A DNA stretch of 64,000 nucleotides from Phycisphaeraceae bacterium (GCA_963674705.1 OY771506.1:288001-352000), one strand, 5' to 3'; shown: positions 1-64,000, numbered from the stretch's first letter. Notes: generated by a model not told the origin, from the letters alone. Made by a program: numbers and translations.

Positions 1-227
1 TATCCCACAACAAGCAGGACTGTTTCACCGGCCTCCCCACTTAGGTCCTGACATCCCACCCGTCCGAATCGGACGAGAGCAAGATCGGTCAAAAGACCGT
101 CACATCCATGTGATTGTTAATCCCGGCGGGATTACCCCGATCTCGATAGAGACCGGCCCCTGATCGTCCCACCGATCCACCGGGCATTAACTGTTAAGTC
201 GTTCCTAAACGACCATTATAAATAAAC

Positions 228-1700
228 TTAGAAGTCCAGAGTGCCTGTACCGAACACGTCCGTGTTGAAGTTACGGTCAAGCACGAAGCCGAACCCATAG
301 GTCATACGCAGGCCGTTGCGGAAGATCGCCAAAGGCGTCGCCGGAAGGTTCGTGCCGATGTTGATCACATCGTTGGCCTTGAGGAACAAGTCCGGCTCGG
401 TGCCGTTGAAGATCGCCCGCAGATCAATCCTAACGGTCGATTCTTGATCGTTGCCGATACGACGGATCAAGTCAACCCGCTCCGGCACACCAATCGCCGA
501 CAGACCACCACCGGAAACGATCAGCTGCTTAAGCGTTAAGTCTTTTTCGCCAGGAATGTTATACGCACCAGGACGGTTGATCGCCCCACCCAGATACACG
601 AAACCACCCTGCTGACCCGGGACCTTGATGATGTCGCCGGGGCGGATGACGATGTTGTAACGCATGTCGCCGGCGTTCAGCCGGTCATAAGGCACCTCGA
701 TCACACGCTGGGTCACGTATTGCGAAAGTTCCTCCGCCTTCGAGATCGCCGCGTCTCCTTCAGCACTGCTGCCATCTTCTGCGCCGACGCGAACCCACTC
801 GCCACCGACGTTCACCCATTGAGCCCGGGTCGCGCCTTGATCCAGGCTCGATTCCAGACCGGCCGGGGCGGGCTCGTTTTGCTTCTTATCAGGCGTGACC
901 GCCGGCGTTGAACCGGCGCCACTGTCCATGTTCATCAACTCATCGATCAGCTGCGAAGGATCGGTCGGTGCGGGCGGTGCCGCTTCAACCGGTTCATCGC
1001 CCTCATCACCCACGCCCGCCGGAACCATGCCCGCCACGTCGGCGGTCAGCGGGGTTGTACGGATCACCAGCAGGCGCTGCGTACGGTCGGGTACGCCGTT
1101 CGCCATCGCCAGCGCATCCAACAGACGGAAGTCCGGTCGCGGAATGGTGAACAGACCCGAACGCGTGCCGCCTTGCAAAGGCGACGCCGTGACGGTGAAT
1201 GTGTTGAGTGTCGAACCTTGCAGGATCACGCTGACGGTTGCGTCGCGGATGATGTCGCGACGTTCAAGCAAGTCAGCGATGTGAGCTTCCAGTTGCGAAG
1301 CGGTTTTACCCGCGGCTTTGACCGCACCAACGAAAGGCAATCGCACCATGCCGGTGCCGTCGATCTGCCTTTGGTAAGCGGCTTCCTGGCCGGGATCAAC
1401 CAGCTCAAAGATGATCACCGCGATCGTGTCTTGCGGAGCAAGCGTGTACTCATTGAAGTCAGGCCGCAGGTCCGCGGGTGTGACTTCGCTGAGATCTACT
1501 TCTAATAGATCGCTGCTTTCGATCACGTCGATCCGGTCGAGGATCGGCATGGTGATCGGTGTGTGTTCCCAACGGCCGACGACTGATGGGTCCATCCAGG
1601 AGTCCGTCTCACAGCCGATGGGGCCGGCCGCTAATACCGCACCCAACAGCGTTGCCAAGCCGATCCGACTCTGCCAGTTCCGGTTTCTATTTTGCGTCAC
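228..1700 (-). CDS. Polysaccharide biosynthesis/export family protein (Wza-like, Poly_export + SLBB domains), probable lipoprotein
   Basis: EYTLAPQDTIAVIIFE...IDGTGMVRLPFVGAVKAAGKT (Poly_export) and VYLGGAINRPGAY (SLBB); hydrophobic leader ending PIG-C; GTG at 1700 preceded by AGGAG. Confidence 0.85.
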   Translation of the reverse strand: MTQNRNRNWQSRIGLATLLGAVLAAGPIGCETDSWMDPSVVGRWEHTPITMPILDRIDVIESSDLLEVDLSEVTPADLRPDFNEYTLAPQDTIAVIIFELVDPGQEAAYQRQIDGTGMVRLPFVGAVKAAGKTASQLEAHIADLLERRDIIRDATVSVILQGSTLNTFTVTASPLQGGTRSGLFTIPRPDFRLLDALAMANGVPDRTQRLLVIRTTPLTADVAGMVPAGVGDEGDEPVEAAPPAPTDPSQLIDELMNMDSGAGSTPAVTPDKKQNEPAPAGLESSLDQGATRAQWVNVGGEWVRVGAEDGSSAEGDAAISKAEELSQYVTQRVIEVPYDRLNAGDMRYNIVIRPGDIIKVPGQQGGFVYLGGAINRPGAYNIPGEKDLTLKQLIVSGGGLSAIGVPERVDLIRRIGNDQESTVRIDLRAIFNGTEPDLFLKANDVINIGTNLPATPLAIFRNGLRMTYGFGFVLDRNFNTDVFGTGTLDF

Positions 1701-2091
1701 CGCTCGCTCCTGCCTCAAGGTCAAATAGGAGGTTGTGTTGTCCCGTCGTTGTCGGCCCACCACCTCGGGTTACATGGGCTGTGGTCCTACCCACAAGCCC
1801 CCTATCTTAAAGCAAATCCAAATCAAAAGCATCTTGCATCCACCGGGCTCCCGGCACCCGGCCCAGACCCGCCGATCCGCCCCGCCCGGACCCAATCCGT
1901 ACAGGGCATACGTTAGCCGGCAAGTCTTCTTCAAGCATCGGCCTATCGCAAGCCGGACCTGATTGACCCCGCACTCGTTTCCATAATTCAAACGATACAA
2001 CCCCTTTAATCCGCATGTTTGCCCTTGCCTCGCCATTAACTGACAATATCCTTGTCCGGTAATCAGTTAGGTCGATCAAAGTGAGACAAAT

Positions 2092-3102
2092 ATGTCCCAA
2101 CCTGCCAAAACCTGCATCATCGGCGACGGCGCTATGGCGACCGTCCTGGCCCTTCTATTAGAGAGTAAGGGCATGGATGTCACGCTCTGGGGCGTGTTCC
2201 CGGACCATCTGGCCGAACTCATCCAGACACGCGAGAACCGCCGGTACCTGCCCGGCTACCGCCTGCCGGACCGGATCCACGTCACGCCCAGCGAGCAACG
2301 GGCCCTTGGCGGGGCCGAATTGATCGTCAACGCCGTACCGACCCAGTTCATCCGCAGCGTCTGGCAGCGGATCGCCCCGCACGTCGCGGCCGGCACCCCG
2401 ATCGCCAGCATCGCCAAGGGCGTTGAGACTGATACGACGCTCAGGCCCACGCAGATCATCGCGGATGTCCTGGAATCTCCGGGCCCGCTCGCCGCCATCT
2501 CCGGCCCGAGCGTCGCCGATGAACTGGCACGCTGCCTGCCCGCGACCGTCTGTGCCGCCAGCGAGCACGCCGCGTTCGCCGAGAAGCTGCAGCAGACGTT
2601 CACCACGCACTGGTTCCGCGTCTATACGAATAACGACTTGCTTGGCACGGAGTTAGCCGGCGCGACCAAGAACGTCATCGCGCTGGCCGCCGGTATCCTC
2701 GACGGCCTGCAGGCCGGCAACAACGCCAAAAGCGCCTTGCTGTCGCGCGGCCTGGCGGAGATCACCCGGCTCGGTACCGCAATGGGCGCGAGCGCCGAAA
2801 CGTTCTTCGGCGTGGCCGGCGTCGGCGACCTGGCGACCACCTGCTTCAGCCCGACCGGCCGCAACCGAACCTGTGGCGAGCAGTTAGGTAGAGGCCGCAA
2901 ACTCGACACCGTCCTCAACGAGATGCCCGGCGTCGTGGAAGGCGTCCCGACCACCAAGGCCGTGGTCGAACTGGCGAAAAAATTCAACGTCGAGATGCCG
3001 ATCACCCAGACGGTGCACAAGGTCCTCTTCGAAGGACTCGACCCGCTGGAAGGTATCAGCCAACTGATGAACCGCGAACCGAAACCGGAAACGATCGGCT
3101 AA
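2092..3102 (+). CDS. gpsA: NAD(P)H-dependent glycerol-3-phosphate dehydrogenase
   Basis: IIGDGAMA Rossmann motif, ELAGATKNVIALAAG, GVGDLATTCFS, GRNR, VVEGVPTT. Confidence 0.95.
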   Translation: MSQPAKTCIIGDGAMATVLALLLESKGMDVTLWGVFPDHLAELIQTRENRRYLPGYRLPDRIHVTPSEQRALGGAELIVNAVPTQFIRSVWQRIAPHVAAGTPIASIAKGVETDTTLRPTQIIADVLESPGPLAAISGPSVADELARCLPATVCAASEHAAFAEKLQQTFTTHWFRVYTNNDLLGTELAGATKNVIALAAGILDGLQAGNNAKSALLSRGLAEITRLGTAMGASAETFFGVAGVGDLATTCFSPTGRNRTCGEQLGRGRKLDTVLNEMPGVVEGVPTTKAVVELAKKFNVEMPITQTVHKVLFEGLDPLEGISQLMNREPKPETIG

Positions 3103-3322
3103 ACCAGATCGCGCCCGACCGCAAATTCCGCGCACACACCACCCCACTTATCCACCACTATATGCGCGCACGGTCCTGTCGTGATTGTGCGGCGTGCGCA
3201 TGTTTGAGACAACCATAAGATCGCACAATCACGATATAAACATGCGCACAAGGCACAAGCGCGTGAGAGCAGAACGCAAACTGCTGGAGACCTTCGGTCG
3301 GCTGAGCTGAATCAGCGGGATC

Positions 3323-3407
3323 GGGAGACCCGCGCCGAGCGCGGCAGGATTTTGTATAGCCGCGGCCAGTGGCCGCGCGGATTTGTGGTTGTTGATGCGA
3401 AGAGCGC
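3323..3407 (+). repeat. Left copy of 85-bp imperfect direct repeat flanking the RAYT island (REP mosaic)
   Basis: Ungapped alignment to 8517-8601, 69/85 identical by hand count. Confidence 0.8.
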
Positions 3408-3412
3408 CAAAG

Positions 3413-3433
3413 AAACGGGTTCAGACCCCGTTT
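3413..3433. repeat. REP-like 21-bp palindrome, copy 1 (overlaps RAYT stop codon)
   Basis: AAACGGGTTCAGACCCCGTTT, one mismatch in the stem. Confidence 0.9.
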
Positions 3434-4136
3434 ATGGGGAAGCCTTCGGTCGCCCCGGTCTGCGGACGGTGGATTCGAGGCCGAAGGTTTGGATGGTGCA
3501 GTTTCGCCATTGGTCATTGCCGAATGGTGAACAGCGGTTGGCGCTGGTGCGCAGCGCGTTCAGTTCGTCTTCGCTGAGCGGCGTGTTGACGGTCCGTAGC
3601 CAGTTGCGGGGTCGGCCGCGTTGGGGCGATGTCAAACCACGGATAGGCCAATCGCTGAGTAGTTGCTGTTGATCAGTATCGCCAGACTTCCAACGCCATA
3701 ATCCTGACCATCTCCACGCTGCCGCCGACTCCACCAATCCCGCACGCATCGCGTTGCGTTCGACGTATCGGCAGACGGTCAGCAGATGTTCGTTGCTCTG
3801 GATCAGAAAGGATTTGAATCGCCCCTGGTACAACGCCCCGTCTCCCACGCTCTTATGTGCAACCCGGTAACGCCCGGCGTGGGTCGTGGTCAACCACTGC
3901 ATGAACGGGCCAAGCGCGCCGTCGGCCTCTGTCTTGAGGACCAGGTGCCAGTGGTTACCCATCATGCAGTAGGTCAGCAGCCGGACATCGCCGCCGCTGC
4001 GTTCGACCGCTTCGGCCAGGACCTTTTCGAACGCTTCGAAGTCGCCATCCTTGCGGAACATCCGCCACCGACCGGCCGTACGGTTCAGGACGTGGTAAGC
4101 ATAGCCGCCGACATCAACGCGTGGAGATCTTGGCAT
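3432..4136 (-). mobile_element. REP-associated tyrosine (Y1/HUH) transposase, RAYT-like, 234 aa
   Basis: YHVLNR, YCMMGNHWHLVL (HUH), LYQGRFKS, RYVERN (catalytic Tyr), WRWS; palindromes immediately up- and downstream. Confidence 0.92.
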
Positions 4137-4170
4137 GCGGGTAGTTTAGGTCCGATCGCCAAGCCCGCCC

Positions 4171-4191
4171 AAACGGGGTCTGACCCCGTTT
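4171..4191. repeat. REP-like 21-bp palindrome, copy 2 (upstream of RAYT)
   Basis: Perfect AAACGGGGTC-T-GACCCCGTTT. Confidence 0.95.
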
Positions 4192-4208
4192 CTTCTCCAA
4201 ATGCCTGA

Positions 4209-5213
4209 TTAATTATTATTGGGAGGGATAATTGATACAAAATATTCGCCATACATTGCTGAATATCCCTGGAGAACCTGACTTAAAACACCCTGTTTGG
4301 TTATATGATTACCATTCTTGTCTATCCACACCCAAGCCGTCCCCAAATCAACTAACGCACGATCATTGACGAATTTTGAGCCATGGTTGTATTTACATGA
4401 AATGTCAATTATACCTCGCTTATTGACATAACCAACTTTACCTTGCATGACTACAGCAGCAAGATCTTCTGAAAAGATATCCGCCTCTTCAAACTGCGGC
4501 TTGATGACTATGTTTGCATCCTTATCAATATAAGCCCACTTTCTTTCATCATTATCAACCAGAACTGGCGCGTACCCATCAGAAAATCCTTTTGCATCAT
4601 AATATTTTGGCTCGATCACGAGCTGAAAATGTTCATCTACGAAGCCCCATAAGTTAGAATCCTGCATTTTTACGGCTCGTAGTCCTTCACGCAAAACTCC
4701 ACTGTCTAGATACTTTACCACTAAATCACCATCGTGATTAAAAAACATCGCGCCTGATGGATTTTTAATACGTCCATAGCCACCATAATAATCATCAACG
4801 ATACCTTTATACATAGGTTTAACTATATACTGCCCATCACGGTCAATGTAAGCACACAATATACCGTCTTCAGATTTCACATATACCGCAGCTATACCTT
4901 CGTGAAATAAACGCACATCATAGAATGTGTTACTACCCACAAATTCACCGGATTCGTTAATTAAATGCCATTTATCTCCAAGCAAAACAAAACCGCGACC
5001 TTGGCTAAAATCAAGCACTTCATCGTACTTAGCAGGTACGACAACGTTTCCATTCTGATCCTTGAAGCCTCCACGTGTATCAGCTGTATAAAAGACCTTC
5101 CATTGATCTGACGGCCATGTTCTGGTATCAGAATACGAGATATCACCACCGTACGATAACTGGACACTAGCAATTAAACACACTGCTATTAATAAATAGT
5201 AAATTTTTATCAT
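4209..5213 (-). CDS. WG-repeat (WG_beta_rep) secreted protein, AT-rich
   Basis: Signal peptide; repeated WGFVD/WAYID/VGYVN...VIEPKY...FSDG units; 32-45% GC in spot counts. Confidence 0.88.
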   Translation of the reverse strand: MIKIYYLLIAVCLIASVQLSYGGDISYSDTRTWPSDQWKVFYTADTRGGFKDQNGNVVVPAKYDEVLDFSQGRGFVLLGDKWHLINESGEFVGSNTFYDVRLFHEGIAAVYVKSEDGILCAYIDRDGQYIVKPMYKGIVDDYYGGYGRIKNPSGAMFFNHDGDLVVKYLDSGVLREGLRAVKMQDSNLWGFVDEHFQLVIEPKYYDAKGFSDGYAPVLVDNDERKWAYIDKDANIVIKPQFEEADIFSEDLAAVVMQGKVGYVNKRGIIDISCKYNHGSKFVNDRALVDLGTAWVWIDKNGNHITKQGVLSQVLQGYSAMYGEYFVSIIPPNNN

Positions 5214-5252
5214 AACTATACTATCGGTAATGTGAACACTATAAATTTATGA

Positions 5253-5508
5253 TTATTTCGCTTTACGATTGTAGACCTGAAAAGCTACTGAATCATTATC
5301 TGAATCACCCCATACCCTCGCAGTAACATAATAACAACACCCATCGCCAGGATATGTAAAGCGACCTGTACCTGATATGTACATTTTACCAGAACCTTTG
5401 TGCCATTCCGCATGTCCCGTATCCCAATGTTCAGAACATACGACGGAAGGATCATAAGATGTTTTAGTCATATTACTTATATCTAAACTAACCTGGGATA
5501 CACCTCCG
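5253..5508 (-). pseudogene. Probable 3' fragment of an unknown AT-rich gene (possible polymorphic-toxin C-terminus)
   Basis: Frame of ORF 5253-5471 stays open upstream (GGVSQVSLDISN-MTKT) up to the REP junction at 5508/5509; ends 39 nt before the WG gene. Confidence 0.55.
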
Positions 5509-5514
5509 AGGAAG

Positions 5515-5535
5515 AAACGGGGTCTGACCCTGTTT
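5515..5535. repeat. REP-like 21-bp palindrome, copy 3
   Basis: AAACGGGGTCTGACCCTGTTT; 5509-5538 is identical to 8473-8502. Confidence 0.92.
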
Positions 5536-5734
5536 TTCCGAGCACCAGCCGGTGATCCAGATATTCTAAAGGATTATCCTTGAAACGCGCGACGGCCCAT
5601 GCGATACTGGTCATCCGTGACCTCCTGTGATGTTGTTGTTAGAACACCACCATCATCGCAGGAGGTTCATTATTGCGCCAGTGCAACGTAACGCGCGCTA
5701 TCAAAATAACTTACGGCTTAAGTTTGCGGCGTTC
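5536..5734 (-). mobile_element. Probable IS left-end remnant (IS4-like): terminal sequence, RBS hairpin and first ~25 transposase codons
   Basis: Minus strand begins GAACGCCGCAAACTTAAG; AGGAGG then ATG at 5614 gives MTSIAWAVARFKDNPLEYLDHRLV, which runs into a REP; hairpin 5620-5667 sequesters the RBS. Family call is from recalled resemblance only. Confidence 0.45.
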
Positions 5735-5750
5735 GGGTCTGACCCCGTTT
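5735..5750. repeat. REP-like palindrome, copy 4 (left arm truncated by the putative IS end)
   Basis: GGGTCTGACCCCGTTT followed by CTTCCT. Confidence 0.85.
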
Positions 5751-5756
5751 CTTCCT

Positions 5757-5820
5757 CGGCCGTACGGTTCAGGACGTGGTAAGCATAGCCGCCGACATCA
5801 ATGCGGGGAGGTCTTGGCAT
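5757..5820 (-). pseudogene. 5' fragment of a second, paralogous RAYT gene
   Basis: MPRPPRIDVGGYAYHVLNRTA; 5757-5875 closely matches 4073-4191, including upstream region and REP. Confidence 0.92.
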
Positions 5821-5849
5821 GCGGGTAGTTTAGAGCCGGTCGCCAAGCC

Positions 5850-5930
5850 CGTCAAAACGGGGTCTGACCCCGTTTCTCGTTCGTCAAAACGGGGTCTGAC
5901 CCCGTTTCTCGTTTGACCCCGTTTCTCGTT
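5850..5930 (+). repeat. Tandem REP duplication: 32-bp unit x2 plus 17-bp partial (REP copies 5, 6 and a half copy)
   Basis: CGTCAAAACGGGGTCTGACCCCGTTTCTCGTT at 5850-5881 and 5882-5913; TGACCCCGTTTCTCGTT at 5914-5930. Confidence 0.95.
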
Positions 5931-5931
5931 G

Positions 5932-6075
5932 AAAGAACATACAAGTATTGCAGTAGAGGCATTGGTTAGTGGAGGTGCTAGTCGTCAAGAAGCACGAGAA
6001 CTTGTTACTGAATCATTAATTAATCTTCGAAAGCAAGGTGTTACACAACCAACGAGTATTCCTTGGAATCCGTAA
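5932..6075 (+). pseudogene. Start-less 47-aa 3' gene tail resembling a polymorphic toxin C-terminus
   Basis: Hand translation KEHTSIAVEALVSGGASRQEARELVTESLINLRKQGVTQPTSIPWNP*; starts at the REP junction; AT-rich; not in the ORF track. Confidence 0.65.
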
Positions 6076-6101
6076 GAAGATCTACTTAAAGGAAATGCGA
6101 G

Positions 6102-6458
6102 ATGTCGCAAAATGCTTTAGATAAATTTGGGCAAATACTAATGCTCAAGGTTAGAGATGAAACCATCACAGACTGGGGGATGATCGTCTCAGGTAAGATG
6201 CTTGGTGAACATGCAGAGCGTATGCGCAAAATCTTTCAGAAGTTAAGTTCAGAGGAACTGCAGATAATTGATAAACTTGTTCCTGAAGTCGTAGACACGG
6301 TACTACATCATCTATTATGGACAATTGAACAGCAAGACGATCTTATCTTAAGTATCCGTGACCATAAATCAGTAATTGATTTGAAAAGAGTTTCTGATGG
6401 CTTGCCAGGAGAGTTGTATACTAATGAGGGATGGATAGCGAGATTCAGCAAACAATAA
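6102..6458 (+). CDS. Small AT-rich hypothetical protein, putative immunity protein
   Basis: 118 aa, AAGGA RBS, 26 nt after the toxin-like tail; LDKFG...VRDETI..W and SDGLPGELY..GWIARFS segments. Confidence 0.7.
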   Translation: MSQNALDKFGQILMLKVRDETITDWGMIVSGKMLGEHAERMRKIFQKLSSEELQIIDKLVPEVVDTVLHHLLWTIEQQDDLILSIRDHKSVIDLKRVSDGLPGELYTNEGWIARFSKQ

Positions 6459-6466
6459 TGGGAAGA

Positions 6467-6748
6467 GGCGGATTCAATTCCGAAGCGCAACACCGGGTAA
6501 GGCGTTAAGGACCTCGATCGGGGTGCGGTAGTCGAGGCACTTTCTTGGACGATTGTTAAGCATCTGCTGGACGCGTGCAAGCCGGGCGTTGCTTACGTGG
6601 CGGAAGTCGCTGCCTTTGGGGAAGAACTCGCAGAGCAGGACGTTGGTGTTTTCGTTGGCGCCGCGCTGCCAGGTCGCGTGGGGATTGGCGAAGTAGACCT
6701 TCATCTGCAGTGTGCGCTCGATCGAGGCGAAGTCGGCGAACTCCTTGC
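6467..6748 (-). mobile_element. IS30-family remnant: transposase C-terminus and right end
   Basis: KEFA...YFANPHATWQRGANENTN.LL.EFFPKGSDF...LNNRPRKCLDYRTP...GVALRN; terminal GGCGGATTCAA at 6467. Confidence 0.9.
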
Positions 6749-6749
6749 G

Positions 6750-6770
6750 AAAGTAGAATGTTCCCTTTTC
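6750..6770. repeat. Imperfect palindrome of a second REP-like family at the IS30 breakpoint
   Basis: AAAGTAGAATGTTCCCTTTTC; IS30 homology stops here. Confidence 0.55.
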
Positions 6771-7001
6771 CCTGTTTGCGTATGAGCGATAGGCGAGTTG
6801 TGGAAGGTGTGTGGTGTTTGTCCCGGGTTGTTCACTTAAAGCGCAGAACATGGCGTGACTGGTGGTCGCGGCTATACATGTTGCATACGAGCTGGATGCG
6901 CCCGCCTTACTTTTTTTAGTTTTTTTCGCGAACTTTGCCCACCCGGGCTCGTAGCATTGAAGATAGGGGGAGTTAAAAAAAGTAAATAAGGACATAAGCA
7001 T

Positions 7002-8228
7002 ATGACAAGCATATTACAGAATAACATGACAACGCCTCCTGCATCTGACAGCGAGCCGATGCTGGATTTGCCTATGGAACTTCAGCAGATGCTTTTGCAG
7101 GCGGTGGAACAGGATGCGAGCGATATTCACCTGGACAGCGGCTCGTCGAGGCCTGCGCTTCGTTTCCGGGTAGACAGCACTTTGTATGTCCAGCGTCGAT
7201 TGGAAAGTAAAGAAAGCGCGTTGCGTTTGATCAACCAGGTGCGGGTGTCGGCGGGCATGCATATTGATGCGATCTGGACGCCGGAGCAGGGGCAGTTCCG
7301 TTGGCGATGGAAAGACAAAGTGGTGGACATCCGGGTTACCGTTGCGCCGACGGTGCCGGACAACCTGGCGCTACACATGCGACTGCTTCGGCCGCCGCAT
7401 CAGTTGCACGGGCTGGATGAACTGGGCTTATCCGAAAGCAACCTGCAAACCGTACGTAACACTTTAAAACGGTCGGATGGTTTGATCCTGATCTCCGGGC
7501 CGACCGGCGGGGGCAAGACAACCACGCTTTACGCGATGCTCGATAGCGGCATGTTTGATGACAAGTTGATCGCAACGGTGGAAGACCCGGTCGAGTATGA
7601 ATTACCTGACGCCAGGCAGCTTGAGGTGGACCCGAAACATGAATTGACGATGGCGGAAGGCCTGCGGACGTTGTTGCGGATGGACCCGGATGTCCTGGCG
7701 GTCGGCGAGATACGCGATAGTGCGTCCGCGTCGACGACAGCGATGGCGGCGCTGGCGGGTCGGCTTGTGTTGGCGACGATCCACGCGCAGGATGCGGCGA
7801 GCACGATCACCGCTTTTCACCGCATGGGTGTGCCGTACTACGTCATCGGACACACGTTACGGCTTGTGATCAATCAACGCATGATGCGCAAGCTATGCAG
7901 GCATTGCGCCAACAGCAGGACACTCGAGAAACATGAAGAAGAGCTGTTTAAATCGTACGGCATTGAGGTTCCCCAAACCCTGTACGACCCGAACGGTTGT
8001 TCGCAGTGTCACGAGCGCGGATTCCACGGGCTCGTAGGTATCTTTGAAACGCTGGCGACCAACAATCAGTTCGGCTACTGGCTGTCGGAGGGTCGAACCC
8101 CTCCGGCGATCCAGCAGCGTATCGGCGAACAAGGCTGTCAACCGCTGATCGCCTGCGCGCTTGAAAAAGCAGCGAAGGGCCAGACCTCGATGTCGGAGGT
8201 CCACGCCCTGATGAATCAATATGATTGA
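7002..8228 (+). CDS. GspE/PulE/PilB-family secretion ATPase lacking N-terminal MshEN-type domains
   Basis: ASDIHL, Walker A GPTGGGKTT, TVEDPVE, LRMDPDVLAVGEIRD, TIHA, CRHC/CSQC zinc motif. Confidence 0.92.
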   Translation: MTSILQNNMTTPPASDSEPMLDLPMELQQMLLQAVEQDASDIHLDSGSSRPALRFRVDSTLYVQRRLESKESALRLINQVRVSAGMHIDAIWTPEQGQFRWRWKDKVVDIRVTVAPTVPDNLALHMRLLRPPHQLHGLDELGLSESNLQTVRNTLKRSDGLILISGPTGGGKTTTLYAMLDSGMFDDKLIATVEDPVEYELPDARQLEVDPKHELTMAEGLRTLLRMDPDVLAVGEIRDSASASTTAMAALAGRLVLATIHAQDAASTITAFHRMGVPYYVIGHTLRLVINQRMMRKLCRHCANSRTLEKHEEELFKSYGIEVPQTLYDPNGCSQCHERGFHGLVGIFETLATNNQFGYWLSEGRTPPAIQQRIGEQGCQPLIACALEKAAKGQTSMSEVHALMNQYD

Positions 8229-8248
8229 TGCCTGAAGATGTATCAGCG

Positions 8249-8326
8249 AAAAGGGGCGGGAGTCGTTTCTATGAAGCGGGTGGTCAGTTTCCGCTTTAAA
8301 CATAACGACTCCCGGCCCTCTTTTTT
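8249..8326 (+). terminator. Long hairpin with T-tail after the ATPase gene
   Basis: GGGGCGGGAGTCGTT...AACGACTCCCGGCCCTC-TTTTTT. Confidence 0.6.
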
Positions 8327-8434
8327 ATTGAAGGGATTGAGGCTTTGTTGAGTTTAAAAACGCGGACAGATCAATCCGCATGCCGGGTGCGGATGAGTGT
8401 GAATCCGCCGATTGTCAGCAGGATAAGTGATGCG

Positions 8435-8499
8435 AGGAAGAAACGGAGGAAGAAACGGAGAGGAAGAAACGGAGGAAGAAACGGGGTCTGACCCTGTTT
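8435..8499 (+). repeat. AGGAAGAAACGG x4 stutter running into REP palindrome copy 7 (8479-8499)
   Basis: 12-mers at 8435, 8447, 8461 and 8473; palindrome AAACGGGGTCTGACCCTGTTT. Confidence 0.93.
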
Positions 8500-8516
8500 T
8501 TCAGGTGGCTTGCTTA

Positions 8517-8622
8517 GGGAGAGCCGTGCCGAGCGCGGCGAGGTTTTATGCCGTCGCGGCTGGTGGCTGTGCGGGTTTGTGGTTGTTGATGTGAAGAGCG
8601 CGACCGATGGTCGCGGCTATAC
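8517..8622 (+). repeat. Right copy of the 85-bp direct repeat, continuing into a CGCGACCGATGGTCGCGGCTATACA arm
   Basis: Matches 3323-3407; the arm is also seen near 6855-6878 and 14646-14670. Confidence 0.8.
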
Positions 8623-8765
8623 AGGTGGGTGTGAGTTCATTGTAAATGATAAAAACCCGGCCGGGATGGTCGGGCATTAGACGTGAAGCAAGAGCGCTAA
8701 GCCGTAAGCGGCTTGACGAGTTGGTCGTGTTTGCTTTGTGATTCGTTACGTAATCAACCCGGCTC

Positions 8766-11642
8766 TCACCCAGGCCCCCCCGGAAGTCTCCCGGGGGGAG
8801 AGGGAGGAAAGATAACGGGGAGGGTTTGGTTGGTGCGGGCTTGTTGCAGGCGCAGGCGGGCGATGTCGATGGGTTGCCAGGTGCGCCAGACTTTGAAGGT
8901 TGGGGTGAAGCCGTAGGCGCCGTTGTTGACTTTGATGGCAACATTTTCCTTGAGGTACATGCGGTAGTCGGGGCGGATGGCTTCGAGTTGGTCGAGGACT
9001 TGTTCGGCGCGGTCGTATTGTTGTTGTGCGATCAGGTCATCGATGATTTGGGCGTAGGTGTTGAGCAGGAACTGCCAGCGGTGGTTGTTGGCTTCATGGG
9101 CGTAGTCGGGCTGGGTGGTGTTGTTGGTGATGTTATCGATTGTGGCGAGGGCTTGATCGAATTGGCCTAGTTTTGCCTGCAGTTTTGCGGTTTCGAGATC
9201 GAGATTTTCCAGGGCGAGTTTGTAGAGCATGTCGTCGTTACGGATGTACTCTGGCCAGGCGTCACGGGGCAGGTCGCGTTTTTTATTTATCGCTTCGATA
9301 GCCTGTTGATATTGGCCTTGCTTCTGGCATTGATTTATCTCATCGCTGAGCTTCTGGTATGGCGACTCTTGTTTTTCAAGTTGCTCGGCGAGGTCGGGGT
9401 ATTGTTTGAGCAGGTCGGCGAGCGAGTCGAACTTTGGCGATGGCAGGTCGATGTTTTGTTGCCAGTTGAAGCGGTCGCCGTTGTAGGACCTGGCTGATTC
9501 GGGGTCGTCGAGCGCGTTCATGATGACGACACTGTAATCCAGTTGGACTTGATCGGCGTCACCCTCGAGCAGGTAGGTGTGGACGCTGGGTTTTTCGCGG
9601 CCGCCGTTGTCGTGGGCGGTGTTGATGAGTTTCCATGTGCTTTGATCGGGGAGTTTGCCGGGAATCCAGTAGTTGGAGATGTTTCCGCCGCGGTCGGCGG
9701 GGGTTTGGACTGCGATGACGGTGTAGCCGTCGTTGCTGCGGGCGGCGGAGAGGACTTTCGGGCCGAAGCCACTATTCAGCGATTCGGTCGCACGCGGGAT
9801 CGCCATGGCGAGCGTGAGTTTGATGTTGAACTTCTTGTAGCTATCGACCAGGGAATCTTTTCTTTCGGTTTCTGTGAGGAACTTATCTTCCAGCGGTTTG
9901 AGTTGTTGATAGAGCGAATCGAATTCGCCGGTTCGGCCGGTGCGGTGCAGGTGGAGCAGGTATTGGCCGAGTTGATTCATCGTGTCCCAATCGCTGAACG
10001 GATCGGCGAGTGCTTGATCCAGGCGGTCGCGTTTGAATATCTTTGCGTACTCATCCCACAGATCGTAGTGGCGCAGGATCTGGTAGCCGTTAGTATCGAG
10101 CGGCTCGAGGCTTTTGAGTGTGTTTAGTTGTACCCATAGCGGGCTGCGGAGCAGGTGGTATGAGTAGAGCGCTTCGCGGCGTTGGTTCGGGTCGGCGAGC
10201 ACGGTCCAGCTTGGCCAGGTATGGGGGATGCCGGCTTGCGCAGCTTCGGGGATGGTGACTTGTTGCTTGCCGACAAGGACATCGGACATCATGCCGGAGT
10301 CGGCGTCGCGTTCGTAGACGGTGTAGCGCAGGTTGATGGTGCGCTGAGCTTCGCCTTGGACGAAAGGCGGAACAGCGATGTAAGTCATGCGGAGGGGCTC
10401 GTTGGGGACTTCATCCGCATCGTCGTAAAGATACATCTGCGGCGCGATGCGGTAGTAGGTGTTGCCCCAGTTGTCGAAGAGTTGTTCGCTGTAGCTCGGT
10501 GCGTACATACCGCCGTTGGGTTTGCGGTTATTGGCGTGTTTGGCGGTGATGAGAAGGTCGCCTGAGTCTGCTGATTCGATGGCGACAAACTCAGGCATCT
10601 GGATGCCGGACTCGGGGTCGTAGAGTTGTTCGAGGCCGACGGGTTTACCTTCGAGTTTTTCAGCGCCTGCCCGCATGATCTGACCGACCTGGTACAGGTT
10701 GCGTTGCTTGATGATTTCGTCGAAGTGGTCAGGGTCGAAGAACGATTCGGGCTGCGGGTCGGTGTAGTCGAACGTCACGAGCAGGAAGTCTTCGTAGTTC
10801 GGCTGATAGAGTTTCATGCGGATGGGCAAGCGGGATTCTTTCAGGACCCAGATGCGAGCCCACTGCATGGTGGCGTCGTGGGAATAATCGAAGACTTCTA
10901 TGCCGGCACTTGCGGCGACGGTCGCGCTCTTGACAGGTTTGCCTTGCGGGGGATCGCCACGGAACATCATGTGCAACAGCGCATCGAGCATGCCTTTCTC
11001 TTCAAGCGTATGGATGTACTGATCGGGGATGAGTTGGAAGCGCGTATCCTGTTGTTCGATCCATTTGCGCTCATCGGCGTCGAAGATGCGCGAGGTTTCC
11101 CCGTTGCGGAACTGGACCTGGTCGAATCCCTGGGCGCGGAAGTGGCCGGGCGATCGGTAGTACATGTCGATCTTGTACATCTTGGGCATATTGCCGTTGT
11201 GCGGTTCGTCGGCCCAGGCGGTGGCGTGGAAGTGATCGACATGATTCATGGCGGTGACGACGTCGGCCCAGGCGACGGAGGAGATAGCGCTGCCGTTATG
11301 CGTTTGCGTATCCGTGATCAGCAGGACAAACATCACGACAGCGGCGGCGACGGCGATCGGACCCCAGACGCGCCAGCGCGAGGGCGCGTAGTGTGGCTGC
11401 GATTGCGGATTCGCTTGCATGGATTCCTTGCGCACGGCCTTCATGATGTCGGCTTCGAGGTCGGCGGTTGAGGCGCTATCGTTTGAGTCGGTGACGGCGT
11501 TCATGGCTTGCGTGAGCGCGGCAAGCTCTTCGTGGGATTCGACGTCGCCGTTGAGCGTGGCCTGGAATTCGGCGCGCTGTTCGGGTGTCATTTCGCCGGT
11601 GAGGTAATCGATCATTTGTTGTTGGCGTTTTTTGTCGGTCAT
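8766..11642 (-). CDS. Large (958 aa) membrane-anchored putative anti-sigma/sensor protein
   Basis: ATGA overlap with the ECF gene; N-terminal IDYLTGEMTPEQRAEFQATL, single TM helix (PIAVAAAVVMFVLLI), AWADVV motif, helical TPR-like C-terminus. Confidence 0.75.
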   Translation of the reverse strand: MTDKKRQQQMIDYLTGEMTPEQRAEFQATLNGDVESHEELAALTQAMNAVTDSNDSASTADLEADIMKAVRKESMQANPQSQPHYAPSRWRVWGPIAVAAAVVMFVLLITDTQTHNGSAISSVAWADVVTAMNHVDHFHATAWADEPHNGNMPKMYKIDMYYRSPGHFRAQGFDQVQFRNGETSRIFDADERKWIEQQDTRFQLIPDQYIHTLEEKGMLDALLHMMFRGDPPQGKPVKSATVAASAGIEVFDYSHDATMQWARIWVLKESRLPIRMKLYQPNYEDFLLVTFDYTDPQPESFFDPDHFDEIIKQRNLYQVGQIMRAGAEKLEGKPVGLEQLYDPESGIQMPEFVAIESADSGDLLITAKHANNRKPNGGMYAPSYSEQLFDNWGNTYYRIAPQMYLYDDADEVPNEPLRMTYIAVPPFVQGEAQRTINLRYTVYERDADSGMMSDVLVGKQQVTIPEAAQAGIPHTWPSWTVLADPNQRREALYSYHLLRSPLWVQLNTLKSLEPLDTNGYQILRHYDLWDEYAKIFKRDRLDQALADPFSDWDTMNQLGQYLLHLHRTGRTGEFDSLYQQLKPLEDKFLTETERKDSLVDSYKKFNIKLTLAMAIPRATESLNSGFGPKVLSAARSNDGYTVIAVQTPADRGGNISNYWIPGKLPDQSTWKLINTAHDNGGREKPSVHTYLLEGDADQVQLDYSVVIMNALDDPESARSYNGDRFNWQQNIDLPSPKFDSLADLLKQYPDLAEQLEKQESPYQKLSDEINQCQKQGQYQQAIEAINKKRDLPRDAWPEYIRNDDMLYKLALENLDLETAKLQAKLGQFDQALATIDNITNNTTQPDYAHEANNHRWQFLLNTYAQIIDDLIAQQQYDRAEQVLDQLEAIRPDYRMYLKENVAIKVNNGAYGFTPTFKVWRTWQPIDIARLRLQQARTNQTLPVIFPPSPPGRLPGGPG

Positions 11643-12241
11643 GAGATTGCCTCCGGCTGAGATTCGGTGGCGAGTGTTTCGTGGATTTTGAGCAGGCCGT
11701 AGCGCATGCGTGAACGCGCGGTGGCGACGGGGCAACCGAGCACCTCGGCGATTTCGGCGAAGCTGAGTTGGCCGAACAGTTTCATCGAGACGACTTGTTG
11801 CTGCTGCTCGGGTAAGGCTGCGATGAGTTGTCGTGCGTAGAGTGCCTGATCGGCGCGCTCGGTCAGGCGGGCGGGGTCGGTGGATGTATCGGCGGTGTCT
11901 TTGGCGGATGTGTGTTCAGCCAGCTTTGGTCGGCGGGCGCGGTAGCGGTAGTGATCGATCAGCGTGTTGTTGGCGATCGTAAACAGCCAGGTTTTCAGTG
12001 AGGATGCGCCGGCGAAGTTGCCCGCACTGAGCGAGCGGAAGGCGCGGAGGAAGACGTCCTGCGACAGGTCGTCTGCGGTGTGCTTGTCTTCGACGCGGTG
12101 CGAAAGATAGTTCGACAAGGGCCCGGCGTAGCGTTTGACGAGGATGGCAAACGCTTCGACGTCCCCCGCTTCTACGCGTCGGACGACGGCCGGGTCTTGC
12201 TCGTAGTCTTGGGTCTGCATAGGCATGAGTCGGTCCGTCAA
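11639..12241 (-). CDS. ECF-family RNA polymerase sigma-70 factor (start uncertain)
   Basis: ADDLSQDVFLRAF, LKTWLFTIANN, LSFAEIAEVLGCPVATARSRMRY. Confidence 0.95.
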   Translation of the reverse strand: MTDRLMPMQTQDYEQDPAVVRRVEAGDVEAFAILVKRYAGPLSNYLSHRVEDKHTADDLSQDVFLRAFRSLSAGNFAGASSLKTWLFTIANNTLIDHYRYRARRPKLAEHTSAKDTADTSTDPARLTERADQALYARQLIAALPEQQQQVVSMKLFGQLSFAEIAEVLGCPVATARSRMRYGLLKIHETLATESQPEAIS

Positions 12242-12413
12242 GAATGACTGTGAAACTACAGCATTAGACGATGGATTGGGAGCAAGTGATTTAAATGACG
12301 TTGGGAAAGATGTGGGGAGCGGGAGAAAAGCGTCACGGGGGTTGTGATAAAGAGCTTGGGTGTAGAAGGTTATATTTTATTCGTGATCCGGCCTGGGTGG
12401 TTGGATCACGTGG

Positions 12414-12439
12414 CCAGAGCGCTAAGCCGCAAGCGGCTT
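12414..12439. repeat. REP-like AGAGCGCTAAGCCGCAAGCGGCTT, second copy near 8691-8714
   Basis: Two near-identical copies containing the AAGCCG-CAAG-CGGCTT hairpin, flanking the ECF/anti-sigma pair. Confidence 0.6.
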
Positions 12440-12599
12440 TGTGGGAGAGAGGCGGCATAATCGTTGTGGGCGTCAGGATCGAAAGAATTTGTTACCGGGG
12501 CTTGATTAAGGTTAATGCGTGGGTTGACGATGCGCTGTTTGTATCGATTGATCGAACATAGACACCCCGCTCGGTCTGGCCGGGCACGCGAGCAATCTT

Positions 12600-13091
12600 G
12601 TGGCACAACCTGTACAGAACAACGAGCCGTCGGACCCGCTGAAGTCGCAACAGGACGGTGCGGCGCGTGTATGGATGAGCCAGCGTCAATGGATGGCGGT
12701 GTTGGAGAACACGGAGCGTCGGGCTCGGCAGGTGCGTGATGATGATCAGGCAAGTGATCTAGACTTGCGGCAGAGCCCGCGTTTACCTTTGCCGGGTGAT
12801 GCGAGGTGCATGATCCGGATGGATGAGAACAGCGACGATCACGGGACATATCTCGTGAAGCTTCGGGATATTTCCGCGACGGGATTGGGCTTCAACAGCC
12901 TGCAAAGGTTTACAGCCAGGACACGCTGCACGGTAGCGCTTCAGGACCCGCAGGGGCATGGCCTTGTGTGTGCGGCGCGGATCGTGTGGTGTAAGTCGGT
13001 TGATGATGAGCATCATGATGTGGGTATCCAGTTCGATCAACCGATTGATCCCACACGTTTTTCGGACGACACGCTCAACGTTCCCTGCTGA
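12600..13091 (+). CDS. PilZ domain protein
   Basis: RQSPR (RxxxR), DISATG (DxSxxG), ARIVWC, VGIQF. Confidence 0.88.
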   Translation: MAQPVQNNEPSDPLKSQQDGAARVWMSQRQWMAVLENTERRARQVRDDDQASDLDLRQSPRLPLPGDARCMIRMDENSDDHGTYLVKLRDISATGLGFNSLQRFTARTRCTVALQDPQGHGLVCAARIVWCKSVDDEHHDVGIQFDQPIDPTRFSDDTLNVPC

Positions 13092-13102
13092 TAGGTTGCG
13101 AT

Positions 13103-13579
13103 ATGACGAAGAAGCTTCGGCAGAGTCATCACGGCGGCGCGCTGAATACGCTCAGCCATTCGTTGACGATCGATCAGTGGCAACAGGCGCTGGAATCCGC
13201 GAAGCGGTACCGGTCGGAATTATCATTCTATGAAGACCGGCGCGACCCCAGCCAGACACGTCACGACACGGTACGACGTTGCCTGCTGCGTGTAGACCGG
13301 GGCGACGCTGCGCCGGGTCTGTACGTCGTGCGGTCGCGTGATATTTCCGACGGCGGGATCCGGATCGTACACGGCGGGCAGGTCAAGCCCCAATCCGTCT
13401 GCTGCATCATCATCGAGACGGAGAACGGCCAGAGCATCGCGGCGGGCGGCGAGGTGAGTTGGTGCAACCCGATCAAGGATGATTCGGTGGATGCGTACGA
13501 GCTGGGCATCCAGTTTTACGTGCCGATCAACGCGAGCTGCTTCGGGCCCGTCTCGGACAGCAATGAGAATGTTGCTTAA
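13103..13579 (+). CDS. PilZ domain protein (degenerate RxxxR)
   Basis: DISDGG, GEVSWC, LGIQF; paralogous to the upstream gene. Confidence 0.82.
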   Translation: MTKKLRQSHHGGALNTLSHSLTIDQWQQALESAKRYRSELSFYEDRRDPSQTRHDTVRRCLLRVDRGDAAPGLYVVRSRDISDGGIRIVHGGQVKPQSVCCIIIETENGQSIAAGGEVSWCNPIKDDSVDAYELGIQFYVPINASCFGPVSDSNENVA

Positions 13580-13670
13580 GCTTCGGCCCGTATAACACCT
13601 GTACTTTCGGCATGCGCCTGTGCTATGCTTACCAGGCATAGTATCAACGCGCGTGTCCCGGGAGTATGTC

Positions 13671-14486
13671 ATGAAACGCCTGCGTAAATGGCTCAAACGG
13701 ATCAGCCTGACGTGTCTCGTGCTGATCGTGTTTCTGGTGATCGCGTACCTGATCTACTTCCCGGGCCAACAGTCTAAGCTTGCGTTTATCCTGGCAACGG
13801 GCGTGGGGGTTCACGATCTACAAGCGCAGGTTGATGCGCTGGAAGACAAGGCGATCCGCTCCGAGCCGTTCAGCGGCGACGAGAAACGTTTTATCACCAA
13901 CCTGTACACCTGCTTTGCCAAGGGGGGCAAGCTTACCATTGTGCTGCGGCAATCGGGCGCGATGATGGATCGCTATCTGTCGATGTCCGGCGAGCCTTTG
14001 CGTACCGAGCCGCGCGTATTCTTGATGAGCCGACCGGTGCAGGAAACTTCCGTGGCCATGATTGAAGAGTTGCTGGCGGATCAGGCAGAAGGCGATCTCA
14101 AGACAAGCTATACCTCCAAGCGTTTTAACATGGCTGATCCGGCCGTGGCGGATTCGATCACCGGGCTATACTTCGGCACACTCACGGTTACGCCCGAAGC
14201 AATAGCGGATGGCACACTTAAACTTTCCTGGCGCGCGGAGGTACCTTGGGTCTGGCCCACGTATGAACAGGTCCGGGCGGAATACGGGAAGTATCACGCT
14301 CGTACCTTTGCGCTACCAAACGCACGCAGCGTGTTGTTCGGTTCAAAGTATTGCCTTTATCTTGATGACGGCTTGGGTGCTTACCTGGAAGAGCAGGAGC
14401 TTGCCGAATCATTTCTGGTTTATTCGCAGTGGGAGCAGGTGATTGAACCTGCTGTAGAGAAGTCTGACGTGAGTAAGACCGAGTAA
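13671..14486 (+). CDS. Hypothetical protein with N-terminal membrane anchor
   Basis: GGAG RBS; MKRLRKWLKR followed by a hydrophobic helix; 271 aa. Confidence 0.7.
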   Translation: MKRLRKWLKRISLTCLVLIVFLVIAYLIYFPGQQSKLAFILATGVGVHDLQAQVDALEDKAIRSEPFSGDEKRFITNLYTCFAKGGKLTIVLRQSGAMMDRYLSMSGEPLRTEPRVFLMSRPVQETSVAMIEELLADQAEGDLKTSYTSKRFNMADPAVADSITGLYFGTLTVTPEAIADGTLKLSWRAEVPWVWPTYEQVRAEYGKYHARTFALPNARSVLFGSKYCLYLDDGLGAYLEEQELAESFLVYSQWEQVIEPAVEKSDVSKTE

Positions 14487-14592
14487 TGCAAGCTATTTCA
14501 GTGCGGAGTCCGAGGACGGCTTGGAACCGCCTGAAACCATGTCGATCGCCTGAATCCGATCCACAATTAGCCACAGATGAACGTGATTTGTT

Positions 14593-14670
14593 GTATAGCC
14601 GCGACCATTGGTCGCGTTCTTCGCTATCTGCCAACACAAAACCAGCGCGACCGATGGTCGCGGCTATACA
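14593..14670. repeat. REPIN-like inverted doublet
   Basis: TGTATAGCCGCGACCATTGGTCGCG ... CGCGACCGATGGTCGCGGCTATACA. Confidence 0.8.
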
Positions 14671-14924
14671 GGATGCGTTTTTCGCGCTTATCGGAACGTG
14701 TGTGCAAGGGATGGCGGGCGAGATTGGTGCGGATTGTAACGGTCGTGACGGTCGGGTTATCGAGCTAAGTCTTGAGGTGTTGTGGGGGTTGGATATGGCT
14801 TATCCGGCACCTGCTTAGCGACGATAGATACCACGACAACCCATCGTCCGCACGGGCGGTCAGGCAGGGCCGGTGACGGTCCGCCCGTCTGTTGCGGAGG
14901 GGGCGAATGGAGTGCGAGGGCCCG

Positions 14925-15980
14925 ATGGAACTAGACACGATCTTAAAGACCGCGTTGGACATGGATTGCTCGGACATCCACCTGATCGCGGGACATCCGC
15001 CGCTGGTGCGTCAGCACACGATCATGACGCCGTTGGACTATCCGGTCCTGACGGCGGAGGGCGCGCTGCGGATGCTCAAGCAGATGGCCGGCGAAGACCA
15101 GATGAAGGTCTTTGAGAAGATCAAAGACTCGGACTTCTCGTACGAGATCCCCGGGCTTGGCCGATTCCGTGTGAACGCTCACTTGCAGCGTGGCATGGTC
15201 GGTATCGCATTGCGTGCGATCAAGACGGAGATCCCGCCGCTGAAGAGCCTGAACCTGCCGGAGGTCATCAGCCGGCTGACGTACCTGCCGCGCGGGCTGG
15301 TACTGGTAACCGGCGACACGGGTTCGGGTAAATCGACGACGCTGGCGGCGATGATCGACGCGATGAACAAGCGTTATCACAAGCACATCATCACGCTGGA
15401 AGACCCCGTCGAATACTCGCTGGTCAGCGACAAGTGCGCGATCGAGCAGCGCGAACTCGGCGCGGACACACCGAGTTTCGCATCCGGGTTGCGACACGTC
15501 CTGCGTCAGGACCCTGACATCATCCTGGTCGGTGAAATGCGTGACCTCGAGACGACGGCCGCGGCGATCACGGCGGCGGAAACAGGCCACCTGGTCTTGA
15601 GCACGCTGCACACGGTCAACGCGTCACAGACCATCGAACGTATCATCGATATGTACCCCGCCGACCAGCAGAACCAGATCCGGTCGATGCTGGCCAACAC
15701 GCTTCAGGCGGTGATCTCCCAGACGTTGTTCAAGCGCATCGACAAGAAGGGCATGGTGCCCGGGATCGAGATCATGTTGTGTACCCCGGCGGTACGTAAC
15801 CTGATCCGTGAAAACCGTGCGTTTGAAATCCCGAACGTGATCGAGACGAACCGGGCGCTGGGCATGAACAGCCTGGACAACTCGATCGCGGAATTGTTCT
15901 TCAACGGGATGATCAGTCGGGAAGATGCGATCGCCCAAGCGGCGTATCCGGAGAAGCTGGAACGGGCGCTGGTCGCCTAG
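14925..15980 (+). CDS. pilT: Type IV pilus retraction ATPase PilT
   Basis: SDIHL, GRFRVNAH, GDTGSGKSTT, LEDPVE, LRQDPDIILVGEMRD, AETGHLVLSTLHT, AVRNLIRE. Confidence 0.93.
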   Translation: MELDTILKTALDMDCSDIHLIAGHPPLVRQHTIMTPLDYPVLTAEGALRMLKQMAGEDQMKVFEKIKDSDFSYEIPGLGRFRVNAHLQRGMVGIALRAIKTEIPPLKSLNLPEVISRLTYLPRGLVLVTGDTGSGKSTTLAAMIDAMNKRYHKHIITLEDPVEYSLVSDKCAIEQRELGADTPSFASGLRHVLRQDPDIILVGEMRDLETTAAAITAAETGHLVLSTLHTVNASQTIERIIDMYPADQQNQIRSMLANTLQAVISQTLFKRIDKKGMVPGIEIMLCTPAVRNLIRENRAFEIPNVIETNRALGMNSLDNSIAELFFNGMISREDAIAQAAYPEKLERALVA

Positions 15981-15987
15981 CGGTGCC

Positions 15988-16112
15988 AGCCATTAGCCTT
16001 CAGCAATTAGCCATTAGCTGAAGGCAGAACAGGAAGAAAGAGACCGATTTGTAAACCAAGAGGGCTGATAGCAGGAAGCTAAAGGCTAACGGCTAAAGGC
16101 TAAGGGCTTAAT
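15988..16112. repeat. Inverted heptamer tracts between pilT and pilC
   Basis: CATTAGC CTTCAGC AATTAGC CATTAGC ... GCTGATA GCAGGAA GCTAAAG GCTAACG GCTAAAG GCTAAGG. Confidence 0.85.
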
Positions 16113-16115
16113 GAA

Positions 16116-17342
16116 ATGCCGACATACCGTTACCAGATGAAAACCAGCGGCGGGCAGACCTCGGTGGGTATCCTTAGTGCCGAGAGTGCCCTGGCGGCTG
16201 CGCAGCAATTGCGTAACCAGGGGAACACCGTCCTTCAGTTGACGCCGATCAGCCAGGGCGCGGGCAAGTCCATGGGGGACAAGCTCAAGTCGCTGAACTA
16301 CAGCTCCGGGCCCGGCGCGCGTGACGTGTTGAACTTCACGACGCAGCTTGCGGTGATGGTGCGTGCGGGTATCAGCCTGCGTGCGGCGATCGAAGGCATT
16401 GCAGATCAAACCGAGAACCAGAAGTTCCGCCAGATCCTCCTTGAGATCAAGCAGGACGTTGAATCAGGCAAGCAGTTTTCCGAGGCGTTGCAGAAACACC
16501 CGAAACTGTTCGGGCCGCTGTACGTCAACATGGTTCGTGCTTCGGAAATGTCGGGTAGTTTCAGCCAGATGCTCGAACGTATCGCGGCGTATCTCGCCCA
16601 GCAGATCGAAACGCGGGCGATGGTGATCGGTGCGATGATCTACCCTGTGGTGATCGGTGCGTTGGCGGTGGGTGTGACGATCTTCCTGTTGACGTTCGTG
16701 CTGCCGCGGTTCGCGGCGGTGTTCGAGGGCAAGGAAGCGGCGATGCCCTGGCCGACGATCTTCCTGATGAACCTGTCAGCGTTCATGGTGAGCTGGTGGT
16801 GGGCGGTGGTGCTGGGCCTGGTCGGCATCGGGGTCTCGTTGTGGTTCTTCATCAAGACGGAAGCGGGTGGCTGGTGGTTCGACGCGACCAAGCTGCAGGT
16901 GCCGATCTTCAAGAAGATGTTCCGAGCGCTGTACATCAGCCGAAGTCTGCACACGATGGGCGAGCTGGTGAACGCCGGCGTGCCGATGCTGGACACGCTT
17001 GCGATCACGGGCGACATCAGCGGCAACCGCTTGTTCAGGCGGCTGTGGCGTAACGTGTACACGTCGGTGAAACAGGGTAAGAAGATCGCGATGCCCTTAA
17101 GCAAGAGCCATCTGCTGCCCAAGGCGGTGGTGCAGATGATTTCAGCGGGCGAAGAATCCGGTAAGCTCGGTGAGGTGCTGGACGAAATCTCCAGCTTCTA
17201 CGCCAAGCAGTTGCGTGAAGTGATCAAGACCGTGACGAGCATGATCGAACCGATCATGATCATCATCATGGGTTCGGTGGTCGGCTTCATCGCGATGGCG
17301 ATCATCCTGCCGATCTTCAAGCTGTCGACGTTGGTTAAATGA
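16116..17342 (+). CDS. pilC: Type II secretion/type IV pilus platform protein (GspF/PilC family)
   Basis: FTTQLAVMVRAGI, YVNMVRASEMSG, AMIYP, AGEESGKLGEVL, IEPIMI, AIILPIF. Confidence 0.93.
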   Translation: MPTYRYQMKTSGGQTSVGILSAESALAAAQQLRNQGNTVLQLTPISQGAGKSMGDKLKSLNYSSGPGARDVLNFTTQLAVMVRAGISLRAAIEGIADQTENQKFRQILLEIKQDVESGKQFSEALQKHPKLFGPLYVNMVRASEMSGSFSQMLERIAAYLAQQIETRAMVIGAMIYPVVIGALAVGVTIFLLTFVLPRFAAVFEGKEAAMPWPTIFLMNLSAFMVSWWWAVVLGLVGIGVSLWFFIKTEAGGWWFDATKLQVPIFKKMFRALYISRSLHTMGELVNAGVPMLDTLAITGDISGNRLFRRLWRNVYTSVKQGKKIAMPLSKSHLLPKAVVQMISAGEESGKLGEVLDEISSFYAKQLREVIKTVTSMIEPIMIIIMGSVVGFIAMAIILPIFKLSTLVK

Positions 17343-17346
17343 CGGA

Positions 17347-17378
17347 AGGGTTTAGGGTGCAGGGTTTAGGGTGTAGGG
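17347..17378 (+). repeat. Heptamer tract after pilC
   Basis: AGGG TTTAGGG TGCAGGG TTTAGGG TGTAGGG. Confidence 0.8.
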
Positions 17379-17591
17379 TAAAGAAATACCTCCCCCCCCA
17401 ACGCCGGTTCTGAGCGAAGCGAAGGGCCGGGTATCAGAGATGAAGCGTTGTGTACTCAGCGTCAGCGGATGGTTTGTATCGGTTATGCGGGTTACGAACA
17501 GCATGATCGATCGTGGAAGTGACGAACGGATTTTTGTTGAGGCTTATCGGATCGTAGGTTTGAAGTTGAAGAAAACCGCAAGGTGTGTGAT

Positions 17592-18167
17592 ATGAACCGA
17601 TACCCGAAGACAAGAACCCGGATGCCGGTACGGCGAAGCCGAGCGCGCGGCTTTACGCTTATCGAAGCGGCGTTGACGACCGTGATCGTAGGTACGGGCG
17701 TACTTGCGATCGTTGCGGCGCAGCAGGCGTATCACCAGAAGAACGACTGGGCGCAGCGCACGGGCACAGCGATGCTGCTGGCCAATGAGATCCGGGAACT
17801 CACTTTACCCATGCCGATGTATGACCCGATCACGGGTAAGTCGAACATCGGGCCGGAGGCAGGCGAGGCGTCGGTAGCCGACTACGACGACCTCGACGAC
17901 TTCGCGGGCTCCCCCAGCGGGGGCGTCTATCCGGGAACGACGTTCGACCCCCCTATCGACGCGTTGCGCAGGCCGATCGCTGACATGGCGGGTTGGTCAC
18001 AGCAGATCACGGTTGAAAGTGTCTGGGAGACAGACATCGCCTCAACGGCAAGCATCCCGTTGGGGACGACGCCGATGATGCGCATGACGGTTGACGTGAT
18101 GTATCAGGGGCCGAACGACGCTTCGGCCTCGACGATCACGACGCTGTCGTGGGTGATTGGGCAGTAG
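17592..18167 (+). CDS. Prepilin-type (PilV-like) minor pilin
   Basis: RARG/FTLIEAALTTVIVG type III signal peptide. Confidence 0.88.
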   Translation: MNRYPKTRTRMPVRRSRARGFTLIEAALTTVIVGTGVLAIVAAQQAYHQKNDWAQRTGTAMLLANEIRELTLPMPMYDPITGKSNIGPEAGEASVADYDDLDDFAGSPSGGVYPGTTFDPPIDALRRPIADMAGWSQQITVESVWETDIASTASIPLGTTPMMRMTVDVMYQGPNDASASTITTLSWVIGQ

Positions 18168-18201
18168 ATGAGCCATTAGCTTTTAGCCGTTAGCCATTAG
18201 C
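18167..18201 (+). repeat. Heptamer tract after the pilin gene
   Basis: GATGAGC CATTAGC TTTTAGC CGTTAGC CATTAGC. Confidence 0.8.
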
Positions 18202-18243
18202 TTGGAACCTTGAACGAAAGAGGAAGTGAGGCCGGGAGTAATC

Positions 18244-20520
18244 ATGATGGCGGGTAAGTCAGTCAAAACCTACCGTCACACACGTGAACGCGGCGCCGCG
18301 GCGGTGCTGGCGATGATGTTCCTGGTGATCTTCTCCAGCCTGGCGGCGGCGATGGCGATCGTGTCGCAGGGCAACCTTCAGACGGCGGACAGCTCGCTGA
18401 AGATCAATCGTTCGCTGGCCGCGGCCGAGACGGGCATGCGGTTCATGATCTACCGGATCAACCAGGTCACCGAGGGCGATCCCGACGCGGCGATCACACT
18501 CGATGGTATTAAAACCCGCGATGGCGAGATCGATACGTCGCTGGCGGACAACTTGTGGACCAACACACGTACACAGTTGTTGAGCCTGCTTTCAACAGAC
18601 TTTCAATACCAGGACGGCAACACGCCGTATGAAGACGGTACACGGCTGGTGATCCCCGAGATCGCGGTCGGGCCGGGCCAGCCTTCGTTCTCGGCGGTGC
18701 TGGAACCGCATCCCTTAGCGGATGAGGATTACGACGCCGGGATGTATCAGCGTCCGCCATACAGTGATATGTCTCCGCCGGTATCGAACCTGGCGCCTTT
18801 GGACAACCGCTGGGTACGCGTGACGGTGACGGCGAGCGACGGCAAGGTCGGTCAGCGTGTTTATCGTTCGATCTCGATGGACTTCAAGATCGAGAAGAAG
18901 ATCCGCTTTGCGCTGTTAAGCAAGAGCAGGATCATGATCGGCCGCAACGTGATGATCGAGGGCCCGATCGGTTCGAGCTTCCTCGAAACCAATCTTGATA
19001 ACGGCCACCCCATCCAGATGGAAAGCGACTTCCGTGGGCTTGACAGTGACCTGGATGATGAACTGGACCTGTTCCGCAATACGCTGGTCAGCAACGATAT
19101 GGATGGTGACAACCGTATCGCCGTCGCCAGCGCGACCGAAACGGACGGCATCACTGATCCCGCGTCGTACGACTACGATCAGGACGGGTACATCGACGAC
19201 TACGACTTTTTCATGGCTAAGTATGACACCAACGCCGACCTGAAGGTCAGCCTGGCGGAGATCGATCCGGGTGGTACGGAGCTGGACCACCAGCAACTGA
19301 TGACGCTGATCGACACGTTCGGCGACCCGGCGCGGCAGGGCTACGGCGACGGCTTTATTGACGAGTACGACCGCTACGCCAAGATCCGCGGCGAGGTGTA
19401 TATCACCGCGGACAAGCAGGGATGGGAAGAAGGCGCAGCCGATCCGGACGGGCCCGGCGGTGTTGCCGGGGCGTACCAGGATTACTTCGAGGGTCCGATC
19501 CATCCGAACTACGGTGAAGACCCGATGACGTTTGAAGCGGATACGGATTCGGTCCACCAGTTCGAGCCCGGCGACTTCGATGTCGCGACGTTCAGGGCGA
19601 TGGCGACCGGCGATTTTGCCTCGCAGGCCGGCGCGCCATCAACGACGGTGTTTGAGCAGGTGCCTTACGGTGCGGCGTATCCGTATGAGTATTACGACCG
19701 GCCGGTCTATGAGAACAAGACGTTTGATAACGTGCTTATCCCGGTGGGAACCAATGCGCTGTTCCGCAACTGTACGTTTGTGGGCGTGACCTTCATCGAC
19801 ACCGCTACGGACAACACCGACCCGAACTTCAACTACTGCGGCATGATCGAAGCGGACGGCACACTCAGCCACCCGGACCGTATCGCGACGGTGAACGGCA
19901 CGGACTACGGCGGTCCTTCCGATCCGCTAGGCACGAAGCAGGTCGCCAACAACATCCGTTTCGACGATTGCACGTTTAACGGGTCGATCGTGACGGCATC
20001 GCCAAACGAGTTTACGCATGTACGTAACAAGCTGTCGTTCACCGGAACGACCCGGTTCATCCTGGATAGTCCGCTGACGGAGGCGGAGAAGTACCTGTTC
20101 AAGAAGAGCACGCTGATGGCGCCGCACTTCTCGGTGGAAATGGGTACGTTCATCGCACCGGACGACATCCAGGAGACGGTGGAGATGTCGGGTACGATCG
20201 TGGCGGGCGTGCTGGATATGCGTGGCCAGGTGAAGATCGTCGGCACGCTGCTGACGACGTTCAACCCGGTCAGCGATACCGGGCCGGTCATCGGCGAGAC
20301 AAGCCCACAGTACAACACGACGCTGGGTTACTTCTCAAGCAGTAACGGTGACCTGGAATCCGAATTGCCGGTGAACGGTATCGGTGTGATCCAGGTGCGG
20401 TACGACCCGTCGCTGCCGCTGCCGGACGGCATCCTCGGGCACATTGACTTTACGCCATACTACTCGACCTATCACGAAGGCGGGAAGAAGTACGTGGACT
20501 ATTTTGGCTACGACGATTGA
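18244..20520 (+). CDS. Large PilX/GspK-like pilin with acidic Ca-binding-type loops
   Basis: RERG/AAAVLAMMFLVIFSSLAAAM (no Glu5), SLAAAETGM; DMDGDNRI, DYDQDGYIDDYD. Confidence 0.78.
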   Translation: MMAGKSVKTYRHTRERGAAAVLAMMFLVIFSSLAAAMAIVSQGNLQTADSSLKINRSLAAAETGMRFMIYRINQVTEGDPDAAITLDGIKTRDGEIDTSLADNLWTNTRTQLLSLLSTDFQYQDGNTPYEDGTRLVIPEIAVGPGQPSFSAVLEPHPLADEDYDAGMYQRPPYSDMSPPVSNLAPLDNRWVRVTVTASDGKVGQRVYRSISMDFKIEKKIRFALLSKSRIMIGRNVMIEGPIGSSFLETNLDNGHPIQMESDFRGLDSDLDDELDLFRNTLVSNDMDGDNRIAVASATETDGITDPASYDYDQDGYIDDYDFFMAKYDTNADLKVSLAEIDPGGTELDHQQLMTLIDTFGDPARQGYGDGFIDEYDRYAKIRGEVYITADKQGWEEGAADPDGPGGVAGAYQDYFEGPIHPNYGEDPMTFEADTDSVHQFEPGDFDVATFRAMATGDFASQAGAPSTTVFEQVPYGAAYPYEYYDRPVYENKTFDNVLIPVGTNALFRNCTFVGVTFIDTATDNTDPNFNYCGMIEADGTLSHPDRIATVNGTDYGGPSDPLGTKQVANNIRFDDCTFNGSIVTASPNEFTHVRNKLSFTGTTRFILDSPLTEAEKYLFKKSTLMAPHFSVEMGTFIAPDDIQETVEMSGTIVAGVLDMRGQVKIVGTLLTTFNPVSDTGPVIGETSPQYNTTLGYFSSSNGDLESELPVNGIGVIQVRYDPSLPLPDGILGHIDFTPYYSTYHEGGKKYVDYFGYDD

Positions 20521-20569
20521 TGAGGCGCAACGGCCGGGTGATTAACGCCCGGCACGCAGGAGCGGCGAC

Positions 20570-21199
20570 GTGAAAGCAAGACAAGCATCAAGGATCATCA
20601 ACCACAAGGCGTGGGGTCTGTCGCTGGTTGAAATGCTGATCGCGCTTGCGATCACGGCGATCCTGTTGACGGCAACGATGGTGGCGATCGACGCGAGCTT
20701 CCAGGCGTACGCAGCGGCGGCGGAGACGGCGAGCACGCAGTCCGCCACACGCATGGTCATCAACCGTCTGCTGACACTGGTGCGAACGAGTACGGCCCAT
20801 GGCCCCCTGCTCGACGATCCGACGGACACCCCGCCGGTCATCCTGCTGGCGGATGGCGCGACGATCGAGAGCTATTACATGGAGTTACTGGACCCCGATG
20901 GGAACCTGATCCGCATCGAATACCGCGACTCGACACATGCCACGACTCCGAACGAGCTTTGGATGATCATCACCCCGGCCGGGGGCGGGCCTGACCAGGA
21001 ACAGCCGATCATGGGCGGCGTGACGGACGCGAAGTTCTACACGCACCGCAGGTATGACAACGACGGTGTGCTGGTCCTTGAGCGCGGCTCGATCGATCTG
21101 ACGGTCGAGGCGGATGATGACAACACACTTGCACTTGAAGGCGCCGAGCTGCCGCCAATCCGCGTGATCGCATCGACGATGCCGCGGAAGCTGGAATAG
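20570..21199 (+). CDS. Prepilin-type (PilW/GspJ-like) minor pilin
   Basis: WG/LSLVEMLIALAITAILL; GTG start after AGGAG. Confidence 0.88.
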   Translation: MKARQASRIINHKAWGLSLVEMLIALAITAILLTATMVAIDASFQAYAAAAETASTQSATRMVINRLLTLVRTSTAHGPLLDDPTDTPPVILLADGATIESYYMELLDPDGNLIRIEYRDSTHATTPNELWMIITPAGGGPDQEQPIMGGVTDAKFYTHRRYDNDGVLVLERGSIDLTVEADDDNTLALEGAELPPIRVIASTMPRKLE

Positions 21200-21204
21200 G
21201 TTTG

Positions 21205-21309
21205 GATTTATGATTTGGGATTTATGATTGACGATGTAAGTGTGCGCCCAAGCAGCTTGTATCATCCTAGAACGACAGATCCTAAATCATAATTCCCAAA
21301 TCATAAATT
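21205..21309. repeat. Inverted heptamer tracts after the last pilin gene
   Basis: GATTTAT GATTTGG GATTTAT GATTGAC ... CTAAATC ATAATTC CCAAATC ATAAATT. Confidence 0.82.
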
Positions 21310-21581
21310 CCTCCACTGTCCCTCTAAGCACATCTCCTACGTTCTTTCCGAGCGAGACCCATTTAGACAACCCACCCCCTTCCCGTTTGCGCCGCCTGTG
21401 CCGTCTGGAACGGGGCTGATAAACGAAGTTTATGGCTATCGGACCTTGCTTTGTGTGCGGTGAATCTTACGTTTGATTGTGAACATTGATTCACGGAACG
21501 GTCCGCCCGGTGTAGGGCAGATCAGATGTAGACGGTCACCGAGCCGTGCAGTCAAGCGAAGAGCAAGCAAAGGAGTTCAAG

Positions 21582-22391
21582 ATGAACAAGTGGACCCTGA
21601 CCAGCGCACTGGTGGCCGCGGGGATGGTCGCCGTACCAGCGCAAGCGGACAGCATCGAACTGACCGGTGTGATCCGAGACTTCCAGACAAGCCATCCCGA
21701 CATGGAGCAGTATCCCGGCACCTACAACAAGGTGATGGATACGCTCGATGAGGACGGCCTGCCGCAGTTGGACATGTCGTACTACAACGAGAAGAAGGGC
21801 ACGAGCGCCCAGAGCGTATACTCGCCTGAGTCGTTTGCCCAGTGGTTCCGTGATACACCCGAAGTGAATATCACGATCCCGTACGCGATCGTATTGGACA
21901 ATGGCCAGAATTACCCGGGCGGTGTCTATTCGTTTGCCCGTGAGAAGCAGATGCCTGCGCCGTACAATTACTTCTTCCCGATCGACACCATGGGCTTTGG
22001 GCTGACCCCGAGCACGGCACAGTGGCCGTTGCGTTGGGCGCCGGGCGGCGTGCACAACTTCCACTTCACCTATGAGCTGAGAACCAAGTTCACGTACACG
22101 AGCCCTGAAGAGCGTGACCTGCCAATGATCTTCTCGTTCACGGGTGACGACGACGTGTGGGTGTTTATCAACGGCAAGCTGGCGGTAGACCTTGGTGGTG
22201 TGCACAGCCAGCAGCAGGCGTCGGTGAATCTGGACAATGCGGCGGAACAGCTTGGCCTGGAACCGGGCGGCACATACACGCTGGACCTGTTCTTCGCCGA
22301 ACGCCACACCAGTGAGTCGAACTTCCGTATCGAGACGACCCTGCAACTCGAGGAAGTGCCTCCGACGACCGTAAGTCCGCTTTATGACTGA
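21582..22391 (+). CDS. Fibro-slime (PA14-like) domain secreted protein
   Basis: Signal peptide; IRDF..SHPD, FFPID, HNFHFTYEL, FSFTGDDDVWVFINGKLAVDLGGVH, LFFAERHTSESNFRIET. Confidence 0.92.
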   Translation: MNKWTLTSALVAAGMVAVPAQADSIELTGVIRDFQTSHPDMEQYPGTYNKVMDTLDEDGLPQLDMSYYNEKKGTSAQSVYSPESFAQWFRDTPEVNITIPYAIVLDNGQNYPGGVYSFAREKQMPAPYNYFFPIDTMGFGLTPSTAQWPLRWAPGGVHNFHFTYELRTKFTYTSPEERDLPMIFSFTGDDDVWVFINGKLAVDLGGVHSQQQASVNLDNAAEQLGLEPGGTYTLDLFFAERHTSESNFRIETTLQLEEVPPTTVSPLYD

Positions 22392-22434
22392 TTGATCCCG
22401 GTTGTGTTAACCGAGTGCGTTTCATCCTAGTCAT

Positions 22435-22467
22435 GGCCCACGGGTGCCTCCCCCGTGGGCCGTTTTT
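22435..22467 (+). terminator. Intrinsic terminator
   Basis: GGCCCACGGG-loop-CCCGTGGGCC-GTTTTT. Confidence 0.85.
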
Positions 22468-22740
22468 ATTTGGGGAGATGGGCCGTTAGCCGTTAGCCTT
22501 AGCACTGAACGGCGTGGGCTATTGACGGGGCAATACAGATCCTTTGGGTGTAATCGCCTAACCGCGCAGAACCGAATCGGATCGCAAGCGAATGGGCTAA
22601 CCGGCTGGCTCGGGTGTGGTTTGAATCGTACGTTTTAAGCAATTGGGGGAAAGTAGTGCCTCCCCCATCGCGTGCAAGTGCCTGCATCAGGTACGACTCA
22701 CGGCGTCGCGTGCCGCTCCGGGCGCGGCGCCGTTTTTACT

Positions 22741-23379
22741 TTACACCATGCGTCGGCGGAATAACCCAAGTGCTCCCAACACTGCGATCGATAGCGTCGC
22801 GGGCTCGGGGACGATAGCGCAGCCTTTGATCTTGCTTGAGTCGCCCCCACCGCTGGGTGCGGCACCGACGCTTTGGAGTCGGCCTGCCATGGTTTGGTTA
22901 TCGAATAGTGCCAGGCTCAGACCGTCGGGATGAGACAGTGTGAACATGGTGGTCGTGAGTAAGCCGGAGCCTGCGCCGGGCGAGCCGAAGGCGATACCCG
23001 CATCCATTTTACCGGGCGAGCCGCCGCCGTTGAGGTTGTTGTTAGAGCTGCCGACGGAACCGACGTTACCGGCAAAGTCGTAAGCAGTGATGTCCGAACC
23101 GATCACGCTGAGGTTTGCCAGTAAGGCATCATCACTGATGTCAAACCAGAAGCCGCCCCAGTCGCCGATGTTGTTGTGTCCCGGTTCCTGCACAGTGGAA
23201 AGCGTGACCTGGATATCGTCGCCCACCTGCTCGAAGGTAGCGCGGCCGATCAGGTCGGAGCCGGTGTATTCGTGCATGTCCACCACAAATGAAGCATCGG
23301 CGGCGCTGACGGGTAGAGCCAGCGAGCCGGTTAACAATAGCAGCGACAGCCATCGTGATCGCACGAAGTTCTTAGACAT
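22741..23379 (-). CDS. PEP-CTERM sorting domain protein
   Basis: Signal peptide; C-terminal VPEPATLSIAVLGALGLFRRR; GGAGA RBS before ATG 23379. Confidence 0.92.
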   Translation of the reverse strand: MSKNFVRSRWLSLLLLTGSLALPVSAADASFVVDMHEYTGSDLIGRATFEQVGDDIQVTLSTVQEPGHNNIGDWGGFWFDISDDALLANLSVIGSDITAYDFAGNVGSVGSSNNNLNGGGSPGKMDAGIAFGSPGAGSGLLTTTMFTLSHPDGLSLALFDNQTMAGRLQSVGAAPSGGGDSSKIKGCAIVPEPATLSIAVLGALGLFRRRMV

Positions 23380-23619
23380 GACATGTCTCCAGAGTGGTTC
23401 TCTCTCTCCTACAAGTCTGAAAAATGCAGGTGCGCAGGGCACCACGCACGCAGACATGTGTATGGATAAACCATGCCACAGGAATTGGCCGGGGCCAGCG
23501 GCATCAGCGAAAATTATGCGAATAGTTGCTGTAGCCTGACGTGGTAACAATTAAACAGGCGAAAATACGCACAACCGGAGCCGTGGCTTAAACGCCTGAG
23601 TTAGCACAAATTACGACAT

Positions 23620-24909
23620 TCAGATCTTTTTGATGATCAGCGTGTCGTTCTGCCCGCCGAAGCCGAAGCTGTTGGACAGGCAGACCTCGACCTCGGCGTC
23701 ACGCGCGGCGTTGGGGACGTAGTCCAGGTCGCATTCGGGGTCGGGATTCTTGAGGTTGTGCGTCGGCGGGAGTTTCTGGTCACGGATCGCCAGGACGCAC
23801 GCGATCGCTTCGACAGCGCCGGCGGCGGCGATCAGGTGGCCTAGCATGCTCTTGATCGAACTCATCGGGATCGACTTGGCGCGGTCGCCGAAGACGACTT
23901 TGACGGCCTTGGTTTCGATCGAGTCGTTCTCCTTGGTGCCCGTGCCGTGGGCGGAGATGTAGTCGATGTCTTCGAGGCTGACGCCTGCATCTTCGATCGC
24001 CAGTTGCATACTCTTGGCTGCGCCGCGGCCATCGGGATGGATGTCGGTGATGCGGTAGGCGTCGGCGGTTGAACCAAAGCCTGCAACTTCGGCGAGGATG
24101 GTCGCGCCGCGTGCCTGGGCGTGTTCGAGTGTTTCGAGCACGAGCATGCCGGAGCCTTCACCGAGTACGAATCCGTCACGGTCGACGCTGAAAGGCCGGC
24201 TTGCGGTTTTCGGATCGTCGTTGCGGTTGGACAGCGCGGTGAGGCGGTTGAAGCCGGTGACGCCGAACGGGTGGATCATGGTGTGCGCGCCGCCGGTGAT
24301 CATGACGTCGGCGTCGCCGCGCCGGAGGATCTCGGTGGCTTCGCCGATGGCCTGCGTGGAAGCGGCGCAGGCGGTGAGGCAGTTGTAGGCGGGCCCTTGC
24401 GCATCAAACTCCATCGCAAGGTGCGTCAGCGGCATGTTGGGTTCCTGCTCGATCTCACGCAGCGCGTTCATGTTCTTCGTTGCCGCGGCAGCCCACTTCG
24501 CGCCGTCGATCCCGCGTGCCACATCGTCCCAGCCGGCAAGGTTGGACGCGACGTAGTTATCGAAGTCGAGTGAACCTTCGCCCGAACCGAGGTAGATACC
24601 CAGGCGTGAGCGATCGAGTGCGTCAAACTTATCGAGGCCCGACATCTTCCATGCTTGCGATGCAGCGCCGAGCGCGAAGCTGGTGTTCAGCCCGACGCCT
24701 TCGTGCAATTCGGGATGGGTAACGAGCGGTGTGTGGTCGTAGTCCTTCACCTGGGCGGCAAATGTCGTGGGGAAGGTAGACGCATCAAAGTGATCGATCT
24801 TGTCGATCCCCGACTGACAAGAAAGCAGCGCGGCCCAGACGGTTTCGATGTCATGGCCCAATGGTGTAACGACACCCATTCCCGTAATTACCACACGATG
24901 CTCTGACAT
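23620..24909 (-). CDS. fabF: Beta-ketoacyl-ACP synthase II
   Basis: Intact triad TACAAS, SAHGTGT, LGHLIAAAG; SNSFGFGGQN. Confidence 0.92.
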   Translation of the reverse strand: MSEHRVVITGMGVVTPLGHDIETVWAALLSCQSGIDKIDHFDASTFPTTFAAQVKDYDHTPLVTHPELHEGVGLNTSFALGAASQAWKMSGLDKFDALDRSRLGIYLGSGEGSLDFDNYVASNLAGWDDVARGIDGAKWAAAATKNMNALREIEQEPNMPLTHLAMEFDAQGPAYNCLTACAASTQAIGEATEILRRGDADVMITGGAHTMIHPFGVTGFNRLTALSNRNDDPKTASRPFSVDRDGFVLGEGSGMLVLETLEHAQARGATILAEVAGFGSTADAYRITDIHPDGRGAAKSMQLAIEDAGVSLEDIDYISAHGTGTKENDSIETKAVKVVFGDRAKSIPMSSIKSMLGHLIAAAGAVEAIACVLAIRDQKLPPTHNLKNPDPECDLDYVPNAARDAEVEVCLSNSFGFGGQNDTLIIKKI

Positions 24910-24933
24910 AGTCATTCCTTAGTATGCAGCTTA

Positions 24934-25090
24934 ATCACGGAGCACACTGAAATAATGAGTTATTAACAGGGATGAACACAGATAAACACGGATAAGTGAT
25001 GGTATCCATCAATTATGTTTTTCCTATCTGTGTTCATCTGTGTTTATCCCTGTTACTTTTTCTCCGTGTCTTAGTGCTATCTGTAATTCT
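24934..25090. repeat. Intergenic inverted doublet with 9-10-bp periodic arms
   Basis: TAACAGGGATGAACACAGATAAACACGGATA ... TATCTGTGTTCATCTGTGTTTATCCCTGTTA. Confidence 0.8.
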
Positions 25091-25095
25091 TGTAG

Positions 25096-26433
25096 TTAAT
25101 CCAGTTTCTTTAAAATCAGTGCGGTGTTTTGTCCGCCGAGGCCGGTGTTGTAGACGAGTGCGTAGTCCAGTTTTGCATCGGTTGCTGAAGCGTTGCCTGA
25201 CATGCCATCGATCGGGTTATCGCGGTTGATGATGGCGGGGACTTTCTGCTGCTTGACGGCTTTGGCTGCGACCGCGACGTCGATGCCGCCGCCGCCTGCG
25301 CCGCAGCTACCGACGAGGGGGCGTAAGCCGACGACGGGGATGTCCTTGAGGCGGTCGCCGAAGACGGTGCGGTAGCCGGCGGCTTCGGCCTTGTCCCAGT
25401 TGGGCACGGCGGTGCCGAAGCCAACGATCATGTCGATGTCGTCAGCGGTGATGCCTGCTTCGCGCATCGCGGCGTTGATGCAGGATGTGACGGCTTTACC
25501 TTCGGGATCGGGTTCCATGTTGCGCACGGCACGGTTAACGCTTTGTGAAGCGCCGAAGCCGACGACTTCCGCATAGGCGCTGTTGCCGCCACGGGCTTTG
25601 TAAGTTTCTTTAGCTTCGAGCATGACGATCCCCCCACCGTCGCCGGCGACTGTGCCCGCGGCAGCGGTGTCGAACGGGCGGACGGCGTTGGTCGGATCAT
25701 CGTTACTTGATTTGTTGAGCCTGCCGGTCAGTTGCTGGCGGAAGTAGACCATCGGGTTCAACTTGCAGTCGGCTCCGCCGCAGAAGCAGAGGTCGGCGTT
25801 GTTGCGTTGGATGACGCGAAGCGACTCGCCGATCGAGAGCATGGCGGAAGCTTCGCCGCAGGTGATGGTGTTGGATGGGCCTTGCGTGTCGTGGATGATG
25901 GTGACGTGGCAGGCGAGCATGTTGGGCAGGTACTTGAGCAGCCACAGCGGGGTGAGGTGGTTCATCCCGTCGCTGCCCCACTTGTGGATGTCGAATTTGC
26001 CCGAATCATCCTTGGCTTCGTTGAGCGCGCTGGTCAGTTCGTCGAGTTCCGCGGCGATGAGGCCCGCGCCGATGTGGCAGCCGACACGTTCGGGGTTGTA
26101 CGTCGGTTTGAAGTCGCCGTTTGAGCCGGCATCGGGGTCGGTGCCTTTGGTGGCAAGACCCGCGTCACGGGCGGCGAAGTCGGCGGCGATGACGGCCAGC
26201 TCGATGTCACGGGCCATGACCTTGGTAGCCTTGCGGTGGCTCTTGGGGACGAACTTGGCGATCTTGTAGTCTTCGACCTCTGAGCCGAGGGTGCAGTCGA
26301 AGCCGCTTGGGTTGAAGGCCTGGATCGTGCTGATCGCGGTTCTGCCCTCGCAGACGCCTTCCCAGACCGCTTCGATCCCCAAGCCGAGGCCGCTGACTGG
26401 GCCGACGCCGCTGATCACTACGCTACGTGTCAT
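25096..26433 (-). CDS. Ketosynthase-like protein lacking the catalytic triad (chain-length-factor-like)
   Basis: KS fold motifs (VVISGVG, RPFD, TGLGGQN) but GPSNTITCGEAS, VGFGTA and VGSCGA in place of the Cys/His/His motifs. Confidence 0.85.
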   Translation of the reverse strand: MTRSVVISGVGPVSGLGLGIEAVWEGVCEGRTAISTIQAFNPSGFDCTLGSEVEDYKIAKFVPKSHRKATKVMARDIELAVIAADFAARDAGLATKGTDPDAGSNGDFKPTYNPERVGCHIGAGLIAAELDELTSALNEAKDDSGKFDIHKWGSDGMNHLTPLWLLKYLPNMLACHVTIIHDTQGPSNTITCGEASAMLSIGESLRVIQRNNADLCFCGGADCKLNPMVYFRQQLTGRLNKSSNDDPTNAVRPFDTAAAGTVAGDGGGIVMLEAKETYKARGGNSAYAEVVGFGASQSVNRAVRNMEPDPEGKAVTSCINAAMREAGITADDIDMIVGFGTAVPNWDKAEAAGYRTVFGDRLKDIPVVGLRPLVGSCGAGGGGIDVAVAAKAVKQQKVPAIINRDNPIDGMSGNASATDAKLDYALVYNTGLGGQNTALILKKLD

Positions 26434-26682
26434 AGATTGCTTCCAATGAGTCCAATCGTGCCCGTCTCGCACCGGGCGGGTCAAGCCACGCATTGTACGG
26501 CTTTGACACACACGCGGGCAAAGATACCTGAATCTACCCTAACTGCAGCCGGCAGCAGGCTATTCCCCATACATGCGAGTCCTTATATAGATACACTACG
26601 GGACCCGTTTTACGGTAGAAAACGGCGATCTGAGATCGCCGACTAAGCGGTGCAGACCGTGAACTGATTTTGGAGGCTATTT

Positions 26683-28083
26683 GTGAAACTGCATTTTCTC
26701 GGCGCGAATCGACAAGTCACCGGCTCACGCTACCTGCTCGAGGCGGCGGGCAAGCGGATCATGATCGACTGCGGCATGTTCCAGGAACGGCGGTTCCAGG
26801 ACCGCAACTACGGCCCCCCGCCGGTCGACCTGAACAGCATCGACTACCTGCTGCTGACCCATGCCCACCTCGACCACTGCGGGCTGATCCCCAAGATGGT
26901 CAAGCACGGATTCAAGGCCCCGATCATCACGATCGATCCGTCGGCTGACCTCGCCGAGATCATCATGCTGGATTCAGCACATATCCAGGAAGAGGATGCC
27001 CGGTACAAAAAGAAACGCCATCAGAAGCAAGGCAAGAAGGCGAAGTTCGGGTATGAGCCTCTGTATACCGGAGAAGATGCGGCCAAGGCCGTCGAACTGT
27101 TCGATCCCTGCGCGTACGGCGAGGCGGTCCACCTCGGCGACGAAATCACCGTCTTCTTCCACGAGGCCGGGCATATCCTCGGCTCGGCATTCATCGAAAT
27201 CACCGTCAAGGAAAACGGCAAGCGGCAGACGCTGATCATGTCAGGCGACATCGGGCAGTGGGACAAGCCGTTGATCAACGACCCGCAACTGTTCGACCGC
27301 GCGGACTACATCGTCATGGAATCAACCTACGGCGACCGGCTGCACAAGGAGTCCGGGCCGATCGAAGATCAGCTTGAAAAGATCGTGAACGATACAGCGG
27401 AGCGCGGTGGGAACATCATCATCCCAACGTTCGCGGTCGAGCGCGCGCAGGAGCTGGTCTACTACATGGGCGTGCTGGCGGACGCCGACCGCATCCCGGA
27501 TATCGGCGTCTACCTCGACAGCCCGATGGCGGTGAAGGTGACGAAGGTGTTCGATCGCTGGTGCAAGTACCTGGAAGAAGAATCACGCTGCGCACCGGGC
27601 GGCGGTGTGGATGTGTTGAAGTTCCCGGGGTTCAAGCTGATCAGCGATACGGCCGACTCGATCGCGCTGAACAGTTTGAAGGGGCCGAACGTGATCATGT
27701 CCAGCTCGGGCATGTGCACGGGCGGACGCATCAAGCACCACCTCAAGCACAACATCACCCGCGCCGATTCGACAGTCGTCTTCGTCGGCTACCAGGCCGA
27801 AGGCACGCTCGGACGCATCCTTTCCAATGGAATCGACAAGGTCCGCATCCACGGCGAAGAATGGCCCGTCCGCGCCAAGATCGCCCACCTGCACGGCCTA
27901 AGCGCCCACGGCGACCGCGACGACCTCTTACGCTGGCTCAGCGCCTGCAAGAAACCGCCGAAGCAACTGTTTCTGACACACGGTGAAGAAAAAAGCGCCA
28001 ATGCGCTGGCAGGTGTGATCAGTAATAAACTTGGGTGGGCGGTGAGTGTGCCGGAGTATGAGGAGGTGGCGGAGTTGGGGTAA
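26683..28083 (+). CDS. MBL-fold beta-CASP hydrolase (Ysh1/RNA-processing family)
   Basis: VTGS, IDCGMFQ, THAHLDHCG, AGHILGS, MESTYG, SSSGMCTGGR, GLSAHGD, THGE. Confidence 0.93.
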   Translation: MKLHFLGANRQVTGSRYLLEAAGKRIMIDCGMFQERRFQDRNYGPPPVDLNSIDYLLLTHAHLDHCGLIPKMVKHGFKAPIITIDPSADLAEIIMLDSAHIQEEDARYKKKRHQKQGKKAKFGYEPLYTGEDAAKAVELFDPCAYGEAVHLGDEITVFFHEAGHILGSAFIEITVKENGKRQTLIMSGDIGQWDKPLINDPQLFDRADYIVMESTYGDRLHKESGPIEDQLEKIVNDTAERGGNIIIPTFAVERAQELVYYMGVLADADRIPDIGVYLDSPMAVKVTKVFDRWCKYLEEESRCAPGGGVDVLKFPGFKLISDTADSIALNSLKGPNVIMSSSGMCTGGRIKHHLKHNITRADSTVVFVGYQAEGTLGRILSNGIDKVRIHGEEWPVRAKIAHLHGLSAHGDRDDLLRWLSACKKPPKQLFLTHGEEKSANALAGVISNKLGWAVSVPEYEEVAELG

Positions 28084-28129
28084 CGCGGCCAAAATGAAGG
28101 TTGCATATCAACACTCACGTTAGATATGT

Positions 28130-28855
28130 CTAGCGGACCTCGCTGCCGTGAGATCCCACGGATGTCTTGCTTTTGAGTGCTTGCTCAATCCAATCAAACG
28201 CCTTGGGATTGTTGAGATAATCCAGTGAGTCGCCTAACAGGTCCGACATGGGTTCGAGCACCGTGACGGGCTTACCGGTCTTCGTACTACGCGTTAGTGC
28301 GGCGAAGTAGATCGCGTGCGTTGCGTTGTCAATCGTGTCTGACCTTAGCACAATCATGTATCCATTCGTGAAGGATTCGTGGCTGTGACTCTTCCCGGTT
28401 GATTGTTCCAGTAACTTACAAAATTCCTCTATTTGGGACGCATCAACAACCTCAACCAGCGGCTTGGAGAAGGCTAAATCCAACTCATCCATCCGCCAAC
28501 CCGGCATGCTGTGGATCTCTATCACAGCGATATCGTCGACTTCAAGATCCCAGAAGTATTGAGCGATAGCCCTTTTACTCAGGCCAGCATAGATGGCTAC
28601 CACACCTAGCAACACAGAAAATGCCAGGAAACTCACCATCAAGATGAGTTTTTGTGTTGGGTGCTCCTCGTCTGGGAAACCCAATGATTGGCATGTGATT
28701 TTGTCACGAAAAATAATTGCGAGAGAAGTACCTATCATCAACAGCAGCGACAGCCCGCCGAATACAACTGGCACTACAACACCGTCGCCAAGTTGATCTG
28801 ATGATGGGAAAACCATAGACAAACAGCATGACATTGTGTGCGGGTGATACTGCAC
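28130..28855 (-). CDS. Hypothetical membrane protein, lower GC than flanks (start uncertain)
   Basis: 241-aa ORF with two hydrophobic helices, filling the gap between convergent genes. Confidence 0.6.
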   Translation of the reverse strand: MQYHPHTMSCCLSMVFPSSDQLGDGVVVPVVFGGLSLLLMIGTSLAIIFRDKITCQSLGFPDEEHPTQKLILMVSFLAFSVLLGVVAIYAGLSKRAIAQYFWDLEVDDIAVIEIHSMPGWRMDELDLAFSKPLVEVVDASQIEEFCKLLEQSTGKSHSHESFTNGYMIVLRSDTIDNATHAIYFAALTRSTKTGKPVTVLEPMSDLLGDSLDYLNNPKAFDWIEQALKSKTSVGSHGSEVR

Positions 28856-28865
28856 GACAGCACCC

Positions 28866-29240
28866 CTACTTAAACGGCTTGACGATCCGTTTCACCTTTT
28901 CACCCACTGACAGGTGTTTCCAGTCAGTGAATTCGCCGGCGTCGAAGAAGGCTCCGCCGCAGGTGGCGCATTGTTCGTACTGGATGTGGGGCTGGTCGGG
29001 CATGGCGATCTTGATGAGTTTGGCGGTACAGCGCGGGCAGTTGATGTCGCGGATGGCGTTCATCTGTTTGCCTTTTTCGGGGTCGCCGGTGTCGATGCGG
29101 TCTTCGCTGCCGCGGATGTCCTTGAGGTGGTCGTGTTCGCGCAGGTCGAACCAGATGCCGTCGCATTGGCCGCAGCAGTCGACCTCGTATTCATCGACCG
29201 AGACCTTGTGCATCGGGCTGTTGCATTTGGGGCAGTTCAT
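28866..29240 (-). CDS. Tandem zf-TFIIB zinc-ribbon protein
   Basis: MNCPKC...CGQCDGIWFD and CPRC...CATCGGAFFDAGE; GGAGG RBS. Confidence 0.88.
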   Translation of the reverse strand: MNCPKCNSPMHKVSVDEYEVDCCGQCDGIWFDLREHDHLKDIRGSEDRIDTGDPEKGKQMNAIRDINCPRCTAKLIKIAMPDQPHIQYEQCATCGGAFFDAGEFTDWKHLSVGEKVKRIVKPFK

Positions 29241-29378
29241 TGTTGGCCTCCAGGAAAAGAAAAGTTGACAGGCTGATTGTATCGCAAGAGCGGGATCGGG
29301 GGTGTCCCGTTTTTGTGTTTAGTATTGATGGGGAGTGCAGAAGTGGAGAAAGGCCTGGAGCCTGTTTCGAGTTGATTT

Positions 29379-29715
29379 TTAGCCACCGATGAACACGGAT
29401 GAACACAGATTAAAGCAAGAAAATGACAGGGGTACCGGATTGATCGCGGTAGGAAGTCAGCAATTGAACAGGTAGCATGATGATCACCCCGCAGGGGTGT
29501 CGGATTGTAGCCACGGGTGAAGCGACGCGTAACCCGTGGAAGATGAGGCGGAAGTTGCGCTTCGCCCCGTAAGGGGTGAAGGGAATACCCCCGCCGCCCC
29601 TGCCGGGGCAGAATAGATATCACTGCGCTACATATCCACGGGTTGCGCTGCGCTTCACCCGTGGCTACATGCCGTTACCCCTTCGGGGCAATTATCCGTG
29701 TTCATCGGTGGCTAA
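29379..29715. repeat. Nested palindromic repeat complex
   Basis: Outer TTAGCCACCGATGAACACGGAT / ATCCGTGTTCATCGGTGGCTAA; inner TGTAGCCACGGGTGAAGCG (29506) / CGCTTCACCCGTGGCTACA (to 29669) with CCCCG..GGGG hairpins. Confidence 0.85.
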
Positions 29716-29743
29716 TTGCCTTCTTTTTCAGAATAGAGTGCAA

Positions 29744-30568
29744 TCAGTTGGTGGATTCGGGGAGGTTGTTTTGTTTGTGGCTGGCGCGGCGGTGGTAGTA
29801 GAGGACGAAGGCGATGAAGATGGGGCTGAGCATCCAGTACTGTTTGAGGAAGAGCGTGATCGGGTTAACGTTGCTGAGCATGGCGAGGAAGGGTAATGCG
29901 AGGATCAGGCCGAGGGTGATGGCGCGTGCGAGGGGTGTGGTGTAGAGGTGCGGGCGGAGGTTGGGGTGTTTTTCGATGATGAGCCAGGCGATGTAGCCGG
30001 CGACGATGCCGAACGCGGCGCCGGCCAGGACGTCGGAGACGTAATGCTTCATGACGGTGAGGCGCATCATGCCGACGAGGCTTGCGAGGGTAAAGAGGAT
30101 GGGCACGATGGCGCGGGAGGCCGGGACCGAAGCGCGGACGACGTAAGGCGTCAGCGCAGTGGCGATCGCGAAGGCGGTGGCGGTGTCGCCTGAGGGGAAG
30201 GAGGATTCGGAGCGTGCGAAGTCGTGCTGAAGCTGCGGCTGCTGCATGATCTCGATGCGCTGCGCGGGGCGGACGCGGCCGGTGATGAACTTGGCGGGTG
30301 TGACCAGCGGGATGATCAACAGCATCGCGATGAGCGCCGCCATCGTCGGGCGCACCTGCCTGGTGATAAGCAGCATGATCAAAAGCAGCCAGATAGAGAG
30401 CCAGGCTTTACCCAGTTCGCGCAGCGGGCTCAGCCACATGTTTTCGTGGAGGGTCGGCTGGTTTTCGAGGAATCTCTGGAACAGCCATTGATCGACGTAC
30501 AGATACGACCCCAGCGCAAGCAGCAGCAAGGCAGTTACCGCGATCAATAAATAGTGGATTGGTTTCAT
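29744..30568 (-). CDS. PAP2-family membrane phosphatase
   Basis: KFITGRVRP, SFPSGD, R....HYVSDVLAG; multiple TM helices. Confidence 0.88.
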   Translation of the reverse strand: MKPIHYLLIAVTALLLLALGSYLYVDQWLFQRFLENQPTLHENMWLSPLRELGKAWLSIWLLLIMLLITRQVRPTMAALIAMLLIIPLVTPAKFITGRVRPAQRIEIMQQPQLQHDFARSESSFPSGDTATAFAIATALTPYVVRASVPASRAIVPILFTLASLVGMMRLTVMKHYVSDVLAGAAFGIVAGYIAWLIIEKHPNLRPHLYTTPLARAITLGLILALPFLAMLSNVNPITLFLKQYWMLSPIFIAFVLYYHRRASHKQNNLPESTN

Positions 30569-30768
30569 GGTACGCCCCCCCGGGTCGTTCAGTCATACTA
30601 GCCGAGTTCCCACTATCAGGATCGGCCCTGCTGGTTGGAAAGTATACGCCAAACGCTGCTGCACGGTTCAGATTACCCTCTGAACAGGTTTCGCTTACGG
30701 ATTTATAACGCAGTGAACATGAAGAGAACATGAACACGGAAGAAGTCGTTTAGTGAGGCAGACCGGGC

Positions 30769-32577
30769 TTAACCGCCCTTCTCGACCGCAAGGATGGTTT
30801 CGCGTTTGCCGTTGGAATAGTTCATCCCGGTGACTTGGCCGAGGATGGAAACGTCCGCGGGTTTGGGGTCGGCCTGCTCGTAGAGGTCCTGCGGGATGAT
30901 GAGCACGGCATGCTGTTTGTCGGCAAACCACTTGGCGACCTGGCCGTGCCCGACATCCTCGATGTGCCTGTCGATGTAGAAGTTGAGCGAAGGTTCGCGG
31001 AAGTCGCAGTAGCCGACGGTTGTATCTTTTGATGTCTCGCTGGTGATAATTTTGGCGATGCGGTATGGCATCTTGGTGCCATCGATCGCGGGCAGGACGG
31101 TAAGCAGGATCACAACCATGGCGGCGGCGAAGGTCTTGATCATGATCGGTGTGCTGCGTGTGGTGTCTTCCTTGAGCTGGTACTTATTCACAAAGAACCC
31201 GCCGGTCAGCATGATGGCTGCGGCGACAGCGCCACCGATGTATCCGAGCATGCCGGTTTGCAGGTAGATGGGCACAGCGACCATGGCGATGGCGAGGCCG
31301 GTGTTGACGGCGCCGAAGAACCATATCCCGCCGCGCAGGAGTTTGCCGTCCCATCGGCTAAGCTCGTTTCGATAGCCGGTGATAAACGCGGCGGTGACGA
31401 TCGCGAGTGCGGGGAACGAAAGGATCATGTAGTGCGGCAGCTTGGTCGCGACGAAGGTCATCAGTACGACAACCGGCAGCGCCCAACCGAGTACCAGTTC
31501 CCTACTGATAGTACCGCCCGATCGGCCGCAGGTTGAAGCGAAGACGGCTGCGGGCATGTGCAGCGACCAGGGGTAGAACGTGAAGATCGGGATGATGAAG
31601 TAGTACGGCAGATACAAGAAGAAGTTGCCGCCGTGCGATTCCATCGGGGAAGCGGATCGGTCGATGACGTGTTTGCCGATACCGAGCCGGAGGAACTCGC
31701 CGTGGGTCGCGTTGTTAGCGGGGATGGCCCAGGCGATGAAGATGCCGCACGCCAGCAGGACCGCGATCAATGCGGGGCCGAAGGTCCGCCAGAATTTGGT
31801 GGGATTATCTGCAGGTTTTGCGATCAGCAGAGTGGTCATCGCCGACGCGTGCATGAGCTTCGCGATGAAGAACATGAAACGGTTGCGCTCGCCGGGTGGC
31901 TCATGCATGATCTGGCTGAGTATTGGACCGGCATTGACTTCGTGGAGTTTGCGCAACCAGAGCACGACGAGCATGATCAGCAGCGGCAGCAGGCCTACCG
32001 GGCCTTTGGCTAAGAGTGCGAAGCCCAGGAAGCAGGCCATGCCGAGTGTACCGAGGATGGTGAGTTTGCCTCGATCGAGCGCGCGGTAGAACAGCCACAG
32101 CGCCCCGATCATCGCGGGCAGGAGGATGGAGTCTGCCGTGGCGGCGGTGCCGATCATGAAGATCAGCAAAGTGGATGCGAGGATGCCGGCCGACCAGAGT
32201 GCTGTACGTTGATCGAACAGGCGTCGTGCGATAAGGAAGGTGAACAGGCAGGAGAAAGCTGTGCCGAAGGCCGCGACGAAGCGGGCGGGCAAGGCATGCG
32301 GGCCGAGGAACTCGAAGGCGCGGACGGGCACGGACATGAGCCAGTAGATCATGATGGGCTTGTCTGGCCGCAGTTCGCCGTTGAAGGTCGGGTAGAGGTA
32401 GTTGCCGGTCTCGACCATTTCGTAGGTTGCGCGGGCAAAGCGGGGCTCGTCACGGTCCCATAATGTCGAGCGTGTGGAGGCGAAGAGGTAGACCGCGATG
32501 ATCGCCAGCAGCATCCATAGCAGCTTGTAGGCGGCCCCCCTGTTTGGTTGAGGGCTCGGGCTGTTGTCGTTGTGCAT
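30769..32577 (-). CDS. ArnT-like (GT39/GT83) membrane glycosyltransferase
   Basis: WDRDEPRFA, RPDKPIMIYW, LLAKGPVG, TKLPHYMI. Confidence 0.88.
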   Translation of the reverse strand: MHNDNSPSPQPNRGAAYKLLWMLLAIIAVYLFASTRSTLWDRDEPRFARATYEMVETGNYLYPTFNGELRPDKPIMIYWLMSVPVRAFEFLGPHALPARFVAAFGTAFSCLFTFLIARRLFDQRTALWSAGILASTLLIFMIGTAATADSILLPAMIGALWLFYRALDRGKLTILGTLGMACFLGFALLAKGPVGLLPLLIMLVVLWLRKLHEVNAGPILSQIMHEPPGERNRFMFFIAKLMHASAMTTLLIAKPADNPTKFWRTFGPALIAVLLACGIFIAWAIPANNATHGEFLRLGIGKHVIDRSASPMESHGGNFFLYLPYYFIIPIFTFYPWSLHMPAAVFASTCGRSGGTISRELVLGWALPVVVLMTFVATKLPHYMILSFPALAIVTAAFITGYRNELSRWDGKLLRGGIWFFGAVNTGLAIAMVAVPIYLQTGMLGYIGGAVAAAIMLTGGFFVNKYQLKEDTTRSTPIMIKTFAAAMVVILLTVLPAIDGTKMPYRIAKIITSETSKDTTVGYCDFREPSLNFYIDRHIEDVGHGQVAKWFADKQHAVLIIPQDLYEQADPKPADVSILGQVTGMNYSNGKRETILAVEKGG

Positions 32578-33386
32578 AGGGCTTACACCGGGTCTGGGAG
32601 GCTGTCAGAGCCCCATCGTAGTGCGTCGCTGCTGTGCTGCCAAAATATGGGGCTGCAGAAGATCGCTTGAAGGTGGCCAATGCGCGTGTTTGCCTGGGGG
32701 TTCTGTTTGTAACGGTTACAACGGTTATGACGCGCAAGCTGTATGGCCGGGATATTTCGAGTCGTGGTTATACCTGGGAGTGTGATGGCCCGGTTAGTGA
32801 TTCAAGCGTGGTATTTTTCGGGGGTGCTGACAGCGGCATATGATGCGTCTGGTCTGTTACGGATCAGCGTGCAGGTAAGCGGTCGACGTTTGATTTTCGT
32901 TGAAAAGCGGCAGGTAAGCGCGGTACAACTGTGCTCTACCAGAACACGACCACACCATACCGGCGATATATTTTTGACGCTGTTTGATGGGTAAATAACA
33001 TCATGGTTAATCAATCTGAAAGGCGCTTCGCCAGCAAACCATGAACGCTCTTGCGTGAATTGGTTAATCGAGTGACTCAGCCATCCGACGGGTTAGTCTG
33101 GAAGTTACTCCGGGACACGCGAGACAACTCTGGCTAGCCTGATGACATGTTAGAACGATCAACGTGACAAGAGATGTGCTCATTCGCGTCGGCCGCTCAG
33201 GGTTGTTGTATAAAGAGCCGAAAAAATAGGTGTCGTAAGTAGTGTTGCACTGGAATCGATGTGGCTGCTTGGGGGCTATATCATCGCGGTATGAAGCGGA
33301 ACAGAATCAACCTCTTCTATGCCAACTGAGCGTTCGTCACAGCCATATCCAATTCAGACGAAACCGACCCGTACGTGCGAGAAGGC

Positions 33387-35621
33387 ATGTCGGTAAACAG
33401 GTCTCACTTTGTCAGAAGTACGTGGGTTGTCGCTGCCGCGATACTGATACTTATCCTGTCGAATGTCTGGCTGACGCACACGCTGACGGAGCAGTACAAG
33501 CAGCGTAGTGAGCAGACGCTATCAAGCCTGTTGAACTCGACACATTCGGGGATCAAGGACTGGCTCAGAATGGAGCAGGCCAGGGCTGTCATCTGGGCGC
33601 GTCGACCGGATGTGATCGAAGCCACCAAAGACCTGCTACAGGAGTCACGTGACCGCGAGTCACTGATGAAAAGTCATACTCAGCAAAGGCTGAGACACAT
33701 CATGAGTCCGGCGATTGATACTTTCAACTACGACGGCTTTATTATCATCGCGCCGGACCACATCAACATCGCATCGATGCGCGACAGTAACACGGGGACA
33801 ATGAACACGCTTGTAAAACAGCCCCGTGTGCTTAAGCAAGTCTGGTCGGGACAAACAGCGGTCAGTGTGCCACAAGAAGCCGAAGTCGAGTTGATTGATG
33901 CCTACGGGCAGTCAGAATCATGCCCGCATACGATGTTTGTACTTGCGCCGATCCGGGGAGATGAGGGCGAAGTCATCGCGGCCCTGGCATTCCGCCTCAG
34001 CATCACGAGCGGGCTGGATATGAAGCTGAAAAACGCGCGGCCGGGTTCATTTGGTAATAGTTATGTCATCGATCGGAACGGTGTTGTCATCGGTCACGGC
34101 GCGGTTGCGGATAAGATATTCATATCAAGTCATATCGACCAGTACATCACTGATACAAAAGATCACGTGATCGCAAAGGACCCGGGCATCAACTTGCTGG
34201 ACGGTGGCACACCGAGATTTGCCCGGGATCGCCAGCCGTTGACACGCATGGCCGCATCTATTGCGGCCGGCCGATCGGGTTCAGATGTCGAAGGGTACCG
34301 CGATCTGCGAGGTGTGCCGGTGCTGGGCGCCTGGCACTGGGATCAGGACCTGGGTTTGGGGATAGCGATAGAGATTGAAAGAAGTAAAGCCTATGCCACA
34401 CTGAATCTGACACGCCGGTCGCTGTCGGTTCTGACGGGGGTGGCGTCGATTTTGTGTATTGTGGGTACCATCATTCTAAGTACTCAAAAACGTCGCATCT
34501 ATAAATCTGAATCTCTCTACCGCAATCTGGTTACCAACCTGCCGGCGGTGACGTATCGGTGCTCGCTTGATGAAAACGAACAGATCGTATTTATCAGTGA
34601 ATACATCCAGGCATTGAGCGGTTATCCGACGACCGACTTCCTGGGCCCCAAGGCCATGCACTATTACGACCTGATCCATCCGGACGACAGGCCGCATGTT
34701 GCATCAACACGTCGCGATGCGATTCAAAACCGTCAACCCTACAGTTATGAATACCGGATTGTGCGAGCTGATGGCGGTACCCGATGGGTGTGGGAACGGG
34801 GCATGGTTGTGCGTGATTGTCAGGATCATCGCGGCCACATCGAGGCGGTGATCACCGACATCACGGACCGTAAAGATTCGGCACGGTTAAGAGACCTGAA
34901 CAAGTCACTGGAAGCCAAGACGAAAGAAGTCGAGCAGTTTACGTACTCGGTTTCGCATGATCTGAAGTCGCCCCTGGCCAGTTGTGTCGGGTTGATAGGT
35001 TGTCTTGAAGAAGACTTGGAGGCGTACGGCCAGCGGTATCCCACGGATCTGATCACGCGGATCAAGAGCAACATGGACCGGATGTCCCGGTGCATCGACG
35101 ACCTGCTGGAACTGACTCGGATCGGGCGTGTGAGGCACGAACCGGTCGTGCTTGACATGGTGCAGATCGCCCGGCAGATCGCAGATGACCTGAGTGTGCA
35201 GGCTATCAAGGTCGGCGCCACGATTGGGATCGCGGAGGACCTGCCTGACGCCTATGCCGACAAAATACGGGTAAGCGAGGTGATCGAGAATCTGCTGAGT
35301 AATGCCTTGAAGTACGGCACGGATAACCCGTCGCCGACGATTACGATCGGCTGGAAGCAAGTGAAGGGTAAGCCCCATTACTTTGTTCGCGACAACGGCA
35401 AGGGCGTGCCTGAATCATTTCAACCGAAAATCTTCAATCTCTTTGAGAAGTACGACAAATCAAATAATGGAACCGGTGTGGGCCTGACGATTGTCAAACG
35501 TATCATCGAGGTCCACGGCGGGGAGATATGGCTTGAATCGGAGCCAGACCGGGGAGCCACCTTCTACTTCAGCCTGCCGCAGGTGTGTAAAAACGAAGTC
35601 CAACTGCACCAAGCTGCTTGA
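33387..35621 (+). CDS. Membrane sensor histidine kinase (periplasmic Cache-like, PAS, HisKA, HATPase)
   Basis: Two TM helices; IHPDDR PAS; SVSHDLKSPL; NLLSNALKY, DNGKG, GTGVGL; no adjacent response regulator. Confidence 0.92.
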   Translation: MSVNRSHFVRSTWVVAAAILILILSNVWLTHTLTEQYKQRSEQTLSSLLNSTHSGIKDWLRMEQARAVIWARRPDVIEATKDLLQESRDRESLMKSHTQQRLRHIMSPAIDTFNYDGFIIIAPDHINIASMRDSNTGTMNTLVKQPRVLKQVWSGQTAVSVPQEAEVELIDAYGQSESCPHTMFVLAPIRGDEGEVIAALAFRLSITSGLDMKLKNARPGSFGNSYVIDRNGVVIGHGAVADKIFISSHIDQYITDTKDHVIAKDPGINLLDGGTPRFARDRQPLTRMAASIAAGRSGSDVEGYRDLRGVPVLGAWHWDQDLGLGIAIEIERSKAYATLNLTRRSLSVLTGVASILCIVGTIILSTQKRRIYKSESLYRNLVTNLPAVTYRCSLDENEQIVFISEYIQALSGYPTTDFLGPKAMHYYDLIHPDDRPHVASTRRDAIQNRQPYSYEYRIVRADGGTRWVWERGMVVRDCQDHRGHIEAVITDITDRKDSARLRDLNKSLEAKTKEVEQFTYSVSHDLKSPLASCVGLIGCLEEDLEAYGQRYPTDLITRIKSNMDRMSRCIDDLLELTRIGRVRHEPVVLDMVQIARQIADDLSVQAIKVGATIGIAEDLPDAYADKIRVSEVIENLLSNALKYGTDNPSPTITIGWKQVKGKPHYFVRDNGKGVPESFQPKIFNLFEKYDKSNNGTGVGLTIVKRIIEVHGGEIWLESEPDRGATFYFSLPQVCKNEVQLHQAA

Positions 35622-35674
35622 ATTTGTGACAGTGGTATCGTGGTATTCATCGATACACGCCAAACAATGTCGAT

Positions 35675-35708
35675 AAAAAAAACACCCCGCTATTACGCGG
35701 GGTGCTTT
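35675..35708 (-). terminator. Intrinsic terminator of the PEP-CTERM gene (possibly bidirectional)
   Basis: A-run-CACCCCGC-loop-GCGGGGTG-CTTT. Confidence 0.8.
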
Positions 35709-35764
35709 CACTAAAAGAAAACAGTGTTTGAGTGACTCACTTATAAATCACTCGCAAAAAGGGC

Positions 35765-36127
35765 TTATTTACGACGACGGCGGACGGCGGTCGCCAAGGC
35801 GCCCAGGCCCAGCATGGACAGGCCGGCGGTCGCCGGTTCGGGCACCGGGTTGTCGCATTGCGGTTCGGGCTGGCAGCCCCAGTCCCAGTCGCAATCCCAA
35901 TCCCAATCACAGTTCCAGTCCCAATCCCAGTCCCAGCCGCAATCCCAATCCCGATCCCGATCACAATCTCGATCACGGTCACGGTCACGATCGCAATCAC
36001 GGTCATTGGTCTGCCTGGACCAGTTGTGATCACGGCTGCCGTGATTGCTGGCCCAGAACGTCGCGTAGCTGGGCGATGCAAAGGCAAAGACAGTGACCAT
36101 CGAAGACAATAAAAGTGCGCGTTTCAT
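35765..36127 (-). CDS. Small PEP-CTERM protein with (Asp-X)n repeat
   Basis: Signal peptide, DRDCDRDR...DWDWDW tract, VPEPATAGLSMLGLGALATAVRRRRK. Confidence 0.9.
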   Translation of the reverse strand: MKRALLLSSMVTVFAFASPSYATFWASNHGSRDHNWSRQTNDRDCDRDRDRDRDCDRDRDWDCGWDWDWDWNCDWDWDCDWDWGCQPEPQCDNPVPEPATAGLSMLGLGALATAVRRRRK

Positions 36128-36337
36128 CAATTCGACTCCCCACTAAGTAAATGTGAAATAAAGACAGTTGAAAACTATGAGTTCAATGGTGCTCTTGTCG
36201 TTGTTTGCACCTGAGGCAAGACTACACCCGCTTGCGGCGGATGCACGTAAGTTCGAGCTTTTGATCAGTGGTGCGTGGGGTCTGTTCCGGTTGCGTAAAA
36301 CAGGTAAACCCGGAGCCGGCCAAATCCGGGCGCAAAG

Positions 36338-36367
36338 AAAAACACCCCGCATCGCTACGGGGTGTTT
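36338..36367 (-). terminator. Intrinsic terminator, paralogous to 35675-35708
   Basis: AAAAACACCCCG-loop-CGGGGTGTTT. Confidence 0.8.
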
Positions 36368-36392
36368 AGAAGGTTATCGGTCTAAGCGGCGA

Positions 36393-36704
36393 TTACTTGC
36401 TGCGACGACGGGTGGCCACGGCCAAGGCGCTCAGGCCCATCAGGCTCAGGCCGGCGGTCGCCGGTTCGGGCACCGGGTTGTCGCAGGGCTCGGGATCGCA
36501 GTCATTCCAGGTCGGCGGGCAGTAGTCGTCTTTCCAGTCGTTGCCCCAATCATTACAGTCATTGGAATCGTTTTGCCACTGGTTCCACTGGCCCCATTGA
36601 TTCCAGCTCTTGGAGCCGCCATAGCCCCAGAAGGTAGCAAAGGAAGGCGTGGCAAAAGACAGTACTGCCACGGCAGCAATCGGTAACAGAAGTTTCTTCA
36701 TCAT
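36393..36704 (-). CDS. Small PEP-CTERM protein, Trp/Asn/Asp/Cys-rich
   Basis: Signal peptide, WNQWGQWNQW, VPEPATAGLSLMGLSALAVATRRRSK. Confidence 0.9.
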   Translation of the reverse strand: MMKKLLLPIAAVAVLSFATPSFATFWGYGGSKSWNQWGQWNQWQNDSNDCNDWGNDWKDDYCPPTWNDCDPEPCDNPVPEPATAGLSLMGLSALAVATRRRSK

Positions 36705-36929
36705 GATGGTGTACCCCACTTGTAAGAGAATAAAATGGTATGAACAAATAACGGCTCGGAGTGAGTTCGTACGGATACCGCAGTAAATCAGTCCGATAAC
36801 AGGTTGCCAAATATACAGAGGAACCGGGGCAATACAAGCCCATTCTGGTACGAATTAACAATTTTCTTGTTTATTTAAATATAAAGATGACATGGTCTTG
36901 TGAAATTGCGAAGATGGGTAATCTGTAAA

Positions 36930-38609
36930 TCACTTGGAATCTTGCTCACCACCTCGACCACGCAGAAGGCGGTTCACCTCCAGGCCCAGACGCCGGCCGA
37001 TCCAATCCTCCTCGTTCACGGTCGTCGTAGCGCCAGCCCGCTGGATGTCATCGGCGAAGACGTGATACCGGCTGCGGGCGATGATGGGGATGTCTGCCCG
37101 CAGGCTCCTGACGTGGCGGATCACGGTGACGACCGCGCGGTGGTCCGGGATGGTGACAACGACGACACGGGCCTCGGGAATGCCCAGATGCTGCACCAGC
37201 TCGGGGTTGGTCGCATCGCCGACCTGCACGCCCAATCCCATGCTTTTCGCCAGGGTGAGGTTGCGAGGATTCAGATCCACGACCAGGAGGTTGGTCTGGC
37301 GTTTGAACATCTTGGCGTACATGCGCTGGGCGGCCGGGCCGAAGCCAATGACGATGATGTGGTCTTTCAAAGTGGCGGTCGCAGCACTCGGCTCGACCGG
37401 GCTCGGTTTTTCCAGCCCGACCGCACGGACGGCGCGTTGTATGACCCGGCCGAACTTCGGGCCCCCGGCTACGAGATACGGCGTTAGGAAAAGCGTTACC
37501 AGGGTGGATGAGACGAACAGCTTAAATGTGTTTTCCTGAAGGATCCCGCTGCCGCCGGCAAAGGCGACCTGTGCCAGGACAAAAGAGAACTCCCCTACCT
37601 GCGCCAACGACAGGCCCGCCCCCGCGGCATGGCGGATGCGTGGCATGAAAAGGCGGACGACGGCTGACGTGATCAGCGTCTTGCCCACGATGATGATGCC
37701 GACGGTCATGACGATCAGCGCCCAGTTGGACGCGATCCACTTAATGTCACCCAGCATGCCGACGGAGGTGAAGAACAGGGTGACAAACAAAGCTCGTAAC
37801 GCGCCGACATCCGCACGGACCTGAACCGAGAACGGGCTTTCTGCAAGCAGCATCCCGGCAATGAAAGCACCGATGGCGGGGCTCAATCCGACGCCGTGCG
37901 CCGCCCAGGCAGAACCGATCGCTAATACGATCGAAAGCAGGATCGCCAACTCGCGGTTGCGTGACAGCGTGGGATCGCGCATCACACGTGGCAGTAAGAA
38001 GGCACTGATCAGGTACATCACAAGCCCGAGGCCGATGATCAAAAGCAGTTTCTGGCCCAGGCCCAGCATGATCGCGGCCGGGCTGGGATTATCACCCAGC
38101 ATGGTGACGATCAAAACCAACGGCACGACAGCGATGTCCTGCAAGAGCAATACGCCCAGGCATGTCCGGCCCGTCATGCTGTCCATTTCCGCACGGTCGG
38201 ACAAGACGCGCAGGACACACGCAGTGCTGCTGAGGCAAACAATCGCCCCCACCGCAACGGCTTCCGCGCCTTGTAAACCTATCCACCGCGCGACACCGGC
38301 ACCGATGATGCAGGTCAAAATGACTTGCAGTGATCCGCCGCCCAAACCGACCGCGCCGATCTTGAGTAATCGGCGCAGCGAGAATTCCAGGCCGATGACA
38401 AACAGTAATAAGGAAACGCCCAGTTCGGCGATCGCGTCAACCGATTCCGCGGCCTGTACCCACTTCAATGGTCCGCCCGGGCCCAAGAGCAAACCGGCGA
38501 GCAGGTAGCCGAGGATTGCGCTTTGCCGCAGCCGTTCAAATACCGCCCCCAGCACCAGCGCACCGGCCAGCAGGATCAGAACTTCGGTCAAAGCTTCCCA
38601 GAACGGCAT
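36930..38609 (-). CDS. CPA2 cation:proton antiporter with TrkA-N domain (KefC-like)
   Basis: LLLFVIGLEFS, LSSTA, LLLQDI, LAQVGEFSFVL, IVIGFG, GDAT. Confidence 0.92.
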   Translation of the reverse strand: MPFWEALTEVLILLAGALVLGAVFERLRQSAILGYLLAGLLLGPGGPLKWVQAAESVDAIAELGVSLLLFVIGLEFSLRRLLKIGAVGLGGGSLQVILTCIIGAGVARWIGLQGAEAVAVGAIVCLSSTACVLRVLSDRAEMDSMTGRTCLGVLLLQDIAVVPLVLIVTMLGDNPSPAAIMLGLGQKLLLIIGLGLVMYLISAFLLPRVMRDPTLSRNRELAILLSIVLAIGSAWAAHGVGLSPAIGAFIAGMLLAESPFSVQVRADVGALRALFVTLFFTSVGMLGDIKWIASNWALIVMTVGIIIVGKTLITSAVVRLFMPRIRHAAGAGLSLAQVGEFSFVLAQVAFAGGSGILQENTFKLFVSSTLVTLFLTPYLVAGGPKFGRVIQRAVRAVGLEKPSPVEPSAATATLKDHIIVIGFGPAAQRMYAKMFKRQTNLLVVDLNPRNLTLAKSMGLGVQVGDATNPELVQHLGIPEARVVVVTIPDHRAVVTVIRHVRSLRADIPIIARSRYHVFADDIQRAGATTTVNEEDWIGRRLGLEVNRLLRGRGGEQDSK

Positions 38610-38897
38610 ATGTCATCCTTAACCCGGCGCGTCTGTATTTTTAAATCCGTCCACTACCCGACAGCCATCATATGCAAGGATCCAGGGTCGGGCTTATTTA
38701 TCCAAACAATCGATGATGAGCTTACCCATGCGAGCAGGATACCCGATATTCCCGTAGTCTGTGATTGTTCTATAACCATGGATTATCGCGAAAAAAGCCG
38801 CGTTCACGCTCTGGTCGGTGGATAGAAGCCCGTTATAATTGCTGCCCCATGTGTCCGTGCGTGGGCACATCGGATCAAAATTAAAACAATTAACCAC

Positions 38898-39800
38898 TTG
38901 GAATTTTTTGCTGTGGCTGTCAAAAAGATCTGGTTTAATGGAAAACTCGTTCCGCCTGAGCAGGCATGTGTCAGCGTGTATGACCACGGGCTGTTGTATG
39001 GCGATGGTATTTTTGAGGGTATCCGTGCCTACAACGGGCGGATCTTCAAGATGGATAGCCACCTCAAGCGTTTGTACGCATCCGCGGCCGCGATCCGCCT
39101 TGAAGTGCCTTACGAAGTCGATGAACTAAGGCAGGCGATTCGTGATACGGTTGCTGCAAACGACCGGACCGATGCTTACATCCGTTTGTGTGTGACCCGT
39201 GGCGTAGGGACGCTTGGGCTCAATCCGTTCACCTGCAATCAGGCCACGGTTTTTATCATCGCTGATAACATCAATATCTACCCGCAGGAATTGTATGAGC
39301 TAGGGATGGAGGTGATTATCGCCAAGACCATCCGCAACCACCCCAGCGCATTGTCTCCCGCCATCAAAAGCATGAACTACCTGAATAACATCCTCGCCAA
39401 GATCGAAGCGATCGACGGCGGGGTGCTTGAAGCGGTGATGCTCAACCACAAGGGCAACGTCTCCGAATGCACGGCAGACAACCTGTTTATCGTCCGTAAG
39501 AAGGATGGCAAGCCGGAACTGCTGACCCCCCCTGCCAGCGCGGGCGTGCTGGAAGGTGTCACCATGGCGACCGTGCTGGAACTGGCTGAAAACGCGGGCA
39601 TCCGGACACAGCGAACCGACCTGACGCCGGAAGACCTGTTCCAGGCGGACGAGGCTTTCCTGACAGGCAGCGCCGCAGAGGTGATGCCAGTCACCAAGAT
39701 CGACGGAAAGATGATCGGTGACGGCAAACCGGGCCCGGTGACTTTGCAGCTGTTCAAAACGTTCCACGAACTGACCCGCGGCCAAGTGCCAGAAGACTGA
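38898..39800 (+). CDS. ilvE: Branched-chain amino acid aminotransferase (start may be GTG 38913)
   Basis: DHGLLYGDGIFEGIRAY, IKSMNYLNNILAK, LEGVT, DEAFLTGSAAEV. Confidence 0.93.
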   Translation: MEFFAVAVKKIWFNGKLVPPEQACVSVYDHGLLYGDGIFEGIRAYNGRIFKMDSHLKRLYASAAAIRLEVPYEVDELRQAIRDTVAANDRTDAYIRLCVTRGVGTLGLNPFTCNQATVFIIADNINIYPQELYELGMEVIIAKTIRNHPSALSPAIKSMNYLNNILAKIEAIDGGVLEAVMLNHKGNVSECTADNLFIVRKKDGKPELLTPPASAGVLEGVTMATVLELAENAGIRTQRTDLTPEDLFQADEAFLTGSAAEVMPVTKIDGKMIGDGKPGPVTLQLFKTFHELTRGQVPED

Positions 39801-40006
39801 ACCGTCGCGAGTTAACCTCCTTAGCTATCAAACAGGCGATCAATTAATACCAAGGTCACAAGGCATCAGTGCCATGTTGGCCTTGGTTTGTTGCGGCATC
39901 GTCTCAAGAGCCATTCCATGGTTCTCGGACGTAAGTACCTCATGAAACGAACATAAGTTTTCAACAAAACTTGAACAGAAGTGCAATGCTATGCAAACTA
40001 AAGGAC

Positions 40007-41365
40007 ATGTCGCTCACCGATTCACTTGCTTACCTGACTGCGGAACTGCCTGGTATTGGTGGCGCGATAAAGCAACGGCCACAAGACTTCCTTGTGGAAG
40101 AGCAGCCGTTGTACCCAACGCGTGGGCACGGTGAGCATCTGTTCCTGCTGGTTGAAAAGACATCTGTTACCACGACGGACGTTGTCCGGGACTTGGCGCG
40201 AGCCTTCCGTGTGGGTCGAAACGATATCGGCTATGCCGGGCTCAAAGACAAGCATGCGATCGTCCGCCAGCACTTCTCGATCTGGTTGCCCGATCGTCAT
40301 GATGAAGAAACCTGTATCAACCGGCTCAATGATCGCCGGCTGATCAAGGTGCTGTGGTCGGACCGTCATACCAACAAACTCCGCCGGGGACATCACGGCG
40401 GGAACCGGTTCGTCATCCGGGTCCGGGACGTGAAGCCGAGCGACGCCGCCAAGGCCAAGGCCATCATCGATCAGCTATTTGCTGAGGGCGTCCCGAACTT
40501 CGTCGGCGATCAGCGTTTCGGTTACCGCCAGCACAACCACAAACTCGGCAGACACCTGCTGCGTGGCGAGTACCAGGAGTTGCTCGATGAGATGCTCGGT
40601 CAGCCGATCGACGCTGACCCGCCGAGCATGCAACGGGCGCGCACGGCATACGACCAGAGAGACTATGACGAAGCGTTAAAGCACTGGCCTAAACACCTGC
40701 GGTTTGACCGCCAGGCGCTGGATGCATTGCGCCAGGGTCATGATGCGAAGCGCGCCGTGATGGCGATCTACAAGTCGCAGCGCGAGTTCCTGATCTCGGC
40801 ATTGCAGTCGGCGATGTTCAACAGCGTGCTGGACAGGCGGATGCGCGAAGGCAAGTTGACCCGCCTGATCCCCGGCGACCTTGCCTGGAAGCACGACAGC
40901 CGAAGTGTTTTCTCTGTGGACGAAGAGACAGCCGAAAAGGAAAACGCACCGACCGGTCGTGTGCCGGCGATCGAGGTCTCGCCTTCCGGCCCGATGTGGG
41001 GTATCAACATGACGCGCGCGTCGGGCGAGCCGGGCGAAATCGAGAAGCAGGTGCTGGATGTGTTCGGCCTGTGTCCCGAGGAGTTGGCGGGTGTCGGCGA
41101 TGTGTACGCGGAAGGCTCGCGTCGGCCCATGCGTATCGCGCTGCGTGACCCGGAAGTCTCCGAAGACAGCGATCAGCACGGGCACTTCGTCAAACTAGCC
41201 TTCGAAATGCCGCGCGGCGCCTTCGCGACGATCGTTTTGCGTGAAGTCATGAAGGAAGGTGAACCGATCGAAGAAGTCGAAGAAGAAAAAGAAAAGCCTA
41301 CGGTTCCGCCGCCGGTCGTCATCACCAAATCACCCAAGACCCAATCCCCCTCCCGCTCTCAATAA
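40007..41365 (+). CDS. truD: tRNA pseudouridine(13) synthase
   Basis: DFLVEE, YAGLKDKHA, GNRF, PNFVGDQRFG, SALQSAMFN, MPRGAFAT. Confidence 0.93.
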   Translation: MSLTDSLAYLTAELPGIGGAIKQRPQDFLVEEQPLYPTRGHGEHLFLLVEKTSVTTTDVVRDLARAFRVGRNDIGYAGLKDKHAIVRQHFSIWLPDRHDEETCINRLNDRRLIKVLWSDRHTNKLRRGHHGGNRFVIRVRDVKPSDAAKAKAIIDQLFAEGVPNFVGDQRFGYRQHNHKLGRHLLRGEYQELLDEMLGQPIDADPPSMQRARTAYDQRDYDEALKHWPKHLRFDRQALDALRQGHDAKRAVMAIYKSQREFLISALQSAMFNSVLDRRMREGKLTRLIPGDLAWKHDSRSVFSVDEETAEKENAPTGRVPAIEVSPSGPMWGINMTRASGEPGEIEKQVLDVFGLCPEELAGVGDVYAEGSRRPMRIALRDPEVSEDSDQHGHFVKLAFEMPRGAFATIVLREVMKEGEPIEEVEEEKEKPTVPPPVVITKSPKTQSPSRSQ

Positions 41366-41434
41366 CAGGGCGTTTGCTGAATCAATGATCAGTAAGTTGC
41401 TGACATGGTTGGTAAAGCAACCGTGAAGCCATGT

Positions 41435-42646
41435 TCATTGGTCGCGTATCTTCAACAAGCCGATGAAGAAACCCGCAAATGCGGTCTGCACACCCAGCGT
41501 CATCGCCAGGATCGAGGGGATCACCAGGCGCATCGTGTGGAACGGGTCTAGGTCGCCGAAGTGCTGCTTGAGCCAGCCGCCCACCGCGACGCCGGCGATC
41601 GCGACACCCATGAGGAACAGCAAAGCGCCAGCCGTCAGGCACTTCTCCAAGGTAAGCCATTTTGAGAACGACATGAACTTGCTGTTGCGCGGATGCAAGC
41701 CCATGTTCACCACGAGTACCTTCGCACATACCGCAAAGATGCAGGACTGATAGCCAAGCATGACAGCCGTGGCAGCAAACAGCAGCGTATGCACATCGAG
41801 CCGGACCGAGCCGATCGTCCTGGGTTGAGGTAATAGCCACAACCCGACCAGCAGGCCGAGAACGACCAGGACCAAGCCGGGATACCAGAAGAGCCAGCGC
41901 GGGCTGAAGAGCATAAAGAAGCGCAGGCTGCGCCAGCCGTCGCGGAAGGTCCGCAGGTGCGGCGCTCTGCCGGGCGCGTCAGGCGAAAGCGTGGTTGGTA
42001 CTTCCGTGACGTTCAGGCCAAAGAGTGTTGAGCGGACCAACATTTCAAGGGCGAACGTCATGCCCTTGCTGTGCGGCCGCATTGTCGGATAAGCCTTTCG
42101 GCTGAATCCGCGCAGGCCGCAGTAGAAGTCGCCGCAATCGCTCTTGAAAAATAGCCGACCCACGCGCGTCAGAAACGGGTTGCCAAAATACCGGTGCAAA
42201 GGTGGCATCGCGCCATCGCTGATCCCGCCCTTGAAGCGGTTACCCATCACCAGGTCGTAACCTTCGCGCAGCTTTTCCAGGAACGGGGCAAGCGATGAGA
42301 AGTCGTAGCTGTCATCGGCATCGCCCATGATGACATAACTGCCGCGTGTAACGCTGATGCCTGCATCCAATGCTGAGCCGTAGCCGCGCTTTTCAACATG
42401 GATGACACGCACGCCCAGGTCTTTAGCGATCTCGATGGAGCCGTCCGTGCTGCCGTTATCCGCAATGATGACTTCGCCGACCACGTTCGCCTGCTCAAAG
42501 AAGCCCAACGCTTTACGTATGCAGATCCCAAGCGAAGCCGCCTCATTCAAACATGGCATCACGACCGACAATTCGACCGCCGTCGGGGGGTGAGCCCCCG
42601 CTATTTCGCGTTGCGCCGAGTTGTCGGTAGTCGATACGCTTGTCAT
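41435..42646 (-). CDS. GT2 polyprenol-phosphate glycosyltransferase with C-terminal TM helices
   Basis: VVMPCLNE, ADNGSTDGS, MGDADDSYD, GNRF, CGLRGF. Confidence 0.9.
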   Translation of the reverse strand: MTSVSTTDNSAQREIAGAHPPTAVELSVVMPCLNEAASLGICIRKALGFFEQANVVGEVIIADNGSTDGSIEIAKDLGVRVIHVEKRGYGSALDAGISVTRGSYVIMGDADDSYDFSSLAPFLEKLREGYDLVMGNRFKGGISDGAMPPLHRYFGNPFLTRVGRLFFKSDCGDFYCGLRGFSRKAYPTMRPHSKGMTFALEMLVRSTLFGLNVTEVPTTLSPDAPGRAPHLRTFRDGWRSLRFFMLFSPRWLFWYPGLVLVVLGLLVGLWLLPQPRTIGSVRLDVHTLLFAATAVMLGYQSCIFAVCAKVLVVNMGLHPRNSKFMSFSKWLTLEKCLTAGALLFLMGVAIAGVAVGGWLKQHFGDLDPFHTMRLVIPSILAMTLGVQTAFAGFFIGLLKIRDQ

Positions 42647-42655
42647 GGCGATAGC

Positions 42656-44581
42656 TTATTCTGATTTTCCCAATGCTGGACAATGGTACACAAAGCACTT
42701 GCCTCGCGGCAGCACCACGACATCAGCCGACCTGACCCGATCGGCATAGTTAACGTTGTCTGCGGTTCGTTCTTCCAATCCCACGAAACGGTACTGAAAA
42801 GTCTGCCACCACTGCGTGGGCGTGCGGATGGGATGGCCCTTGAAAATCAGCGATGAACCGATCCGCCAACTGAGCATATCGCGCACAGCTTGCAGCGATT
42901 GCTCCTGTCGATCGAATAGCGGCTTAAGGTAATCGGGGATCGGCTCAATCGATGGAAGTACACTGGCTACGTGTGGGGCGAGTTCTTCACGGTACAAACG
43001 CGACTGGATGCGCGACACCCAATCGTTGGCTTGCGCATCACTCAGTTCGATACCCGCATCAGCAGCAAGCCGCTTGACCTCTTCGGCTTGCGGGGGATAC
43101 GCAAAGATGGCCTTATCGAAAATGACAATCGGGCCGGGGTAACTATCAAGGTATGGCTTTCGGATCGGGGCGACACTCTGGATCGGCAGGCCCGTGTAGT
43201 AAGTCAGGACCAACTGGTAGTTGGGCGTGCCGTAGATGCGTGCATCGGTCGGCAGGTCTGCCTCATTAAGGTGCTGGATAACCGTCTCGACATGTTCGTA
43301 AGGCTGGCGGTTGGTATTGAGCGTATCAGTATCGATCAGTCGGCCGGAACCCGCCAGCAGGAAAAGCACGATGATGGGCGCGATGACCGAGGCCCAGCGT
43401 TTATTGATAAGCAAAGCGATGCCGCCCACGATCATGGATGCCAACAAGATACAAGGCACCGCGATCATCAATGATAAGCGTGTCAAAAAGAAGCTTGCGG
43501 CAGGCATGCAAAAGGCATAGCACAGATACATAACACCGGCCCAGATCGATACCAGCGCAAACGCCCCTCGATTGACGCCGAACGCTTCAACCACGCGCGG
43601 CGGCATGCGATCGGCAAAGCACCAGACAAGTGACGCGGCAATAATGCCTGTGAAGAATAGCACCAGTTCAACCGGCCGCTGCATGATGTAACTGATCAGG
43701 GCCTGCCAGAACCCGTCCATCTGCCAGGCGGGTGGGATGGATTCGGTGCTGTGCAGGAACCCGGTCAATAAAACCCAAGGCAAAGTGCCGCACAGAACGA
43801 TCCCAAAAGCCGTAAACCGTTTCTTCCACACGTGCTCGCTGCGCTTGTGCCAGGGCAAGGTAATCAATGCCACGATGCACATGCCAAGACAGGAGCTGAG
43901 GTGAGTGTGAAATAGCAGCACCCACATGATCGAAGCGACCATGTAATCGCGCCACGCCCCGCGGCGGATCAACCGCCAAAGCGACCAGCCGCAGCCGGCG
44001 ATGAGGGTGATCGTCAATGAGTAGTATCGCGCTTGCGAACCGTAATAGACATTCTTCTTGGCAACCGCCGCATACACCAGCGCCGCCCACCCGGCCGCCG
44101 GACCCGCAAGCTCCCTCGCCAACCTGAACATGACCAGCATAAACACGATCGAGAACAGGATCGCCGGCAATCTCGGTACGACCGTCCGGCGCATCAGCGT
44201 GTCTGCCTGGTGCACGGGCTTAAGTGTATCTGGACGTGTATCGGGCTCTTGACCGAACAATGCCATGGAACCCGCAATCGAATACAAAGGCAGCCAGCCG
44301 TGGTACACCACCACGCCTTTGTCCGAATAACTCAGGTCCTTGAACTCATACTCCTCATGGCCCGGCCAGGGACGCATCAGGATATTCTCAAAGATCGGCT
44401 CATCCAGAAAGCGATCGGTCGGGATGCCATGCAGAAGAATCGTCTGAGCGTTGATGCTGGATTCCGCCTCGTCTTCCCATAGCGGGGTATCGGCCGCACT
44501 GAAACCGCGCAGCAACAGCCCGATCGCGATTAACGAGATCAATGCGACCCAACTTCCAGGCTTTAACTTACCAGTCGACAT
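42656..44581 (-). CDS. GT-C (GT39-like) membrane glycosyltransferase
   Basis: LWEDEAES, RLPA, QARYYSL, FHTH; many TM helices; co-oriented with the GT2 gene. Confidence 0.75.
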   Translation of the reverse strand: MSTGKLKPGSWVALISLIAIGLLLRGFSAADTPLWEDEAESSINAQTILLHGIPTDRFLDEPIFENILMRPWPGHEEYEFKDLSYSDKGVVVYHGWLPLYSIAGSMALFGQEPDTRPDTLKPVHQADTLMRRTVVPRLPAILFSIVFMLVMFRLARELAGPAAGWAALVYAAVAKKNVYYGSQARYYSLTITLIAGCGWSLWRLIRRGAWRDYMVASIMWVLLFHTHLSSCLGMCIVALITLPWHKRSEHVWKKRFTAFGIVLCGTLPWVLLTGFLHSTESIPPAWQMDGFWQALISYIMQRPVELVLFFTGIIAASLVWCFADRMPPRVVEAFGVNRGAFALVSIWAGVMYLCYAFCMPAASFFLTRLSLMIAVPCILLASMIVGGIALLINKRWASVIAPIIVLFLLAGSGRLIDTDTLNTNRQPYEHVETVIQHLNEADLPTDARIYGTPNYQLVLTYYTGLPIQSVAPIRKPYLDSYPGPIVIFDKAIFAYPPQAEEVKRLAADAGIELSDAQANDWVSRIQSRLYREELAPHVASVLPSIEPIPDYLKPLFDRQEQSLQAVRDMLSWRIGSSLIFKGHPIRTPTQWWQTFQYRFVGLEERTADNVNYADRVRSADVVVLPRGKCFVYHCPALGKSE

Positions 44582-44691
44582 ATCGGACCTGCATCGGCTT
44601 AGCCCCATAACACATCGGGCCGGATAGCCTGGTGGAACAGTATAGCTACAGGGTTTATCGACCAGCTTTAAGTTAAAAATCAGATAGCGCT

Positions 44692-46200
44692 TTACGGATG
44701 ATTGCCGATCTGCTCATCCAGCATGTCCGACGCTTCCTGGACCGTTTTGCCGTCGACGTCAACCATCTGGTTGGCCTTTCGCATCAATTCGACATTGATG
44801 CTGTCGATTAACGGCTGGAGTGCACGCACAAGCTGCGGGTCCCTGGAAGCCTCGGGAGACAGCATAAGCACCGCGTCGTAAGGCGGGAAAACATGACGCG
44901 TATCGCTAAGCGTTGTCAGATCGAACGCTGCGATACGGCCGTCGGTGGAAAAGGCGGTGATCGCATCCACCTCACCATCAGCGACCGCCTGATACATCAG
45001 GGACGCATCGAAGTTCATCAGACGCTTAAATGCCAGGCGGTAGGTATCGCGAAGGTTGTACCACTCGGGCCGGTTGAAGAACTCGTAGTCACCGCCCATG
45101 ACCATATCGGGGGCGTGTCCGGCAAGGCCGTCGATGGTCTTGATACCGAGAGACTCGGCACGGTCGCATCGCATGGCAACGGCGTAGGTATTCTCAAAAC
45201 CAAGCGGGCCCAAGCACTTGATGCCGTGTTCTTCTTCGAGCCATTGGTCGACGGCTTCAAGCACTTCCGGGCCGGAGGCCATGTCCTCGCGTTTCATGTA
45301 GTTGGCCCAGACCGTGCCGGAGTAATCGACATAAACGTCGATCTGGTTCGTACGCAGCGCATCGAACGCAACGGTGGAACCAAGGCTTTCCGACACATCG
45401 ACACCGAAGCCTGAATCCTGGATACGATTGGCAATGAGTCGACCAAGCACGTATTGCTCGGTGAAACCCTTGGACCCGATGCGGACGATGCGCCCTTCCT
45501 GGGCTGGTTTGAGTAACGGAGATGCCCACCCGCCGCCGATGACGATCACCAGCCCGAGGATGGCGATGATGCCCTTGCTCGTGCTGCGCTGCCTTGCAGC
45601 GACTTCGGCCAGAGCAATCAGCGCATCAAGGATCACCGCCAAGGATGCGGCGGCGACACAACCGAACAAGACAGCCGTCCAGTTCTGCGTCTGAAGCCCG
45701 CTGAAGATGTAATTCCCAAGACAAGTCTGGCCGACAGGCGTCGCAAGAGTCGCAATGCCAACGACCCAGACGGTGGCGGTGCGGATGCCGGCAATGACCA
45801 TCGGCGCAGCCAACGGTAATTCGACTTTCATCAAGAGCTGCATCGGCGTCATGCCCATGCCGCGCCCCGCTTCGGTCAATGCCGGATCAACCTGCGCGAT
45901 GCCCGTCACGGTGTTGCGCAGGATCGGCAGGATGCTGTAGAGCAGTAACGCAAATAACGCCGAGCGGAACCCGAACCCGATCAAAGGCACCATCAATGCC
46001 AGAAGCGCCAGGCTCGGGATCGTCTGAATGATCCCCGCAGCAGTCAGAACAGGCCAGCGCAAGGGTTTGCACTTGGCGATCAACACCGCGACCGGCACGC
46101 TCAACAAAATGCCTAACCCCAGCGCATAAGCGGACAATTCGATATGAGCGCCGAGGTACTCCGGCAACTTCTGGAATTGGTTGACCAGGTTCTCGTTCAT
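44692..46200 (-). CDS. Opu/ProU-type ABC transporter, fused permease and substrate-binding domain
   Basis: QTIPSLALL, EAGRGMGMT, VELPLA; GSKGFTEQ, YSGT, GFENTYA, FPPY. Confidence 0.92.
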   Translation of the reverse strand: MNENLVNQFQKLPEYLGAHIELSAYALGLGILLSVPVAVLIAKCKPLRWPVLTAAGIIQTIPSLALLALMVPLIGFGFRSALFALLLYSILPILRNTVTGIAQVDPALTEAGRGMGMTPMQLLMKVELPLAAPMVIAGIRTATVWVVGIATLATPVGQTCLGNYIFSGLQTQNWTAVLFGCVAAASLAVILDALIALAEVAARQRSTSKGIIAILGLVIVIGGGWASPLLKPAQEGRIVRIGSKGFTEQYVLGRLIANRIQDSGFGVDVSESLGSTVAFDALRTNQIDVYVDYSGTVWANYMKREDMASGPEVLEAVDQWLEEEHGIKCLGPLGFENTYAVAMRCDRAESLGIKTIDGLAGHAPDMVMGGDYEFFNRPEWYNLRDTYRLAFKRLMNFDASLMYQAVADGEVDAITAFSTDGRIAAFDLTTLSDTRHVFPPYDAVLMLSPEASRDPQLVRALQPLIDSINVELMRKANQMVDVDGKTVQEASDMLDEQIGNHP

Positions 46201-46973
46201 GCCTCGGCGGACTCCTCGGCCAAAGCCTCAAGCCGGTCCGCCTGCCGCTTGGGCATCTGCATCAGCGAACGCACGTAGTCATCCACCGGCTTGGTCAACA
46301 TCTCGTGCGGCGTACCATATTGCAGCACGTGCCCGCCACTGATTACCGCGATACGATCGGCCATCAATAGCGCCTCGGTCATGTCGTGCGTCACCATCAC
46401 GGTGGTAAGCCCGAGTCGTTTGTGGATATTGACGAATTCATCCTGAAGCGTGTCGCGCGTCAGCGGGTCGAGCGCCCCGAACGGTTCGTCCATGAGCATG
46501 ATCTTGGGTTTAGCGGAAAGAGCACGCGCGACGCCGATGCGCTGCCGTTGCCCGCCGGATAATTCTCGCGGATAACGGTCGCGGTATTCATCCGGCTCCA
46601 GGCTGACCAGTGATAACAATTCATCGACGCGCTGGGCGGTTTGTGCTTTATCCCAACCCAGCAGGCCCGGCACAACAGCGATGTTCTGCCCGACGGTCAG
46701 ATGCGGAAACAGACCGATACCCTGAAAGACGTAACCGATCGCGCGGCGAAGCTGCACCGCGTCGACGCTGCGGTTATCCACACCATCGACTTCAACTACG
46801 CCTGAGGTCGGTTCGATCAGACGGTTGATCATCTTGAGTGTTGTCGTCTTGCCGCAGCCGGATTCGCCCAGCAGCACGACCAGCTCGCCGGCGCACACTT
46901 CGAGCGTCAAACGGTCGACCGCGACGACGGCACCGTGGTTATAGCTCTTGGTGACCTCTTTAAGGTGGATCAT
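46197..46973 (-). CDS. Opu/ProU-type ABC ATP-binding protein
   Basis: GESGCGKTT, LSGGQRQRIG, LMDEPFGALD, VTHD; ATGA overlap with the permease gene. Confidence 0.95.
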   Translation of the reverse strand: MIHLKEVTKSYNHGAVVAVDRLTLEVCAGELVVLLGESGCGKTTTLKMINRLIEPTSGVVEVDGVDNRSVDAVQLRRAIGYVFQGIGLFPHLTVGQNIAVVPGLLGWDKAQTAQRVDELLSLVSLEPDEYRDRYPRELSGGQRQRIGVARALSAKPKIMLMDEPFGALDPLTRDTLQDEFVNIHKRLGLTTVMVTHDMTEALLMADRIAVISGGHVLQYGTPHEMLTKPVDDYVRSLMQMPKRQADRLEALAEESAEA

Positions 46974-47005
46974 CTACAAGGACTGGGGCAAGGTTGGATG
47001 ACGAT

Positions 47006-47809
47006 TTAGAGATTGCGATATTCGTCGGGGACATCGCGCCGTTTCGTGGCGACGACCGCGACATAGTGCAACGGTTCGCCGGTGATAGCCAGGCGGTGCG
47101 GGTAGCGGCGGTAAGCCTCCATGCGGATGATGCCGTCGTCACAGAGCTTGTGGATCAAACCGGCGAATCCCGCACGATCGCTCTCATCGAGGAAGTCCTC
47201 CTTGATGTTGAAAGCGATCCAGCCGGGTGTATCGATCAGGTCCAGTGCATTAAGAAACGCGGCGGCGGGGATATCGCCAAAACCAAGTGCCGCAACGGTG
47301 GAAAGGCAGTTGAGCCCTTGCTTGCGTAGCTTCTCCTCGACCGGTTCGGGGATGTCGGTCATGTCAGTAACGACGTAGTCTTCATAAACCTCCGGCCGAT
47401 CGCGCAGCGCTGCTTTCTTCGCTTCGGGGATGATGTCGACACCGACGACTTTTTCGACGCCCGCGTCTTTGAGTTCCTCGCCGACCATGCCGTTGCCTGC
47501 GCCGAGGTCGAGCACTTTCAAATCTTCCGGGCTATCGGGGTGATCTTCGAGCACTTCGTTGAGTTGCTGGACGACACGCTCAGGGGAACAACACCCCAAA
47601 CGCTCATAAAAAATCGCCTCATACAATCCGGGCCGATCGTAGATTTCGTGGTAATCGTGGAATCGCAAGCGATGCCAACTCCCGTCTTCACGTACTTCGC
47701 ACCATTCTTCATCCTGATCCAGGCCGTTGACGTCGGGCAAACGTATGTCGTAACCCGAGTCTGCTGCCTTGGTGAATTTTTTGGAATGTTGTGAATCGTC
47801 TGAGGTCAT
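47006..47809 (-). CDS. Class I SAM-dependent methyltransferase
   Basis: VLDLGAGNG, VVGVDI. Confidence 0.85.
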   Translation of the reverse strand: MTSDDSQHSKKFTKAADSGYDIRLPDVNGLDQDEEWCEVREDGSWHRLRFHDYHEIYDRPGLYEAIFYERLGCCSPERVVQQLNEVLEDHPDSPEDLKVLDLGAGNGMVGEELKDAGVEKVVGVDIIPEAKKAALRDRPEVYEDYVVTDMTDIPEPVEEKLRKQGLNCLSTVAALGFGDIPAAAFLNALDLIDTPGWIAFNIKEDFLDESDRAGFAGLIHKLCDDGIIRMEAYRRYPHRLAITGEPLHYVAVVATKRRDVPDEYRNL

Positions 47810-48073
47810 AATTCGGCTGCTCCTGTCATTCCCGTGGTAAAAGCCCAAGCCGAATCGCATGTACGATGTCGGCCGAAAGTCGGCTTCGTGAAAAGTGTTA
47901 GAAGACCCCCATACCTAACACACTGAGGTCTGATGTCAAGTATTGATCTGTAAATAAGATGTGAATACGCCCAGGCAGGGATTCAAATGCTTGCATAAAT
48001 CGCTTACATGTGGGAAAATACGCGACTCGACGGAATTAACCGCAATCAGTCTCTTTAGCAGGAGCGCCTCGCA

Positions 48074-48628
48074 ATGAAGTCTCAGGAAATTCGGCCCGGT
48101 ATGGCTATCAATCTGGACGGCCAGGTCTGGCTGGTCGTCGATATAACCCACGTCAAGCCCGGCAAAGGGCCTGCCTACACCCAGGCGAAACTTAAAAGCC
48201 TGACGTCAGGCAAGAACGTCGACAAACGCTTCAATTCCGGCGAAGAAATCGAGGATATCAACCTCGACCGCCGCGAGGTTGAGTACCTGTACTCCGACGC
48301 CGATGGCGCGGTGTTTATGGATTGCCAGACCTACGACCAACTCACCATCCCCGCTGACATCCTCGACGACACTTTGCTCTACATCAAGCCCAACAACACA
48401 ATCACCGCGCTGTTTTTCAACGGCAACCCGATGACGGTCGAACTGCCCGCCGCGGTCGATCTGGAAGTCACCGAAACGCCGCCCGGCATCAAGAACGCGA
48501 CCGCAACCAACCAGCTCAAGGAAGCGGTGCTGGAAACCGGGCTCAAGACCCGCGTACCACCGTTTATCAACAACGGCCAGATCGTCCGCATCTCCACGAG
48601 GACGGGCGAATACCTCAGCAAAGTATGA
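48074..48628 (+). CDS. efp: Elongation factor P
   Basis: HVKPGKGPA, YLYSD, LETGL...VPPFI, TRTGEY. Confidence 0.96.
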   Translation: MKSQEIRPGMAINLDGQVWLVVDITHVKPGKGPAYTQAKLKSLTSGKNVDKRFNSGEEIEDINLDRREVEYLYSDADGAVFMDCQTYDQLTIPADILDDTLLYIKPNNTITALFFNGNPMTVELPAAVDLEVTETPPGIKNATATNQLKEAVLETGLKTRVPPFINNGQIVRISTRTGEYLSKV

Positions 48629-48656
48629 TTGATTGCCTAACTTAACTGAACCTCGC

Positions 48657-48690
48657 AGCCCCACCCCCTTTTACCGGGTGGGGCTTTTTT
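48657..48690 (+). terminator. Intrinsic terminator after efp
   Basis: AGCCCCACCC-loop-GGGTGGGGCT-TTTTT. Confidence 0.88.
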
Positions 48691-48725
48691 ATCTCGCCAA
48701 GACCGGCTGAGGGCATAAACTATGG

Positions 48726-50000
48726 GTGGAAGGGAGTGCGCCCGTGTCGCGTCATACCATCATCGTGTTCGCTGCTGTATTGCTGCTGTTGCCGGCAGGT
48801 TATCTGCGTGCCGATGAAGCGCCGCACGCCAGGGCCTATCTCGATGCGCTTGAAGCCGGGCTTGACCGGATCGAGCAGAACATGCCCCAGATCAGTAACG
48901 CCGCCGAAGTTGCCGCCAAACGTTTGTCGCGCGGTGCAGGTTTTGGTGTTCGCGGAGATGACGGGCTCGGAAGCGAACTGAGCAACCGGACCGGAACGCT
49001 GATGGGTTACGACGGGCGGCGAGGTGATGATGGCGATGTCATCCTGTACGTCATCGGTCTACCGGTATCAATCGAAACCGATGCTGCAGAACAAATCGAC
49101 ATACAACTTATCAAAGCGGCGGACCTCAAAGCCAACGGCTGCGTCGTCATCGGACTCGGTTCGACCGATCACCTGCGCCGACTTGGATTGATGGATCGTG
49201 CGATTGAAATCTGCGACGTCTGGCTGGATAACGCTGTGATTGAAGAGGACAGCCAACTCAATGCGCCGATCGAAACGGTGCAGAACGCGGCCGTAGCGTG
49301 GACGTTTGAATGCGAACTTTTCGCTGCCTTGACGCGCCAGAACAAAGTGCCGGTCGTACAAAAGAGCTTCGAAATCGACACGCTCCGTAAGCGTTGGTAC
49401 CGCTACGGCGTACAACACTTCCACCACGACCGCTGGCTCGATCCGATCGATGCGGGCACGCTGGGCAAAACCTATCTCAAAGAACTGGACACAGTGCTAC
49501 TCGATATAAGCACCAGCTCGTGGCGGGCGGTAGCGAAAACCGCAAATCGAGCATACACAACCAGAACAAATGACGGCACCATCTGGCTGCGTGCCGGTGG
49601 ACGATCACTGCCCTACCACAGCGGCAGCATCCTCAAAAACGATCCCGGCATTTTCACGCTTCTCACGCATGACGGCTCGAATCCGAAGCTGCCGGCCCCC
49701 GGCAACAATGACATGCTCATCGCGGTCGGCGACCATGAAACAGCAGGTAGCTGGGAATGGGGCGAACCTGAGTTGTTACGCAAGGCAGGACGCGGCGTTA
49801 CGTGGATCGTCAACGGCTACAACACGCAGCGGGCCGACCTCGACTACGGCGAAGTCATGATCGATCTCTGGGCCCCTGTCGGTGACAGCGTCGTGCGTAT
49901 CAAAAATTACGATGCCAACCTCGGCCCGGTCAGCGGGATCACCGGCGAAGCCGTGACCTGGATGATCGCGGCGGAAGTCGCCGGGCGCATGCAAGAATAA
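48726..50000 (+). CDS. Hypothetical secreted protein (possibly duplicated SIS-like alpha/beta domains)
   Basis: Signal peptide ending LRA-D; 424 aa; QISNAAEVAAKRL and GCVVIGLGS resemble SIS-type segments. Confidence 0.65.
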   Translation: MEGSAPVSRHTIIVFAAVLLLLPAGYLRADEAPHARAYLDALEAGLDRIEQNMPQISNAAEVAAKRLSRGAGFGVRGDDGLGSELSNRTGTLMGYDGRRGDDGDVILYVIGLPVSIETDAAEQIDIQLIKAADLKANGCVVIGLGSTDHLRRLGLMDRAIEICDVWLDNAVIEEDSQLNAPIETVQNAAVAWTFECELFAALTRQNKVPVVQKSFEIDTLRKRWYRYGVQHFHHDRWLDPIDAGTLGKTYLKELDTVLLDISTSSWRAVAKTANRAYTTRTNDGTIWLRAGGRSLPYHSGSILKNDPGIFTLLTHDGSNPKLPAPGNNDMLIAVGDHETAGSWEWGEPELLRKAGRGVTWIVNGYNTQRADLDYGEVMIDLWAPVGDSVVRIKNYDANLGPVSGITGEAVTWMIAAEVAGRMQE

Positions 50001-50039
50001 ACGGTTACGTCTGCCGCGTGATTGGCGTATCATGTCTGC

Positions 50040-50795
50040 ATGAGCGTGCCGCGCCTCTATGATGATCTTGCCTGGCTTTGGCCGCTGCTCAGCCCACCGG
50101 AACATTACGAGTCGGAGGCGGCGGTATTGCTCGATCTGATCGATCGCCACGGCAAACGCGCAAAAGGCGAACGCTACAGCGTGCTGGAACTGGGCGCGGG
50201 CGGTGGACACACACTGGTGCATCTTGCCAACCGATTCGACTGCACAGCCGTCGACCTGTCAGAACCGATGCTGGCGAACTGCAAAATGCTCGTACCCGAA
50301 GCGGAAACGATTGTGGGCGACATGCGCTCGGTGCGGCTTGGCCGAACGTTCAGCGCGGTATTCATCCACGACGCGATCGATTACATGCTCTGCGAGGAAG
50401 ATGTCCGCAAAGCGCTACAGACCGCTGCGGAGCATCTCGAACCCGGCGGCTTGTGCGCAGTCGCACCGACCTATATCCGTGACGAATTTGTAGACGGCGA
50501 TGTCGCCGACGACGGCACAACGACCGACGCGCAAGACCTGACGTACTTCACCTACGTTCACGACCCCGACCCGAACGACAACACGTTCGAAATGATCCTG
50601 CTCTACCTGATCCGTGACAACAATACACGCCAGGTCGAAGTCGTCGAAGACCGGCACACCTGCGGCCTGTTCTCACAACAACAATGGCTTGCATGGATAG
50701 AAGAAGCAGGCTTTGAAGCGCGTTGCGAAGAATCAACCACAGATAGCGAACCATGGACGTTGTTTGTGGGGGTAAAACTGGGGGGCAAGTCTTGA
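50040..50795 (+). CDS. Class I SAM-dependent methyltransferase
   Basis: VLELGAGGGH, AVDLSEPML, GDMR, HDAIDY, LEPGG. Confidence 0.9.
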   Translation: MSVPRLYDDLAWLWPLLSPPEHYESEAAVLLDLIDRHGKRAKGERYSVLELGAGGGHTLVHLANRFDCTAVDLSEPMLANCKMLVPEAETIVGDMRSVRLGRTFSAVFIHDAIDYMLCEEDVRKALQTAAEHLEPGGLCAVAPTYIRDEFVDGDVADDGTTTDAQDLTYFTYVHDPDPNDNTFEMILLYLIRDNNTRQVEVVEDRHTCGLFSQQQWLAWIEEAGFEARCEESTTDSEPWTLFVGVKLGGKS

Positions 50796-51045
50796 TTTAC
50801 CTTGAATTCATGTCACCAAGCCAGTAGGATATTCAGATATTGCGGTTTCAAGTGTGGCTGTCTGTGCGACGCGCTAGGCGGCTGCAAGGTCCGTGGGAGA
50901 CGCGATTGACTGGAAACAGATATAAGTTGTGAGCGTGAGGATTTTGTGCTGTAACTGCGCGAACCTCACTTATTGTCGCACTTAAGCCATCTCAGCCGTA
51001 GTGGGTGAGTAGATTATTCATACCTTATTCGAATCGAGGAAACCC

Positions 51046-52593
51046 ATGTACCGTAGCTCAGTATTTATAAAAACGACCACGTGTATATCAATGTTCCTGG
51101 TGACAATTGCCACGAATCCAGCGCGTACGAACGCTGCTATCGAGATCCGAACCGTCGCCTATGTCGGCGGTAAGGCGGCGGGGATATCCGATGACGCGAC
51201 GTTTAGCCATATCGAATCGGTAGGATTCCATACCACCATCAGCAATTCGGGCAAGGTCGCGTTTATAGGCCAAGCCTTCAGTTTGCAGCCTTCTCCTGTT
51301 TTTGCCAGAGGGCTATGGGTGGAAAATGATGGCATCATGTCGTTGGTCGCCCTTGAGGGCCAGCAAGCGATCGGGGCCGAAGCCGGGATTAATTATAAGC
51401 GTATCAGCATCCCACAACTCGACGCGGTTGGACACGTGTCATTCATGGCTTCAGTAATGGGGCCGGGTATAGATAATAGTAATAATACAGGTATTTGGTC
51501 AGATACCGGCGCCGGCCTCGAGTTGATTACCAGGAGAGGGATGCAAGCGCCGGGTGAGGCGGAGGGCGTGCTGATTGAACAGCTGAACTTCTTCCGTACC
51601 AATGGCGCCGGGCAGACGATGGTTGATTCGCGGCTCATTGGCCCGGGGATTGATTTAGACAATCGTTATCGAACATGGATTCACGAATCAGGTATGCTGA
51701 CACAGTACCAACCGGGGATCGATCCGCCTTTGCATGAGTTGTTTGTCGCGATGGGACCCGAACTGGAAGTTCAGAGCGGTGACCCGGCGCCGGGCTTCAT
51801 ACCTGCCAAGGAATTCTTGGGCCCCGACAGCAGCCGAACTGTGACTAATCACACGGGTCAGCGCCTCTTCCACTCCTTCCTGGCCGACCCGGGCGCGGCT
51901 TCATCCAGCACAGGGAGCATCTGGTTGGAGGATGACAATGGACTCAGGTTGATCGCTTATGAAGGTCAACAGGTACAGGGTATGGAGGTGGGGACGATGT
52001 ATGACTACTTGAATCCGTTTTTCAGTTTGAATACGCACGGCCACGTTGCGTTCCGTGCAAACATACAAGGCCCAGACCTCCAAAGTAACCGGGGAATCTG
52101 GATTGACCGTGAAGGTGTGCTTGAAATGGTTGCAGACGCACAGACCCACGCACCGGGAACCGGTCTGGGGGTAAACTTCGCGATTTTCGAGGCATTGGGA
52201 CTGAACGACCGAGGTGCGGTTGTCTTCGGTGCGCAGTTACAGGGCCTGGGTGTGGACGATACAAATGACCGGGGTATCTGGCTATACGATCACGGCGATC
52301 TGGAACTGATCGTGCGAGAAGGAAACCAACTTGAAGTCGCCCCCGGAGACTTGCGGACGATCGATTCGTTCCAGTTTGATCCAACCAACGAAGATAACGG
52401 GTATTTATCCGGATTCAATGACCATAACTGTCTGGCGTTCACCGCGACGTTTACAGACGGCACCACCGGTGTATTCGTGGCTACGCCTGAGCCCGGTAGC
52501 GCCATCCTGTATTCATCAGGTGCGATATTGCTATTGCGTTCGCGAAAAAAATTGGCTTCCCTGAGCCATGCTTCTGATCGTGGAGATTATTAG
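51046..52593 (+). CDS. Secreted NxxGxxAF tandem-repeat protein with PEP-CTERM-like anchor
   Basis: Repeats SNSGKVAF, LNTHGHVAF, LNDRGAVVF with GIW motifs; C-terminal TPEPGSAILYSSGAILLLRSRKK; GAGGA RBS. Confidence 0.85.
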   Translation: MYRSSVFIKTTTCISMFLVTIATNPARTNAAIEIRTVAYVGGKAAGISDDATFSHIESVGFHTTISNSGKVAFIGQAFSLQPSPVFARGLWVENDGIMSLVALEGQQAIGAEAGINYKRISIPQLDAVGHVSFMASVMGPGIDNSNNTGIWSDTGAGLELITRRGMQAPGEAEGVLIEQLNFFRTNGAGQTMVDSRLIGPGIDLDNRYRTWIHESGMLTQYQPGIDPPLHELFVAMGPELEVQSGDPAPGFIPAKEFLGPDSSRTVTNHTGQRLFHSFLADPGAASSSTGSIWLEDDNGLRLIAYEGQQVQGMEVGTMYDYLNPFFSLNTHGHVAFRANIQGPDLQSNRGIWIDREGVLEMVADAQTHAPGTGLGVNFAIFEALGLNDRGAVVFGAQLQGLGVDDTNDRGIWLYDHGDLELIVREGNQLEVAPGDLRTIDSFQFDPTNEDNGYLSGFNDHNCLAFTATFTDGTTGVFVATPEPGSAILYSSGAILLLRSRKKLASLSHASDRGDY

Positions 52594-52663
52594 GAACAAC
52601 AAAGTCCCACGTTTCTACGTGGGGCTCGAGGGTGAAGTATTTAATTGACTGCAACCCAACGAC

Positions 52664-54799
52664 TCATCCACTGTGCGCCGGCAGGTAATACTGCTGCGTA
52701 TACTCCCCGACCATCCGGTTCGTATTAAACATACCGGGCACGGTCTTGAGCGAGTTGGCCATGATCTTGACCCAGCGTGAGGGGATACCGGCGCGGTTGC
52801 GTGTGTAGAACGTTGGCACGATGGTTTTTTCGAGCAGCGTATAGAGACAGTCGGCATCATAGGCGTTTTGTTTGCGCAGGCTCGTGTATTCCCGGCCGTC
52901 GCCGATCGCAAAGCCGTTACGCTTGTTGTAACCCTCGGGCCACCAGCCATCGAGCACGGACAGGTTCACCCCACCATGCAGCGGCGGCTTCATCCCGCTC
53001 GTGCCGGAGGCTTCGTTGGGGCGCAACGGATTGTTCAACCAGATGTCGCAGCCCGAAGTCAGCATGCGTCCGACCTGCATGTCGTAGTTTTCGATCACAA
53101 CGACCTTGCCCTTGAAGCCCGCCTTCTGCGAATATCTAACAATCTGCTTCAGGTACTTCTGCCCGTCCATGTCGGCGGGGTGTGCCTTGCCTGCAAAGAT
53201 CAACTGCACGGGGCGTTTCTCGTCGCCGAGGATCTTCATCAAGCGCTTCGCATCATGGAAAATCAGCGGGGCGCGTTTATACGTCGCGAATCGTCGGGCA
53301 AAACCGATGGTCAGCGCGTTGTCATCCAGCATGCACTCGGCATCGATGATCGCCTGTGCATCGCCGCCGTGACGCACCGCCTGCTCGACCAGCCGCTGCC
53401 GCGCAAAACGTACAAGCCGACTGCGGAGCACGCTGCGCAGTTCCCAGAGCGCCTCGGCCGGAACGCGATCAACCTTTTTCCACGGGTCATCAAACGCACC
53501 GGCATCGTGCGCCTTCGGCTTGATGTACTTGCGATAGAACGGCTGCGCTTCGGGCGAGAGCCATGTCTGGAAGTGTACACCGTTGGTCACGTGACCGATC
53601 GGCACGTCCTTCGCCTTGTCGACATCGAAGATCTTCTGCCACATTTCGCGCGACACTTCGCCGTGCAGTTTCGCAACGCCGTTGGCGCGTCGGCTTAAAC
53701 GCAGCGCAAGTGCCGTCATGCACATCGGGGCCTTGGCGTTGCCGGGATCTTCACTTCCCAGTTCCATGAGTTTGGACATCTTCAGGTCGGTGCCCTTAAG
53801 TAGCGGCTTGAAGTATTTGCGTGTCAGTGCAGGTGTGAAGCGGTCGTGCCCTGCCGGGACGGGCGTGTGTGTTGTGAAGACCGTGTGCGAAGCGACCTTT
53901 TCGATCACATCGTCGAGCTTGCTCTTTTTCGTCATCTGATCGAGTACCGCCTTGACCGGCGCGAACGCGGCATGCCCTTCGTTGAGGTGCAACACGGTGG
54001 GCTTGATGCCGACCGTCTTAAGCGCCATCACGCCACCAACACCGAGTAGAACCTCCTGGCGGATGCGTGTTTCGTTGTTGCCGCCATAGAGGAAGGATGT
54101 AATCTTCCTGTCCGTTGGTTTATTCTCGGGTAAATCGGTATCCAGCAGATACAGCTCCACCCGCCCGACATCGACGCGCCAGATCTTGACCTTCACCTTG
54201 CTCGACGCCATGCGGATCGCGAAGGTTTTTTTCGTATCCGTTACGGGCAGTTTGCAGAAGTCGTAGCTCGGATAGATCGGATGCGTTGAGCCGTCCTGCC
54301 CGATTTCCTGCCGGTAGTAGCCGTGCCGATAGAGCAGGCCCACAGCCGTGAGTGGAACGCCGAGGTCCGATGCGCTTTTCAAGTGATCGCCCGCCAATAC
54401 ACCGAGCCCGCCGGAGTAGATCGGCAGACTTTCGTGCAATGCAAACTCGGCGCTGAAGTAAGCGACGCGCATCCGCTTCTGCTTCGCCGTTGCGGTACGG
54501 GCAAACCATGCCTTGCTGCGCTTATATACTGCAAGGTCTTTCTCGCACGCAGCCAGGCGTTTTAAAAAATCAACTTCTTCGGCCAGTTGGTCAAGACGAT
54601 ACTCCGGCAACTGATCGATGACCTTCAACGGGTTGCGTTCGGTCGCTTCCCACAGGACCGGATCGAGCGAAGCGAACAGGCGTTGCGTGTCGGCGTCCCA
54701 GGTCCAGCGCAGGTTCATCGCCAGATCATGGAGCCGTTGCGTGACGTTAACCGGTTTAACGGTCTTGCGTGTCTGTCGCGTCTTGCGGGTCTTTGCCAT
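52664..54799 (-). CDS. glgP: Alpha-glucan (glycogen/starch) phosphorylase
   Basis: YSGGLGVLAGD, HLNEGH, FTTHTPV, ARRFATYKR, EASGTSGMK, LDGWW. Confidence 0.95.
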   Translation of the reverse strand: MAKTRKTRQTRKTVKPVNVTQRLHDLAMNLRWTWDADTQRLFASLDPVLWEATERNPLKVIDQLPEYRLDQLAEEVDFLKRLAACEKDLAVYKRSKAWFARTATAKQKRMRVAYFSAEFALHESLPIYSGGLGVLAGDHLKSASDLGVPLTAVGLLYRHGYYRQEIGQDGSTHPIYPSYDFCKLPVTDTKKTFAIRMASSKVKVKIWRVDVGRVELYLLDTDLPENKPTDRKITSFLYGGNNETRIRQEVLLGVGGVMALKTVGIKPTVLHLNEGHAAFAPVKAVLDQMTKKSKLDDVIEKVASHTVFTTHTPVPAGHDRFTPALTRKYFKPLLKGTDLKMSKLMELGSEDPGNAKAPMCMTALALRLSRRANGVAKLHGEVSREMWQKIFDVDKAKDVPIGHVTNGVHFQTWLSPEAQPFYRKYIKPKAHDAGAFDDPWKKVDRVPAEALWELRSVLRSRLVRFARQRLVEQAVRHGGDAQAIIDAECMLDDNALTIGFARRFATYKRAPLIFHDAKRLMKILGDEKRPVQLIFAGKAHPADMDGQKYLKQIVRYSQKAGFKGKVVVIENYDMQVGRMLTSGCDIWLNNPLRPNEASGTSGMKPPLHGGVNLSVLDGWWPEGYNKRNGFAIGDGREYTSLRKQNAYDADCLYTLLEKTIVPTFYTRNRAGIPSRWVKIMANSLKTVPGMFNTNRMVGEYTQQYYLPAHSG

Positions 54800-54868
54800 C
54801 GTTCGCTTCACTTTCGTTTGTATTGCGTGATTGTGTTTGCGTGAGTGTAAGTCAATCGCACACGTTTC

Positions 54869-56389
54869 TCATGCTCGGCCGAACAGCGCGGTCTGCGCCG
54901 CCAGCCAGCGTGCGTGCGACTTCTTCAGTTGGCCCGGCTTCAATCGCCAGGTCCAGTTGCCCCGGAGCGTGCCGGGGATGTTCATCCTCCCCCGGCTGTC
55001 CAGTCCCAAGAGGTCCTGAACCGGAAAGATAGCGGTATTGGAGACCGAACTCAAAGTGAGTCGGATCAGGTCCTGGTGGATCGTCCGCGGCGACCCCCCG
55101 GTGTATGAGAGGATACGTTTGCGTTCGCTCAATCCGTTTTTGTCAGGCTTTCGGCCGGCATTGAGGAACCAGCCGCGTGCGGTGTCGTTGTCGTGCGTCC
55201 CGGTATAGACCACACTCCGGGCGTGGTAGTTGTGCGGCATGTAGTAGGTATCGTCCTCACCGAAGGCGAACTGTAATACGCGCATGCCGGGGAATTCGAA
55301 CTTATCTCGCAACGCTTCCGCCTCGGTGGTCAACACGCCAAGGTCTTCGGCGATGATCGGCACGCTGCCAAGCCTGCGCTTAAGCACCTGGAACAGGTCC
55401 GCCCCCGGGCCCTTGCGCCATTTGCCTCGCCGTGCATCCTTATCTTCCGCGGGCACCGCCCAGAACCGGCAGAAGCCCAGGAAGTGATCGATCCGCGCAG
55501 TGTCGTATTGCGTCAGGCATCGGCGGAATCGCTCGACCCACCAGGCATAACCGGATGTTTTGTGTTTGTCCCAATCGTAAAGCGGGTGCTTCCAGAGTTG
55601 GCCCGTCTTGCTGAACGCGTCCGGCGGAGCGCCGGAAATCACCTTCGGCTTGCCGTTGGCCTTGAGCAGGAATAACTCGGGATTGGCCCAGACATCGCAA
55701 CTGTCTTGCGCCACAAAGATCGGGATGTCGCCGATCAGGCCGATGCCCAGATTTTTGCAATGCTTCTTCAGCGCGTTCCACTGCTTATCGAACTGATATT
55801 GCAGGAACACGCTGTAATCGATCTTGTCGGCCAGGTGTTCACGGGCTTGCTGAAGGTCGGCCTTGCGACGCTTGCGGATCCCGTCGGGCCACTTCCACCA
55901 CGGCCGATTGCGCGTCGTATAACGCAACGCGCTGAACATCGCCCAATCATCCAGCCAGGCCTTGTGCTGCTCGTGGAACTTCGCCATCGCATCGCGGTTG
56001 CGCTTTGGCCCATCAACAAAGCTCTCATACGCCAGCTTCAGCAGCGGCTCCCGCCGCTTGCGCACGGCGGCATAGTCGACCTTGTTCTGATTGATCCCGG
56101 CAAAGCGTTTGATGTCGGCTCGACTCAGCAAACCGTCGCGATACAAAAGCTCCAGGCTGATCAGCGTGGGATCGCCGGCGAAAGCGGAGTATGCGCTGTA
56201 CGGGCAGCCATGCTTGTCTGCCGGGTTGATCGGCAGCGTCTGCCACCAGCGCTGACCCGCGTCCGCCAGGAAGTCAGCAAACTTATACGCCTCCAGCCCA
56301 AGGTCCCCGCAGCCGTACGGCCCGGGCAACGAGGTCGGGTGCAGCAGGATCCCGCTGCTACGCTTTGATAAAGTTGGACCACCACTCAA
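54869..56389 (-). CDS. malQ: 4-alpha-glucanotransferase (GH77)
   Basis: GILLHPTSLP, GDIPIF, RIDHFLGF, AEDLG, YTGTHDN, MNIPG; TTG start after AGGAG. Confidence 0.95.
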   Translation of the reverse strand: MSGGPTLSKRSSGILLHPTSLPGPYGCGDLGLEAYKFADFLADAGQRWWQTLPINPADKHGCPYSAYSAFAGDPTLISLELLYRDGLLSRADIKRFAGINQNKVDYAAVRKRREPLLKLAYESFVDGPKRNRDAMAKFHEQHKAWLDDWAMFSALRYTTRNRPWWKWPDGIRKRRKADLQQAREHLADKIDYSVFLQYQFDKQWNALKKHCKNLGIGLIGDIPIFVAQDSCDVWANPELFLLKANGKPKVISGAPPDAFSKTGQLWKHPLYDWDKHKTSGYAWWVERFRRCLTQYDTARIDHFLGFCRFWAVPAEDKDARRGKWRKGPGADLFQVLKRRLGSVPIIAEDLGVLTTEAEALRDKFEFPGMRVLQFAFGEDDTYYMPHNYHARSVVYTGTHDNDTARGWFLNAGRKPDKNGLSERKRILSYTGGSPRTIHQDLIRLTLSSVSNTAIFPVQDLLGLDSRGRMNIPGTLRGNWTWRLKPGQLKKSHARWLAAQTALFGRA

Positions 56390-56430
56390 GGTCTTGGGCT
56401 CCTGTTTCAAAGCCCAAAGGATAACGTATT

Positions 56431-56481
56431 TAGCCCGGGGTCGACGACCCCGGGCCGGCCCCACGTCGTCGACGTGGGGCA
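56431..56481. repeat. Pair of REP-like GC-rich hairpins
   Basis: GCCCGGGGTCGACGACCCCGGGC and GCCCCACGTCGTCGACGTGGGGC; related CCCACGT...ACGTGGG near 52606-52623. Confidence 0.6.
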
Positions 56482-56490
56482 AAATAATCG

Positions 56491-57555
56491 TTACCCGATC
56501 GCTCCCGTGCAGCTCGATCCCGCCCCGGCGGTGCAGCCGAAGCAGTGGGTGCCCGTGCGGATCGATCGGCCGATCAATTCATCGGGTGTGTAGTCCCAGA
56601 GCTTTTTGCTCCGCGCCTCGATGATGTGCTCTTCTTCCACCCCGTCATCCAGCCCATCCAGCGCCATCAACAGCATCTGGTTGAAGTCGCAGTCATACAC
56701 ACTCCCCTGCCAACCGATGCTAACCAAGTCCCGGCACATGACGCCTTCAACATTGCTCGGATTATGTGCATCAATGAGCTTGGCGATGTAGCTGTCGTAT
56801 TGCCCGTCGCGCTTCAAAGCATGCTCGAAACGTTTGATCGGCATGTTGGTAATCGTCCACAGCTTGTTAAATACAATACCGAAGTGTTCCGCGAGGTACT
56901 TCTTGTAGTCGGTTTCGAGCGAAGCCTGAGCGGGCGGTAGCCCGTAGCCAACGGGGTTGTAGACCAGGTCGAGCCGAAGACCGCTGTCTTCCTTGCCATA
57001 CCCGAGCATGTTGAGTTTGCGCAGCGCCTTGATAGAACCGTCATACACGCCCTTACCTCGCTGCTTATCAACGTTGTCTTCCAGGTAGCACGGCAAGCTG
57101 GCGGTCACCTCGACCTGACTCTCTGCAAGAAACAGTGCCAGATCTTCATACCCCGGCTCAAGCAGGATCGTGAGGTTACACCGGTCAATCACATGCAGAC
57201 CCAACCGCTTGATGGCAACAACCAGGTCACGGAAGTGCGGGTTCATCTCCGGCGCTCCGCCGGTCAGGTCCACGACTTCGATGCCCAATTCATCCTTGTA
57301 GCGCTTCAGCCAGCCGAGGATTTTCTCCATCGTCTGCCAGGTCATGATCTCCGTGCGGCCGGGCCCGGCCTCGACGTGGCAATGGTGGCACGCCAGATTA
57401 CACATCTTCCCGACGTTGATCTGAAGCGTCGTGATCGCCCGGCGGGTCAGCGTCTGCCCGTCAGCCGACAGCCGATCCGCAAAATGATCGCCTCCGGCAT
57501 CCTCGGCAAGCGGCAGCGGATAATCTTGTATGTTTCGTGCGGATTCCGTGGGCAT
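56491..57555 (-). CDS. arsS: Radical SAM protein, ArsS/DUF3641 family
   Basis: LQINVGKMCNLACHHCHV, LTGGAPE, ASLPCY, YDCDFNQML, HCFGCTAGAGSSC. Confidence 0.88.
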   Translation of the reverse strand: MPTESARNIQDYPLPLAEDAGGDHFADRLSADGQTLTRRAITTLQINVGKMCNLACHHCHVEAGPGRTEIMTWQTMEKILGWLKRYKDELGIEVVDLTGGAPEMNPHFRDLVVAIKRLGLHVIDRCNLTILLEPGYEDLALFLAESQVEVTASLPCYLEDNVDKQRGKGVYDGSIKALRKLNMLGYGKEDSGLRLDLVYNPVGYGLPPAQASLETDYKKYLAEHFGIVFNKLWTITNMPIKRFEHALKRDGQYDSYIAKLIDAHNPSNVEGVMCRDLVSIGWQGSVYDCDFNQMLLMALDGLDDGVEEEHIIEARSKKLWDYTPDELIGRSIRTGTHCFGCTAGAGSSCTGAIG

Positions 57556-57657
57556 ATGCGTGTAACAATGAAACAAGCCAGATTATTCCCCCTTCTTGCT
57601 GATACGCCCCCTCTTGCGGGGTACAATCCGCGGAGTCACATCAGAAGGAGATCAGGT

Positions 57658-58515
57658 ATGCAGACACGTAAACTGGGCAAGACCGACCTCGAACCGACCG
57701 TCATCGGCTTCGGCGGGGTCGTGGTGTGCGATGAGACACAAGACGATGCCAACCGCATGATCGCCGAGGCGTTCGACGCGGGCATCCGCTACTTCGACGT
57801 CGCCCCGCAGTACGGCAACGCTCAGCAGCGCATGGGCCCGGCCCTCGAGCCCTACCGTGACAACGTCATGCTCGCCTGCAAAACACTCGAACGTACAGCC
57901 GACGGCGCTCGCAAAGAGCTGGAAGACTCCCTGACCAAGCTGCGCACCGATCACTTCGACCTGTACCAGGCGCATGCCGTATCCAGCCTCGACGAAGCCA
58001 AGCAGATCCTCGGCCCCGGCGGCGCGATCGAGGCCTTCAAGGAAGCACAACAGGCGGGCAAGGTCCGCTACATCGGCTTCAGCGCCCACGATGAAGAAGC
58101 CGCCCTGCACCTGGTCGAGTCAGGCCTGTTCGCATCCGCCCTGTTCCCGCTGAACTACACCGTCCTGCAGCATGATGGCTTCGGCAAGAATCTGATCGAG
58201 GCAGCCAACGCCAAAGGTATGGGCCTGCTGTCGCTCAAGGCGATCGCACGGACAAAGATCCCGCAGGGCGGTGAACGTTCTCACAAGAAGTGCTGGTATG
58301 TGCCGGAGGATCGGCGGGATGTGGCGCACCTGATGCTGCGCTACGTGCTGAACCTGCCGGGCGTCGCCGCCGCCGTCCCCCCGGGCGATCCGGGCCTGTT
58401 CAAAATGGTCATGGGCTTCGCCGACAACATCGACCCGCTCAACGGCGAGGAACTGGCCGAACTCGAAGAAGCCGTAGGCGAAAACAGCCCCCTGTTCCCC
58501 CTGCAGACGGCGTAA
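57658..58515 (+). CDS. Aldo/keto reductase
   Basis: AAGGAG RBS; RKLGKT, FDVAPQYG, LACKT, DHFDLYQAH, GKVRYIGFSAH. Confidence 0.92.
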   Translation: MQTRKLGKTDLEPTVIGFGGVVVCDETQDDANRMIAEAFDAGIRYFDVAPQYGNAQQRMGPALEPYRDNVMLACKTLERTADGARKELEDSLTKLRTDHFDLYQAHAVSSLDEAKQILGPGGAIEAFKEAQQAGKVRYIGFSAHDEEAALHLVESGLFASALFPLNYTVLQHDGFGKNLIEAANAKGMGLLSLKAIARTKIPQGGERSHKKCWYVPEDRRDVAHLMLRYVLNLPGVAAAVPPGDPGLFKMVMGFADNIDPLNGEELAELEEAVGENSPLFPLQTA

Positions 58516-58525
58516 ACCGGTCCGG

Positions 58526-58682
58526 TCCCCTCTCCCCCCGGGAGAGGGTTAGGGTGAGGGCCGAATTCCTGGCGCTTTCATCATCCACGTTAACCTGCCA
58601 AAAACACCAATTATTGCTACGATCTGCGGTCCTGAACCCCGCTGCGTAACCCCGGCTAATCCCGGGCTTCCGCCCGGGGCTA
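58526..58682. repeat. REP-like cluster upstream of glyQS
   Basis: CCCCTCTCCCCCCGGGAGAGGGTTAGGGTGAGGG (related copies near 8778-8808 and 63227-63253) and CCCGGGCTTCCGCCCGGG. Confidence 0.7.
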
Positions 58683-58789
58683 TTGTGGATATGCCTTCAC
58701 AGGCTGCCGATGACTTGTACACCAACAGCCCCACCCGCAACGATGGGGTTCAACAACCCTCGAACCTTAAGTTACGCAGGACCAACCCC

Positions 58790-60499
58790 ATGCCCGACAT
58801 CGACCCCGCCGACAAATCCATGGACGCCATCGTCGCCCTCTGCAAGCGACGCGGTTTCGTTTACCCGGCCTCCGAAATATACGGCGGGATCAACGGCTTC
58901 TGGGACTACGGTCCGCTCGGTGTCGCACTCAAAAACAACATCCGCGACCACTGGTGGAAACACATGGTCGAGTGCCCCCCCATCGGCCCCGACGGCGAAC
59001 CCGTCGCCATGGTCGGCCTCGACTCCTCCATCATCCAGAACCCACGCACGTGGGAAGCTTCAGGACACGTCGGTGGATTTAACGACCCGATGGTCGACTG
59101 CAAAGAGTGTAAAAGTCGCTTCAGAGCCGATCACTTATACACACAGACTTGGGCTGAGCCAGAGAAATTTGGCGAATACTTCCTAGAAGGCCCAGAAAAC
59201 CCGCAACCCGATCCCTCTTATCTTGCTATTTTGCCTATTGAAAAACGCAAAGAGGTGAGAGACCAGTATGAACTCGAACTTAAACTTCACGCAAAAGATC
59301 GAGGTGAGGTAATCAGACGATTAGTAGTGGCTTCTAGTCTGGAAGAAGCTGAAACTATTGAGCTGACGGGCAAGCATAAGAAACTGGCTGATAAACTCGG
59401 TTTGAAATTGTTCTGGACTGTTCCACTTGCTGAATATGATTATCACGCACCTCGTGGCGAAGGATGTCCAAATTGTGGTGGAGAACTTACGGCACCGAGA
59501 CTCTTCAACCTCATGTTCGAAACCTATGTCGGGGCAATTCGAGACGACGATGCGAAAGCGTATCTGCGTCCGGAAACCGCGCAGGGCATTTTCCTGAATT
59601 ACAAGAACGTGCTGGACACGATGCGCGTTAAAGTCCCGTTCGGTGTGGCGCAGATCGGTAAATCATTCCGTAACGAAGTAACCCCCCGTAACTTCATATT
59701 CCGCAGCCGTGAGTTTGAACAGATGGAGATGGAATGGTTCTGCGCCCCGGATGAGGCTGCCAAGTGGTACGAGTTCTGGAAGATCGAGCGTATGAAGTGG
59801 TGGAAGACACTCGGTATCAGCGACTCGAACCTGCGCTACCGCGACCACGATGATGATGAGTTGGCGCACTACTCGAAGATGTGCGTCGACATCGAATACA
59901 AGTACCCCTTCAGCGCCCCGGGCTACGGCGAACTGGAAGGCGTCGCACACCGCGGCTGCTTCGACCTGACCCAGCACCAGACGCATTCCAAGCAGAAGCT
60001 GGAATACTTCGACCAGGAGCGCCAGGTCAAAGCCAAGGAAGCCGGTGCGAGCAAGGAAGAGATCGACGCGCAGAGCAAGTACATGGCCAACGTCATCGAA
60101 CCCGCCAGCGGCCTGACGCGCGGCGTGCTGGTGCTGCTGTGCGAAGCGTACACGGAAGACCACACCCGCCCGAGTAAGGTGTTCATGAAGTTCAAGCCGA
60201 AGTTCGCGCCGATCAAGGCAGGCATCTTCCCGCTGGTGAATAAGGACGGCATGCCCGAGGTCGCGCAGAAGCTCTACATGCAATTGCGCGAAAAATACAC
60301 CTGCCAGATCGACGCCAAGCAATCGATCGGCAAACGCTACGCACGCATGGACGAAGCAGGGACACCCTTCTGCTTCACCATCGATGGCGACACGCTCAAC
60401 GATCAGACCGTCACCGTCCGCGACCGTGACTCGCAGAGCCAGGAGCGGATCAACATCGACAAGGTTGATGCGTTCTTAACGGAGAAGATCGGACAATAA
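58790..60499 (+). CDS. glyQS: Glycine--tRNA ligase, alpha2 (eukaryote/archaea-like) type
   Basis: KRRGF..SEIYGG, WDYGPLG, WEASGH, YLRPETAQG, GKSFRNE, FRSREFEQME, IGKRYARMDEAGTP. Confidence 0.96.
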   Translation: MPDIDPADKSMDAIVALCKRRGFVYPASEIYGGINGFWDYGPLGVALKNNIRDHWWKHMVECPPIGPDGEPVAMVGLDSSIIQNPRTWEASGHVGGFNDPMVDCKECKSRFRADHLYTQTWAEPEKFGEYFLEGPENPQPDPSYLAILPIEKRKEVRDQYELELKLHAKDRGEVIRRLVVASSLEEAETIELTGKHKKLADKLGLKLFWTVPLAEYDYHAPRGEGCPNCGGELTAPRLFNLMFETYVGAIRDDDAKAYLRPETAQGIFLNYKNVLDTMRVKVPFGVAQIGKSFRNEVTPRNFIFRSREFEQMEMEWFCAPDEAAKWYEFWKIERMKWWKTLGISDSNLRYRDHDDDELAHYSKMCVDIEYKYPFSAPGYGELEGVAHRGCFDLTQHQTHSKQKLEYFDQERQVKAKEAGASKEEIDAQSKYMANVIEPASGLTRGVLVLLCEAYTEDHTRPSKVFMKFKPKFAPIKAGIFPLVNKDGMPEVAQKLYMQLREKYTCQIDAKQSIGKRYARMDEAGTPFCFTIDGDTLNDQTVTVRDRDSQSQERINIDKVDAFLTEKIGQ

Positions 60500-60505
60500 G
60501 TTAAA

Positions 60506-60688
60506 ACCGCGAAGGCGCGAAGAGCGCGAAGAAAATCATTATTTAGCCACCGATAAACACGGATGAACACAGAGACCGATCAATAGCTCGGATCCATCCA
60601 AGCCGACTTCTTTTTCTTATCTGTGTTTATCCGTGTTTATCTGTGGCTAACTTCTTCTCATCCTTCGCGATCTTCGCGCCTTCGCGGT
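60506..60688. repeat. Nested inverted repeat complex (two families)
   Basis: Outer ACCGCGAAGGCGCGAAGA / TCTTCGCGCCTTCGCGGT; inner TTAGCCACCGATAAACACGGAT / ATCCGTGTTTATCTGTGGCTAA. Confidence 0.88.
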
Positions 60689-60696
60689 AAAAGAAT

Positions 60697-61272
60697 ATGC
60701 CCGGCCGTATACAAGCACTACGATCACTGCTGACCGCACATGTCCCCGCTTGCGAGGAGGAAGCGGTGCACCGATCGCGCATGTTGAAACTCGTTGAAGC
60801 AACGGGCGATCCTTTTTCACGCGAGCATTACGAGCCGGGCCACTTCACCGCAAGCGGGTTTGTGTTGTCGCCTGATAGAAAGAGCGTGTTGCTCGTACTG
60901 CACCGCAAACTCAATCGTTGGCTACAACCCGGCGGGCATATCGATCCGGAGGATATCGATGTGTTTGCCGCCGCCTGCCGGGAAGTGACGGAAGAGACAG
61001 GGCTCGTAAATTTACGCGCAGCACAAAACACCGCCACCCTATTCGATGTGGATATCCACCCGATCCCCGCACGCAAAACCGAACCCGCCCACGAGCACTT
61101 CGATGTGCGATTTCTGCTGCATTGCGACAACACCCACATCACACGCAACGACGAAACGCATGACGCCGAATGGGTTTCATTGAATGAGCTAAGCCAACGG
61201 ATGACGGACCCGTGTGAAGCGAGAGTGATCAGGAAGTTAGAGGGTCTGGGGTCTGGTCAGACAGGCATTTAG
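60697..61272 (+). CDS. NUDIX hydrolase
   Basis: GHFTAS, WLQPGGH...AACREVTEETG, HEHFDVRF. Confidence 0.92.
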   Translation: MPGRIQALRSLLTAHVPACEEEAVHRSRMLKLVEATGDPFSREHYEPGHFTASGFVLSPDRKSVLLVLHRKLNRWLQPGGHIDPEDIDVFAAACREVTEETGLVNLRAAQNTATLFDVDIHPIPARKTEPAHEHFDVRFLLHCDNTHITRNDETHDAEWVSLNELSQRMTDPCEARVIRKLEGLGSGQTGI

Positions 61273-61578
61273 TGGATAGGAGATGATATACCCCACGTTT
61301 AGCGGGCGAGTTTACTCGCCCATCCGCAACATTCCATCGAAGATTCCGCATCGAACATTGAACATCACCCCCGATTTCCCTTCCCTTCTCACAACCCCGT
61401 GGTAAAATAAATTTAGAGTTAATTGCCCGGGCGCCTCCCTTCAAGGTGCTGTCATGGAATAGCTCCTTGTCGGGTCACGTCTCGTTTCGGCCGCCCCCGG
61501 AAGTCGCTCCGGGAGCATGTCTTCGTTCACCTCGGTAGTTGTCACATCTCACTCGCTCCATGCAGGAAGGAGACCGCC

Positions 61579-62052
61579 ATGCCCGTTAAGAGATTGCGAG
61601 AGTATTTGGACAGCCACGGCGTGAAGTACGTGGTACTCAGCCATTCGCCCGCCTACACCGCCCAGGAGATCGCGAGGGCCGCGCACGTACCCGGACAGGA
61701 GATGACCAAAACCGTCATGGTCAAACTCGACGGCGAACTGGTCATGATCGCGATGCCCGCGCCGTCCAAAGTGCGTTTCGACATGCTGCGCGAGGCCAGC
61801 GGAGCCGAGGTCGTCGAACTGGCGCGCGAACGTGATTTTGCCGGCCTGTTCCCGGGCTGCGAGCTGGGCGCGATGCCGCCGTTCGGCAACCTGTACGAAG
61901 TCCCGGTGATCGTGGACCACATGCTGGCCGAGGATGAATACATCTGCTTCAACGCCGGCACACACACGGAACTGATCCGCATGTCCTACGCCGACTTCGA
62001 CGCGCTGGTCAAACCCACACTCATGCAGCTGAGCGAACCGCTGATGCTGTAA
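61579..62052 (+). CDS. YbaK/EbsC (ProX-like) aminoacyl-tRNA deacylase family protein
   Basis: AAGGAG RBS; KTVMV, FPGCELGAMPPFG, FNAGTH. Confidence 0.92.
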   Translation: MPVKRLREYLDSHGVKYVVLSHSPAYTAQEIARAAHVPGQEMTKTVMVKLDGELVMIAMPAPSKVRFDMLREASGAEVVELARERDFAGLFPGCELGAMPPFGNLYEVPVIVDHMLAEDEYICFNAGTHTELIRMSYADFDALVKPTLMQLSEPLML

Positions 62053-62087
62053 AAGCTGAGTGAACTGAACGTGTTCATTTAAACCCC

Positions 62088-62233
62088 GTCTTTCATAGCT
62101 GCGATGTTGGGTGCCACACTTTGACTGCGCAGCAGGAAAGTGTGCATCGCAAAAGCACACTTTGCCCTTCGGGTCAAAGTGTGGCACCCGTCAACTGAAA
62201 CCGTCTTTAAATATAGTCTTTCATAGCTGCGAT
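62088..62233. repeat. REPIN-like inverted repeat flanked by an 18-bp direct repeat
   Basis: GGGTGCCACACTTTGAC ... GTCAAAGTGTGGCACCC; GTCTTTCATAGCTGCGAT occurs on both sides. Confidence 0.7.
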
Positions 62234-62268
62234 ACGACGCATCGCAGGCAGATATAGTTCACGTGTTC

Positions 62269-63141
62269 TTACAACCCCAGCCGAGAAAGATTCTCCGGCC
62301 GGCCTCTGACCCCCGGATCAACACGGAACAGCGCCCCCGCATGCGGTCCGCGCTTGTCTTTCTGATCCCCACCGGCGCTGGTGACATACAACTGATCCAG
62401 ATCGGGCCCGCCGAACATCACGCTGGTGGTCAGCGCGGTCGGCAGTTCGATACTCTTCATATGTTCACCCTCGGGCGAAAACCGCATCACCCGGCCGCCT
62501 TCCCACATCGCACACCAGATACACCCTTCGGCATCCACCGTCAGCCCGTCTGGTATCAATGACTTGTCCACTTCAGCGAATGTCCGCCTCGCTGTGATGT
62601 TACCCGTCTGTCGGTCGTAATCGTAGGCATAGATCGAATGCGTTACGGAATCGACGTAATACATCGTCTTGTAATCGAGGCTGAAACCGACGCCGTTCGC
62701 GCAGCCGATCTCCGTCTCGACGACGCGACGTGACCCATCCGTATCAAAAAGAAACAGGCTGCCGAGTTTCTTCGGCTTATCGGGGTTATCCGGATCGGGT
62801 ACGGGCATCGAGCCTGCAAACACACGCCCTTCAGGGTCCGCGCCGACATCATTGAATCGTGACTCACCGGGGATCGGCTCGGTAAATGGCGTTAATTCGC
62901 CATTGCGCCAACGCCAGACTTCACACTCCCAGCCGAAGACAAGCAGCGAACCATCGGGCTGAACGGTCGTCGCGCCGATGTAATCCAGTTTCAACACCTG
63001 TTCATGCGTATCGCTCGCCGGGTCGTAACGGAACAGCCGACCGGTCGTGCTGTCCTGCCAGTAGAGCCTCTGCTCCCCCCCGTGCCAGATCGGCCCCTCC
63101 CCACAGTGGCAGGCATAGTCAGCAATGATGTCAACACTCAT
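62269..63141 (-). CDS. SMP-30/gluconolactonase family protein
   Basis: GEGPIW, RFNDVGADPEG, ANGVGFS, PDGLTVDAEG, FGGPDLDQLYVTSA. Confidence 0.93.
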   Translation of the reverse strand: MSVDIIADYACHCGEGPIWHGGEQRLYWQDSTTGRLFRYDPASDTHEQVLKLDYIGATTVQPDGSLLVFGWECEVWRWRNGELTPFTEPIPGESRFNDVGADPEGRVFAGSMPVPDPDNPDKPKKLGSLFLFDTDGSRRVVETEIGCANGVGFSLDYKTMYYVDSVTHSIYAYDYDRQTGNITARRTFAEVDKSLIPDGLTVDAEGCIWCAMWEGGRVMRFSPEGEHMKSIELPTALTTSVMFGGPDLDQLYVTSAGGDQKDKRGPHAGALFRVDPGVRGRPENLSRLGL

Positions 63142-63161
63142 GTCAGGCTCCAATTTTATTT

Positions 63162-63461
63162 ACCGCGAAGGCGCGAAGAGACGCGAAGTAGTTTAGCCAC
63201 AGATGAACAAGGATACTGGAGTTTCACCCCCTCTCCCCCTGGGAGAGGGCCGGTTGCCTGTAAATGCACGAATGGCGAATATCGAATGTCGAAAGAATGC
63301 CCAATTACCAATGACAAATTTTTGAACGTATATGATTTTGGCATTTGTCATTTGAGCATTCATTCGACATTCGTGCATTCGACATTTTTCTTATCTGTGT
63401 TCATCCGTGTTCATCTGTGGCTAAATAATGCTTTTCTTAGCGCCCTTCGCGCCTTCGCGGT
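63162..63461. repeat. Nested inverted repeat complex (four families)
   Basis: ACCGCGAAGGCGCGAAG outer arms, TTAGCCACAGATGAAC arms, CCCTCTCCC..GGGAGAGGG hairpin, GAATGNC/GNCATTC heptamer tracts. Confidence 0.85.
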
Positions 63462-63464
63462 TCA

Positions 63465-64000
63465 TCACATAAATATCAACACATACCCGATCCCAAATAC
63501 CGCCAGGTCCGCAAACACGTGGCTGACATACCCCGCATAGATATTGCGGTACTTCAGGTAGATCCACGACCAGGTCGCCCCGCCGACAAACACACCGACC
63601 GCGCCGAGCGTCGTCACGCGCCAGTCAAAGTAAGCATTGAGCGCGATGATGTGATGCAACGTGAAGAACAAACCCGATGCAATCACCGCCGGCCAGCGCG
63701 GCATCACTGCTTCACAACGTGTAAAGACAAACCACCGCCAGACGTATTCTTCCAATAACGAATTGATCGTGCACCAGCTAACCGCCAGCAGGATGTACAA
63801 GAGCGGCGAGGTCAGCCCGGCGTCCTTCGCGTTACTGCTCACACGCTGCACATCGATCCAATGCCCGAACAGGAAGTACCCCGCCAGGATCAACGCAAAA
63901 ATAACAACGCCCGTGATCAGCGCGGCCCCCATCCCCTTACCCGTCGGCTTCGGGATCGCCATGCGCTGCTTATCCACGAATAGCAACCACACCACCGGCA
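63465..64000 (-). CDS. CPBP (CAAX protease/Abi) intramembrane metalloprotease, 5' end outside window
   Basis: LEEYVWR, FTLHH, SHVFAD motifs; TM helices. Confidence 0.88.
   Translation of the reverse strand, partial: PVVWLLFVDKQRMAIPKPTGKGMGAALITGVVIFALILAGYFLFGHWIDVQRVSSNAKDAGLTSPLLYILLAVSWCTINSLLEEYVWRWFVFTRCEAVMPRWPAVIASGLFFTLHHIIALNAYFDWRVTTLGAVGVFVGGATWSWIYLKYRNIYAGYVSHVFADLAVFGIGYVLIFM

Follow-up and report, generated by a model that had tools for sequence, protein, structure and literature searches.

Integrons carry a single-strand-processing enzyme beside variable accessory genes that are parted by repeats. A locus in the genome of a Phycisphaeraceae bacterium raises the question of whether an HUH nuclease working at its own repeats can gather foreign genes as well. 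The locus lies in a 64,000-nucleotide stretch of DNA, referred to here as the window, and its features are listed in Table 1. An initial annotation of the window described an integron-like array in which a RAYT transposase splices foreign DNA at its REP palindromes and selection keeps the fragments carrying immunity genes. The reading that we favor, with moderate confidence, is a looser one, in which a TIRtron-type nuclease joins the end of its repeat, cut about 10 nt out, to any 3′-OH and selection keeps the useful pieces.

Table 1. Features of the nuclease locus, in window coordinates.
Positions	Strand	Feature	Remarks
3413..3433	.	3′ terminal repeat, family A, one mismatch; overlaps transposase stop codon	Intact at orthologous L015 site
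3432..4136	-	Intact HUH/Y1 nuclease, TIRYT-type, 234 aa	PF01797, E 6.6e-12
4171..4197	.	5′ terminal repeat with 10-nt outer flank	9-bp hairpin, z -3.3
4198..5508	-	AT-rich cargo 1, GC 0.39, absent from relative	Ends inferred from recurring flanks
4209..5213	-	Intact gene for WG-repeat protein (334 aa) with hydrophobic N-terminus	PF14903; best homolog 43%
5253..5507	-	84-codon frame opening at repeat flank, putative gene stub	
5509..5538	.	Repeat with flanks	Same sequence at 5508-5538, at 8472-8502, and in L001 copy
5539..5737	-	IS4-family remnant, left end and first codons; element targets repeats	Junction at +7, exception to 10-nt rule
5738..5756	.	Half repeat (IS4 target) with 10-nt flank	
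5757..5877	-	Copy of transposase gene 5′ end and promoter side, with repeat	93%; joined 10 nt from half repeat
5855..5930	.	Tandem repeats, two full and one partial; units end 10 nt past core	
5931..6075	+	End of RHS toxin C-terminal domain (last 46 codons), lacking RHS core and start codon	
6102..6458	+	Intact putative immunity gene, 118 aa, DUF6547-like family	73 matches including self; atlas lead
6467..6748	-	IS30-family remnant	Full copy at orthologous site in relative
6750..6770	-	Terminal repeat of sister TIRYT family (family D)	
7002..8228	+	Gene for PulE/GspE-type ATPase, resident and not cargo	PF00437; syntenic in G005, 84%
8249..8326	.	Pair of inverted repeats from a further sister family (family E)	
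8434..8502	.	Repeat; three partial copies of its outer flank lie in front of it	Absent from relative

The palindromes annotated at eight positions are real. Six are full copies of a 21-mer (3413, with 1 mismatch, 4171, 5515, 5855, 5887, and 8479), two are partial (5735 and 5914), and 100 shuffles gave 0 matches to the 21-mer. The statement that there are none elsewhere in the window holds for the repeat core, of which no further copy was found in the 64 kb. The repeat is not confined to the locus, as 24 family-A sites with at most one mismatch are present in genome G000; there are 23 in G005, and the family was found in 6 of 11 genomes of the genus. The repeat GGGGTCAG stands at the 5′ end of the nuclease gene, while its 3′ counterpart has one mismatch and is intact in L015, and the inverted repeats flanking the gene contain the GGGGWSAS motif. 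Matching repeats occur at both gene ends in 34 of 113 homolog loci, many of whose contigs are too short. The genome also holds the repeats of several paralogous enzymes, each paralog with its own, and many sister-family repeats are non-palindromic.

The annotated Y1/HUH transposase is indeed intact. It contains the residues H62-W-H64 and Y124, a C-terminal helical extension, and a GRP tail; in an alignment of 38 sequences both histidines are invariant and Y124 is found in at least 90%. The predicted structure (pLDDT 91.7) has helices at 179–218, and its best fold match is 4ER8 (rmsd 2.5), to which the HUH site aligns, although the listed matches of this whole-model search span only about 120–150 columns. 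The C-terminal tail gave no Pfam HTH match at E 0.1. TIRtrons, or TIRYTs, are HUH/Y1 genes located between GGGGWSAS inverted repeats (Di Nocera et al. 2013, PMC3733652), and TIRYT has been equated with TnpA-Y1 subclass 2.1, that is, RAYT Group 1 (Quentin et al. 2018, PMC6006769). According to the consulted sections of the latter paper, subclass 2.1 proteins have about 238 aa, a C-terminal extension, and the motifs NH[YFV]H, W[EQ]/FQ, Y..[LN]NP, and SS, and those of subgroup 2.1.2 carry a C-terminal HTH-like domain (Bac_DnaA_C, HTH_23, HTH_28). The corresponding motifs of the nuclease are NHWH, YQ, YVERNA, and WSG, with WSS and some ERNP in homologs. It probably belongs to subclass 2.1. Judged from its sequence, the element is of the TIRtron type, combining an HUH/Y1 nuclease with its own GGGGWSAS terminal repeats and a genome-wide repeat family. 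A canonical REP/RAYT identity (groups 2 and 3), and with it the RAYT/REP label in the strict sense, was rejected because the hairpin-foot tetranucleotide GTAG/GTGG is absent from the flanks of all copies and the curated RAYT model NF047646 gives 51.4 bits, under its cut-off of 80. In addition, the fixed junction ends begin with A, C, or G, which would not agree with canonical cleavage at C|T or C|A. A promoter scan of the locus found 5 against 5.9 expected, which is chance level.

The blocks between the palindromes had been described as unrelated to one another. Of the four, 5536-5734 is IS4 sequence, 5757-5854 is self-DNA, and 5931-8434 is largely resident and not a single block, being made up of a toxin stub with an immunity-like gene, an IS30 remnant, a family-D repeat, and the pulE-type gene. 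The GC content of 4198-5508 and 5931-6466 is 0.39, compared with 0.57 for the genome, and both blocks open in frame without an evident gene start and continue with an intact gene, as annotated. In cargo 1, both ends appear to lie 10 nt from a repeat core. Its frame at 5253-5507, which includes one internal ATG, is probably a gene stub; three weak matches (E 1e-8 to 1e-3) are to multi-stretch proteins, and no convincing homolog, no atlas match of at least 0.9, and, with that query, no match in 143 other family genomes were found. The WG-repeat homolog loci L329 and L331, the two inspected out of three, have no toxin context, and on these two grounds the reading of cargo 1 as a toxin/immunity pair is not supported.

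The pair at 5931-6458 has the arrangement of an orphan Rhs-CT/immunity module, in which a toxin C-terminus is followed by a putative cognate immunity gene, and here the proposal of toxin/immunity cargo stands. The stub is 65% identical to an Archangium RHS tip that ends an RHS frame of at least 1311 aa (L223), and 55% and 53% identical in L222 and L221, respectively. Stub and gene occur together behind RHS toxin tips in L221–L223, and in 3 of 4 homolog loci a member of the 118-aa gene's family follows this toxin tip. No TIGR03696 match was obtained for the window stub, which lacks the RHS core; with the stub as query no other copy was found in G000 or G005, and no cognate toxin was found. An IS4-family element, whose full copy at L003 scores above the NF033592 cut-off, inserts into the palindrome center with a 5-bp duplication (L094), and the half-copy at 5735 is therefore read as an IS target site. 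The DNA behind the 8434..8502 repeat, to about 8960, is copied, bounded by repeats, to L001.

Junctions between repeats and other DNA concentrate some 10 nt beyond the core of the repeat and share no dinucleotide. In G000, 14 of the 61 arms of family A carry partial tandem copies (12 events, of which two are visible from both arms), and the shared outer flank ends at 9–12 nt in all 14, while the opposite end ranges from 1 to 23 nt. The controls gave 0 of 255 arms in three other repeat families (four patterns, the second of which overlapped family A in the control run, so that the new rows are families B and C only) and 22 of 20,000 random positions. At nine junctions with an identified donor, the first donor base is at +10 (5), +11 (1), +12 (2), or +8 (1); these were chosen by eye, and orthologous-site matches, other-repeat matches, and two ambiguous cases (+9, +14) were dropped. 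The 113 homolog loci yielded 19 donor-type junction rows, which fall at 7–14 apart from three rows of the L024 array, with one interval extending to 22. Foreign cargo has no donor sequence to align, and its ends were placed from recurring flanks. Exceptions to the 10-nt rule are the junction of 5515 with IS4 at +7 and the family-D repeat, which adjoins IS30 on its inner side. From the near-fixed distance between junction and repeat we infer that the nuclease takes part in making the junctions.

Cargo is variable at constant repeat junctions between strains, as the annotation anticipated. L015, the orthologous locus in a close relative, has the same upstream gene, a transposase 94% identical, the same repeat, and the downstream pulE, but its cargo is an orphan RHS module (core TIGR03696, E 1e-15) with a 156-aa immunity-like gene. 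The homology of the window to L015 and L001 stops inside the 4171..4197 flank. At a second orthologous site, L001 has a pentapeptide gene and L086 has RraB-like and SMI1/KNR4 genes. Two genomes share a 920-bp block next to a repeat at 99.9% identity, against about 95% in the flanking DNA. Mis-assembly, which the annotation had named as one outcome that would overturn it, is unlikely, since Logan contigs of run X1 cross the junctions of 4171 and of 5887 with cargo with zero differences; the bridging pieces are 4097-5537 and 5884-6496, none covers the whole region, and X1 may be the source sample.

A mechanism of the following kind may account for these scars. The nuclease would bind the repeat and nick a single strand some 10 nt to the 5′ side of the GGGGTC core, whatever the bases at that point. 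Its tyrosine would hold the repeat-side 5′ end until attack by any 3′-OH frees the enzyme, much as TnpA-REP is described as passing its 5′-phosphotyrosine end to the 3′-OH of an added oligonucleotide (PMC8266576). Partial tandem copies would arise from a nascent strand stalled in the same repeat, copied gene fragments from chromosomal DNA as donor, and AT-rich blocks, flanked at a distance of 10 nt by a repeat on one side or on both, from incoming foreign DNA. Because any 3′-OH would be accepted, capture would be unselective and the pieces ragged-ended. Selection would retain pieces in which a small gene is complete, in many cases an immunity gene preceded by a toxin stub, so that repeat clusters would turn into swap slots differing between strains, and IS4 and IS30 would later insert into these slots and decay. 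Whole-site direct duplication at each insertion, as in CRISPR, was rejected as a scheme; it fits L153 and partly L081/L086, but fails at 4171/5515, where the flanks resemble each other in inverted orientation.

Repeats at other loci are also adjoined by toxin, immunity, or TA cargo, including a WHH nuclease stub (L088), a deaminase stub with SMI1 (L017), Imm35 (L066), ParE/Phd between repeats (L143), and SUKH-3 in G000, and in L153, a contig with a SPAdes-type name, three modules form a direct-repeat array; two of the protein sets behind these examples, of 30 and 16, were picked by hand. Low-GC islands lie near repeats in 6 of 64 cases in G000 (random mean 0.71, maximum 4 in 1000, with a control that ignores intergenic bias), and 58 of the 64 have no nearby repeat. 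A low-GC outer flank is found at 12 of 54 family-A arms, and most repeats are solitary and without cargo. Near distant homologs immunity cargo is not the rule: of 33 genomic homolog loci (114 frames) 2 have an immunity domain, as do 0 of 80 metagenomic ones (109 frames), with frames called by a crude longest-ORF rule that misses some genes, and a GC drop is seen at 1 of 74 loci from other genomes, many of them soil Actinomycetes MAGs. A broader reading is put forward only tentatively, namely that in Planctomycetota and allied lineages the TIRYT nucleases (subclass 2.1/Group 1) have been domesticated as DNA-capture enzymes that build repeat-cargo-repeat arrays of immunity and TA genes. Such enzymes would ligate a repeat end, measured by the 10-nt ruler, to free 3′ ends, for example of DNA from killed competitors.

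The strongest rival, which we consider unlikely, reverses the order of events. Foreign toxin/immunity DNA would have arrived otherwise, by homologous recombination at RHS genes or with IS elements, and the transposase would have spread repeats into this tolerant accessory DNA and trimmed it by deletion, leaving the same 10-nt scars. A single 33-bp repeat unit with about 10-nt flanks does stand alone at a site that is empty in the other genome (L093 vs G000), ordinary DNA surrounds most repeats, and the repeat of L112/L113 belongs to a repeated RHS module. IS4 and IS30 are also at the locus in both genomes, and both G000 (1 core) and G005 (7 cores) have full-length RHS genes, yet the window stub has no RHS core for recombination. 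Against a late arrival of the repeats, the two orthologous sites differ in cargo from the repeat flank onward in both strains, with no shared island beneath, and single small genes are repeat-bracketed on both sides at the unlinked sites L081, L086, L153, L313, and L314.

A dedicated integron-like system of acquired immunity, with an enzyme retained to gather immunity cassettes in an ordered array, is improbable. An immunity-like gene lying intact behind the toxin stub, the failure to find a cognate toxin in the genome, comparable cargo at L015, L017, L066, L086, L088, L099, L135, L315, and L325, the regular direct repeats of L153, and the near-identical block common to two genomes would suit it. 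The cargo, however, also includes a fragment of the enzyme's own gene, IS fragments, and chromosomal gene ends, its orientation is mixed, no joint among the X1 contigs skips exactly one cargo block, and the 80 distant loci show no enrichment. A cassette system that is ordered, polar, and excisable was not found, and ORF and profile searches of 3407-8499 found no ORF for an IntI-type tyrosine recombinase. Assembly artefact or replication slippage at hairpins, although the region is repeat-rich and no X1 contig covers all of it, is already largely refuted and very improbable, given unitigs that cross junctions without differences, the same architecture in an independent genome, 0 of 255 at control hairpins, and the fixed offset also at sister repeats, many of which are non-palindromic and so count against plain hairpin slippage.

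The favored reading, capture by a TIRtron-type nuclease, can be compared with several known systems. Published TIRtrons share the GGGGWSAS inverted repeats, a repeat family of moderate size across the genome, a protein of about 230-240 aa that is extended at its C-terminus, and several paralogs; the 10-nt junction rule and the strain-variable toxin/immunity cargo are found here, whereas the portions of the published accounts consulted are silent on substrate, cut site, junction rule, and cargo. Among the REP-like TnpA-Y1 subclasses, 2.1 is the largest, in 14.9% of species, and its REP-like sequences were not found by Quentin et al. (2018, PMC6006769, in the sections consulted). The names TIRYT and TIRtron are scarce in the literature, and a search on GGGGWSAS returned nothing relevant. 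The literature covered, mostly non-subscription and in part as excerpts, gives no substrate or function for subclass 2.1 and no link of its repeats to toxin/immunity capture or a fixed junction offset. The scars described here would predict both the substrate of the nuclease and its cut position to within one or two bases.

The REPtron of E. coli (TnpA-REP with REP/BIME) provides the closest solved fold, 4ER8, and its cut-and-rejoin HUH chemistry would be shared here by analogy. Its repeat units are likewise amplified in tandem (PMC3333891, PMC8266576), and BIME recombination has been suggested to sequester flanking genes or fragments such as codA-cynR (Ton-Hoang 2012, PMC3333891). The present element differs in having no GTAG foot, fixed ends of A, C, or G, an NF047646 score below cut-off, about 24 copies instead of hundreds, and cargo that is foreign and not just neighboring DNA. 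A TnpA-REP of subclass 2.1, probably the subclass found here, lies beside the diversifying small prochlorosin genes, for which diversifying recombination was proposed (Laurenceau et al., bioRxiv 10.1101/2020.03.09.984088); the authors note no strong evidence for or against causality in this association, and the excerpts consulted describe no repeat or junction rule. Orphan Rhs-CT/immunity and polyimmunity loci likewise consist of a toxin stub and then an intact immunity gene, with strain-variable content, and are adjoined by XerC/D recombinases in the polyimmunity case; the lone mention of a transposase in the text consulted is unrelated (Zhang et al. 2012, PMC3482391). The window stub differs from orphan Rhs modules in lacking the RHS core, which the L015 cargo has.

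The likeness to integrons lies in the putative single-strand-processing enzyme and the variable accessory genes between repeats. The locus differs in that no tyrosine recombinase, attI, or attC was recognized, the repeats belong to the host element and not to a cassette, and the cargo is ragged-ended and mixed in orientation. The joining of stray pieces near repeats suggests an unreported bacterial route to protective genes. Should the enzyme link its repeat end to any DNA that offers a 3′-OH, the accumulation of start-less toxin stubs with intact immunity genes would be explained with no need for integrase or homology, and DNA joining that is set by position and tolerant of sequence may serve as a tool. 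If the domesticated-capture reading is true, the locus would represent an HUH-based acquired interbacterial defense, distinct from both integrons and XerC/D-associated polyimmunity loci.

The transposase gene at 3432-4136(-) is intact (PF01797 match) and its protein keeps the HUH motif and Tyr124 in alignment, while a predicted model gives a fold like that of TnpA-REP 4ER8 with an additional C-terminal part. It is accompanied by a 21-mer repeat with a GGGGTC core (family A), which is present in 6 full copies in the window compared with 0 in 100 shuffles, and in partial copies at 5735 and 5914. The genome, a single 5.54-Mb contig with a GC content of 0.57 in which the window occupies positions 288001-352000, contains 24 copies at ≤1 mismatch; the repeat is thus a small genomic family. 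The closest homolog loci come from Phycisphaeraceae. An identical 21-mer occurs in soil Actinomycetes MAGs (L100-L178) as many solitary copies in high-GC genomes, without low-GC flanks. Repeat clusters also lie, apparently in frame, within a long open frame (L083 3143-6007; genome position 3681071), which measures 954 aa from stop to stop in a same-genus relative; the copy number is unequal between the two genomes.

The repeats carry junctions of a regular form. Partial tandem copies are found at 14 of the 61 family-A arms in the genome (12 events), and in all 14 the common outer flank ends 9-12 nt from the core, mostly at 10-11 allowing for microhomology. The opposite end of these copies lies anywhere between 1 and 23 nt inside the repeat. 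As controls, partial tandem copies were seen at 0/255 arms of three other repeat families (four patterns) and at 22 of 20000 random positions. The relative adds 8 such rows, with the common flank ending at 10-13, and distant homologs have offsets of 7-14 in most of 19 rows. Where a donor was identifiable, its first base, picked by eye, is at +10 (5 cases), +11 (1), +12 (2), or +8 (1). The fixed ends have no dinucleotide in common. In the 5'-to-3' direction, the junctions attach a fixed 5' end, which carries the repeat, to a 3' end that varies. This is the same polarity as in HUH chemistry, for which a passage in PMC8266576 describes a 5'-phosphotyrosine end resolved by any attacking 3'-OH. The nuclease encoded at 3432-4136 may be what makes the fixed-offset junctions. 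Ton-Hoang et al. (PMC3333891) proposed that E. coli TnpA-REP could amplify in tandem and sequester genes lying alongside.

Features at and around the repeats (window positions unless a locus handle is given)
Feature	Coordinates	Remark
AT-rich cargo: probable gene stub and intact WG-repeat gene	4198-5508	
IS4 element remnant	5539-5737	IS4 element inserts into repeat centre
The transposase gene's own 5' end	5757-5877	
Last 46 codons of RHS toxin	5931-6075	65% identical to end of an RHS frame (≥1311 aa) in homolog locus L223
IS30 remnant, then resident pulE-type gene	downstream of 118-aa gene	
IS4-family element sites	L094 6019-7534; L228 6362; L081 6415; L003 2680-4175; window 5539-5742	
Repeats of two paralogous families	6750-6770; 8249-8326	
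Second, unrelated palindromic repeat family flanking the locus	3323-3407; 6853-6881; 8517-8626	42 exact-pattern copies in genome; served solely as control
989-aa gene behind a presumably ECF sigma-like gene	8766-12241	
Two short ORFs, presumably PilZ-like	12600-13579	

The initial annotation had delimited four unrelated blocks between the repeats and suggested that selection may keep foreign fragments with immunity genes. One of the four is borne out as an RHS toxin stub with a 118-aa putative immunity gene behind it; the same order of tip and gene is seen in 3/4 homolog loci, and a search of the genome with the toxin stub as query found no cognate toxin for this gene. The AT-rich block is also foreign, though without a toxin or immunity assignment, its probable stub having no convincing homolog in homology searches, and the other two blocks proved to be mobile-DNA debris. 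The IS4-family element uses the middle of family-A repeats as its insertion site, duplicating 5 bp, and is also found next to family B and C repeats; it is an IS that targets TIRtron ends. Elsewhere in the genome there is one full-length RHS gene (2051116-2062716, a 3866-aa frame), which is a possible acceptor for orphan modules.

In the relative (L015, flanks mostly 90-96% identical), the upstream gene, transposase and 5' repeat are all as in the window, and homology ends inside the 10-nt flank. The cargo there is an orphan RHS core with its C-terminus and a 156-aa gene starting at a sister-family repeat. At L015 8705-8800, two repeats enclose a duplicate of the transposase 3' end, and each of them represents one of the sequence types found at the two loci in our genome. 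At a second site, our genome has a sister transposase copy (L001 3890-6390; 93% nt) that an 8-nt duplication close to its start has disrupted. With it are a gene with pentapeptide repeats and a copy, bounded by repeats, of window 8500-8960. In the relative, RraB-like and SMI1/KNR4 genes lie between the repeats of this site. At a third site, an AT-rich block of 920 bp next to a repeat is 99.9% identical compared with ~95% in its flanks, and this difference in sequence identity points to a recent exchange. Another cluster, behind groEL (L002 2400-5900; orthologue L094), has several repeat families around small genes, adjoins DUF5343 and DpnII/MboI-type nuclease genes, and is filled differently in the relative.

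Toxin stubs, immunity genes or toxin-antitoxin pairs abut repeats at ten loci, partly hand-picked (L017, L066, L086, L088, L099, L112, L135, L143, L315, and L325), L153 has a regular three-module array, and 6 of 64 low-GC islands in our genome touch a repeat compared with 0.71 expected. Against a general role of defence cargo, the majority of repeats are solitary, a GC drop is seen at 1/74 loci of other genomes, and immunity domains occur at 2/33 and 0/80 homolog loci. The capture does not seem to discriminate, and defence genes are among the pieces that often survive in some PVC lineages. We consider enzyme-made junctions with opportunistic capture the probable explanation. The alternative that the repeats arrived second, at cargo already in place, is a lesser possibility. 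A dedicated, ordered immunity system is improbable. That reading and, within opportunistic capture, the acquisition of foreign defence genes as a selected function are doubtful even when taken together. The feature at this locus is real: an artefact is very improbable, and contigs of sequencing run X1, possibly the source sample, bridge the two main repeat/cargo junctions with zero differences.

Of the full-length homologs inspected, nearly all have a short repeat of their own at one end or both, matching at both ends in 34/113 homolog loci. Many of these repeats are not palindromic, and common to all is a G-rich core that matches, or almost matches, GGGGWSAS, given as the TIRtron consensus in PMC3733652. 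The GTAG foot is absent from the repeats, and the protein does not pass the curated RAYT model. Quentin et al. (PMC6006769) treat TIRtrons as the same group as subclass 2.1 and RAYT Group 1, for which they found no REP. A preprint (bioRxiv 10.1101/2020.03.09.984088) connected prochlorosin diversification with genes of subclass 2.1; its authors later wrote that evidence on causality was not strong in either direction. In the literature searched, neither the junction rule nor toxin/immunity cargo at TIRs was described. The window element has the TIRtron features tested. Compared with integrons and with polyimmunity loci, beside which XerC/D recombinases are named in a passage of Zhang 2012 (PMC3482391), it works partly alike and is a member of neither.

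Follow-up and report, generated by a model that had tools for sequence, protein, structure and literature searches.

The locus considered here raises the question of how an AT-rich segment came to lie within the only glycyl-tRNA synthetase (GlyRS) gene of a marine Phycisphaeraceae bacterium, and what drives its presence there. The window, i.e. the whole stretch of DNA that was analysed, comprises 64,000 nucleotides (GCA_963674705.1 OY771506.1:288001-352000), and positions without a genome prefix are counted from its first letter. The genome (G000; 96.6% complete, one contig) contains one glyQS match, and its named relatives are Phycisphaeraceae (Planctomycetota). Membership in the GlyRS family is above the curated cut-offs (597 bits against a cut-off of 312 for NCBIfam NF003211, 493 against 243 for TIGR00389), with a class II core and an HGTP anticodon domain, and the modelled enzyme matches 8sld with a fold Z of 32.3 and an rmsd of 2.4 over 316 aligned residues. 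An in-frame GTG at 58685 offers an alternative start that would add 35 aa; several relatives of the same genus align from the ATG at 58790, and relatives found by homologue search match the product from residue 1. The features of the gene are as follows.

58790..60499, + strand: glyQS, the genome's single gene for alpha2 glycyl-tRNA synthetase (569 aa)
59054..59137, + strand: 5' co-converted flank, conserved motif EASGHVGGFNDPMVD..RFRADHL in foreign AT-ending codons, from the GC3 change-point and pS against the sister genome G004
59099..59110, + strand: first zinc knuckle CKEC (C104, C107), a putative zinc site read from the sequence; CTDS instead in the G004 allele
59138..59464, + strand: exchangeable arm of 109 aa at 45% GC; P0065 is the one protein with a close version of this allele type
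59156..59308, + strand: nested helical subdomain with helices 124-132, 142-147 and 150-166, from the AF2 model (pLDDT 48-71)
59309..59425, + strand: arm scaffold with strand 174-180, helices 184-203 and strand 206-212 (AF2 pLDDT 82-88, residues 171-210)
59465..59476, + strand: second zinc knuckle CPNC (C226, C229), a putative zinc site from the sequence, aligning with CPDC of mycobacterial GlyRS 8u2q
59477..59728, + strand: 3' co-converted flank, stepwise, with dense silent differences to about 59575 and a further patch to 59728

The arm was first pointed out in a first-pass annotation made by a model from the sequence alone, and its 327 nt are indeed in frame between RFRADHL and CPNC, with a GC content of 42-48% in each third. 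The AT-rich codons reported in conserved motifs are likewise present, GAA GCT TCA GGA at 59054 and TGT AAA AGT CGC TTC AGA at 59108. The 65-67% GC given for the flanking parts of the gene holds for local highs (64-66% in 100-nt spots), but not for the whole cores (63% on the 5' side, 59% on the 3' side), and the altered tract, which had been drawn to 59560, is real but ends further on, at about 59728. The GC3 profile drops from 0.85 to 0.37 at 59054 and recovers stepwise, reaching 0.66 from 59501 onwards and 0.84 from 59759; the log-likelihood of this island is 47.8, compared with a maximum of 11.8 over 200 shuffles. The low-GC signal is mostly synonymous: at fourfold sites, the insert has a GC of 0.33 where the core has 0.875, which rules out amino-acid composition as the source of the AT richness.

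The segment follows the first core strand and is enclosed by two CxxC knuckles, C104/C107 and C226/C229, and the Atlas features of residues 100-240 reach 0.94 to PF28494 clusters (GlyRS_ins_1). By position and motif, it corresponds to the part of insertion 1 that varies in alpha2 GlyRS, here in the only such enzyme of the genome. The same position between two CxxC knuckles characterises the insertion 1 described for alpha2 GlyRS (PF28494; 8sld, 8u2q; PMC12208437, available in part). In the available part of that source, insertion 1 is placed at the tRNA acceptor arm and differs from group to group, even within Mycobacterium, where two groups use different insertion domains; the mycobacterial insert between the knuckles is largely disordered, likely located at the acceptor arm, and becomes ordered on ligand binding. 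By analogy with the mycobacterial enzyme, the arm described here is likely to sit near the tRNA acceptor arm as well.

Structure prediction with AF2 on a 30-sequence alignment gave a mean pLDDT of 72, part of the core being poor, and a pLDDT of 34 from the single sequence without an alignment. In the model, the arm stands on the knuckle stem and runs through strand 116-122, three helices (124-166), strand 174-180, two helices (184-203) and strand 206-212. Strand 116-122 is the first strand of the arm scaffold, and the nested helical subdomain is placed between strands 1 and 2, which yields a beta-beta-helix-beta scaffold with nested helices, although the nested part itself reaches low pLDDT values. 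Judged by eye beside this model, the scaffold appears to be kept in shorter insert types that lack the nested helices, and many types probably share it, with additions nested into it. Because the scaffold is probably shared, the arms would be diverged alleles of insertion 1 and not foreign domains. A fold search with the full GlyRS model returned synthetase-core matches only and none for the arm.

The origin of the tract becomes visible in comparison with G004, a genome of the same genus which, like G000, is a single contig. The two genomes share 97.8% identity over the 1244 nt that lead up to 59133 of the window. Codon by codon, their glyQS genes are near-identical until the GAA at 59054, after which most silent sites differ within conserved motifs, and near identity is regained beyond 59728, the 3' flank spanning the motifs FNLMF, YLRPETAQ, FRNE and REFEQ. 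The corresponding pS values are 0.04 in the 5' core, 0.84 in the 5' flank, 0.81 in the insert, 0.62 in the 3' flank and 0.18 in the 3' core. From DP to FNLM, the protein measures 138 aa in G000 and 109 aa in G004, and the two arms are non-alignable; the G000 arm contains four cysteines, and the knuckles are absent from the G004 arm. A contig of run X11, which differs from the window at 11 positions over 548 nt of the 5' part (98% identical) and of which 26 nt fit the window at the second knuckle, crosses the tract in 458 nt compared with 491 nt in the window. As this is 33 nt shorter, a third allele exists that is 11 residues shorter. Run X9 has the same 87-nt length difference as G004 and was left out of the independent count; X7 and X8 may represent the source of the window itself, and the small-share runs X1 and X3 do not enter any statement on habitat.

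The sharp change of silent divergence inside conserved sequence and the conflicting histories of block and core are those of a mosaic gene. The comparisons show that insertion 1 of GlyRS is an allelic cassette in Phycisphaeraceae and their relatives: the exchanged block measures about 0.5-0.7 kb, and its crossovers fall at varying distances in the conserved flanks. Since the tract ends are staggered inside conserved motifs, ordinary homologous recombination would be the agent of the exchange, a reading that is well supported and held with high confidence. The proposal of the first-pass annotation that the segment is a swappable module recombined in conserved flanks thus stands, in view of non-alignable inserts on near-identical cores among the aligned glyQS genes of close relatives, silent divergence in both flanks and the conflict between insert and core histories. 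Homologous recombination is active in the G000/G004 pair generally, with diverged donors and without an obvious selective story: a 25-codon window with at least 50% of silent sites changed occurs in 56 of 587 low-divergence genes, and one with at least 60% in 21 of 587.

Several minor observations concern glyQS and its surroundings. Contigs break in the 3' flank of the arm in three drafts of the same genus (end of G007:C2, end of G008:C99, start of G002:C105), which is what a sample containing several strains with different arms would be expected to give. G007 has a second, frameshifted glyQS copy with the common short arm (G007:C75:4359-5875; L037), which may be a sequencing error or contamination, because alaS of G007 also has many stops. 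A peptidase-M50B-like membrane protein gene follows glyQS in G004 (L003:2524-3141), and an IS200-like transposase gene precedes it in G009 (L004:390-1157). Within the window, short multi-copy palindromic elements flank glyQS on both sides (58520-58565 and 60500-60690), the summed contig depth is very high at 58500-58566, and an inverted-repeat pair follows the stop codon. Two genes downstream, at 61582-62052, lies a gene for a free-standing YbaK/ProX-type tRNA editing domain that is kept in several relatives.

The extent of the allele pool was assessed in a sample of loci plus the 120 best full-length matches, from which 158 distinct complete GlyRS were kept after partial, unparsed and duplicate rows had been dropped. 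With a threshold of 40% identity over 70% of the length, their inserts fall into 51 types, 37 of which are singletons, while the largest type has 60 members across distant lineages; insert lengths range from 42 to 152 residues, with 194 in one partial locus. Where the distal cores of a pair share at least 95% identity, the insert type differs in 17 of 33 cases, these pairs not being independent. For example, P0041 and P0056 share a core with 99.7% identity and have arms of 152 and 85 residues; some of the metagenome-derived proteins could be assembly chimeras, although G000 and G004 are single-contig genomes. The converse case is also found, in that arms 75-90% identical sit on cores that are 59-75% identical. 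The sole close relative of the G000 arm belongs to P0065 (52.6% identity over 114 aa, 56% including the knuckles), whose core is 62% identical to that of G000 and ranks 157 of 158. G000 and P0065 as a clade in the core tree are rejected with a p-AU of 1.7e-88 (IQ-TREE, 26 rows), and two other same-type groups are rejected as well (p-AU 6.7e-8 and 0.006); the groups were defined by insert type, and the tests were run after a FastTree tree had been inspected. These results show that arm versions move between lineages whose cores, in the sequences compared, are about 60% identical.

Pairs of the same insert type have a pN of 0.13-0.15 at a pS of 0.77-0.82, which marks the arms as conserved proteins whose silent divergence is either old or fast; the pS of their cores is 0.21-0.47. 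There are also lineages with a stable arm allele, as in family f2, where one allele is retained at 88-96% identity in four genomes. In a phylum-wide sample, inserts are mostly 32-59 aa long, and a GC3 drop occurs in 1 of 20 parsed loci (7 more were unparsed), so the strong form is concentrated in the sampled branch of the Phycisphaerae. GC3 of the arm is below that of the core in 52 of the 59 loci with DNA. The AT richness of the arm tracks the rarity of its type: in the 50 loci whose core GC3 is 0.7 or higher, GC3 falls by 0.3 or more in 13/17 arms of rare types, 1/9 of middle types and 2/24 of the commonest type.

A number of known elements were considered as the identity of the arm and rejected. 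It is not an intein, as the first-pass annotation had also concluded, since it starts with YTQ and ends with GEG, without an N-terminal Cys/Ser or a C-terminal His-Asn signature, and has no Hint domain and no Pfam match at E up to 1. A real intein carrying a LAGLIDADG domain is found in DnaB of the same genome (G000:C1:2284017-2286530). Silent-cassette gene conversion of the pilS/vls type involves silent partial copies in the same genome, and no silent partial copies accompany the one glyQS match of G000. An in-frame palindromic element (RPE/REP) does not fit either, as the insert is single copy, with only chance inverted repeats of 10-12 nt and no junction repeats. The target of a diversity-generating retroelement was rejected because blastn and tblastn found no second insert copy in the genome and no repeat pair is present near the sole reverse transcriptase gene. 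The latter (G000:C1:1952708-1953988, 427 aa) is common to G004, has two same-strand genes upstream and is presumably retron- or defence-like; a search for a template repeat near it found none.

Searches with the insert alone gave little. A word-index search for homologues of residues 112-232 and phmmer with a 140-aa query against 1.84 billion representatives returned nothing, and 400 genomes of the class gave one match with stops (E 3.5e-4) that is taken as chance. The best E values were 0.5 against phage genomes and 0.049 against PHROGs, both uninformative, and the Atlas without the GlyRS families gave at best 0.87 for the insert. These blanks reflect low sensitivity, since P0065 surfaced only via the full-length search. 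Viral contigs contain 18 GlyRS loci with 39-54% identity, and among the 15 that were parsed, both an arm of this kind and a GC3 drop are absent; these loci thus give no hint of a viral donor.

The exchange is not restricted to GlyRS. In a scan for internal low-GC3 segments, which drew on 2939 crudely called ORFs of 250 codons or more and scored 2916 of them, IleRS ranks first, GlyRS third, AlaRS fourth and ValRS sixth; rank 2 is a mis-called start and rank 5 a lectin-domain protein. Synthetases thus account for four of the top six islands (hypergeometric 2e-8, assuming 20 synthetases). In a second scan, G000 was compared with 1.59 Mb of G004 (about 28% of the genome), the synthetase regions having been fetched on purpose, and a swapped segment was defined as an internal stretch below 45% identity in an otherwise conserved gene. 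Among 676 orthologue pairs with a median protein identity of 98%, ten have such segments, and five of these ten are synthetases (AlaRS, GlyRS, ValRS, IleRS and GluRS). In all, five of 19 synthetases stand against five of 660 other genes (Fisher 2e-6), the segments in the latter being either swapped or indels. Four segments have a GC3 below 0.55 in both genomes, all of them in synthetases. No swap was found between the two genomes in PheS or in the Lys, Asp, Gln, Arg, Met, Pro, Trp, Leu, Thr, His, Ser, Tyr and Cys synthetases (PheT was not located), nor in EF-Tu, the two EF-G, EF4, TypA and RpoC.

The AlaRS segment (about 386-465) directly precedes LYDTYGFP, and the ValRS segment (about 512-580) lies between RQLWWGHRIP and DVLDTWFSS; several unrelated AT-rich versions of both exist across the genus. 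IleRS has two segments, one in part of the editing domain (about 220-315) that is AT-rich in G004, and one in the anticodon domain (692-890) that is AT-rich in G000 and is 45-49% identical to genomes of the same genus, but 72% to P0127 and 69% to P0128. The GluRS segment directly follows KMSKR and is much longer in G004. We take the AlaRS, ValRS and IleRS segments to lie beside the tRNA-binding face. Silently diverged flanks surround each of these segments, and the alignments show replaced segments equivalent to the GlyRS arm in IleRS, AlaRS, ValRS and GluRS. The same swapping in four other synthetases of the genome suggests a pressure on these core enzymes towards continual change of their surface. 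A zinc-ribbon ORF follows valS in G004 (L192:4762-5343). Outside the synthetases, the best candidate for a swapped domain is the laminin-G/lectin-domain protein encoded at G000:C1:2516314-2520288 (L138), whose low-GC3 segment (residues about 635-871) is silently diverged from G004.

The explanation that we favour, with somewhat better than even confidence, combines cassette exchange with an advantage of rare alleles. In the proposed scheme, ordinary homologous recombination would carry out the exchange of arms that form exposed surfaces beside the tRNA-binding face. Rare versions would be favoured because foreign synthetase-docking proteins would fail to recognise the enzyme; candidate antagonists are phage modifiers like T4 Vs, toxin kinases like HipA and enzymes attacking bound tRNA. 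The rare-allele advantage would keep many old arm versions in circulation. Rare arms, lacking homologous partners and long residence, would stay near an AT-rich mutational equilibrium, and a common or long-resident arm would turn GC-rich like the core. Escape from synthetase-binding phage proteins or toxins, a possible pressure that the first-pass annotation had also raised, has about even odds of being the driver. Counting against this scheme are the frequent silent-divergence patches elsewhere in the genome pair, the five swapped or indel segments outside the synthetases, the commonest arm type with its spread over distant lineages, the lineages that keep one arm allele, and the scarcity of the GC3 drop in the phylum-wide sample.

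Phage and toxin proteins that target synthetases are known. In the available parts of the respective sources, T4 vs modifies ValRS and is required for plaque formation in minimal medium (PMC13716836), while HipA phosphorylates the KLSKR loop of E. coli GltX and HipT acts on TrpS (PMC6581861). ValRS and GluRS, the targets of T4 Vs and HipA, carry swapped segments here, and the GluRS segment adjoins KMSKR, the counterpart of the loop phosphorylated in GltX. Unlike the exchange proposed here, host escape by cassette exchange is not described in the available parts of these sources. A HipA-family kinase domain (HipA_C) is encoded in G004 (G004:C1:4923969-4924673) without a match in G000, which has no bearing on the driver either way. 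A bolder version, held with less than even confidence, is that synthetases are a hidden front of bacterial conflict, with interchangeable arms drawn from a cross-family pool, like serotypes of cytoplasmic enzymes. If so, each arm would block or recognise a different synthetase-binding protein encoded by phages or rivals, or screen out phage tRNAs, and the set of arms (Gly, Ala, Val, Ile, Glu) would map the charging steps attacked by enemies; the proneness of synthetases to insertion and transfer would be explained as well.

Neutral shuffling of a tolerant loop, the rival with the best standing and a modest but appreciable likelihood, requires no advantage of rarity: conserved flanks would admit distant donors, synthetase genes transfer readily, and AT richness would be the mutation bias of DNA without homologous partners. 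The background of silent-divergence patches in the G000/G004 pair is consistent with it, and arm lengths of 32-194 aa mean that no single version is required. In the available parts of two sources, synthetase replacements may be neutral according to the haloarchaeal LeuRS paper (PMC3436685), and different insertion domains occur in two Mycobacterium groups (PMC12208437). Against it, RpoC, two EF-G, EF-Tu, EF4, TypA and 14 synthetases are equally conserved yet unswapped, the tracts are centred on the arm with their ends in the near flanks, singletons dominate the types (37/51), and the two genomes, although their proteins are about 98% identical, differ in five synthetases. Uptake of non-homologous DNA from cores about 60% identical should moreover be rare without selection. 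An advantage of rare arms is favoured because the recombination background leaves unexplained why non-homologous, AT-rich segments with many alleles occur in one enzyme class.

Functional tuning, in which the arms would serve to modulate how tRNA is handled, how Ap4A is made or some side activity, e.g. for a 28-gene tRNA array or for acquired tRNAs, is unlikely. A location of insertion 1 by the acceptor arm and its ordering on ligand binding (PMC12208437, in its available part) would suit such a role, as would the purifying selection on same-type inserts and the large second tRNA array in G000 and G004. However, the housekeeping tRNA-Gly genes TCC and CCC are identical in both genomes despite unrelated arms (the comparison covers these two housekeeping genes), so the arm is not following a change in either of them; the two Gly tRNAs of the array are 96% identical, and a fixed substrate predicts few convergent versions instead of 51 types. 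The array itself lies outside the window (G000:C1:622407-634732) and comprises 28 tRNA genes that form a second, divergent, near-complete set, present in G004 at 95-100% identity, which could serve as a back-up under translational attack.

Less probable still is a selfish drive, in which a free-standing homing endonuclease would cut synthetase genes in trans and repair would copy a resistant block with recoded flanks. The recoded flanks do resemble co-conversion tracts, but Pfam finds no nuclease family among the 25 ORFs neighbouring the five genes, the sole LAGLIDADG_3 match in G000 lies inside the DnaB intein with none in G004, and each of the five unlinked genes would call for a nuclease of its own. 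Local hypermutation, whether DGR-like or error-prone, which the first-pass annotation had offered as the alternative source of a divergent, AT-rich segment, is largely refuted and has hardly any likelihood left: the insert pS of same-type pairs does exceed their core pS and the genome encodes one reverse transcriptase, but the higher pS is partly expected from looser base composition, neither a template copy in the genome nor a repeat pair near the reverse transcriptase gene was found, a pN far below pS points to purifying selection, alleles vary in length and putative zinc ligands, and the 53% relative of the arm sits on a distant core.

Cassette exchange under rare-allele advantage resembles established systems in part. 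In mosaic and hypervariable-cassette genes, such as those for the penicillin-binding proteins of Neisseria and Streptococcus, the central domain of flagellin and the specificity domains of type I restriction enzymes, a variable block within conserved sequence is likewise swapped by homologous recombination, is often AT-rich, and shows divergence fading into the flanks. Those genes, however, encode surface antigens, drug targets or defence functions with a known selective agent, whereas here several cytoplasmic core translation enzymes per genome are affected and the agent is only proposed. Insertion 1, as far as the available part of PMC12208437 describes it, varies as a lineage-level difference, whereas here genomes that share about 98% identity already differ in it, its flanks are recoded, about 50 types exist, and versions have passed between distant cores. 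A variable insertion 1, synthetase transfer and mosaic genes are already known; the present analysis adds the genome-wide enrichment in synthetases, the negative controls and the tree test. A literature search, with supplements and subscription papers outside its scope, turned up no account of cassettes being exchanged in synthetases within a genus, or in several synthetases between sister genomes, and the available parts of a PVC indel paper (PMC3000692) and two preprints contain nothing on it.

Synthetases are usually treated as slow-evolving core genes and phylogenetic markers, yet in the present case entire surface modules of five such enzymes are exchanged between genomes that are otherwise about 98% identical. 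Two old questions thereby become testable, namely the purpose of lineage-specific synthetase insertions and the reason why synthetase genes transfer so often. If conflict drives the exchange, the arms would be ready baits with which to find new phage or toxin proteins directed at translation; should it be neutral, marker-gene trees of the group need the tracts and their recoded flanks masked. In the available parts of earlier work, synthetases are exchanged among relatives as homeoalleles, with antibiotics suggested as driver and neutrality as the alternative (PMC3191353, PMC3436685), and a recombination breakpoint is placed inside haloarchaeal LeuRS (PMC3436685). The likeness lies in exchange among relatives; as far as those parts go, whole genes or ancient forms are concerned there, whereas here the catalytic core is retained and only peripheral modules, 60-200 residues in size, are replaced from one sister genome to the next. 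One further observation concerns glyQS in other groups. The same CPPIGPDGEP motif, together with the common arm type where parsed, is found in GlyRS of L046, L060, L063, L064, L067, L069, L072, L077, L085 and L087, in records named Alphaproteobacteria/Micavibrio, Bdellovibrionales, Myxococcota and Gammaproteobacteria, several of these groups being predatory; because records of several phyla have this motif in common, transfer of the entire gene across phyla is suggested.
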